A stretch of DNA of 24,000 bases from Marinobacter sp. S0848L. GTDB taxonomy: Bacteria > Pseudomonadota > Gammaproteobacteria > Pseudomonadales > Oleiphilaceae. The DNA lies in the NCBI RefSeq assembly GCF_023016065.1, contig NZ_JALKAQ010000004.1, positions 16,462-40,461 on the forward strand, read 5' to 3'. Of the stretch, positions 1 through 24,000 are shown in pieces. The position numbers were made by a program, and so were the translations under genes. Positions within the stretch are counted from its first letter, which is position 1, and the number at the start of each line of letters is the position of its first letter. The notes under the pieces were generated by a model. The model was not told where the DNA came from. It saw nothing but the letters and a program-made list of their open reading frames with translations, and searched no databases.

Positions 1-27
1 CCATGCTATCCGGCCTAGCCTTATCGA

Positions 28-1131
28 TCATCGAGCAATAACTTTGTATACGGGACGAAGCTTAGGAATCTGTTTTAGAACGACTTGGATGACGGTCATC
101 AACGGGACCGCTAGAAGAACCCCGACCGGCCCCCACAACCAGCCCCAGAAGAAAATCGAGATAAAAATAATGACGGGATTAATTGCCATACGAAAACCAT
201 GAATCCACGGCTCGAGAAAAAACCCGACAATGGTCGTGAGCAGGATAAAGCTTAAGGGCGCTAACGCCATCATCCAAAGCGTGTCTAGGGTCACAGCGGA
301 CACTAAGGCTAACAGCGCAATGGTCAGCATGTTTCCGAGATAGGGAATGAATCTGGCTAAGCCGGCCACCAACCCCCACATGGCCGGGTCAGGCAAACCA
401 ATAGCCCAACAAATCAGAGCGGTCAGCACGCCAACGGATGTATTACTTACCCCTAAAACCGCCAAATATTGCGCGATTTCACGCTGGGAGTAATGGGTAA
501 TGCGCAACACTCTTCGACGCTGAGATGCCGGCAATTGCCGAGCAAAGTTTCGAATCAAGCGGTCGCCACTTACGAGCAAAAAATAGGTTAAAGCCAAAGC
601 CAATGCCAAACCGGCCACGCCGTCTCGGACTTTCGAAACCATTTGGCTTCGCCAGGAATCCGTGGCCAACACCACCGTTTTAGGCTTTTCTTCGCCACTG
701 TCCGACAAGCCTTCTACCGATTTCTCCACTTGCTCAGCTGACCGGCTCACCTTATCGATCTGGCGCTTGATTTGGCTGTCTCCCACCAATAAACGTGAAA
801 TGCCCTGCGGCGCTTTCTGCGCCCATTCCAGAGCCGGCGTGGCAACCGCTGCGCCAACGCCGACAATCCCCACCAAAACCAGCAACACGAGAAACAACGA
901 ACTGACGGCTTTCGGAATGCGAAATTTAAGGTAAGCGCGCTGGACGAAAGGAGACAAAAACAAACTGGCAAGTACCGCCAATACAATCGGCAGTATGATT
1001 TGATGCGCGATATAAAGTGTATAAAGAACACCCAATGCGAACAGCCCATAGATAGGCGTAGACAGCCCGGCAAAAACGCTGCCTTCCTGTTCAGACTCGG
1101 GGGCATTTTCCGTTTGCGGCGACTCCTCCAT
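28..1131 (-). CDS. AI-2E family transporter (PerM/YhhT-like, UPF0118) inner-membrane protein
   Basis: 367-aa ORF. It has an acidic N-terminus followed by many hydrophobic helices (LYTLYIAHQIILPIVLAVLASLFLSPFV...). The C-terminal FLEPWIHG...NPVIIFISIFFWGWLWGPVGVLLAVPL stretch recalls the AI-2E/UPF0118 family. ATG start at 1131. Confidence 0.8.
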   Translation of the reverse strand: MEESPQTENAPESEQEGSVFAGLSTPIYGLFALGVLYTLYIAHQIILPIVLAVLASLFLSPFVQRAYLKFRIPKAVSSLFLVLLVLVGIVGVGAAVATPALEWAQKAPQGISRLLVGDSQIKRQIDKVSRSAEQVEKSVEGLSDSGEEKPKTVVLATDSWRSQMVSKVRDGVAGLALALALTYFLLVSGDRLIRNFARQLPASQRRRVLRITHYSQREIAQYLAVLGVSNTSVGVLTALICWAIGLPDPAMWGLVAGLARFIPYLGNMLTIALLALVSAVTLDTLWMMALAPLSFILLTTIVGFFLEPWIHGFRMAINPVIIFISIFFWGWLWGPVGVLLAVPLMTVIQVVLKQIPKLRPVYKVIAR

Positions 1132-1212
1132 GGGGCGCGCTCTCCTGTAGTGAATTCTCGAGTGAAAACACAGTCTAACGCCCTCGGGGGTTTAACGCAT
1201 TGTTGATTTTTG

Positions 1213-1911
1213 CTAACCGGCCAGCCTGGGCAAAAACGATGTATCCATCCAATAGCGCTTGAGATTGGCCTCATCGACCAGTACGGGCATTGTTTCCTGG
1301 TGAATATGATTAGTTGGATCAAACCACAGGTTATCGCTTCGGAATACATGAAGCTCACCGGTTTGAGGGTGCTGCCACTGGCAGACAATGCGGAACGGGT
1401 TACGACCGTTCACGGTCAGACTGGTGTTTTGCTCAACCGACGAAAATGTTGCGAGCACCTCGGTGCCGTGATCTTTCAGGTAAGCCTGTGAGCGGCTCTT
1501 CTTCCAACCAAACAACAGCATCCCGCCGCCAATGGCGCCAAACACGAGCCCCATACCTCCAAGAATCATGGGCAGCCCCCACAGCGAGAAGAAACTGTTG
1601 ATGCGAGCACTCTCCGGAACCGACGGCTCGTAAAACACAGACACACGCTCGCCGCGACTGAACGACGGCGGATTTGAGCCGGAACGCGACCGGAACTCGA
1701 TCTCCCTACCACGGATATCCTCGAAAACCACCACCGGATAATAGGTTGTCGAATCGCTGGAGCGAGAGCGCTCCAGGTCAGTGACCGTGCCCGTGGCTTC
1801 CGTGGCTCGCTCGATAAATGACACCGTACTGCTGTAACTCATCACCGCACCAACAAGCATACCGGCGCCAATGAGTGTGAAGACGTATTTGAGGATATTC
1901 AGGGTTTTCAA
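1213..1911 (-). CDS. DUF3592-type membrane protein with two beta-rich modules, each following a TM segment
   Basis: 232-aa ORF with a TTG start at 1911, preceded by AAGGA about 8 nt upstream. Order is N-terminal TM (FTLIGAGMLVGAVM), a module ATGTVTDLERSRSSDSTTYYPVVVFED..GREIEF.S....PPSFSRGERVSVFYEP typical of DUF3592, a second TM pair, then a second related module (HGTEVLATFSSVEQN...FRIVCQWQHP.TGELHVFRSD). Confidence 0.7.
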   Translation of the reverse strand: MKTLNILKYVFTLIGAGMLVGAVMSYSSTVSFIERATEATGTVTDLERSRSSDSTTYYPVVVFEDIRGREIEFRSRSGSNPPSFSRGERVSVFYEPSVPESARINSFFSLWGLPMILGGMGLVFGAIGGGMLLFGWKKSRSQAYLKDHGTEVLATFSSVEQNTSLTVNGRNPFRIVCQWQHPQTGELHVFRSDNLWFDPTNHIHQETMPVLVDEANLKRYWMDTSFLPRLAG

Positions 1912-1944
1912 TGGTTCATTCCTTGTGTTTTGGGGTCTCTTTCC

Positions 1945-2556
1945 TTAAGCCATCTGACCAATTTCGGCGCCTTCGGGAACGAGAGAAGGCATTTGGGGCT
2001 CACGCCCCTTCAAGATATTTGCCAGACGCCGCTCTCGTACCTTGTGAACGGAGGAATCAAACCTGAGTACCTTGAGGGGCACCGGGTCACCCTCCTGCAA
2101 CTTGTCGAACGTCGCCAGCTTACTCAGATAGAAGGCCCCACTGTGATTTTGGCCATCAAACTGAAAATCAAACTCAATCATAAGGTTACACTGATAATGC
2201 CCTTCCCCCTGAGGCTCATTTCGATGATCGTATTCCTGATGAAACTGACAATCCGCTTCTTTTTTGGTCAGTACGCCGTCCACCTCTACACCGTGCTTCC
2301 GTAGCAAGGCCTGGCCGTAGAGGTAGCTGGTACCTGAGTAAGTCGTGACGATAGCAAGCAGAACCATCCCAGCGCCCATCAATGCGAAGAAACCTCCCGC
2401 AATCATGGCACCCCAGTCGCCAAAGTCGACGTAGAAAATGCCACCACCCACAGCGGTGGTGATTATTCCTACGCACAGCATCGTTAGCATAATGCCTAGG
2501 TCAGATTTTATTGCTGACCACAGGAGCGGCCAATCAATGTGGTTTTTTCTGAGCAT
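1945..2556 (-). CDS. membrane protein with C-terminal DUF3592-like module (partial paralogue of 1213..1911)
   Basis: 203-aa ORF with an ATG start. It has two or three TM helices (GIMLTMLCVGIITTAVGGGIFYV, GAMIAGGFFALMGAGMVLLAIV). The following segment LLRKHGVEVDGVLTKKE...MIEFDFQFDGQNHSG...LQEGDPVPLKVLRFD resembles the second module of the neighbouring protein (YLKDHGTEVLATFSSVE...). No obvious SD upstream. Confidence 0.6.
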   Translation of the reverse strand: MLRKNHIDWPLLWSAIKSDLGIMLTMLCVGIITTAVGGGIFYVDFGDWGAMIAGGFFALMGAGMVLLAIVTTYSGTSYLYGQALLRKHGVEVDGVLTKKEADCQFHQEYDHRNEPQGEGHYQCNLMIEFDFQFDGQNHSGAFYLSKLATFDKLQEGDPVPLKVLRFDSSVHKVRERRLANILKGREPQMPSLVPEGAEIGQMA

Positions 2557-2636
2557 TTTTCCGGCGCTGGGAGGTTAGTTAATGGGTTGAGGTTGGTTAT
2601 CAACGCAGCAAACGATTGGCTCTGCTGAGAAAAGAC

Positions 2637-2839
2637 CTACCGGGGATGAGTTTTGCGCATTCTTTCATGAAGCTCGTCCAGCTCCTTCTGTTTTTGCGCC
2701 ATGTAGTCTTCTTCGATATCGATCAGGCGGGTTGTGGGGCCGTTTGGATCCAGGCGTTCTTGGACGACTTCAGTAACGTCCGTGTTTTATCAACTCTTAT
2801 TAAAGTGCTGAGCTCTTCCTCTGAACTTGAAAACCTCAC
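2637..2839 (-). pseudogene. possible frame-broken small ORF: two overlapping minus-strand frames that would fuse to about 67 aa with one extra A in an A4 tract
   Basis: Frame A runs from GTG 2839 to TGA 2723-2725 and reads VRFSSSEEELSTLIRVDKTRTLLKSS.... Frame B is open over 2640-2786 with stop TAG at 2637-2639 and reads NTDVTEVVQERLDPNGPTTRLIDIEEDYMAQKQKELDELHERMRKTHPR. The frames switch at a T4/A4 run at 2785-2788. There is no SD before the GTG and no in-frame ATG near the 5' end. Confidence 0.2.
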
Positions 2840-2894
2840 ATATTTATCGTCGGAATTACTTGTCGTACAGCGTCAGAGTATTGCACTCCGTTAA

Positions 2895-3833
2895 TCAGTT
2901 AACAGGCTCAGAGTGGTTAACGACACAACGGAAACCATTCCCCGAAGAATCAATGTGCTGACCACTTCGAGCAAACACGGTGCCGCCACCGCCAATGTGC
3001 TCCCCTCTACCGGCCCAGTCCCTCACGGTTTTTTCAGGATTGTCGGTATCAAGCGGACCGTCAGGACCTTTTGGATTTTCCTTGGGTGCGTTCCTGTAAT
3101 AGTCGCTTTGAAACCAATCCTGCGTCCATTCCGCTACATTTCCAGTCATGTCATAAAGGCCTAGCGGATTTGGTGGGTAGCTCCCAACCGGGCGCCGCTC
3201 GAACTTCAGCGAAGAGTGCATCAGGGTGTTGCCAGAAGGCGGTATCGAAGGGTCAACATACTCTTTCGGGCGGCGAAGGTAGGGATCCCTCTCGACATCG
3301 CCTGTATCGGTGGCATAGGGCACCTCCCTCCCCCGGCTTCGAGCCGCATACTCCCACTGAGCCTCCGTAGGCAAAGCAAAAGGCAGCCCGGTGCGTTCTG
3401 CAAGCCAGGCGCAATACCCCTCAGCCTCTCCGTAATTTGGTACTCGGGCGGGCTTTCGGTAATAGTTGGGTGACAAGGGGTCATCCGAAACCATCAGGTA
3501 CTTTTTTAAGCTGAACTGGTCTGCATATAGGTGAGCTCGCTCAAGATCTTCGTAGTAAACTGCCATTTCACCCCAAGTCGTCTCGAACCGCGATACCGAG
3601 TAACTATCGATCCTAACGTTAACCACTGGGCGGCTATGATCCGTCAGAGTCACGTAAGGAGTGCCATCAGGCTTCCCAACATCTCCAAGAGCAAACTCAC
3701 CACCTTGCACGAACACCTGATTATCTATAGCTTGCGTTAGGACTTGGGATACCACTTCATCCTCGCCACAGCCCGAAATAAGCGCTTGCACTACTACCAA
3801 ACAAACTACTTTTAGTGGATCAACACCCGACAT
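2895..3833 (-). CDS. FGE/SUMF1-fold (FGE-sulfatase domain) lipoprotein; candidate T6SS immunity protein
   Basis: 312-aa ORF. It has a lipoprotein signal with lipobox VVQALISG|C. FGE-sulfatase hallmarks are present: EAEGYCAWLAERTGLPFALPTEAQWEYAARS, NPLGLYDMTGNVAEWTQDWF, ENPKGP and a C-terminal GFRC. AGGAGG SD overlaps the stop codon of the upstream gene, with a 13-nt gap. Confidence 0.8.
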   Translation of the reverse strand: MSGVDPLKVVCLVVVQALISGCGEDEVVSQVLTQAIDNQVFVQGGEFALGDVGKPDGTPYVTLTDHSRPVVNVRIDSYSVSRFETTWGEMAVYYEDLERAHLYADQFSLKKYLMVSDDPLSPNYYRKPARVPNYGEAEGYCAWLAERTGLPFALPTEAQWEYAARSRGREVPYATDTGDVERDPYLRRPKEYVDPSIPPSGNTLMHSSLKFERRPVGSYPPNPLGLYDMTGNVAEWTQDWFQSDYYRNAPKENPKGPDGPLDTDNPEKTVRDWAGRGEHIGGGGTVFARSGQHIDSSGNGFRCVVNHSEPVN

Positions 3834-3846
3834 TAATCAAAGCCTC

Positions 3847-5964
3847 CTAAGCTATCCCGCATATTCGACAGGCATTAAACGGGTCCATTTGCACTGGTCT
3901 ACCCGCGATCGCGACTTTACTCCTCAGCTCATAAATGAATAACCTCTGATCAGTTTCACCTTTTCCAACGAACTCAAATAGGCGATCAAGGTTCTCTTGA
4001 AAATCCTCCCGATTGGCAACACCCTCAGGATTCATCCGAAACACCGTTTCTTCGAAATCACGCCAACTTTGAAATGAAGCAAGGATCTCGCTCACAGCCT
4101 GAATCTTTATGTCGTTACTACTCCAGATATCAGGTGTAACCCACCAATCATAGAGAATATTGTCCAAGACAGTGCCTTTGACTTCAGGAGGGGAATGCAA
4201 GAACACGGCGTCTTCCTTAAGAGCGAGATCATTGACAACGTTTTGGGCAAGCTCAGCCCCACCCCGCTCGCGCTTTCGTCCTACGAATACATCATCCACA
4301 AACTCTGCAAGCGCGGTCACCACGCTCGTCGCAAACTCATGAGCTGCCGCAGCAGCAGTGAGGCCACGCCCCAATGCGAACAAACTCATTCGTTTATACC
4401 AGTCGAACGCTTCCGTATCAGGATCAAATAACTCCAAATACCTGAAGTCCACATCAAGCAATGCGTTATAGACAAAATGAAGCATCCGCATAATTTTCTG
4501 TGTTTCTACTTCGAGAAGAAAACTTCCTGCGGCTCCGGCACCCAAAACGAGCCCTGCGTGGGCATTGCAATAAAACTTTCCTGTGGTTTCACTGAAGTGC
4601 AATCGAATATTAAACTCAGCTCCTGCACCAAACGCAGCCTCGACCTTCTTCCCGATACTGCAGAGCTTATCCCACTCTCGCGCTTCAGTTAGAACATCTC
4701 TCCAGCGCAGCTCACCTGAAACTTCACACCCGCCTCGGATACCCGCAAATACACCACCTTCTATCTCTGCTTTCTGCCCGTTCTGCCTAGCAGCAATTCC
4801 CTTTATAGTCGGGAGGCCATCGGTAGTAGATACATGAACATTACCGGCAACAAGTGCTGAGGCTCCGGCAAATCCCGAAAGCGAAGCCATAATCGCCGCC
4901 TGAAAATGCCCCAGCGAAGCAGTTCTCCGCTCGCCGTCCCAACCGCCAACCCGGTAAGGGATGTGAATTTCAGACCGATTATTCACAGGAAACGCCTGCT
5001 CTATACCCACTTTTCCTTGAGCCAGAGCAAACTGCCCTTCTAACTTCGCTTGAAAGTGAACTTTGCCTTTTCGCGGATCAAACTCACCAGAAGCACTTCC
5101 CCCCGCAGCAAAACGCATAAACTGAGCCTCTGCCGAAGCATCAAAGCCAGTTTCGTCGATCGCTTTTTGTCTTGCCTCGGCATCACCCCAGATCGACCAG
5201 GACGCCTCATCGTAAAACTTGTTCAATGTCGTCATGAGGGCACCATTCTGATCAGGCTCCCACAATTTTGCGTTGAACTTGATGTTTAGCTCACTTCGAA
5301 TAGCATCTCGAAGCTTTGCCGGATCAACACCATTCTCGGTTAACCATCCATCACTCCGCGCCCGGTCTCTTGCCGCTATGGAATAACGTCGCTGGTGATT
5401 CTTCATTTTGTCAGAGCGCACAAACGTAACATGTCTATTGCCGGCCAATCTTTTGATCTCAGTGATCGGCGGTATGCTCTGCATATCGTTAGTAAGAACG
5501 GAGCGAGCTTCCAGTTCTTCAACTAGGCGCTCTTTCTCTTCCTGCACTTCTGACAGCAACCGGCCTTCACCATCAGTCGGACTCAATTCGGAAACCTCGT
5601 CACCGTCGTTGAGCTCATCCAGCCTTTCATAAAACTCGTTTATCGGGCCGCAAACAAACTCTTCCTCCTCAAGCCACTCGGAGAGTTGCTCTTCCGTCAA
5701 CAGGATCAACTCATCAGAGCCGGTGACATGGACAACGTCCACAATTTCTTCTGCACATGGTGGTTCCTGAGCTATTTGCCCTACCTCGCAGCTGGAGAAA
5801 TCGGCATCGTTTGCAGCGGGAAGTTTGAGCCGTTGCCCGGGGAAAATCCGATCAGGATTATCGATATCCGGATTCAGTCTCAGGAGGCTGCTTAGCGTGG
5901 TTTGGTGTCGCTGTGCAATTGCACTGAGGGTGTCGCCGGACTTGACGGTATACTCGGAACTCAT
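3847..5964 (-). CDS. LysM-domain protein of unknown function; candidate T6SS effector loaded through the DUF4123 adaptor and VgrG
   Basis: 705-aa ORF whose ATG overlaps the DUF4123 stop by 4 nt (ATGA). No Sec signal peptide is evident. An N-terminal LysM domain is followed by an acidic linker, a Gly/Ala-rich core and a roughly 200-aa C-terminal region I do not recognise. The position immediately 3' of a DUF4123 gene is the canonical effector slot. Confidence 0.65.
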   Translation of the reverse strand: MSSEYTVKSGDTLSAIAQRHQTTLSSLLRLNPDIDNPDRIFPGQRLKLPAANDADFSSCEVGQIAQEPPCAEEIVDVVHVTGSDELILLTEEQLSEWLEEEEFVCGPINEFYERLDELNDGDEVSELSPTDGEGRLLSEVQEEKERLVEELEARSVLTNDMQSIPPITEIKRLAGNRHVTFVRSDKMKNHQRRYSIAARDRARSDGWLTENGVDPAKLRDAIRSELNIKFNAKLWEPDQNGALMTTLNKFYDEASWSIWGDAEARQKAIDETGFDASAEAQFMRFAAGGSASGEFDPRKGKVHFQAKLEGQFALAQGKVGIEQAFPVNNRSEIHIPYRVGGWDGERRTASLGHFQAAIMASLSGFAGASALVAGNVHVSTTDGLPTIKGIAARQNGQKAEIEGGVFAGIRGGCEVSGELRWRDVLTEAREWDKLCSIGKKVEAAFGAGAEFNIRLHFSETTGKFYCNAHAGLVLGAGAAGSFLLEVETQKIMRMLHFVYNALLDVDFRYLELFDPDTEAFDWYKRMSLFALGRGLTAAAAAHEFATSVVTALAEFVDDVFVGRKRERGGAELAQNVVNDLALKEDAVFLHSPPEVKGTVLDNILYDWWVTPDIWSSNDIKIQAVSEILASFQSWRDFEETVFRMNPEGVANREDFQENLDRLFEFVGKGETDQRLFIYELRSKVAIAGRPVQMDPFNACRICGIA
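4504..5133 (-). other. Gly/Ala-rich core with repeated short amphipathic segments (aa ~278-487 of the 705-aa protein)
   Basis: Recurrent segments are FAAGGSASGEF, GHFQAAIMASLSGFAGASALVAGNVHV, EIEGGVFAGIRGGCEVSGEL, VEAAFGAGAEFNIRLHF and HAGLVLGAGAAGSFLLEV. They show small-residue spacing of the GxxxG/AxxxA type. I recognise no catalytic motif. Confidence 0.4.
5821..5955 (-). other. LysM peptidoglycan-binding domain (aa 4-48 of the 705-aa protein)
   Basis: YTVKSGDTLSAIAQRHQTTLSSLLRLNPDIDNPDRIFPGQRLKLP matches the LysM consensus (Y.V..GDTL..IA......L...N........I..GQ.L.IP). Confidence 0.85.
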
Positions 5965-6758
5965 GAGGCAACTCCATATGCCAAACGTTTATCCAATTCT
6001 TTCAAGCGCATACCTGCTGGCATTTCAGAACTGGACAAAATAGCCTGAAATTCTGGATGCTCAATGCGCTCTCCGTGCACTACAGCTAGCTCTGCAAATC
6101 GGCTTACGTCTTTCTCTGTATGGAACCCAAACGAGTTGGCCTGCTGAATCAACGCGTTCACTCTGGATGTATCGTTTAGACAAAGATATCGGGCCAACCT
6201 GGTTGCGAACTCTTCTCTGGCCATCGCTGCCAGGGCCTCAATATGGTGATCAGCAAGAACAAACCAGCCTTCCTCAGCAGCCTGCCTGGCTGGTCTCTGG
6301 CCATCTGCACTGAATCGCCGCCATTGACCATCATTTTGGAACGCCAGCCAGTCTGTTATCGGGCCACTGAATTGGTCTCGCTCCAGATCACTGAACGCTC
6401 CCATCAACCTGACCAGCTGTTTTGGGGAATAGAACCTGAGATAGGAATAACCCCCATCAGGCAACTTGACGCTCAACAGGCTTCGTAAATGATCGGCCAA
6501 TACGGGCAGTATCTCGTCTGCCATCAGGACAACGGCATGGTCCTGCCACGTTCCCTGCTCTGACCATATTCGTGATGATGGCGAAGGCTTTACAAGGCAG
6601 GGGCTCACCTCGATGACCGCCTCATGGGGTGTACCAAGGTACAGGTATTCTAGTTCCGGCTGATCATCGTATTCATAGATGAATCTGGGAGCATCAAATA
6701 CCGCACCATCAATCAGTATGTAAGCTCGCTTAACGGCCTTCTCATCCAAGCCCATCAT
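5961..6758 (-). CDS. DUF4123 domain protein (T6SS effector adaptor/chaperone, Tap-1/TEC family)
   Basis: 265-aa ORF. YILIDGAVFD...YLYLG.PHE..IEVSPCLVKPS...HLRSLLSVKLPDGGYSYLRFYSPKQL..L...F....RDQFSGPITDW fits the DUF4123 pattern. It has 4-nt ATGA overlaps with vgrG upstream and the 705-aa gene downstream. Confidence 0.8.
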   Translation of the reverse strand: MMGLDEKAVKRAYILIDGAVFDAPRFIYEYDDQPELEYLYLGTPHEAVIEVSPCLVKPSPSSRIWSEQGTWQDHAVVLMADEILPVLADHLRSLLSVKLPDGGYSYLRFYSPKQLVRLMGAFSDLERDQFSGPITDWLAFQNDGQWRRFSADGQRPARQAAEEGWFVLADHHIEALAAMAREEFATRLARYLCLNDTSRVNALIQQANSFGFHTEKDVSRFAELAVVHGERIEHPEFQAILSSSEMPAGMRLKELDKRLAYGVAS

Positions 6759-8875
6759 GCAATGTCACCCTCACATGCACAGGCTTCCATGGCACAAGAA
6801 CCATCCGGTTGGCGGCCGCATTGCTTCACAAGAGCAACATCCTTTTTAGCTGCGGACTTCAACGCGGGCACCGAGGCTACAGAAGGGCCCGCTGTCGCTC
6901 TGGTGTCATTTTCCGCCACCTGCACCGGCTCATCGTTGGCCGTTAACTCGCTCAAACTCTCGGGCAACAACGGCCCCGTAACCCCAACCCCGCTACCACT
7001 CCCAGGCCCACCCCCTGAATTCATCCGCACCAAAGGCCCTGACACCGTCACCCCACTCGGGTCTACCTTCACAAAGCTGCCACCGGCCTTAAGCGTCACC
7101 TCAGCCCCGGCTTCGATCACGATTTTCATACCGGCCTTGTGGTGGATTTCGGTGCCGGCTTCCACCAGCTGGTTTTTGCCCTGCTTACTGTGGTGGCTGC
7201 CGTTTACGGTGAGACTGTAGTCGGCACCGATGCTCTCGCGATGTTCGCCATCTGTGGTGTGGTGGCTGTTGCCTTTGGTGTGGCTGAAGCGGTTGTTCAC
7301 CACCGTCAGGTGGCTGTCGTTCCTGATGACTTCGGTGCGGTTATTTTCCGTGAGCAGGTCCAAGTCTTTTTGGGCATGGACGTAGATTTGCTCCTGACCA
7401 GCTTCGTCTTCAAAGCGCAGTTCGTTGCTGCCCTCACCCTTATGGGTTTTGGTTTTTAATGTGGTGCGGGTTTTGTGTTCCGGCAGCGCGTACGGTGGTG
7501 TGTTGGTGGCGTGGTAGGTTCGGCCGGTGATGATGGGCTGGTCCGGGTCGCCATCGAGGAAGCTGACAATCACTTCGTTGCCAATTCTCGGTAGTGCCAT
7601 AAAGCCATACTGACCGCCAGCCCAGCCTTGGGAGACGCGCAGCCACGCGCTGCTGTGTTCATCGTTTTTGGAGTAGCGGTCCCAAGGGAACCGCACTTTT
7701 ACGCGGCCGTATTGGTCGCAGTGAATCTCTTCCCCTTCGGGGCCGGTCACGATGGCTATCTGGGGGCCGTCCATCACGGGTTTGTGCTCACAGAGGGCGC
7801 GCCAGGTTTTATCGGCGGGGATGGCGGTGAACTCGTTGGTGTAGCTGGTCGGTTCGCTACCGCCCTCTTCTTCCAGCGCTTGCGGTTGTTTACCGGTGTG
7901 GGTGATGGCGGTCAGCAGCCATTCCCGGTTCAGACTTTGGCTGTCGTGGTCTTGCAGTTCCACTTTGGCTCCGGCGGCAAAATCCGGGCGGTTGCTTTTA
8001 CCTTTGGCGACGGAGGCATCGTTTCTGAGTGCGTCTAATCGGGTTTGGGAAAACGGCTGGCCACTGGCGTCGGCTTTGTAGCGACCGGGGTATTCGTAGT
8101 GCTGGTAGTCTTCCCGGTGGTTTACACCGCCGGCACTCTGTTCGTGCATCAGAGCGTAGGCGGGGTTCTTGAAGGTGTAGTCTTTCATCGCCACCGATGA
8201 AGCGCGCACCCTTTCTTCGTAGGCGAAGCTGTAGATGCAGGCCTGCTGGGTGCTGCCGCCGGCTTTGGTGTTGCATTCTACCGGGTCTAATTTGGGCGCA
8301 TCACCGTGATGATCGGCAATGACTAAGGCCGGCTGCTCTTCACCGTCCACGCTGCCGTGTTGGTAGCGGTAGTGCCAGCCTTCTTCGGCAGCGAGTCGTT
8401 CCAAGAATTTCAGGTCGCTTTCGCGGTGCTGGACGCAGTATTCCCGCTCTTCGGGCGCGCGTTTCAGATCGAACACCGTATCCACAATGCCCCGCTCTTC
8501 CAACAGCGTGCGCACAATGGCATCGGTGGTCTGGGCCTGGAAAATACGACTGTTGTGCATTAAGCCCAAACGCCACACCGGAGGCTGAATCACCACTTCG
8601 TAATGGGTGCGGCGGTGGCCAGTGTTGCCTCGTACGAATTCGTTCACCACGCCGGTGAACCGACGCAGGGGCTGGCCGTCTTGCCACACCACCAGATCCA
8701 CCGGCTGTTCCAATACATCCGCGGCTTGCACGTCCGGATCGGTGCTGGCCAGTTTCAAACGGCCATGGGAGAGCGTGGACAAACCTTCGGTGAGCACAAA
8801 GCTGGCAACCACAAAGTGGTCTGAGGGGAATTCGCCAACACGGGCGGTGAACTGCAATCCGCTTGCCTGGGGCAT
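6755..8875 (-). CDS. vgrG: type VI secretion system tip protein VgrG (no enzymatic extension; short Cys-rich C-terminal tail)
   Basis: 706-aa ORF. The N-terminus MPQASGLQFTARVGEFP...FVV.SF...EGLS....G.L.LAS, the gp27-like region (RIFQ..T...IV..LL.E.GI...F.L), the gp5 OB-fold (GPQIAIVTGPEGEEIHCDQYGRVKVRFPWDR...SSAWLRVSQGWAG..YGFMALPRIGNEVIVSFLDGDPDQPIITGR.Y) and the beta-helix repeats are classic VgrG. Confidence 0.93.
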   Translation of the reverse strand: MPQASGLQFTARVGEFPSDHFVVASFVLTEGLSTLSHGRLKLASTDPDVQAADVLEQPVDLVVWQDGQPLRRFTGVVNEFVRGNTGHRRTHYEVVIQPPVWRLGLMHNSRIFQAQTTDAIVRTLLEERGIVDTVFDLKRAPEEREYCVQHRESDLKFLERLAAEEGWHYRYQHGSVDGEEQPALVIADHHGDAPKLDPVECNTKAGGSTQQACIYSFAYEERVRASSVAMKDYTFKNPAYALMHEQSAGGVNHREDYQHYEYPGRYKADASGQPFSQTRLDALRNDASVAKGKSNRPDFAAGAKVELQDHDSQSLNREWLLTAITHTGKQPQALEEEGGSEPTSYTNEFTAIPADKTWRALCEHKPVMDGPQIAIVTGPEGEEIHCDQYGRVKVRFPWDRYSKNDEHSSAWLRVSQGWAGGQYGFMALPRIGNEVIVSFLDGDPDQPIITGRTYHATNTPPYALPEHKTRTTLKTKTHKGEGSNELRFEDEAGQEQIYVHAQKDLDLLTENNRTEVIRNDSHLTVVNNRFSHTKGNSHHTTDGEHRESIGADYSLTVNGSHHSKQGKNQLVEAGTEIHHKAGMKIVIEAGAEVTLKAGGSFVKVDPSGVTVSGPLVRMNSGGGPGSGSGVGVTGPLLPESLSELTANDEPVQVAENDTRATAGPSVASVPALKSAAKKDVALVKQCGRQPDGSCAMEACACEGDIA

Positions 8876-8928
8876 AACTTCAGTCCCTGAAGTGTGTGAT
8901 TTAGATCCTGCTCGTCCTGAGCAATACG

Positions 8929-8957
8929 ATTATAACGAGAGCGCTCCATAAGACCAA
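8929..8957 (-). promoter_or_regulatory. putative sigma70-type promoter for the vgrG operon
   Basis: The minus strand reads TTGGTC (8957-8952), a 17-nt spacer, then TATAAT (8934-8929), about 55 nt upstream of the vgrG ATG. This is an eye-called motif match only. Confidence 0.35.
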
Positions 8958-9043
8958 CCTCCCACGCGGCCCACCCGGCATCTTTTGTTAAACACTGTGA
9001 ACCGTTACTCTTGAGCCAATACCAAAGAACAAGAGAAGCAAAA

Positions 9044-9472
9044 ATGGCTGTTTACAGAATCGAAATCGACGAAACGTTCAACGTGCCGCGCAAGAAGGTC
9101 TTTGCTCTGTTTGCTGATCACCACCGCTTTGGCAAAATGATTGGTGCGCCGGTCAAGCGCATCAAAGACAGCCATCAGGCTGACCCGAATGGCGCGGGGT
9201 CGGTTCGTAAAGTCGGCTTGGGGCCTTTGAGTATCGAAGAGACGGTACTTGAGTTCGAGCCCTACTCCTTGATCGAATACACTGTCACCAGCGCCGGCCC
9301 GATCAAAAATCACATGGGGCGCATTCATTTCAGCGACACCAGTGACTGCCAAACTCGCCTTCGGTACACCATCAGCTTTGAAGATGTCGTTCCCTTTACA
9401 GGCAAGCTGATTCGCTCCTCACTTGAGCTGGGCCTGCGCCGCGGAATCCGGCGAGTTCCCGAACTGGCGTAA
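9044..9472 (+). CDS. SRPBCC family protein (polyketide cyclase/dehydrase-like ligand-binding fold)
   Basis: 142 aa from ATG 9044 (MAVYRIEIDETFNVPRKKVFALFADHHRFGKM...). The purine-rich AGAGAAG upstream favours this ATG over the TTG at 9011 used in the ORF track. Size and the N-terminal pattern fit the SRPBCC family. Confidence 0.6.
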   Translation: MAVYRIEIDETFNVPRKKVFALFADHHRFGKMIGAPVKRIKDSHQADPNGAGSVRKVGLGPLSIEETVLEFEPYSLIEYTVTSAGPIKNHMGRIHFSDTSDCQTRLRYTISFEDVVPFTGKLIRSSLELGLRRGIRRVPELA

Positions 9473-9541
9473 CAAAGCTGTTGTATTGTCGTCAGGTTCA
9501 GTAAAATCACGCTCTTTATAGCAAGCAAGGGGCACAGAACT

Positions 9542-10267
9542 ATGGGCAGAGCCTATCAGAATCGCAAAGAGTCCATGGCCAAAACGGCTGCGGCAAAAAC
9601 CAAGGTTTATAGCAAATACGGTCGGGAAATTTACATGTCGGCCAAGTCTGGCGGCGTTGACCCTCAGGCCAACCTATCTCTGCGAGGGCTGATCGAGCGC
9701 GCGAAGAAAGATCAGGTTCCCACCCACGTTATTGAAAAAGCCATTGATAAAGCCAAAGGTGGCGCGGGCGAAGACTACTCCACCGCTCGCTACGAAGGGT
9801 ACGGCCCGGGCAATTGCATGGTCATTGTGGACTGCCTGACCGATAACCCAAACCGTACTTTCGGCGATGTTCGCCTGGCTTTCACCAAAACCAAATGTAA
9901 AATCGGCACCCCTGGCGCCGTCGCTCACATGTTCGACCACTGCGCCATTTTCGTATTTAAAGGCCAGGATGAAGAAGCCGTTCTTGAAGCTTTGATGGAA
10001 GCCGATGTGGATGTCACTGACATCGAGAACGAAAACGACACCATCACCGTTTTCACCCCGAACACTGAATACGCAAAAGCCAAACAAGCCTTGGAAGACG
10101 CTTTCGACGGCATCGAGTTTGAGGTAGACGAAATCCAGTTCTTGCCGAAAACCACCACCCCGGTAGAAGGCGACGACATTCCGATGTTCGAAAAATTTAT
10201 GGATATGCTGAACGATCTCGACGATGTTCAGAACGTTTTCCATAACGCAGAATTGCCGCAGGAATAA
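9542..10267 (+). CDS. YebC/PmpR family DNA-binding transcriptional regulator (YeeN-like subgroup)
   Basis: 241 aa. [74 protein letters not shown]....Y...[23 protein letters not shown] is the hallmark of the YebC family. Confidence 0.9.
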
Positions 10268-10302
10268 TCTGCGCAACGCTTTAGCATCAGATGAGGTGCA
10301 GT

Positions 10303-11049
10303 ATGGCTGGTACAAATGAGGGCATGAAACCTCGTGTCGTGATCCTGAAAACGGGCACAACCTACCCTCAAATCAAAGATCAGTTCGGAGATTTTGAAGA
10401 CTGGTTTGTCGCTAGACTGTCCAGCCAGCTGGACCTTACCACCGCTGACGTGACGCAGACACTCCCACCCGGCCGCCCTCAGGATTGGCATGGCGTTGTC
10501 ATCACTGGTTCCCCCGCCATGGTGAGCGACCGTGAGCCTTGGAGTGAGCACGCGGCCGAATGGTTAAAAGAGGCCGTACAGGCAAACGTGCCCACGTTCG
10601 GGGTCTGCTACGGCCACCAATTACTCGCCCACGCCTTAGGGGGCAAAGTCGGTTATCACCCGCAAGGGCGAGAGACTGGCACACAGAGCGTCCGCCTGTT
10701 CGACAGCGCGCAATCTGATCCACTGTTTCACCACCTTCCCCAGCAATTTCTGGCGCAATTGACCCACAAGCAATCCGTTCTGGAGCTACCTCCCGGCGCC
10801 GTGCTGCTTGGCGCATCGGATTTCGAACCACATCAGGCTTTCCGTGTTGGCACCAACGCCTGGGGCGTTCAGTTCCACCCCGAGTTCTCTGATGACGTAA
10901 TGAGAAGCTACCTTCGAGTTCAACAGCCCGAGCTTGAAAAAGAAGGCCTTAACTCCGAATCACTCCTGAACAACGTATCGCCGGCCCCTCACGCTACCCG
11001 GCTTCTTGAGCTTTTCTCCGAGTGGGTTATCAATAAACAACGTGAGTAA
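10303..11049 (+). CDS. class I glutamine amidotransferase-like protein (GATase1, GuaA-N-like)
   Basis: It has a catalytic-Cys motif PTFGVCYGHQLLAHALGG and a His/Glu motif WGVQFHPEF. I prefer the ATG at 10303, which has a GAGGTG SD 4-5 nt upstream. The in-frame ATGs at 10291 and 10324 are alternatives. Confidence 0.8.
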   Translation: MAGTNEGMKPRVVILKTGTTYPQIKDQFGDFEDWFVARLSSQLDLTTADVTQTLPPGRPQDWHGVVITGSPAMVSDREPWSEHAAEWLKEAVQANVPTFGVCYGHQLLAHALGGKVGYHPQGRETGTQSVRLFDSAQSDPLFHHLPQQFLAQLTHKQSVLELPPGAVLLGASDFEPHQAFRVGTNAWGVQFHPEFSDDVMRSYLRVQQPELEKEGLNSESLLNNVSPAPHATRLLELFSEWVINKQRE

Positions 11050-11088
11050 ACGGCGCAACTCGGGCCTGTTCGACGGATCGAAGCGACT

Positions 11089-12534
11089 ATGACGATGAAG
11101 TTAGTAGCCTGTATCTTATTGCTGGTTCTGATCGCTCTGGGGGCATGGCATGCCTACAAACCTCTCCCGGAGGGCATTCGATATACAGGAAACGCAGCCC
11201 CTGTGCTGTCCCCTCGCCTGTTAACCGATATCACGCGGCACCTTCCAAACGGCGAAACACAGCTGGACCACGAAATCTTCGATGAAGCTTTAAGGCTGAT
11301 CGCTCAAGCTGAGCAGTTCATCTTAATCGACATGTTTCTTTACAACAGCACTGGCGCAGAAAGCGTAGAACTTCGCCCGTTGGCCCACCAATTGACGACA
11401 GCATTGGTCAAAAAGAAACAGGCCATTCCAGACATCGATATAGTGGTGATTTCAGACCCACTGAACACTTTCTACGGCGGCACCCGCTCACCCGAGTTTG
11501 AAGCGTTGAAAAATGCCGGCATCGAACTGATCGTCACCAACCTCAAACCTTTGCGCGACAGCAACCCCGCCTGGTCTGCCGTGTGGCGCCTTTGCTGCCA
11601 ATGGTTTGGTAACAATCCCGACGGCGGTTGGCTACCAAACGCCTTGGGCACCGAACAAACGACACTGCGCAGCTATCTGGCCCTGCCCAACTTTAAAGCC
11701 AATCATCGTAAAGTTTTGGTCGCCGACTCGGGTGACCAGTTCCGCGCGCTCATTACCTCAGCCAATCCCCACGACGGCAGCAGCCGGCACAGCAACATCG
11801 GACTCATGTTCAGCGGGCCTGCCATAAAGGATGTTATTCAGAGCGAGCGCGCCGTCGCCCATATGTCCGGCGCCAGCACACAAACGTTTGACCACTGGCT
11901 TAACGAGATTGCCACCGCCAAAAGCCCTGAACCCGCCTCGTCAGAAACGATCAAGCTTCTCACCGAATCTGCCATTCGCGATCAAGCTCTGGATATGATC
12001 GCACGTAGCCAATCTGGCGAAGCGCTGGATATCGCCATGTTCTATTTCTCTCACCGACCGATCATCGAAGCATTAAAAGCCGCACAGCGCCGTGGTGTTG
12101 CCATCCGTCTGTTGCTGGACGCAAACAAAGATGCTTTCGGCCATGAGAAAAACGGAATTCCCAATCGCCCCGTTGGCCGGGAACTCCATCAAGCAGGCGT
12201 TGCCGTGCGCTGGTGCAATACCCAAGGGGAACAGTGCCATAGCAAGCTACTCACCTACACGCGCAACGATGGTCAGCTAGAACTGCTGCTTGGCTCTGCC
12301 AACTTTACGCGAAGAAATCTGGACGACCTGAATCTTGAATCCAATGTCTGGCTGCGCGTGCCGAACGGCCATCCGGTCGCCCGTAAAGCCTCGGAGTATT
12401 TCGATCAGCACTGGGCTAACGAACAAGCAAACAGCGCACCTCTAAGCTTGCCCTATTCCGACTGGGCTGATAACTCCCGTCTGAAATACTGGCAATACCG
12501 CGTTATGGAAGCTACCGGCCTATCAACCTTTTAA
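11089..12534 (+). CDS. phospholipase D family protein with N-terminal membrane anchor (two HKD-type motifs)
   Basis: 481 aa. The N-terminal TM is LVACILLLVLIALGAW. The first motif is HRKVLVAD...ITSANPHDGS (HxKxxxxD). The second motif is HSKLLTYT...LLLGSANFTRRN and carries T in place of the canonical D. Confidence 0.8.
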   Translation: MTMKLVACILLLVLIALGAWHAYKPLPEGIRYTGNAAPVLSPRLLTDITRHLPNGETQLDHEIFDEALRLIAQAEQFILIDMFLYNSTGAESVELRPLAHQLTTALVKKKQAIPDIDIVVISDPLNTFYGGTRSPEFEALKNAGIELIVTNLKPLRDSNPAWSAVWRLCCQWFGNNPDGGWLPNALGTEQTTLRSYLALPNFKANHRKVLVADSGDQFRALITSANPHDGSSRHSNIGLMFSGPAIKDVIQSERAVAHMSGASTQTFDHWLNEIATAKSPEPASSETIKLLTESAIRDQALDMIARSQSGEALDIAMFYFSHRPIIEALKAAQRRGVAIRLLLDANKDAFGHEKNGIPNRPVGRELHQAGVAVRWCNTQGEQCHSKLLTYTRNDGQLELLLGSANFTRRNLDDLNLESNVWLRVPNGHPVARKASEYFDQHWANEQANSAPLSLPYSDWADNSRLKYWQYRVMEATGLSTF

Positions 12535-12631
12535 CCGAAACCCTTCTTATCTATGAACGTTTTGTATGTTGAATGATAAGCCGGAGCGCTCTAGGGTTAA
12601 GGAAACCAAACAAACAAGAAAGGGGTCTGCA

Positions 12632-13033
12632 ATGAACGGCATTCGACGCTATGCCAAGCAGTTTTCGCTTGTGATGGCCATTCTGATGGCTTTTGCCACC
12701 ACCTTTTCAGTCTCTGCCCATGCTGGCATGGTCGGGACCGGTGAGTTGATCCAGCAACAACAGGTCAACCTCGACCGCCAGCAGTTGCTGAACATGCTGG
12801 AACAGCAGGACGTTAAAGAAAAACTCGCCGAACTCGGTGTCAGTGAAGACCAGGTGGCGGAGCGAATTCAGAACCTTACGCCCACCGAACTGGCCGATTT
12901 TGAGCAACAGCTGGCCGAAGCCCCCACCGGTGAAGGGGTGGTCGGGATCATTGTTTTATTCCTGTTGGTGTTCATCATCACCGACATGCTGTGTGCCACT
13001 AACCTATTCTCTTTCATCAATTGCATTCGCTAA
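12632..13033 (+). CDS. PA2779-family-like small exported protein (signal peptide, Gln/Glu-rich helical middle, hydrophobic C-terminal tail)
   Basis: 133 aa from ATG 12632, with a GAAAGGGG SD about 6 nt upstream. The signal peptide is SLVMAILMAFATTFSVSAHA|G. The middle reads LGVSEDQVAERIQNLTPTELADFEQQL. The C-terminal TM-like segment is VVGIIVLFLLVFIITDML. It is paired with a PA2778-like peptidase. Confidence 0.6.
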   Translation: MNGIRRYAKQFSLVMAILMAFATTFSVSAHAGMVGTGELIQQQQVNLDRQQLLNMLEQQDVKEKLAELGVSEDQVAERIQNLTPTELADFEQQLAEAPTGEGVVGIIVLFLLVFIITDMLCATNLFSFINCIR

Positions 13034-14040
13034 TTCAACCTCTTTTCAAGACCGCACTCTTTCGATGCAGCAGACTGGCAGCCCTTCTCGGGCTGCTTCT
13101 GCTGGTCGGCTGCGCAAGCACACCGCCCTGGCCCACCCCGCCCGATGCCAATCAGATGGTGGCGTCAGGTCAGCAGTTACTACAGGACGTACCCTTCTAT
13201 CCGCAGGAAAAATACCAATGTGGTCCGGCCTCTTTGGCCACTATGCTCAATAGCCAAGGCCTGAGCACCGACCCGGAAATCCTGAAAGAACTGGTTTATT
13301 TGCCGGGCCGGGAAGGCTCGCTGCAAGTCGAAATGGTCGCCGGTGCGCGGTCACACAACATGGTCGTTTACCCGTTACAACCAAACATCGAAACACTGCT
13401 GGCAGAAGTCTCCGTCGGCAACCCGGTGCTGGTAATGCAGAACCTGGGGTTCGATTGGTGGCAACAGTGGCATTTTGCCGTGGTTGTCGGTTACGACCAT
13501 CAGGAGGAAACCCTGATACTCAATACCGACACACGCAAACATCACCGCCAACCCTATAAGGTATTTGATGCCACCTGGAGCCGTGCCGAACGTTGGGCAG
13601 CAGTGATCCTGCCGCCTGATCAGTTGCCTGCAACGGCAGAGCTTTTGCCCTGGTTACGGGCCGCCCACGATCTGGAAAGTACCGGGCATACACTTGCTGC
13701 GGAAACGGCCTACCAAACAGCCAAACAAAACTGGACGGACGAGCCTTCGCCGCTTCTGGCTCTGGGGAATCTGGCCTACGGCCAGAACCGCTTTAACGAT
13801 GCCGCCAACTACCTGCGCATTGCCACCGAACGGTTTCCGGAGTTTGCCGAAGGCTGGAATAATCTGGCTTACGCCTTGTCCGCATCGGGCTGCGCCAAAC
13901 AGGCTGATCAGGCAATGTCCTGCGCTGCCAAGTTAGCCGGTGACCGCTTCCCGGTCGAGAACTTCCACCCGGATGCGCGCTCATCCGACACCAAGCCCTC
14001 ATGCAAAAAATTACCGCTTTGCCCGATTGAAACCGAGTAA
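13021..14040 (+). CDS. PA2778-family-like cysteine peptidase (C39-like papain fold) with C-terminal TPR repeats; lipoprotein
   Basis: 339 aa with a TTG start at 13021, overlapping the upstream stop by 13 nt. The lipobox is LLLLVG|CAS. The candidate Cys nucleophile lies in QEKYQCGPASLATML and the candidate His in WHFAVVVGYD. TPR-like helices follow (AETAYQTAKQ....LLALGNLAYGQNRFNDAANYLRIATERFPEFAEGWNNLAYAL). Confidence 0.65.
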   Translation: MHSLIQPLFKTALFRCSRLAALLGLLLLVGCASTPPWPTPPDANQMVASGQQLLQDVPFYPQEKYQCGPASLATMLNSQGLSTDPEILKELVYLPGREGSLQVEMVAGARSHNMVVYPLQPNIETLLAEVSVGNPVLVMQNLGFDWWQQWHFAVVVGYDHQEETLILNTDTRKHHRQPYKVFDATWSRAERWAAVILPPDQLPATAELLPWLRAAHDLESTGHTLAAETAYQTAKQNWTDEPSPLLALGNLAYGQNRFNDAANYLRIATERFPEFAEGWNNLAYALSASGCAKQADQAMSCAAKLAGDRFPVENFHPDARSSDTKPSCKKLPLCPIETE

Positions 14041-14050
14041 ACCCAGCGGA

Positions 14051-14728
14051 TTAATACGGCTTCCGAAGCAACACAACGTCTTTCGCCGGAACTTCAAGCT
14101 GCCAACCATAGCGGTCGGCTAGCCACTCAAAGGTGGCTTCCCGGTAGAAAACCACATGCGTAGGGTCGCGACGGTAGTGCCAGTTATCAAAGCGATCATC
14201 GTCCGTCTGAAAACAGGTCATCACGCCTAAAAGGCCACCGGGCTTCAGCAGTCGATCGAATTGCGCAAACACCTTAGCCGGTTCGAACAAGTGCTCTACC
14301 ACTTCCGTACAGGTAATAAAATCGTAGCGCTGCTCCAACACAGACGATTCGGGATAGAAATACAGGTCGTAGAGAGCGACCGAAAACCCGGCCTCTTCGA
14401 AGATCCTGGCCAACGCCGGGCCCGGACCGCATCCGAAATCCAGCCCCGCTGCACCTTCCGGCAGCCTTGCTATCATCGGAGCCGCCAGCTTCGACAAAAA
14501 CCGCCGGTAGCCAGCGTCATCAGGATCGTTGTTGTGCAGCTGATACACCGCGCGCTCTTCATCAGCTGTTAACCGGGTTTCGGGCGCCATAATCGTGGCG
14601 TGGCAGTTGCCACACCTTAGGTAACGCTTTTGCTCCACCTCCCGAAACGGCTCCAAAACAGATTGCTCGCACACGGGGCATATCCCGGAGATGTTATTCA
14701 CCAACAGATCCTCAGAGCCTGAATACAT
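14051..14728 (-). CDS. class I SAM-dependent methyltransferase with N-terminal zinc-ribbon
   Basis: 225 aa. It has CPVCEQ...CGNCHA (a four-Cys ribbon), SAM-binding motif I GLDFGCGPG, and later motifs YDFITCTEVVEHL and LLKPGGLLGV. Confidence 0.8.
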   Translation of the reverse strand: MYSGSEDLLVNNISGICPVCEQSVLEPFREVEQKRYLRCGNCHATIMAPETRLTADEERAVYQLHNNDPDDAGYRRFLSKLAAPMIARLPEGAAGLDFGCGPGPALARIFEEAGFSVALYDLYFYPESSVLEQRYDFITCTEVVEHLFEPAKVFAQFDRLLKPGGLLGVMTCFQTDDDRFDNWHYRRDPTHVVFYREATFEWLADRYGWQLEVPAKDVVLLRKPY

Positions 14729-14900
14729 TTAACCCTTCCACGTTTTGGGCTTTTCCATTTGTCATATCCGGCCATGCCGCCAAATTGTGACTTATCACTA
14801 CAAAGCTCTCCGAAGCAGCTGCCTATACTTGCGCAAAAAATAGCCTTACACGGCTGAATAATAAGCGCTGTTTAATGACGAACGCCCTAAGAGAACTCAT

Positions 14901-15923
14901 ATGGATATGTCGACGCCCCTCGCATTGGAGGTGCCGATCATTTCGGCACGTTACGCTCGCCGTTTTGTTCATTTTATGGAAAAGCGCGGCGTAAAACGAA
15001 ACACCATTTTGACGAAAACCGGCATTACCGATGAACTGCTCAACAATCCTGAAGCCAGCCTGTCTATGACGCAGGTGCTTGAGCTGCTCCGACAGGCCGA
15101 CTGGCTAATGGCCGATGAGCGTGCGCCCTTTGAATTTGGCAAACAACTGGACCTGCCCTGCCACGGACTTCTAGGGTTCGCCATGCTGGAACAAGAAAAC
15201 CCCAGGCGCCTAGTTAGCATGATCGTACAATACTTGCGCGTTGGGCTTCCGCTCATGGATATGGAACTGGCATCTACGGGCTCCACCTTTCGCCTGAAGC
15301 TGATCGACACCTGGGGCGTCGACGATCTTAAAGCCTGTCTGGTGAAAATCTACATGGGCAGTATTTATCGTGTTTCGTGCCAGGTCTGTAGCCACTTCAC
15401 CTTCCGGTTCGATTTCCCTAGCAACCTTCCGCTGGAAAACTGGGAACTGCTCGCACCAAATTGCGAGTTCATCTTTGACGCCAACACCAACGAAGTCACC
15501 ATCCCCTTAAAAGGCGCGCCGGTTCGAAAAGACGATTCTAATCTGGAATTTCTGGTCGCGAGAACCCGCCACTCCCAGTCACAAAAACGGGTGGAATGTG
15601 ATGAAACCGTGCAACAGGTCCGGGAACTGATTATGAGTCAGCCCGGCCGCCCCTGCACCACCCAAAACCTTGCTCGCCGGCTGGACATGAGCCCAAGAAC
15701 ACTTCGCCAGCACTTGGCGAAGGCCGGCACATCATTCCGCGAGCTTCGGAACGAAATACGTGAAAGCTTTGCCACTTTGTATTTAAAAGACACCAACGTA
15801 TCGCTGGAATCCATCTCTGAAAAACTGGGGTTCAGTGATCAAGCCGGCTTCACCAAAGCGTACCGATCCTGGACAGGGCAAACCCCCGGTGATGTCCGAA
15901 AGAAAGCCCGAAACAAAAAGTGA
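14901..15923 (+). CDS. AraC family transcriptional regulator (N-terminal effector-binding domain, C-terminal double HTH)
   Basis: 340 aa. The C-terminus TQNLARRLDMSPRTLRQHLAKAGTSFRELRNEIRESFATLYLKDTNVSLESISEKLGFSDQAGFTKAYRSWTGQTPGDVR is a canonical AraC/XylS HTH pair. Confidence 0.85.
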   Translation: MDMSTPLALEVPIISARYARRFVHFMEKRGVKRNTILTKTGITDELLNNPEASLSMTQVLELLRQADWLMADERAPFEFGKQLDLPCHGLLGFAMLEQENPRRLVSMIVQYLRVGLPLMDMELASTGSTFRLKLIDTWGVDDLKACLVKIYMGSIYRVSCQVCSHFTFRFDFPSNLPLENWELLAPNCEFIFDANTNEVTIPLKGAPVRKDDSNLEFLVARTRHSQSQKRVECDETVQQVRELIMSQPGRPCTTQNLARRLDMSPRTLRQHLAKAGTSFRELRNEIRESFATLYLKDTNVSLESISEKLGFSDQAGFTKAYRSWTGQTPGDVRKKARNKK

Positions 15924-15997
15924 GCAAAGTCTCTTCACCTTGATGTCGTTCACGGTTTGAGCAAAATCCTGCCCCCACTACCGCTTTAGACAAAAAT

Positions 15998-16024
15998 GGT
16001 GCCGTCACCCGCAATGACGGCACC
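15998..16024. terminator. GC-rich hairpin (10-bp stem) between the araC-type gene and the secreted-protein gene
   Basis: ggtgccgtca-cccgcaa-tgacggcacc. On the plus strand it is preceded by caaaaat and followed by tcctcc, with no U-run. Only the minus-strand reading gives a trailing U-run (auuuuug). Confidence 0.3.
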
Positions 16025-16165
16025 TCCTCCTTCCCCGTCTAATAACCCTGCAATTGTGGGCTCAACGCCTATGACCAAGGGAACTACGCAAGTCCGATCG
16101 AATGCCCTCATCGGTGATGTCTGCAACCTAACGACAACAATGACCGCAAGACAGAGGACGAATGA

Positions 16166-17986
16166 ATGAAACTCAGTAACCTCAATACCAACGTGCGCAA
16201 GCTCGGCCCCGCCGTAGCCGCTGCAGCACTGATGGCTGGTGGTGCGAGCAACGCAGCAGCAGAACAAGTCTCAACCGAACTGGCCTTTGAATGTCCGTTT
16301 CCGCTGATTGGCACCCAACCCATTCGCGCGCAAATCAGTGCTGACATTCCCGCCGTAGCATCTGTGGGTGAACCAACCCCACAATTTGAAGTGACTGCGA
16401 TTACCGTGGTCAATGACGATGCCCGCACCGGTTTGAAACTCGTTGGCTCCGAAACCGTCGAAGGCGTCGCCACAAGCACAAACAACATCATTACGGCTGG
16501 CCGTGCTCTGGAGCAAATTGTCACCCTGCAGATTCCGCCTACCGCTATTCCTGCCGAAACTGGCGAGTTCAATGTGCCAGCCTCGGGTGTGGCGCCCGAA
16601 ATCCTGTTCACCGCCGATGACATCGGCCAGGCTGAAATTCGCGTTGGCGCTTTACAGCTCGAGCTGATCGCGCGTACCGCGAACGGTGACATTGCTCCAG
16701 CACCCATCGGTGAAATCACCACCGACTGTGTGCAGCTGCCGAACCAGAACAACCTTCTACAAACCATCACCGTCGCTGGTGAGGTCGTCGAAACACCGCG
16801 CATCAGCGTGGATACTCAAGAACTGGCCTTTGGTTCCGTACAGGCAGGTTTGAGCGCTCAGCAGTCTGTTTCTATCCTCAGCACCGGCAGTGCCGCGCTG
16901 GGTATCAACAACATCAGCATCAGCGGCCCTGATGCGCAACTGTTTACCCAAACCAGTGATTGCGGCTCTTCCCTGGCTCCAGATGCATCTTGTAGCGTTA
17001 ACGTAACCTTCGCACCAAGCACCGACGGCACGCGTAACGCCACTCTCACCATTGAGTCTACCGATGCCGACAAGCCAAGCATCGACGTTGCCCTATCAGG
17101 CCGAGGCACTCTGGCACCTACACCTGAAATTGCCGTTACCCCGGGTTCTGTAGATTTGGGCCGCGTCCAGGTTGGCACCAGCAAATCAGAGCAAGTGAGC
17201 ATTGCCAACAACGGCAACGCCGCTTTGCAGATCGACAGCATTGCGCTGACAGGCTCCAATGCCAGCGACTTCACCCAAACCAACAACTGCACCACGGTCG
17301 CTGCGGGTGCTAGCTGCTCTGTCGAGCTGAACTACACAGCGGGCGCTGCTGGCGTGAGCACCGCAGCCCTGGTGATCCGCTCCAGCGATACCGAAAATGC
17401 CGAAGTGACTGTACCTGTCACCGTTGAAGCCTTTGAAGAACCCACAGGCGGCACTGAGCTTGAGCTGCTATTGGGCCTTGAAGGTTCCACTCTAATCGCC
17501 GCGAATGGTGGCAGCCTGCCACTGAACGGCACTATCGCCACGTTGCTTGATCTGGCCTCTGGTACTTTCGAAGCAGACACTCAGGTGAACCCAACGTCTG
17601 GCAACTTCACCATCAAGGTACTGTGGAGCAAGATGCACGCAGCGGCCAACGTTGAATTCGAGCAAGCCGGGCTGACCACCGGCTCTCTGGTCGATGGCAA
17701 GCTGACTGCTAACTCCCCGCTTTACGTGAAAGTGCCCAAGGTTGCGATCAAACTCTTCGGCCTGCCAGTGCGCATCGGTGGGGGCGATCAGTGCCGCACC
17801 AGCACTCCGGTTGATATTCAGCTGACAAGCCCCGAAGGCTCAAACTTCTCGCCAGCAACCGGCGGCAACGTAACCGGTGTTTACGACCTGCCACCGCTTG
17901 AGAACTGTGGCCTGCTGACCAGCGTGTTGAACAAGTTCATGTCTGGCCCAGGCAACACCATCAACCTGAACCTGACGCCACAATAA
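16166..17986 (+). CDS. secreted multidomain protein: DUF6801-like N-terminal domain, two tandem choice-of-anchor-D-like Ig-type domains, uncharacterised C-terminal domain
   Basis: 606 aa with an AGAGGA SD 7 nt upstream. The Sec signal is AAAALMAGGASNAAA|EQ. The N-terminal domain FECPFPLIGTQPIRAQISADIPAVASVGEPTPQFEVTA...TVEG resembles what I recall of DUF6801. There are two roughly 100-aa repeats with the pattern FG.V..G.S....V.I.N.G.A.L.I..I...G.....F.QT..C...L....SC.V.V.F.P. Confidence 0.75.
   Translation: MKLSNLNTNVRKLGPAVAAAALMAGGASNAAAEQVSTELAFECPFPLIGTQPIRAQISADIPAVASVGEPTPQFEVTAITVVNDDARTGLKLVGSETVEGVATSTNNIITAGRALEQIVTLQIPPTAIPAETGEFNVPASGVAPEILFTADDIGQAEIRVGALQLELIARTANGDIAPAPIGEITTDCVQLPNQNNLLQTITVAGEVVETPRISVDTQELAFGSVQAGLSAQQSVSILSTGSAALGINNISISGPDAQLFTQTSDCGSSLAPDASCSVNVTFAPSTDGTRNATLTIESTDADKPSIDVALSGRGTLAPTPEIAVTPGSVDLGRVQVGTSKSEQVSIANNGNAALQIDSIALTGSNASDFTQTNNCTTVAAGASCSVELNYTAGAAGVSTAALVIRSSDTENAEVTVPVTVEAFEEPTGGTELELLLGLEGSTLIAANGGSLPLNGTIATLLDLASGTFEADTQVNPTSGNFTIKVLWSKMHAAANVEFEQAGLTTGSLVDGKLTANSPLYVKVPKVAIKLFGLPVRIGGGDQCRTSTPVDIQLTSPEGSNFSPATGGNVTGVYDLPPLENCGLLTSVLNKFMSGPGNTINLNLTPQ
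16796..17428 (+). repeat. two tandem ~100-aa intragenic domain repeats (aa ~211-314 and ~320-421)
   Basis: Repeat 1 is PRISVDTQELAFGSVQAGLSAQQSVSILSTGSAALGINNISISGPDAQLFTQTSDCGSSLAPDASCSVNVTFAPSTDGTRNATLTIESTD. Repeat 2 is EIAVTPGSVDLGRVQVGTSKSEQVSIANNGNAALQIDSIALTGSNASDFTQTNNCTTVAAGASCSVELNYTAGAAGVSTAALVIRSSD. Confidence 0.8.
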
Positions 17987-17998
17987 GTTCGAAAAGTT

Positions 17999-18045
17999 CC
18001 GGCTATGCCGGGAATCGGTCACAACCGGCATAGCCGGTTGTGACC
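17999..18045 (+). promoter_or_regulatory. intercistronic stem-loop cluster with mutually exclusive pairings
   Basis: There is a perfect 13-bp inverted repeat ggtcacaaccggc-ata-gccggttgtgacc at 18017-18045. In addition, ccggctatgccgg (17999-18011) is self-complementary and is also the exact complement of ccggcatagccgg (18025-18037). No U-run follows. Confidence 0.5.
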
Positions 18046-18086
18046 TACAAGCACGACAATAAAAGCAAAAAACAAGGAATACTGAT

Positions 18087-18932
18087 ATGAAAAGCCTGAA
18101 AAAAACCGCGTTAGTGCTGGCTGTCGCTGGGCTCCCGTTAGTCGCCCACGCAGACCTCAAGCCACTCGAAGATGCTCACATGAGCAATGTGACCGGCCAG
18201 GCCGGCGTGACCATTGAGCTGGAAACAAAGCTCTCCATCGATGAATTCATCTACACCGATGAAGGCTCCTTCTCGATCAAAGACATCAAGATCGGGGGTG
18301 CCAATCGCACGGACCTGTTTGAAGAAATCACCGATTTCCGTGACATCATGTTCGGTGGAGCCAACGACCTCATTGATAACATCAAGATCGACATCGATGT
18401 TGAAGCAGACGGTGATGCCGTCATCAACATCTGGCCCCTCACCGCAGCGCCGATCGACTTTGGCGTAAGCACGGGTGACTGGACCCTGCAAGGTGCTACC
18501 GATTCCACTCTGCTCGCCAGCAACTTCAGCATGGTGGGTGCGTTTACCAAAGTGGGTATCCGCGTTGATACCGCCACCGACAAGCTTAACCTGAAGACTC
18601 AGGTTGGTATCTCTGATCTGGATGTCGATGTCGACTTCCTGGCTCTGGGTATTCGCGACCTGAAAATGACGGGTGCTGACTATATGGGCACCAAACTCGA
18701 CGGTTCTGCAGCGAACCCAAGTGTCCTGACTCTGGGCGCGAATATCGACATGGACGTGTATAAGTCCACCCGTTTGGCCGATCCCACCCAAGACGCTCTG
18801 GCGATCGATCTGAATACCTTTGCGGCAGACATGTCGATTGGTGATGTATTGGTTGGCGGAACCTCCATCGGGTCCGTCATGCTAGACAACCTGGTGGTTG
18901 ATAACACCCAATTGCGGATTTACGGTCACTAA
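18087..18932 (+). CDS. DUF6160-like secreted protein (FilA-like N-terminal motif)
   Basis: 281 aa. The signal peptide is KKTALVLAVAGLPLVAHA|D. The conserved-looking N-terminal motif LKPLEDAHMSNVTGQAGVTIE is followed by an acidic, Asp/Ile-rich sequence of beta-strand character. It lies 100 nt downstream of the 606-aa gene. Confidence 0.6.
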   Translation: MKSLKKTALVLAVAGLPLVAHADLKPLEDAHMSNVTGQAGVTIELETKLSIDEFIYTDEGSFSIKDIKIGGANRTDLFEEITDFRDIMFGGANDLIDNIKIDIDVEADGDAVINIWPLTAAPIDFGVSTGDWTLQGATDSTLLASNFSMVGAFTKVGIRVDTATDKLNLKTQVGISDLDVDVDFLALGIRDLKMTGADYMGTKLDGSAANPSVLTLGANIDMDVYKSTRLADPTQDALAIDLNTFAADMSIGDVLVGGTSIGSVMLDNLVVDNTQLRIYGH

Positions 18933-19501
18933 GTTCGTGCCAGAGGGCTCGGCGACCCCGAGCCCTCTTTATTCAAAGGAAATCGGTTCAATACGGTATA
19001 AACCGAACCGTCTGGCCCCTGGGTACTGTCATACAGCACGAACGCCCGAACGGTCATGGTACCAAAGCCTTTTTCACCGGTCGCGTCAATCAAGCGTTGA
19101 ACCGAGCCGGCATCCCGTCCGAAACGGCTCAGCGTAATGTGTGGCTGAAAACTTCGATGCTCGACACTGAACCCCATTGCCAGCAAGCTATCCCGCAACT
19201 GCCGGTACAGATGAGCTACCGGGGTTTCCGGAGACACTCCTGCCCAGAGGATCTTCGGTCGCTGTGGTGTGCCAAAACACCCCAGCCCTCTGATCGTTAA
19301 TTCAAATGGTTTTTCCGAAACGGCTTGGGCCGCGTCAAACAAACGGGTCATGGCTTCGTCTGGCACGTTTCCTAAAAACGCCAAGGTCAGATGCAGCTGT
19401 TCAAAACTTTGCCATCGCGCACTCTGAACCGGCGTGTGCACAGTCAGCAAACGCCGTTTGATGTCCGGCGCAATCTCAACACCAAAAAACACCTTCGGCA
19501 T
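18929..19501 (-). CDS. thpR: RNA 2',3'-cyclic phosphodiesterase (2H phosphoesterase, ThpR/LigT)
   Basis: 190 aa from ATG 19501 (MPKVFFGVEI...). It has two HxT/SxL motifs, HLTLAFLG and HITLSRF. The 57-codon upstream extension in the ORF track was discarded because it lacks any family signature. Confidence 0.8.
   Translation of the reverse strand: MPKVFFGVEIAPDIKRRLLTVHTPVQSARWQSFEQLHLTLAFLGNVPDEAMTRLFDAAQAVSEKPFELTIRGLGCFGTPQRPKILWAGVSPETPVAHLYRQLRDSLLAMGFSVEHRSFQPHITLSRFGRDAGSVQRLIDATGEKGFGTMTVRAFVLYDSTQGPDGSVYTVLNRFPLNKEGSGSPSPLART
18942..18972 (+). terminator. rho-independent terminator after the DUF6160-like gene
   Basis: agagggctcgg-cgacc-ccgagccctct (11-bp stem) is followed by tttatt and begins 10 nt after the stop codon. 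Confidence 0.7.
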
Positions 19502-19625
19502 ACGTGGCCTCCTTTGGGCAACTGAGCCAATGGCAAGCCATCGCCACTCTGAAATAGTTGCCATAATAAGAACATAACGCCAGCATATTATGCATCGAAA
19601 CACGAGGCACCCATAAGGAACTCCC

Positions 19626-20681
19626 ATGCTCTGGATCTTGCTCGCCATCGTTGTACTGCTCGTTGTTGCCACTTTCCTGTTATTTCGGGTTCAGGATCTT
19701 TCGCACTTTGACGGCAACGAGTGGGCCACCCATGAAGTCGCCCCTCACCCCGCACACGACGAAGTGCTCTCACGGATAAAAGAAATGGGGCGTGCGTCCA
19801 AAGGACTTAAGGGAAAAGCCAGATTAGCAGCGGTGCGTAACCATTTTGATCGCATAGGGGCAGAGGCAAACATCGAGTCTGAGGTTCGCCCCTGCGAGCA
19901 GCCCAAAGGCGAGTGGGTGATTGCGCCGGGGGTGAACACCCAACGCAGAGTGCTCTACATTCATGGCGGCGCTTGGTCTGTTGGTAGCCCGACCAGCCAT
20001 CGCGCGGTGACCAATCGATTCTCTCAAATTGCCAACGCCGCGGTGTTTGCTGTGGATTATCGATTAATGCCGGAACATCGCTTTATGGACGGCATCATCG
20101 ATTGTCGGGAAGCCTATACCTGGCTTCTTCACCACGGTCCCGACGACGAATCCGAAGCGGAGTTTATGGTTGTGGCCGGGGATTCTGCCGGTGGCAGTCA
20201 CACCCTGTCTTTGATTGCCTGGTTACGCGATAGCGGTTTACGCCAAGCCGACGCCGCGGTCGCGCTGTCTCCATCCACAGACCTCACGCTAACCGCACCC
20301 AGCAACCGGGATAACATTAGAAGCGATGCCATGCTCGGTCCGGTTTTTGGGGGACTTTCGAAAGTGCCCCTGCCCGTGCTGTGGTGGGGCACTCTTGCCG
20401 CCTTTCGGCTGTCACCCACCAATCCCGTTGCGTCGCCACTAAGAGGGAGTCTTGCGAATCTCCCTCCTACCCTGATTCACGCCAGCACCACGGAAATGCT
20501 GCTGGATAATGCGGCCCGATACGCCGCAAAAGCCAGATCGGAAGGGTCTCCGGTGGAGCTGCACACCTGGCAGAACATGGTTCATGTCTGGCAGATATTC
20601 ACCCCGCTGTTACCTCAGGCCGAGGAAGCCTTCGACGACATCGCACACTTTCTGGAGCGGGTCGAGGCAGGCTCTCAGTAG
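19626..20681 (+). CDS. alpha/beta hydrolase, hormone-sensitive-lipase-like esterase family, N-terminal TM anchor
   Basis: 351 aa with an AAGGA SD. The TM is LWILLAIVVLLVVATFLLF. The oxyanion motif is YIHGGAWSVGS and the nucleophile elbow is GDSAGG. The C-terminal His region reads HTWQNMVHVW. Confidence 0.8.
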   Translation: MLWILLAIVVLLVVATFLLFRVQDLSHFDGNEWATHEVAPHPAHDEVLSRIKEMGRASKGLKGKARLAAVRNHFDRIGAEANIESEVRPCEQPKGEWVIAPGVNTQRRVLYIHGGAWSVGSPTSHRAVTNRFSQIANAAVFAVDYRLMPEHRFMDGIIDCREAYTWLLHHGPDDESEAEFMVVAGDSAGGSHTLSLIAWLRDSGLRQADAAVALSPSTDLTLTAPSNRDNIRSDAMLGPVFGGLSKVPLPVLWWGTLAAFRLSPTNPVASPLRGSLANLPPTLIHASTTEMLLDNAARYAAKARSEGSPVELHTWQNMVHVWQIFTPLLPQAEEAFDDIAHFLERVEAGSQ

Positions 20682-20701
20682 CCAGCCTTTGACACTAGCA
20701 G

Positions 20702-20732
20702 GCCCGGATCAGCTATTGGCCCGGGCTTTTTT
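20702..20732 (+). terminator. possible intrinsic terminator after the hydrolase gene
   Basis: gcccgg (20702-20707) pairs with ccgggc (20721-20726) across a 13-nt loop and is followed by tttttt. It overlaps the last codons of the convergent DUF4442 gene. Confidence 0.4.
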
Positions 20733-21194
20733 CTTTCGGACGTATAGAACCTTATTTACTTTCGCGACAACCTCACCGGATTCATCGACAACATCGAGGG
20801 TCCACTCCGGCAGGTATTTATCACCGCTTGCCGTTGCCTGCCGGATTTCCTCCAGCCTCTCTTCAGTCAGCTCAAAATGAGCCGTCACACGGCCTTTACC
20901 CGGCCTGACGAATTCGATGCTCGCTGCTTTGTCCCACACCACATAGTCGTTGCCCAACTTGCGCATGAGCAGAAGCATGTACATGGGGTCCACCATGCTG
21001 TAGAGCGAACCGCCGAAATGGGTGCCCACGTAATTGGTGTTGTACCAACGTTGCTTCATTTCGACCGTGGCGGTGGAGAAATCATCTGCGATATGGGTCG
21101 CCTTGATGCCGGCACCCAGGTATGGCGCAAAGGTATTCATCACATGGCGCATCGAGCTGGCACTGGCAAACCAGCGGCGAATCGTTGAATTCAT
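20709..21194 (-). CDS. DUF4442 / hotdog-fold (thioesterase-like) protein
   Basis: 161 aa from ATG 21194, with a GAGGA SD 5 nt upstream; the ORF track starts at a TTG at 21209. [18 protein letters not shown]....[29 protein letters not shown]...[14 protein letters not shown] is as I recall for DUF4442. Confidence 0.65.
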
Positions 21195-21295
21195 AGAGTT
21201 CCTCGACAAATTGAGTAGCTAGCAAGCGTTCGAAAGCCCGCTATCTTCCTGCAAGATAATCGAAGACTCAACCTAATTTCATACAACCGTTTGAA

Positions 21296-21904
21296 TTATT
21301 CCAGGCCCACTAAGGCAAGCTGCAGGGCAATAGCCAACATCATCAACCCGATCAAGCCATCGATAACGCGCCAAACTCTCGGGCGTGAAAGAATCGGCGC
21401 CATCGACGATCCAAACCACGCCAGCCCCCCGAACCACAACACAGATGCACTGCTTGCGCCGACCAAAAACCCATTGGTACTTGGTTGTTGCGCACCCACT
21501 GAAGGCACCAGCAGCAAGGTGTCTAAATACACCTGTGGATTAAGTAACGTCACGGCCAGCGTGGTCAGCAGGACGCCTTGCAAGCTGCGTCGCTCTTGCT
21601 GCTTTGCGGTCAGTGCCGCTCGGCCCCAGCCAACCCGAATGAACGCCTGAACCGCCAGCCAGCCCAAGAACACCACACCCAGCCAGCGTAGAATCTCCAA
21701 GCCTTGCGGCATCGCAGTCAGCGCAGCGGATACGCCAAACATCCCCAAAGTGAACAGCACGATATCCGAGATCATGCACACTCCGGCAGTCCACCAGTGA
21801 TGCTCTTGGCGAATGGACTGGCTGAGCACATACGCATTCTGGGCGCCAATGGCCACGATCAGGCCACCACCCACTAACAAACCGGTTACATAGCTTTCAA
21901 ACAC
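21296..21904 (-). CDS. LysE/ArgO family amino-acid exporter
   Basis: 202 aa with a GTG start. GLLVGGGLIVAIGAQNAYVLSQSIR is the LysE-family N-terminal signature. About six TM helices are present. Confidence 0.8.
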   Translation of the reverse strand: MFESYVTGLLVGGGLIVAIGAQNAYVLSQSIRQEHHWWTAGVCMISDIVLFTLGMFGVSAALTAMPQGLEILRWLGVVFLGWLAVQAFIRVGWGRAALTAKQQERRSLQGVLLTTLAVTLLNPQVYLDTLLLVPSVGAQQPSTNGFLVGASSASVLWFGGLAWFGSSMAPILSRPRVWRVIDGLIGLMMLAIALQLALVGLE

Positions 21905-21936
21905 AGGTTATCTCTACCGTCTCGAGTCAAAAGAGA

Positions 21937-22521
21937 TTATCGGCGAACACCGAACCATGAGGGGTAATTCAATAAGAAATACAAGGCGAGCATATCGTAA
22001 ATGGCATGCCAAACCATGACCATAGCCATACTCCCACTGAGCTGATAACCGGTGCCCAGGATCAGGCCCAGCCCTGTGGCCATCACGAAGTACGTTAAAG
22101 AAACGTAGTGCACCAAGCCAAACAACAGTGACGCGGCAATCACTGCGGTCCAAGGCCCTGTGTGCTGCAGCAACCAGCCTTGGACAGCGCCTCTAAATAA
22201 CAACTCTTCCCCGACACCGGCCAGTAACGACAACAACACCAGTGCTGGCCAACGGTAACTGGCCGCAAACTCGTACAAAGCCTGCATCTGATCACTGAGG
22301 TTATCCGGGAACAGCCAGGTGAGTTTGGTCAACTGCAACAGCAACAGATAGGTGATCGCGGCACCAACAACGCCGTACAAAACCGCTTTAGCCAATTCCA
22401 GCTCGCCCGTTGACAACGGGATATCAAACAGCCAAAGCGCGAAGGCTCCAACGACGCCAATACCGCCCTGAAATAACAAGGCGGTGACAGGCGAGATAGA
22501 GGAGCCTTGGCGCTGGGTCAT
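21937..22521 (-). CDS. CPBP family intramembrane glutamic endopeptidase (CAAX protease-like)
   Basis: 194 aa, polytopic. Motif 1 is GVGEELLFRGAVQGWL and motif 2 is SLLFGLVH. Confidence 0.8.
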   Translation of the reverse strand: MTQRQGSSISPVTALLFQGGIGVVGAFALWLFDIPLSTGELELAKAVLYGVVGAAITYLLLLQLTKLTWLFPDNLSDQMQALYEFAASYRWPALVLLSLLAGVGEELLFRGAVQGWLLQHTGPWTAVIAASLLFGLVHYVSLTYFVMATGLGLILGTGYQLSGSMAMVMVWHAIYDMLALYFLLNYPSWFGVRR

Positions 22522-22524
22522 AAA

Positions 22525-23379
22525 TCAGCTGGAGAACAGATCCTTGATCGGAAACAGGTCATCGTAGGCCGGAGCCTGTTTCTGAGCCTTGGCCTGGAAG
22601 GTTTTCATCATATCGGTTGGGCGGAACATACCGGCCTGCCAGGTAGCCATGTACTTCAGGCTGTCTTCGACGCTGTGGTCACGGCTGAAGTTCAGCATTT
22701 CTTTACAGCCGGTCACCGCCAGCGGCGAATTGGCAGCAATTTGTGCGGCGATCCCCAGCACGGCCTCGACCATTTTTTCCTGACTGTCGTACACACTGTT
22801 CACAAAACCAAGACGCTGGGCTTCTTCGGCACCAAACTTCCGGCCGGTGTAGGCCAGTTCGCGCACCACGCCTTCAGGCATCAGCTTCGGCAAGCGCTGC
22901 AATGTGCCCACGTCTGCGGTCATACCCAGTTCGGTTTCTTTAATCGTGAAATAAGCATCTTTGGTGCAGTAGCGGCTGTCGGCAGCACACACCAAATCCA
23001 GCGCGCCACCAATGCAGCCACCGTGTACCGCTGCCAGCACAGGCAAACGCACTTTTTCCAGTGACGTCAGCGTGTCTTGCAGCTGTAAAACCACGCGGCG
23101 CAAATTTTCGGCCATACGGCCCGGGTCGCCACTCATGGGCACAGATTTCGGATCAGAAAACACCGCCAGATCCATGCCGGCAGAGAAGTGCTTTCCGGTA
23201 GAGGAAATTACGATCGCCCGGGCACTGGTGTTGGTTTCGATGTCCTGCACGCAACGGGGCAGCTCCAACCAGAACGCTTTGTTCATGGAGTTCATCGCCT
23301 CCGGGCGACTGAACTGAACGTGTGCAACGTGGTCTTTGACTTCGATATTAAAGCTTTCGTAGGTGGCGAGTTCCGACAC
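22525..23379 (-). CDS. enoyl-CoA hydratase/isomerase (crotonase) family protein, dienoyl-CoA-isomerase-like
   Basis: 284 aa with a GTG start and an AAGGAG SD 7 nt upstream. RPEAMNSMNKAFW.EL......I......RAIVISSTGKHFSAGMDL and AAVHGGCIGGALDLVCAADSRYC are crotonase-fold signatures. Confidence 0.85.
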   Translation of the reverse strand: MSELATYESFNIEVKDHVAHVQFSRPEAMNSMNKAFWLELPRCVQDIETNTSARAIVISSTGKHFSAGMDLAVFSDPKSVPMSGDPGRMAENLRRVVLQLQDTLTSLEKVRLPVLAAVHGGCIGGALDLVCAADSRYCTKDAYFTIKETELGMTADVGTLQRLPKLMPEGVVRELAYTGRKFGAEEAQRLGFVNSVYDSQEKMVEAVLGIAAQIAANSPLAVTGCKEMLNFSRDHSVEDSLKYMATWQAGMFRPTDMMKTFQAKAQKQAPAYDDLFPIKDLFSS

Positions 23380-23571
23380 GGTGTGACTCCTTTAAAGGTA
23401 TGTCCCTAAGATGTTTTTATTACTGGCTGGTGTTCAGCTCTGTATTCGGTAGCACGCACATTACCTCGAAACGAGTTCCTAGGGAACGCCCTTCAAACTT
23501 GCGGTTAACGGAGATCATGGTCCAGACTCACTATCAATAGTTCATTTTTTTGAACAGAAGGAGATTAGATC

Positions 23572-23991
23572 ATGTACAAGAACATTCTTGTTCCTGTTGA
23601 TCTGGCGCACCTGGACCAGATGGCGAAAACGCTCAATACAGCCATCGATATGGCCAAGCACTATGGGGCAAGGCTTTGTTACGTGACCGTGACGAACAGC
23701 ACGCCCGGTGCTGCCGCGCATAATCCGAAAGAACTGGCAAACAAGCTGCAAGCATTCGCCGAGGAACAAGGTAAATCACACGGTATTCAGACCTACGCGA
23801 AAGTACTGGAGTCTGTCGACACAGCCGTTGAACTGGATGACAAGTTGCTCGGTGCCATAAAAGACACGAGTACCGATTTGGTGGTTATGGCGTCACACCC
23901 GCCGGGAATTGGCGATGCTTTGCACCTGCTACGCTCTAACGCGGCAGAGATCGTCAAGCACAGTAAAATCTCGGTGTTTGTGGTGCGCTAA
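23572..23991 (+). CDS. universal stress protein (UspA family)
   Basis: 139 aa with an AAGGAGA SD. It begins MYKNILVPVDL.... and ends DLVVMASH.........LLRSNAAEIVKHSKISVFVVR. Confidence 0.85.
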   Translation: MYKNILVPVDLAHLDQMAKTLNTAIDMAKHYGARLCYVTVTNSTPGAAAHNPKELANKLQAFAEEQGKSHGIQTYAKVLESVDTAVELDDKLLGAIKDTSTDLVVMASHPPGIGDALHLLRSNAAEIVKHSKISVFVVR

Positions 23992-24000
23992 ATTAACAAC

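What the first reader, a model, noticed from the sequence alone, without database searches (positions are those of the whole stretch)
2895..8957. Orphan vgrG cargo module: vgrG, DUF4123 adaptor, 705-aa LysM protein, FGE-fold lipoprotein
Four minus-strand genes are packed as one translationally coupled unit. There are ATGA 4-nt overlaps at 6755-6758 and 5961-5964. A 13-nt gap follows, in which the AGGAGG SD of the lipoprotein gene overlaps the upstream TAG stop. It is established for V. cholerae Tap-1/TEC with TseL, and for related systems, that a DUF4123 adaptor encoded between vgrG and a downstream gene loads that downstream product onto the cognate VgrG. The gene after the effector is usually its immunity protein. 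Here the effector slot holds a large protein with no catalytic domain I can recognise, and the immunity slot holds an FGE/SUMF1-fold lipoprotein. No hcp, PAAR or tss core genes are in the window, so this would be an auxiliary cluster serving a T6SS encoded elsewhere. It is the best candidate in the window for a previously uncharacterised effector-immunity system.
Basis: partly seen in the sequence, partly recalled or inferred. Interest (0 to 1): 0.8.

Follow-up and report, generated by a model that had tools for sequence, protein, structure and literature searches.

The report
Marinobacter Tse3–Tsi3 type VI toxin module
This is a four-gene cassette that arms a bacterial type VI secretion "harpoon" with a toxin and its antidote. 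It belongs to a toxin–antidote family first described in Acinetobacter in 2021, so it is a new example of a known kind, although how the toxin kills is still unknown.

Summary
Four minus-strand genes (vgrG 6755-8875, DUF4123 5961-6758, a 705-aa LysM protein 3847-5964, an FGE-fold lipoprotein 2895-3833) are joined by two ATGA overlaps and a Shine-Dalgarno site that overlaps a stop codon.

The 705-aa protein is a LysM-fused homologue of Acinetobacter baumannii Tse3, a validated antibacterial T6SS effector of unknown activity (hhalign probability 100%, E 5e-43). FGE-domain proteins next to tse3 homologues are the published Tsi3 immunity family (Lopez et al. 2021).

The toxin domain occurs in about 390 protein clusters. 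It is fused to LysM, OmpA, PG_binding_1, VgrG, PAAR or MIX. In 9 of 10 non-Marinobacter loci examined it sits next to one or two FGE lipoprotein genes, in some cases inside core T6SS clusters or on conjugative plasmids.

Among 17 Marinobacter alleles, effector residues 1-300 co-vary with the adaptor. Residues 461-705 co-vary with the FGE protein.

The toxin has no recognisable fold or catalytic residues. My best guess, at about 40%, is a toxin that acts in the periplasm and permeabilises a membrane. Verdict: new member of a known kind, modest interest.

The parts
8929..8957 (-). Candidate sigma-70 promoter of the module: -35-like TTGGTC (8952-8957), a 17-nt spacer, then a perfect -10 TATAAT (8929-8934).
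   Evidence: Read from the sequence. The consensus scan did not call it because the -35 matches only 3 of 6. Its function is inferred, not shown.
6755..8875 (-). vgrG (TssI), 706 aa. It has a C-terminal tail (aa ~561-706) ending in a Cys-rich stretch.
   Evidence: TIGR03361 5.4e-184; Phage_GPD 1.9e-78; Phage_base_V; Gp5_trimer_C. Divergence of the tail co-varies with divergence of the adaptor, r 0.95.
5961..6758 (-). DUF4123 (Tap/Tec-type) adaptor, 265 aa. Its start overlaps the vgrG stop (ATGA 6755-6758).
   Evidence: PF13503 2.6e-22. Weak Tla1 match, below the cut-off. Conserved between vgrG and the effector in Marinobacter loci and in Pseudomonas, Vibrio and Aliivibrio loci.
3847..5964 (-). 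Tse3-family T6SS effector, 705 aa. Its start overlaps the adaptor stop (ATGA 5961-5964).
   Evidence: hhalign of the family profile against A. baumannii Tse3: probability 100%, E 5e-43. BLASTP 2e-11. 393 representative clusters at E<=1e-3.
5818..5952 (-). LysM domain of the effector (aa 5-49).
   Evidence: PF01476 2.7e-17. PDB LysM matches. pLDDT 86-94.
5065..5799 (-). N-terminal loading region of the effector (aa ~56-300). It co-varies with the adaptor.
   Evidence: r 0.81-0.90 with DUF4123 divergence and <=0.16 with FGE divergence.
3967..5160 (-). Region aligned to A. baumannii Tse3 residues 473-898 (aa 269-666). It comprises a Gly/Ala-rich beta-rich core followed by a helical domain.
   Evidence: hhalign. 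AF2 model. Family-invariant residues R284, P326, G408, W421, G477, G480, plus G475 in 90% or more of sequences.
3850..4584 (-). C-terminal module of the effector (aa 461-705) that co-varies with the immunity protein. It includes a hypervariable segment at aa 521-590.
   Evidence: r 0.87-0.95 with FGE divergence and <=0.24 with the adaptor; mean identity 0.43 over aa 521-590.
3843..3848 (-). Shine-Dalgarno AGGAGG of the immunity gene. It overlaps the effector's TAG stop (3847-3849) and lies 9 nt upstream of the ATG.
   Evidence: Sequence read.
2895..3833 (-). Tsi3-like FGE-fold lipoprotein, 312 aa: the presumed cognate immunity protein.
   Evidence: PF03781 3.1e-30. Best PDB match is PvdO, 1e-16. 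Lipobox ISGC with Cys22, and no FGE catalytic Cys pair. 32-57% identical to the FGE genes beside distant effector homologues.

Best explanation
This is an auxiliary ('orphan') type VI secretion cargo module of a Marinobacter strain close to M. nauticus. It belongs to the Tse3-Tsi3 effector-immunity family.

Proposed workings, with the basis of each step:
- (1) The four genes are co-transcribed and translationally coupled. Shown as sequence anatomy; expression itself is inferred.
- (2) The DUF4123 adaptor bridges the VgrG C-terminal tail and the effector's N-terminal third (LysM plus aa ~56-300), so that the effector rides on the VgrG spike of a T6SS encoded elsewhere in the genome. Inferred from the established role of DUF4123 and supported here by covariation.
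- (3) After injection into a neighbouring Gram-negative cell, the C-terminal toxin region (homologous to A. baumannii Tse3) acts in the periplasm. Inferred from two observations: the immunity proteins are lipoproteins, and family members carry the peptidoglycan-binding modules LysM, OmpA or PG_binding_1.
- (4) The FGE-fold lipoprotein protects the producer and its kin by binding the effector's C-terminal part (aa ~461-705), not by enzymatic action. Binding and lack of enzymatic action were shown for A. baumannii Tsi3 by Lopez et al. The binding region is inferred here from covariation.
- (5) The killing activity is unknown. My best guess, at about 40%, is non-enzymatic permeabilisation or depolarisation of a membrane by the Gly/Ala-rich beta-hairpin core.
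For: Anatomy and domains.

Homology to the validated effector Tse3:
- BLASTP 2e-11 over 594 columns.
- Profile-profile probability 100%, E 5e-43 over 376 columns.
- The Tse3 sequence was recovered from PMC6833914 supplements.

Published evidence on A. baumannii Tse3/Tsi3:
- Deleting tse3 abolishes killing of E. coli (PMC5061870).
- Tsi3 binds Tse3 and protects. Non-cognate homologues do not protect. Tsi3 homologues lack the FGE catalytic residues. Their neighbourhoods are enriched in vgrG, Hcp, PAAR and DUF4123.

Neighbourhoods:
- vgrG-DUF4123-effector-FGE is kept in all 26 Marinobacter loci wherever the contig reaches.
- 9 of 10 non-Marinobacter loci have one or two adjacent FGE genes. Two of these lie inside core T6SS clusters (L029, L032), two are VgrG fusions (L031, L037) and two are on conjugative plasmids (L034, L035).

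Domain fusions among 54 homologues: LysM 11, OmpA 8, VgrG 4, PAAR 3, PG_binding_1 2, DUF4280 1, VasX_N/MIX 1.

Immunity side: all 10 FGE partners examined have a signal peptide and a lipoprotein-type Cys preceded by a small residue, 7 of 10 matching the lipobox pattern I scanned for, and no catalytic Cys pair.

Covariation, split at about aa 300-460.

For the membrane guess:
- Family-invariant residues are only Gly, Pro, Trp and Arg, with two near-invariant Glu.
- The region aa 271-490 is 29% Gly+Ala and has glycine-zipper-like segments.
- AF2 predicts long beta-hairpins there.
- The A. baylyi effector Tse2 kills without rapid lysis, with propidium iodide entry, and is unaffected by osmoprotection (PMC7274471). 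I believe, from memory only, that Tse2 is the Tse3 orthologue ACIAD3114.

T6SS core genes in the genus: reported for M. aquaeolei, M. salsuginis, M. atlanticus and M. hydrocarbonoclasticus.
Against: - Nothing was tested experimentally in Marinobacter.
- This genome's own T6SS core was not checked.
- I could not compare the FGE protein directly with A. baumannii Tsi3, because no sequence was available.
- The covariation uses 17 related alleles with no phylogenetic correction. Physical linkage alone would make neighbouring segments co-vary.
- For the membrane guess: no segment reaches a clear transmembrane hydrophobicity (maximum Kyte-Doolittle 19-residue mean 1.58). The beta-rich core is the least confident part of the model (pLDDT 26-58). 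No structural match to any pore-former was found. [quoted passage not shown]
- The identity of A. baylyi Tse2 with ACIAD3114 rests on my memory, because the Ringel et al. 2017 paper is not held.
Confidence: 0.85

Rival explanations
1. The toxin is a new kind of cell-wall-degrading enzyme. LysM, OmpA or PG_binding_1 would hold it on peptidoglycan, and conserved acidic residues (E169, E594) would catalyse glycan or peptide cleavage.
For: - 21 of 54 homologues carry a peptidoglycan-binding module. In some, an OmpA-like domain is inserted inside the toxin region.
- In published surveys, LysM in vgrG loci mostly accompanies Lyz-like, NlpD or NlpC/P60 toxins.
- The immunity protein is periplasmic.
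- E169 and E594 are nearly invariant.
Against: - No hydrolase domain is detected by Pfam, NCBIfam, PDB sequence search or Foldseek.
- Members fused to VgrG, PAAR or MIX have no peptidoglycan-binding module.
- The probable A. baylyi orthologue is non-lytic and unaffected by osmoprotection, unlike the amidase Tae1.
Confidence: 0.2
2. The FGE-fold lipoprotein is an active enzyme. It would either reverse or prevent the toxin's damage, or be a housekeeping SUMF1/PvdO-like enzyme that merely lies downstream.
For: The FGE fold is usually enzymatic. The best PDB and NCBIfam matches are PvdO, FGE and EgtB.
Against: - The two FGE catalytic cysteines are absent from this protein and from all 9 other partners examined.
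- Lopez et al. found that protection requires binding and is not provided by non-cognate homologues.
- Its divergence tracks the effector's C-terminus, r 0.87-0.95.
- It is adjacent to the toxin domain in 9 of 10 unrelated loci. Tandem non-identical copies are common.
Confidence: 0.05
3. The 705-aa protein is not itself toxic. It would be a secreted LysM co-effector or loading factor, like the stand-alone LysM protein of Ketobacter, and the real toxin lies elsewhere.
For: LysM proteins in vgrG loci can mediate VgrG-effector contact without being toxic (PMC10673891).
Against: - No other candidate toxin gene lies in the operon.
- The non-LysM part is homologous to Tse3, whose deletion abolishes killing and whose neighbour gives immunity.
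- The same domain is fused directly to VgrG, PAAR and MIX.
Confidence: 0.03
4. The module is a silent or decaying remnant that no longer serves a working T6SS in this strain.
For: There is no T6SS core in the window. One related locus appears to have a split vgrG (L010).
Against: - All four reading frames are intact and tightly coupled.
- The module is conserved across more than 100 Marinobacter protein clusters at 55-100% identity.
- T6SS core genes and their expression are reported in the genus, including M. hydrocarbonoclasticus/nauticus.
Confidence: 0.05

Closest known systems
Tse3-Tsi3 of Acinetobacter baumannii ATCC 17978 (Weber et al. 2016; Lopez et al. 2021). Its A. baylyi orthologues are ACIAD3114 and ACIAD3112/3113.
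   Same: - The toxin region is homologous (probability 100%, E 5e-43).
- An FGE-domain partner lacking the catalytic cysteines lies next to the effector.
- The pair is linked to vgrG.
- Related loci carry tandem non-identical FGE copies, and some carry the FGE gene on the opposite strand.
   Different: - This effector is 705 aa with an N-terminal LysM domain and a separate DUF4123 adaptor. Tse3 is 1001 aa with an unannotated 470-aa N-terminus and directly follows vgrG3.
- Here the immunity gene is single, on the same strand and translationally coupled.
- Identity between the two toxin regions is only about 21%.
DUF4123 (Tap-1/TEC) adaptor modules, for example V. cholerae VgrG1-Tap1-TseL or VasW-VasX, and P. 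putida Tap3-Tke5.
   Same: The gene order is vgrG, adaptor, effector, immunity. The adaptor co-varies with the VgrG tail and with the effector N-terminus.
   Different: The cargo is not a lipase and not a BTH_I2691/MIX pore-former. No MIX domain is detected in this protein.
LysM-fused T6SS effectors and LysM loading domains (Commun Biol 2023, PMC10673891; Acinetobacter Tae17, Tpe4, Tpe18).
   Same: An N-terminal LysM domain on a cargo effector encoded in a vgrG locus.
   Different: Those effectors carry NlpC/P60, M23, amidase or lysozyme-like domains. This one has none.
Pore-forming T6SS toxins with glycine-zipper or beta-rich cores (VasX/Tke5 of the BTH_I2691 family, Tse4, Ssp6, Tme).
   Same: This concerns how it may work, not membership. 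It shares Gly/Ala-rich, moderately hydrophobic segments and an envelope-facing immunity protein. The probable orthologue kills without lysis.
   Different: There is no sequence or fold similarity. The immunity protein is a soluble-fold lipoprotein, not an integral membrane protein as for Tki5 and TsiV2.

Membership tests
Tse3-type T6SS effector family | Sequence homology of the toxin region to A. baumannii Tse3 (ACX60_11695) | tested here: met
   BLASTP 2e-11, 21% identity over 594 columns. hhalign probability 100%, E 5e-43, query 269-666 against Tse3 473-898.
Tse3-type T6SS effector family | Encoded in a vgrG locus or otherwise tied to T6SS delivery parts | tested here: met
   vgrG and DUF4123 lie immediately upstream. 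Homologues are fused to VgrG, PAAR or MIX, or lie inside core clusters.
Tse3-type T6SS effector family | T6SS-dependent antibacterial activity neutralised by the neighbouring gene | not testable with these tools
   Shown only for A. baumannii.
Tsi3 (FGE-like) T6SS immunity family | FGE-sulfatase domain | tested here: met
   PF03781 3.1e-30. PvdO 1e-16 and FGE 1e-11 in the PDB.
Tsi3 (FGE-like) T6SS immunity family | Lacks the paired catalytic cysteines of true FGEs | tested here: met
   The protein has four Cys only: C11, C22 (lipobox), C141 and C303 in GFRC. There is no C-x4-C pair in the C-terminal region.
Tsi3 (FGE-like) T6SS immunity family | Encoded next to a tse3 homologue | tested here: met
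   13-nt gap with a coupled Shine-Dalgarno site. Adjacent in 9 of 10 distant loci.
Tsi3 (FGE-like) T6SS immunity family | Tandem arrays of non-identical copies, often on the opposite strand (frequent, not defining: about 84% of cases in Lopez et al.) | tested here: inconclusive
   The window has one copy, on the same strand. Arrays or opposite-strand copies occur in L003, L007, L011, L012, L021, L022, L029, L031, L034-L037.
Tsi3 (FGE-like) T6SS immunity family | Direct sequence similarity to A. baumannii Tsi3 | not tested
   No Tsi3 sequence could be obtained. The supplement of PMC6833914 lists no immunity protein for effector group 3.
DUF4123 (Tap/Tec) T6SS adaptor | PF13503 domain, encoded between vgrG and its cargo | tested here: met
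   2.6e-22, aa 13-128. Position confirmed.
DUF4123 (Tap/Tec) T6SS adaptor | Needed for loading the effector and not itself secreted | not testable with these tools
   Indirect support only: covariation with the VgrG tail (r 0.95) and with the effector N-terminus (r 0.81-0.90).
VgrG/TssI | gp27-like, gp5 OB and trimerisation domains | tested here: met
   TIGR03361 5.4e-184; PF05954, PF04717 and PF22178.
BTH_I2691 / VasX pore-forming effectors | Match to NF041559, or a MIX/VasX_N domain | tested here: not met
   No NCBIfam or Pfam hit at E<=0.01 outside LysM. One distant homologue has a sub-threshold VasX_N match as its N-terminal delivery domain only.
LysM peptidoglycan-hydrolase effectors (Tae/Tpe/Tge types) | A recognisable amidase, M23, NlpC/P60 or lysozyme-like catalytic domain | tested here: not met
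   None found by Pfam, NCBIfam, PDB sequence search or Foldseek.

The most novel reading that the evidence does not exclude
The Tse3-family toxin region is a fold not seen in solved structures. It would work as a peptidoglycan-tethered, periplasm-acting membrane permeabiliser. Its immunity specificity would be set by the C-terminal helical module (aa ~461-705, hypervariable at 521-590), which the FGE-fold lipoprotein binds. The Marinobacter alleles would then form a natural series of recombinant chimeras for mapping that interface.
Probability: 0.35. Interest if true: 0.55.

Novelty: new member of a known kind. Interest (0 to 1): 0.3.

Why it matters
As a locus it adds little, because it extends a published effector-immunity family to Marinobacter. 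Three points carry some value.

- The family's killing mechanism is still unknown in the literature I could read, up to 2026.
- All 10 immunity partners examined are lipoproteins, and the effector splits into an adaptor-linked N-terminal half and an immunity-linked C-terminal part.

Together these observations point experiments at the periplasm and at residues 461-705.

Tried and rejected
- Profile searches of the 5.8-billion protein index with alignments A3 and A5. Marinobacter, VgrG and LysM candidates swamped the results, and no Acinetobacter sequence was reached. I recovered Tse3 from the supplement of PMC6833914 instead. The spreadsheet copy is cut at 400 aa, and the PDF copy carries small machine-reading errors.
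- First AF2 model, built from Marinobacter sequences only (pLDDT 53.6). It was replaced by a model from a 90-sequence alignment (pLDDT 71).
- BTH_I2691/VasX membership was rejected: no hit.
- Rossmann reading of the invariant G-x-G-x-x-G (aa 475-480). I considered it and set it aside. The motif sits in a predicted beta-hairpin, with no following helix and no other nucleotide-binding signature.
- A second FGE copy or a remnant in the 338-nt spacer 2557-2894: none found.
- The sigma-70 and terminator scan gave no more sites than the shuffled controls.
- Ringel et al. 2017 and the journal version of Lopez et al. are not held. The equation of A. baylyi Tse2 with ACIAD3114 therefore stays unverified.
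- The supplements of Lopez et al. are not held, so I could not check whether this Marinobacter protein is already in their list of Tsi3 homologues.

Full report
**1. The observation**

The four minus-strand reading frames are real: 6755-8875 (706 aa), 5961-6758 (265 aa), 3847-5964 (705 aa) and 2895-3833 (312 aa). I read the junctions directly.
- The vgrG stop and the DUF4123 start share ATGA at 6755-6758.
- The DUF4123 stop and the 705-aa start share ATGA at 5961-5964.
- The TAG stop of the 705-aa gene (3847-3849) overlaps AGGAGG (3843-3848), which lies 9 nt before the ATG of the last gene.

It is the first base of TTGGTC-N17-TATAAT (8952-8957 and 8929-8934) upstream of the vgrG ATG at 8873-8875. 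The -10 hexamer is perfect. The -35 matches 3 of 6, so the consensus scan did not list it.

- Phage_GPD 1.9e-78, with TIGR03361 5.4e-184
- DUF4123 2.6e-22
- LysM 2.7e-17 (aa 5-49)
- FGE-sulfatase 3.1e-30

The 312-aa protein starts with a signal peptide and the lipobox ISGC (Cys22). The other ORFs of 80 aa or more in the window encode ordinary housekeeping or unknown proteins, with no hcp, PAAR or tss core gene. ORFs shorter than 80 aa were not scanned.

**2. Organism and conservation**

The 705-aa protein is identical to a protein of Marinobacter sp. S0848L and 98% identical to one of M. nauticus ATCC 49840. More than 100 Marinobacter clusters share 55-100% identity with it. In 26 Marinobacter genome loci the order vgrG, DUF4123, effector, FGE is kept wherever the contig reaches. 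Several loci carry two or three FGE paralogues after the effector, some on the opposite strand (L003, L007, L011, L012, L021, L022).

**3. What the 705-aa protein is**

Outside LysM it matches no Pfam, NCBIfam or PDB sequence. An exhaustive HMMER search with residues 56-705 found 393 representative clusters at E<=1e-3, of which 216 were at <=1e-10.

I scanned 54 of them for domains. The shared region corresponds to query residues ~165-665. It is preceded by different delivery or anchoring modules:
- LysM (11)
- OmpA (8)
- VgrG (4)
- PAAR (3)
- PG_binding_1 (2)
- DUF4280 (1)
- VasX_N/MIX (1, below the Pfam cut-off)

In a few members an OmpA-like domain is inserted inside the shared region. This is the signature of a polymorphic T6SS toxin domain.

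**4. Neighbourhoods of distant homologues**

| Locus | Source | Arrangement |
|---|---|---|
| L029 | Pseudomonas sp. TTU2014-080ASC (36% identity) | inside a core T6SS cluster: tssG ... vgrG, DUF4123, LysM effector, FGE, FGE, FHA, tssJ, tssK, tssL, tssM |
| L031 | metagenome | VgrG-fused member followed by two FGE genes |
| L032 | metagenome | MIX-type member between tssE and tssF, followed by one FGE gene |
| L033 | hydrothermal-vent contig | effector followed by one FGE gene |
| L027 | 45%-identical LysM member | effector followed by one FGE gene |
| L036 | Gynuella sunshinyii | two vgrG genes, an OmpA-type member, FGE gene on the opposite strand |
| L037 | metagenome | VgrG-PAAR fusion followed by two FGE genes |
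| L034, L035 | conjugative plasmids of Vibrio campbellii and Aliivibrio salmonicida | (hcp,) vgrG, DUF4123, LysM protein, opposite-strand 'SUMF1/EgtB/PvdO family' gene |
| L038 | short contig | a vgrG-like gene, not an FGE gene, directly downstream |

Nine of ten informative non-Marinobacter loci therefore pair the domain with an FGE gene. These FGE proteins are 32-57% identical to the window's. All ten FGE proteins examined, including the window's own, have a signal peptide and a lipoprotein-type Cys preceded by a small residue (7 of 10 match the lipobox pattern scanned), and none has the paired catalytic cysteines of true FGEs.

**5. It is a known family**

A literature search found Lopez et al. 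[quoted passage not shown] The paper reports:
- A. baumannii ATCC 17978 Tse3 (1001 aa, unknown function) and Tsi3 (FGE domain) are an effector-immunity pair.
- Tsi3 binds Tse3.
- Non-cognate homologues do not protect.
- A non-binding point mutant does not protect.
- Tsi3 homologues lack the FGE, PvdO and EgtB catalytic residues.
- They usually occur in arrays of non-identical copies, often opposite to a tse3 homologue.
- Their neighbourhoods are enriched in vgrG, hcp, PAAR and DUF4123.

Weber et al. 2016 showed that deleting tse3 abolishes killing of E. coli, and they listed ACIAD3114 and ACIAD3112/3113 as the A. baylyi counterparts.

To test homology directly I recovered the Tse3 sequence from the supplements of Lewis et al. 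2019.
- BLASTP against the window protein gives E 2e-11 over 594 columns.
- The 90-sequence family profile aligns to Tse3 with probability 100% and E 5e-43, query 269-666 against Tse3 473-898.
- The shared motifs are plain by eye: AQxMR..AGAS, GFxGA, AFAG....G.L.W, G.GA.G, PE.KG.

The Marinobacter protein is therefore a LysM-fused Tse3-family effector and the lipoprotein a Tsi3-type partner. I could not compare the lipoprotein with Tsi3 itself, because no sequence was available.

A K. pneumoniae NTUH-K2044 Tsi3 homologue was used by Lopez et al.. Another paper describes a 'LysM gene' in that strain's vgrG-tssM variable region. This suggests that LysM-fused Tse3 homologues were already within the published set. 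That point is inference.

**6. Modular structure**

From 17 full-length Marinobacter alleles I compared pairwise divergence of segments.

| Segment | r with DUF4123 adaptor | r with FGE protein |
|---|---|---|
| Effector aa 1-300 | 0.81-0.90 | <=0.16 |
| Effector aa 301-460 | 0.44 | 0.65 |
| Effector aa 461-705 | <=0.24 | 0.87-0.95 |
| VgrG tail, aa 561-706 | 0.95 | 0.58 |

- The least conserved stretch of the effector is aa 521-590 (mean identity 0.43).
- GC content falls from 0.58-0.59 over vgrG to 0.476 over the effector's 3' part.
- The simplest reading is a loading module (VgrG tail, adaptor, effector N-terminus) recombined with a toxin-immunity module (effector C-terminus, FGE). Immunity recognition would then lie in the C-terminal helical part.
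- Caveats: the alleles are related, no phylogenetic correction was made, and physical adjacency alone favours such a pattern.

**7. How the toxin may work**

The better AF2 model (pLDDT 71, pTM 0.53) has four parts:
- a confident LysM domain;
- a confident small alpha/beta unit at aa 73-119;
- a Gly/Ala-rich core of long beta-hairpins (aa ~300-486) whose tips are of low confidence;
- a confident helical domain at aa 488-680 (pLDDT 80-97).

Foldseek finds no relative of anything but LysM in the PDB or BFVD.

Across 90-128 homologues the invariant residues are R284, P326, G408, W421, G477 and G480, with G475 in 90% or more of sequences. E169, E594 and P593 are near-invariant. There is no conserved His, Ser, Cys or Asp set. 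The region aa 271-490 is 29% Gly+Ala, with glycine-zipper-like segments (AAIMASLSGFAGASALVAG, AGLVLGAGAAGSF). Their hydrophobicity is only borderline.

Lipoprotein immunity and peptidoglycan-binding partners point to the periplasm as the site of action.

The A. baylyi effector Tse2 kills efficiently but lyses slowly, lets propidium iodide into intact cells and is unaffected by osmoprotection. Its mechanism was still called unknown in 2025. I believe Tse2 is ACIAD3114, the Tse3 orthologue, but that is from memory, because the source paper is not held. A 2026 review says no pore-forming effector has yet been demonstrated in Acinetobacter.

On balance I rate the possibilities as follows:
- non-enzymatic membrane permeabilisation or depolarisation from the periplasmic side: about 40%;
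- a novel cell-wall enzyme: about 20%;
- something else: the remainder.

**8. T6SS elsewhere in the genome**

This was not tested for this genome. Published work reports the following:
- T6SS core genes in M. aquaeolei (15 of 18 orthologues), M. salsuginis and M. atlanticus.
- T6SS proteins associated with M. hydrocarbonoclasticus biofilms on hexadecane, as cited in the M. atlanticus paper.

**9. Verdict**

The system is not uncharacterised: it is a new member of the Tse3-Tsi3 family, with a LysM and DUF4123 delivery front end of a kind already described. Interest is modest. The remaining open question, what Tse3-type toxins do, belongs to the whole family rather than to this locus.

Noticed in passing
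window 2501-8500: GC content steps down along the module: 0.58-0.59 over vgrG, about 0.50 over most of the effector, and 0.476 over its 3' part (3501-4500). It rises to 0.52 over the FGE gene. This fits separate origins for the loading half and the toxin half.
   Followed up: partly
window 1213-1911 and 1945-2556: Two minus-strand membrane proteins lie downstream of the module: a DUF3592 protein (232 aa) and a 203-aa protein with a similar layout but no Pfam hit. The DUF3592 gene recurs after the FGE genes in several Marinobacter loci. The 203-aa gene has no counterpart in any of the 26 loci.
   Followed up: partly
window 2557-2894: A 338-nt spacer with 47% GC lies between the FGE gene and the next gene. 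It has no convincing ORF, no FGE remnant and no terminator-like site.
   Followed up: yes
window 12566-14040: A DUF6627 protein (155 aa) overlaps the start of a C39-like peptidase/TPR protein (339 aa). The pair looks coupled and its role is unknown.
   Followed up: no
window 16166-18932: A 606-aa protein with DUF6801 and several Ig-like (ASH/HYDIN/Cep192-type) domains is followed by a DUF6160 protein (281 aa). This may be a surface or secreted pair.
   Followed up: no
proteins P0213, P0237, P0268 (homologues found): In these Tse3-family members an OmpA-like peptidoglycan-binding domain is inserted inside the toxin region, between the first beta segments and the Gly-rich core, rather than fused at the N-terminus.
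   Followed up: partly
L034 4079-10556 and L035 3429-10462: Complete (hcp-)vgrG-DUF4123-LysM-Tse3-like-FGE modules sit on conjugative plasmids: Vibrio campbellii pLA16-1 and Aliivibrio salmonicida pVSAL840. The family therefore travels on mobile elements.
   Followed up: partly
L021 1571-12989; L010 2412-4519: In Marinobacter sp. AC-23 the vgrG is separated from the DUF4123 gene by about 5.8 kb, which includes an opposite-strand FGE paralogue. In M. lipolyticus SM19 the vgrG match is split into two pieces, suggesting a frameshift or an assembly error.
   Followed up: no
L036 1352-11805: The Gynuella sunshinyii locus has several full and partial vgrG-like genes around the OmpA-type Tse3 homologue, and a PG_binding_1 protein further downstream. 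It looks like a compound cargo island.
   Followed up: no

Follow-up and report, generated by a model that had tools for sequence, protein, structure and literature searches.

A probable Tse3-type T6SS effector of Marinobacter, its widespread core domain and a candidate FGE-fold immunity lipoprotein

The Tse3-Tsi3 pair of Acinetobacter baumannii ATCC 17978 consists of a toxin that kills Escherichia coli and an FGE-fold protein, Tsi3, which protects by binding Tse3 (Lopez et al. 2021, J Bacteriol 203:e00281-21; bioRxiv 10.1101/2021.05.21.445229). The top structural homologues reported for Tsi3 are PvdO, FGE and EgtB; Tse3-like/Tsi3 loci occur in other Proteobacteria too, and Tsi3 genes form arrays, often of four genes, in Klebsiella pneumoniae (Lopez et al. 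2021). Tse3 is still listed with an unknown mechanism, and as recently as late 2025 so was the Tse2 effector of A. baylyi ("of unknown mechanism of action"). A second described system is TseVF-TsiVF of Vibrio fluvialis, encoded in a module of hcp/vgrG, DUF4123, LysM-effector and immunity genes. TseVF is toxic in the periplasm only, its C-terminal toxic domain (aa 965-1141), a bundle of about eight helices, permeabilises membranes, its LysM domain is dispensable for toxicity, and its authors report no homology to other effectors (PMC12861213). The BTH_I2691 family (VasX, Tke5, Ptx2, Bte2) comprises large antibacterial effectors that depend on VgrG and DUF4123 and target membranes from the periplasm, some of them in architectures with LysM, PAAR or VgrG (PMC13133200). 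An N-terminal LysM and linkage to vgrG are also found in peptidoglycan-hydrolase effectors, such as Tse4/Tpe4 and Tae17 of A. baumannii and BRPE67_05220 of Burkholderia, in which the LysM may bind VgrG.

The window analysed here is a stretch of Marinobacter DNA of 24,000 nucleotides, and the features under study are listed in Table 1. An earlier, sequence-only reading had proposed a T6SS effector, and the gene order agrees with it: in this Marinobacter, the genes for VgrG, the DUF4123 adaptor, the effector and the candidate immunity protein form one translationally coupled operon. The vgrG stop and the adaptor start overlap by 4 nt, as do the adaptor and the effector start, and the candidate immunity gene begins 13 nt past the effector stop, in a single copy on the same strand; no further effector gene follows these two in the operon. 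The VgrG contains Phage_GPD, Phage_base_V and Gp5_trimer_C domains in the Pfam/NCBIfam search, and the adaptor has a weak match to the Tla1 chaperone in the HMM search. Wherever upstream DNA is available for loci of Marinobacter, Pseudomonas, Vibrio and Aliivibrio, the adaptor gene is conserved upstream of the effector gene. The start codon of the effector is backed by homologues of 703-715 aa in many Marinobacter; a protein of Marinobacter sp. S0848L has 100% identity to the effector and one of M. nauticus 98%. Promoter and terminator scans around the locus gave site counts no higher than chance. The GC profile dips over the effector and immunity genes by just ~3-5 points, which is uninformative.

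Table 1. Features of the operon and segments of the effector (positions in the window)
Feature	Position	Strand	Details
VgrG spike protein, 706 aa, first gene of the operon	6755..8875	-	TIGR03361, E 5.4e-184
DUF4123 (Tap/Tec-type) adaptor/chaperone, 265 aa	5961..6758	-	PF13503, E 2.6e-22
Effector ORF, candidate Tse3-type toxin	3847..5964	-	705 aa plus stop, ATG start
LysM domain, aa 5-49	5818..5952	-	PF01476, E 2.7e-17; LysM matches in PDB too
Conserved acidic N-terminal module, aa 51-160	5485..5814	-	short beta-hairpin plus helices
Start of family core, aa 161-273	5146..5484	-	mixed alpha/beta; conserved E169 and SDKxKNH motif
Gly/Ala-rich region, aa 274-487	4504..5145	-	modelled as long amphipathic beta-hairpins
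C-terminal all-helical domain, aa 488-705	3850..4503	-	pLDDT mostly above 90; conserved PPExKG motif, aa 592-597
Putative cognate immunity protein, FGE-fold (SUMF1/PvdO-like) lipoprotein, 312 aa	2895..3833	-	PF03781, E 3.1e-30

The FGE-fold lipoprotein gene probably encodes the immunity protein of the effector. The protein carries the lipobox LISGC with Cys22, giving a mature start of Cys-Gly-Glu-Asp, and its best PDB match is PvdO (E 1e-16), followed by FGE. Its alignment to the S. coelicolor FGE ends before the catalytic region. Besides Cys11, which lies in the signal peptide, and the lipobox Cys22, the protein has two more cysteines (in EGYCAWL and GFRCV), which are not closely spaced. The catalytic pair thus seems to be missing, judged by the position of the catalytic cysteines in FGEs and by the published description of Tsi3; therefore, the lipoprotein is expected to be a binder rather than an enzyme.

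The linkage between the two genes extends to the relatives of the effector. In each of the 31 genome loci for which downstream DNA is available, the gene immediately downstream of the core gene is of the FGE type. It likewise follows the core gene in T6SS clusters of Cronobacter and Citrobacter, and it adjoins the core gene on the opposite strand in plasmids of Vibrio campbellii and Aliivibrio salmonicida. In K. pneumoniae, a remnant of the core (HMM E 2e-82) is followed by four FGE genes, and arrays of 2-5 immunity genes as well as orphan C-terminal effector fragments are seen among the relatives. Such extra immunity genes and orphan fragments are typical of effector/immunity loci. A lipobox is present in about 24 of 26 immunity proteins, and all six enterobacterial lipoproteins have Asp at position +2. 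This residue is the inner-membrane retention signal of E. coli and is readable only in Enterobacteriaceae, so it is not applied to the Marinobacter lipoprotein. The Marinobacter alleles of the effector differ most in the C-terminal domain (mean pairwise identity 0.51-0.58, vs 0.68-0.76 for the beta region), and the identity of this domain follows that of the immunity protein with a Spearman coefficient of 0.93, compared with 0.59-0.74 for the other segments; this co-variation could partly reflect the adjacency of the coding regions. The sequence-only reading had also named DUF3592 genes as immunity candidates. We rejected these, together with a neighbouring protein with two transmembrane segments, because most related loci do not have them and their position and strand vary, whereas the FGE lipoprotein gene is always linked to the effector.

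The arrangement matches the Tse3-Tsi3 type in several respects. In both cases, the effector is linked to vgrG and has no recognisable toxin domain, and behind it lie FGE-fold (PF03781) immunity genes, one or several, whose products lack the FGE catalytic cysteines. The opposite-strand immunity gene of the Vibrio and Aliivibrio relatives is the orientation described for tse3/tsi3, and the Tsi3-type array of K. pneumoniae adjoins a member of the core family. Strong, though indirect, evidence for a relationship of the effector to Tse3 is that core genes adjoin Tsi3-type genes in Klebsiella, Cronobacter, Citrobacter, Vibrio, Aliivibrio, Pseudomonas and Marinobacter. The two systems differ in that A. 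baumannii Tse3 has 1001 aa, no annotated LysM and no DUF4123 neighbour, while the Marinobacter immunity gene is a single copy on the same strand as the effector gene. The effector probably belongs to the type of A. baumannii Tse3 (WP_001070510.1), with the homology of the toxin part suggested by shared immunity type and synteny. The proposal of a new toxin family was accordingly overstated, since this effector/immunity arrangement has been published (bioRxiv 10.1101/2021.05.21.445229).

The core of the effector (aa 161-705, ~545 aa) is, as judged from sequence, a widespread modular domain of putative toxin function, found in 397 clusters at 50% identity. In the relatives, it is fused to LysM, OmpA-like, PG_binding_1, VgrG, VgrG-PAAR, PAAR, DUF4280 or VasX_N/MIX modules, the last of these upstream of the core in one relative; the fusions to VgrG, PAAR or MIX also speak for a T6SS effector. 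A peptidoglycan-binding domain is carried by 22 of the 50 relatives sampled, and the OmpA-like domain sits within the core, inserted at about aa 330. The family thus appears to have acquired three kinds of peptidoglycan-binding module independently, one of them inside the core itself. Twenty distant cluster representatives are named only "hypothetical", "LysM" or "OmpA family". Profile searches of a database of 5.8 billion proteins were dominated by Marinobacter and OmpA sequences and recovered no Acinetobacter Tse3; the related-locus search used a narrower alignment and returned mostly Marinobacter loci.

The N-terminal part of the effector consists of two modules. The textbook LysM domain that had been read at aa 4-48 was recovered by Pfam at almost the same place (Table 1), and a sequence scan found no hydrophobic N-terminal signal. 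The following segment had been described as an acidic linker at aa ~85-155. The acidity is evident (27.6% Glu and a net charge of -21 over aa 85-160), but a mere linker it is not: the segment is conserved and partly helical, and its equivalent is also found in relatives without LysM. Its structure, with strands at 74-90 and helices at 91-115 and 139-153 (pLDDT about 70-77), comes from the first AlphaFold run, which used a Marinobacter-only alignment and modelled the core poorly (pLDDT 53). This acidic module is probably the region through which the effector is loaded onto the adaptor and VgrG.

LysM is the sole domain detected in the effector, and no enzyme family was matched by the whole protein in Pfam, NCBIfam or PDB sequences; among the domains covered were the M23, NlpC/P60, amidase, SLT and lysozyme types. 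The core matched no entry of these three collections, and a motif scan found neither GxSxG nor HxKxxxxD. The sequence-only reading had seen no enzyme signature and no Sec signal, in agreement with the family, motif and hydropathy scans, and the remote-homology and structure comparison that it proposed led to no known fold, as neither the HMM searches nor AlphaFold followed by Foldseek gave a significant match to the core. The richness in Gly and Ala noticed at aa ~278-487 is real (14.8% Gly and 14.8% Ala, vs 4-6% Gly elsewhere in the effector), and the segments GFAGASALVAG and GLVLGAGAAG are both present. This beta region is the most conserved part of the family, ahead of the helical domain, and holds nearly all family-invariant residues (R284, P326, G352, G367, F406, G408, W421, G446, G475, G477, G480). 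The glycines among them are 94-100% conserved across 100 family members less than 70% identical, and are therefore not a matter of chance. At a threshold of 80% conservation or more, the residues retained are of the types Gly, Pro, Phe, Trp, Leu and Ala, and the sole additions to these are R284, E169 and E594.

In the later AlphaFold model of the effector (pLDDT 73, pTM 0.69), the core strands are 22-35 residues long, with one hydrophobic and one polar face, and the tips of the long hairpins have low confidence. When the beta region was compared with itself, the signal for internal repeats was weak at most (P 0.0016, 55 columns), and no repeats are claimed. Such long amphipathic hairpins rich in small residues recall, at the level of the model, the beta-barrel pore-forming toxins (aerolysin/epsilon-toxin, MACPF/CDC and the gasdermin-like RCD-1), which, as a class, turn up most often in the list of weak Foldseek matches against PDB. 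These toxins, in their pore state, are among the best matches, yet all are non-significant (E at least 0.036; TM at most 0.15 normalised by query and 0.31 by target), and no significant structural or sequence similarity to such toxins was found. The last ~200 aa had been said to contain no recognised motif; no family is indeed matched there, but the segment is a confidently modelled all-helical domain with a conserved PPExKG motif. A colicin-like pore domain was considered for this helical part and rejected, since neither Pfam nor Foldseek supported it and the hydropathy scan showed no hydrophobic helical hairpin.

The reading that we consider slightly more probable than its negation is that the effector and the FGE lipoprotein form a Tse3-Tsi3-type pair, in which the toxin acts in the periplasm, tethered to peptidoglycan, and targets a membrane in a non-enzymatic manner. 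Following the gene order and the published work on LysM and DUF4123, the adaptor would load the effector onto VgrG through the LysM and the acidic module. After firing, the effector would act in the periplasm of the target cell. The sequence-only reading had seen in the LysM a pointer to the periplasm or cell wall, and action from the periplasmic side is indeed likely, given the lipoprotein nature of the immunity protein and the repeated presence of peptidoglycan-binding modules in the relatives. That three kinds of such module were acquired recurrently and independently also argues for tethering, which would be provided here by the LysM and in relatives by the core-inserted OmpA-like domain or PG_binding_1. 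Against tethering stand the documented alternative role of LysM in T6SS effectors, VgrG binding (PMC10673891), and the dispensability of LysM for the periplasmic toxicity of TseVF (PMC12861213). Non-enzymatic action is favoured because conservation falls on Gly, Pro and aromatic residues rather than on a catalytic set, and no enzyme was matched. In the most tentative step, the Gly-rich hairpin region and the helical C-terminal domain would damage a membrane by a pore or by permeabilisation. This would most likely be the inner membrane, for which the enterobacterial immunity lipoproteins carry a retention signal. The producing cell and its kin would be protected by the membrane-anchored lipoprotein, which would bind the variable C-terminal domain and so block the toxin, as suggested by the co-variation and the published binding of Tsi3. 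The sequence-only reading had left the mechanism unassigned, which is agreed here.

The best available functional analogy for such a toxin is TseVF, with which the Marinobacter effector shares the order of the module. The analogy was drawn by description, not by sequence: TseVF has 1197 aa and a predicted transmembrane segment, and TsiVF is TPR-like, in contrast to the FGE-fold immunity protein of Marinobacter. A narrower and doubtful version of the membrane-targeting reading is that the core is an undescribed fold, a peptidoglycan-anchored beta-hairpin pore-former, whose C-terminal domain would serve as the trigger and as the site clamped by the FGE lipoprotein at the inner membrane. The core family profile alternates between hydrophobic and polar residues with a period of 2, but this alternation is also normal for soluble beta-sheets, which counts against a pore or membrane reading.

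The same periplasmic setting would suit a cell-wall enzyme of a new fold (muramidase, lytic-transglycosylase-like or acting on lipid II), with Glu594 of the helical domain in catalysis and the LysM or OmpA-like modules targeting the substrate. Effectors that hydrolyse peptidoglycan typically carry modules that bind it, the immunity protein is periplasmic, the helical domain is the part that tracks this protein, and E594 shows 91% conservation across the family, with no exception in the cleaner sub-alignments. This alternative is nevertheless unlikely. The LysM peptidoglycan-hydrolase effectors have recognisable M23, NlpC/P60, amidase or lysozyme-like catalytic domains, whereas no glycosidase, amidase or peptidase was matched here in Pfam, NCBIfam, PDB sequences or Foldseek. 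Only one or two polar residues are conserved, the PPE lies at a helix N-terminus where it may be purely structural, conservation peaks in the beta region instead of the helical domain, and the retention signal of the enterobacterial immunity proteins is unusual for inhibitors of peptidoglycan hydrolases. The lack of conserved catalytic residues would also fit a toxin that binds or extracts lipids, in which a curved amphipathic sheet on helices (TULIP/BPI-like) takes up phospholipid, LPS or lipoprotein acyl chains and disturbs the envelope lipids without a pore. One face of the sheet is strongly hydrophobic, juvenile-hormone-binding protein is the top Foldseek match, and SPLUNC1 and Der p 7 recur, but all these TULIP/BPI matches are non-significant (E 0.04-0.7, TM about 0.1), and we regard this explanation as improbable.

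The sequence-only reading had preferred an analogy to alpha-helical depolarising toxins, namely Ssp6, Tse4, Tse5-CT and VasX, with the Gly/Ala segments as glycine-zipper transmembrane helices. The small-xxx-small spacing does occur, at aa 352-368 and 399-416, and the relative with VasX_N/MIX upstream of its core points the same way. The analogy has nonetheless become very improbable: no 19-residue window reaches a Kyte-Doolittle mean of 1.6 (maximum 1.58), no transmembrane helix is predicted, and the motifs fall in beta-strands or turns in both structure models, with a hydropathy period that is not 3.6. The BTH_I2691 family is mainly alpha-helical, with transmembrane helices, a colicin-like region and integral membrane immunity proteins. 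In the HMM and hydropathy scans, the Marinobacter effector showed no NF041559 (BTH_I2691/VasX) or VasX_N match and no hydrophobic helix, nor did NF041559 match any of 59 relatives; moreover, its immunity protein is a lipoprotein, as opposed to the polytopic membrane proteins of VasX, Tke5, Tse4 and Ssp6. It is harder still to credit that the effector is a non-toxic secreted accessory or co-effector, a LysM protein helping to load another cargo onto VgrG. The stand-alone LysM protein Kalk_10460 is a precedent, being non-toxic and bridging VgrG and the true effector. Here, however, the operon offers no other effector gene, the immunity gene is dedicated and diversifying and also occurs in arrays and as orphan copies, some relatives have the core fused straight onto VgrG or PAAR, and prey is killed by Tse3-type effectors.

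Tse3-type effectors and their FGE-fold immunity proteins have been reported from thousands of genomes, those of Acinetobacter and Klebsiella among them; to our knowledge, a Tse3-type toxin has neither an established mechanism nor a curated family model or structure. The Marinobacter locus and its relatives supply constraints on such a mechanism: the limits of the core, the acquisitions of modules, the lack of conserved catalytic residues, the variable helical C-terminus that tracks immunity and the inner-membrane retention signals. Taken together, these constraints narrow the search to a mechanism at the periplasmic face that is probably non-enzymatic and directed at a membrane. If the effector did prove to be a beta-hairpin pore-former, it would be the first beta-type pore-forming toxin delivered by the T6SS and would provide a mechanism for A. 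baumannii Tse3, and probably for A. baylyi Tse2 too.

The effector gene is the third of a minus-strand operon, preceded by the genes of VgrG and a DUF4123 adaptor, and the three overlap by 4 nt at each junction. A gene for a protein with an FGE-sulfatase domain, the putative immunity protein, follows after 13 nt. Since housekeeping genes (SRPBCC, YebC, GATase) lie upstream of vgrG, this is an orphan vgrG island and not a main T6SS cluster. The effector is 98% identical to a protein of M. nauticus ATCC 49840. Its C-terminus (3850-3885, ...DPFNACRICGIA) resembles that of VgrG (6758-6800, ...CAMEACACEGDIA), both tails containing Cys. A terminal CxxCG[IV]A is common to its closest relatives (P0124, P0199), and CxECG is found instead at the N-terminal start of some LysM-less relatives. 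Such Cys tails of effector and VgrG may form a metal or disulfide knuckle in spike loading.

Features of the window
Feature	Position	Strand	Remark
VgrG	6755-8875	-	TIGR03361, E 5e-184
DUF4123 adaptor	5961-6758	-	PF13503, E 3e-22
Effector ORF, 705 aa	3847-5964	-	third gene of operon
FGE-sulfatase-domain protein, 312 aa	2895-3833	-	PF03781, E 3e-30
203-aa protein, 2 TM segments	1945-2556	-	weak likeness to DUF3592 protein, BLASTP E 5e-4
DUF3592 protein, 2 TM segments	1213-1911	-	downstream of immunity gene
DUF6627 small membrane protein, then lipoprotein-like C39-peptidase-like/TPR protein	12566-14040	+	13-nt overlap
AraC-type regulator	14901-15923		upstream of DUF6801 protein gene
606-aa secreted protein, DUF6801 and two Ig-like (HYDIN/VesB/ASH-type) domains	16166-17986	+	
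DUF6160 protein	18087-18932	+	after 606-aa secreted protein

The architecture described in the sequence-only reading is borne out. LysM covers aa 5-49 (E 2.7e-17), aa 85-160 are acidic (27.6% Glu, net charge -21), Gly and Ala make up 29.6% of aa 278-487, no signal peptide is predicted, and the enzyme signatures GxSxG and HxKxxxxD are absent from the effector. It has no predicted transmembrane helix and no enzyme family match in Pfam, NCBIfam or PDB sequences, also with a 106-sequence profile. A search with the core (aa 161-705) against 1.84 billion representatives gave relatives in 397 clusters at E <= 1e-3 and in 213 at E <= 1e-10, publicly named only 'hypothetical', 'LysM domain-containing' or 'OmpA family'. 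In a sample of 50 diverse relatives, the core is joined to peptidoglycan-binding domains (LysM in 10, OmpA-like in 10, PG_binding_1 in 2) and to T6SS-type domains (VgrG in 4, PAAR in 3, DUF4280 in 1, VasX_N/MIX in 1), and some are VgrG-PAAR-core fusions. This pattern marks a polymorphic T6SS toxin domain. The OmpA-type relatives are about 1000-1100 aa long; their core HMM match breaks at model position about 170, corresponding to effector aa 330, and the OmpA-like domain sits within 190-270 inserted residues. Modules of three unrelated folds that bind peptidoglycan have thus been acquired on separate occasions, in one case within the toxin itself, which argues that peptidoglycan binding is part of toxin action and not of loading alone. 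Tethering to peptidoglycan would belong to the mechanism.

The window proteins were compared by tblastn with 33 genome loci of GTDB species encoding a relative (Marinobacter, Tamilnaduibacter, Bermanella, Pseudomonas). In each of the 31 loci reaching past the core gene, an FGE-type gene lies directly 3' of it, and several loci have two or three in tandem. Three Marinobacter loci contain orphan 3' effector fragments followed by another FGE gene; these are mid or C-terminal pieces (L008, 10839-11605; L017, 4842-6114; L019, 2169-4409). A second, very divergent core-FGE pair lies upstream of vgrG in L019. Tandems and orphan fragments are classic for immunity islands, and such gene patterns suggest that the C-terminal domain is turned over by recombination jointly with the immunity gene.

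The association extends to more distant relatives (24-26% identity). On conjugative plasmids of Vibrio campbellii and Aliivibrio salmonicida, the LysM protein gene comes after (hcp-)vgrG and DUF4123, and the FGE gene is read from the other strand. In plasmid T6SS clusters of Cronobacter and Citrobacter, vgrG is followed by the core protein (core HMM E 6e-76 and 4e-86, respectively), one or two FGE genes and PAAR. A K. pneumoniae record has a 5'-truncated core remnant (E 2e-82) and then four FGE genes. In this strain, WRC19_AI1572C (L037, 1165-11983; 1.04 Mb, filed as plasmid), vgrG precedes a Pyocin_S-domain protein, two DUF6392 genes, the remnant and the FGE array; the effector appears to have been replaced and the old immunity array left behind. 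Vibrio campbellii LJC015 (L040, 9827-16055; a 2.06 Mb replicon filed as plasmid) has an orphan immunity array of five FGE-type lipoprotein genes in tandem, their signal peptides nearly identical; core-family genes are absent from about 10 kb on one side and about 5 kb on the other. A mobilisable plasmid of Acinetobacter sp. YH12138 carries an orphan island of T6SS immunity-type genes (L036, 6915-10915): FGE-type genes (one full, one fragment), DUF6708, Sel1 and an Rhs core fragment. No core-family effector was found near it.

A 338-nt gap separates the immunity gene from the DUF3592 gene and its 2-TM neighbor, which has no Pfam match. The proposal that the cognate immunity resides in them was rejected, as they occur only in some Marinobacter loci, at variable position and strand; they are probably flanking genes. 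The DUF6801/DUF6160 genes are unrelated to the effector, and the overlapping DUF6627 and C39-peptidase-like/TPR genes look like a conserved pair.

A comparable system is Tse3/Tsi3 of A. baumannii (Lopez et al. 2021, bioRxiv 10.1101/2021.05.21.445229), in which the effector Tse3 is potent and of unassigned function, and Tsi3, of FGE fold, confers protection by binding Tse3. Most Tsi3 homologues belong to arrays, frequently with four genes, and they frequently lie on the other strand from the tse3 homologue; K. pneumoniae NTUH-K2044 has them too. The core-family loci agree on each of these points (FGE partner, arrays, opposite strand, K. pneumoniae). The T6SS-1 cargo of NTUH-K2044 is termed 'LysM gene' in another paper. 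Matched by immunity type and gene arrangement and not by sequence, the core is probably homologous to Tse3. The effector/immunity pair joins the Tse3-Tsi3-type family as a new member and is not a new kind of system; the earlier suggestion of a new toxin family goes too far. This family has no entry in Pfam, NCBIfam or PDB.

The AlphaFold model of the core (diverse 106-sequence alignment; pLDDT 73, pTM 0.69) begins with a mixed alpha/beta part, continues into a beta region with about nine strands at aa 274-486, four of them 22-35 residues long, and ends in a helical C-terminal domain (aa 488-705, about ten helices, pLDDT mostly above 90). Confidence is low at the hairpin tips. The helical domain is the most variable effector part among Marinobacter alleles (mean pairwise identity 0.51-0.58, versus 0.68-0.76 for the beta region). 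Over 17 loci (136 pairs), immunity-protein identity follows the identity of this domain (Spearman 0.93; other segments 0.59-0.74), with a multiple regression coefficient of 0.74, and orphan fragments keep the C-terminal end beside the immunity gene. Because of this co-variation and these fragments, the lipoprotein probably binds at the C-terminal domain, with the adjacency of the two coding regions as a confound.

A lipobox (LISGC, Cys22) is present in the Marinobacter immunity protein; about 24 of the 26 homologous immunity proteins examined also have one. In Enterobacteriaceae, Asp at +2 is an established signal of Lol avoidance and inner-membrane retention. All six enterobacterial immunity proteins have it (Klebsiella CDQ three times, Cronobacter CDD and CDN, Citrobacter CDQ), which places their antidote at the periplasmic face of the inner membrane. 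For this lineage at least, the predicted antidote location points to a toxin target at or near the inner membrane. The Marinobacter lipoprotein starts with CGED, and the +2 rule, specific to Enterobacteriaceae, is not readable for it.

The best-supported explanation is a non-catalytic, peptidoglycan-held, membrane-damaging T6SS cargo effector. It would be loaded by VgrG and Tap, work from the periplasm of the target cell, be held in place by peptidoglycan and harm a membrane without catalysis; kin cells would be protected by the membrane-anchored FGE-fold lipoprotein, which would bind and block the effector at its C-terminal domain. In function, the nearest analogue is TseVF of Vibrio fluvialis, which likewise combines LysM with a DUF4123 adaptor, is toxic in the periplasm only and permeabilises membranes by its helical C-terminal domain (PMC12861213). 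Its immunity protein is TPR-like and not FGE-fold, and it therefore belongs to a different family.

Of four rival explanations, in order, the first is a novel enzyme acting on peptidoglycan or lipid II through E594. This residue, with R284 and E169, is one of only three polar positions that reach 80% conservation across 100 non-redundant members, in which no set of His, Ser, Cys or Asp is conserved; the conserved non-polar residues comprise eleven Gly, three Pro, F406, F464, W421 and several Leu and Ala. A TULIP-like lipid binder is the second. Foldseek with the core model returned nothing significant (best E 0.036 in PDB, 0.079 in BFVD), and the weak PDB list is mostly pore-state MACPF/CDC, gasdermin-like RCD-1 and aerolysin-type toxins and TULIP/BPI lipid binders; such matches to a predicted model would signify only a shape of 'long curved beta-hairpins', not homology. 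The alpha-helical glycine-zipper toxin of the sequence-only reading drew on five Gly/Ala segments, which fall on the most conserved columns of the family and are functional, not compositional noise. This toxin type is contradicted by the beta model, the lack of a transmembrane helix and of an NF041559 match, and alternating hydropathy: in the family profile, hydrophobic and polar residues alternate over long runs of the strands, and the faces of strand 345-379 average +1.6 vs -0.9. The last rival is a non-toxic LysM loader. LysM is reported to serve VgrG loading (PMC10673891) and, by analogy, may do so here also, or instead. This role also fits because LysM and DUF4123 are present together in Marinobacter, Pseudomonas and Vibrio loci and both missing from those of Cronobacter and Citrobacter.

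Under the membrane-damaging explanation, the membrane would be the target of the toxin. The locus itself is ordinary as a T6SS effector/immunity island, and the Tse3-Tsi3-type toxin family is mechanistically unsolved; the family-level constraints obtained from comparison of the core are new and directly testable.
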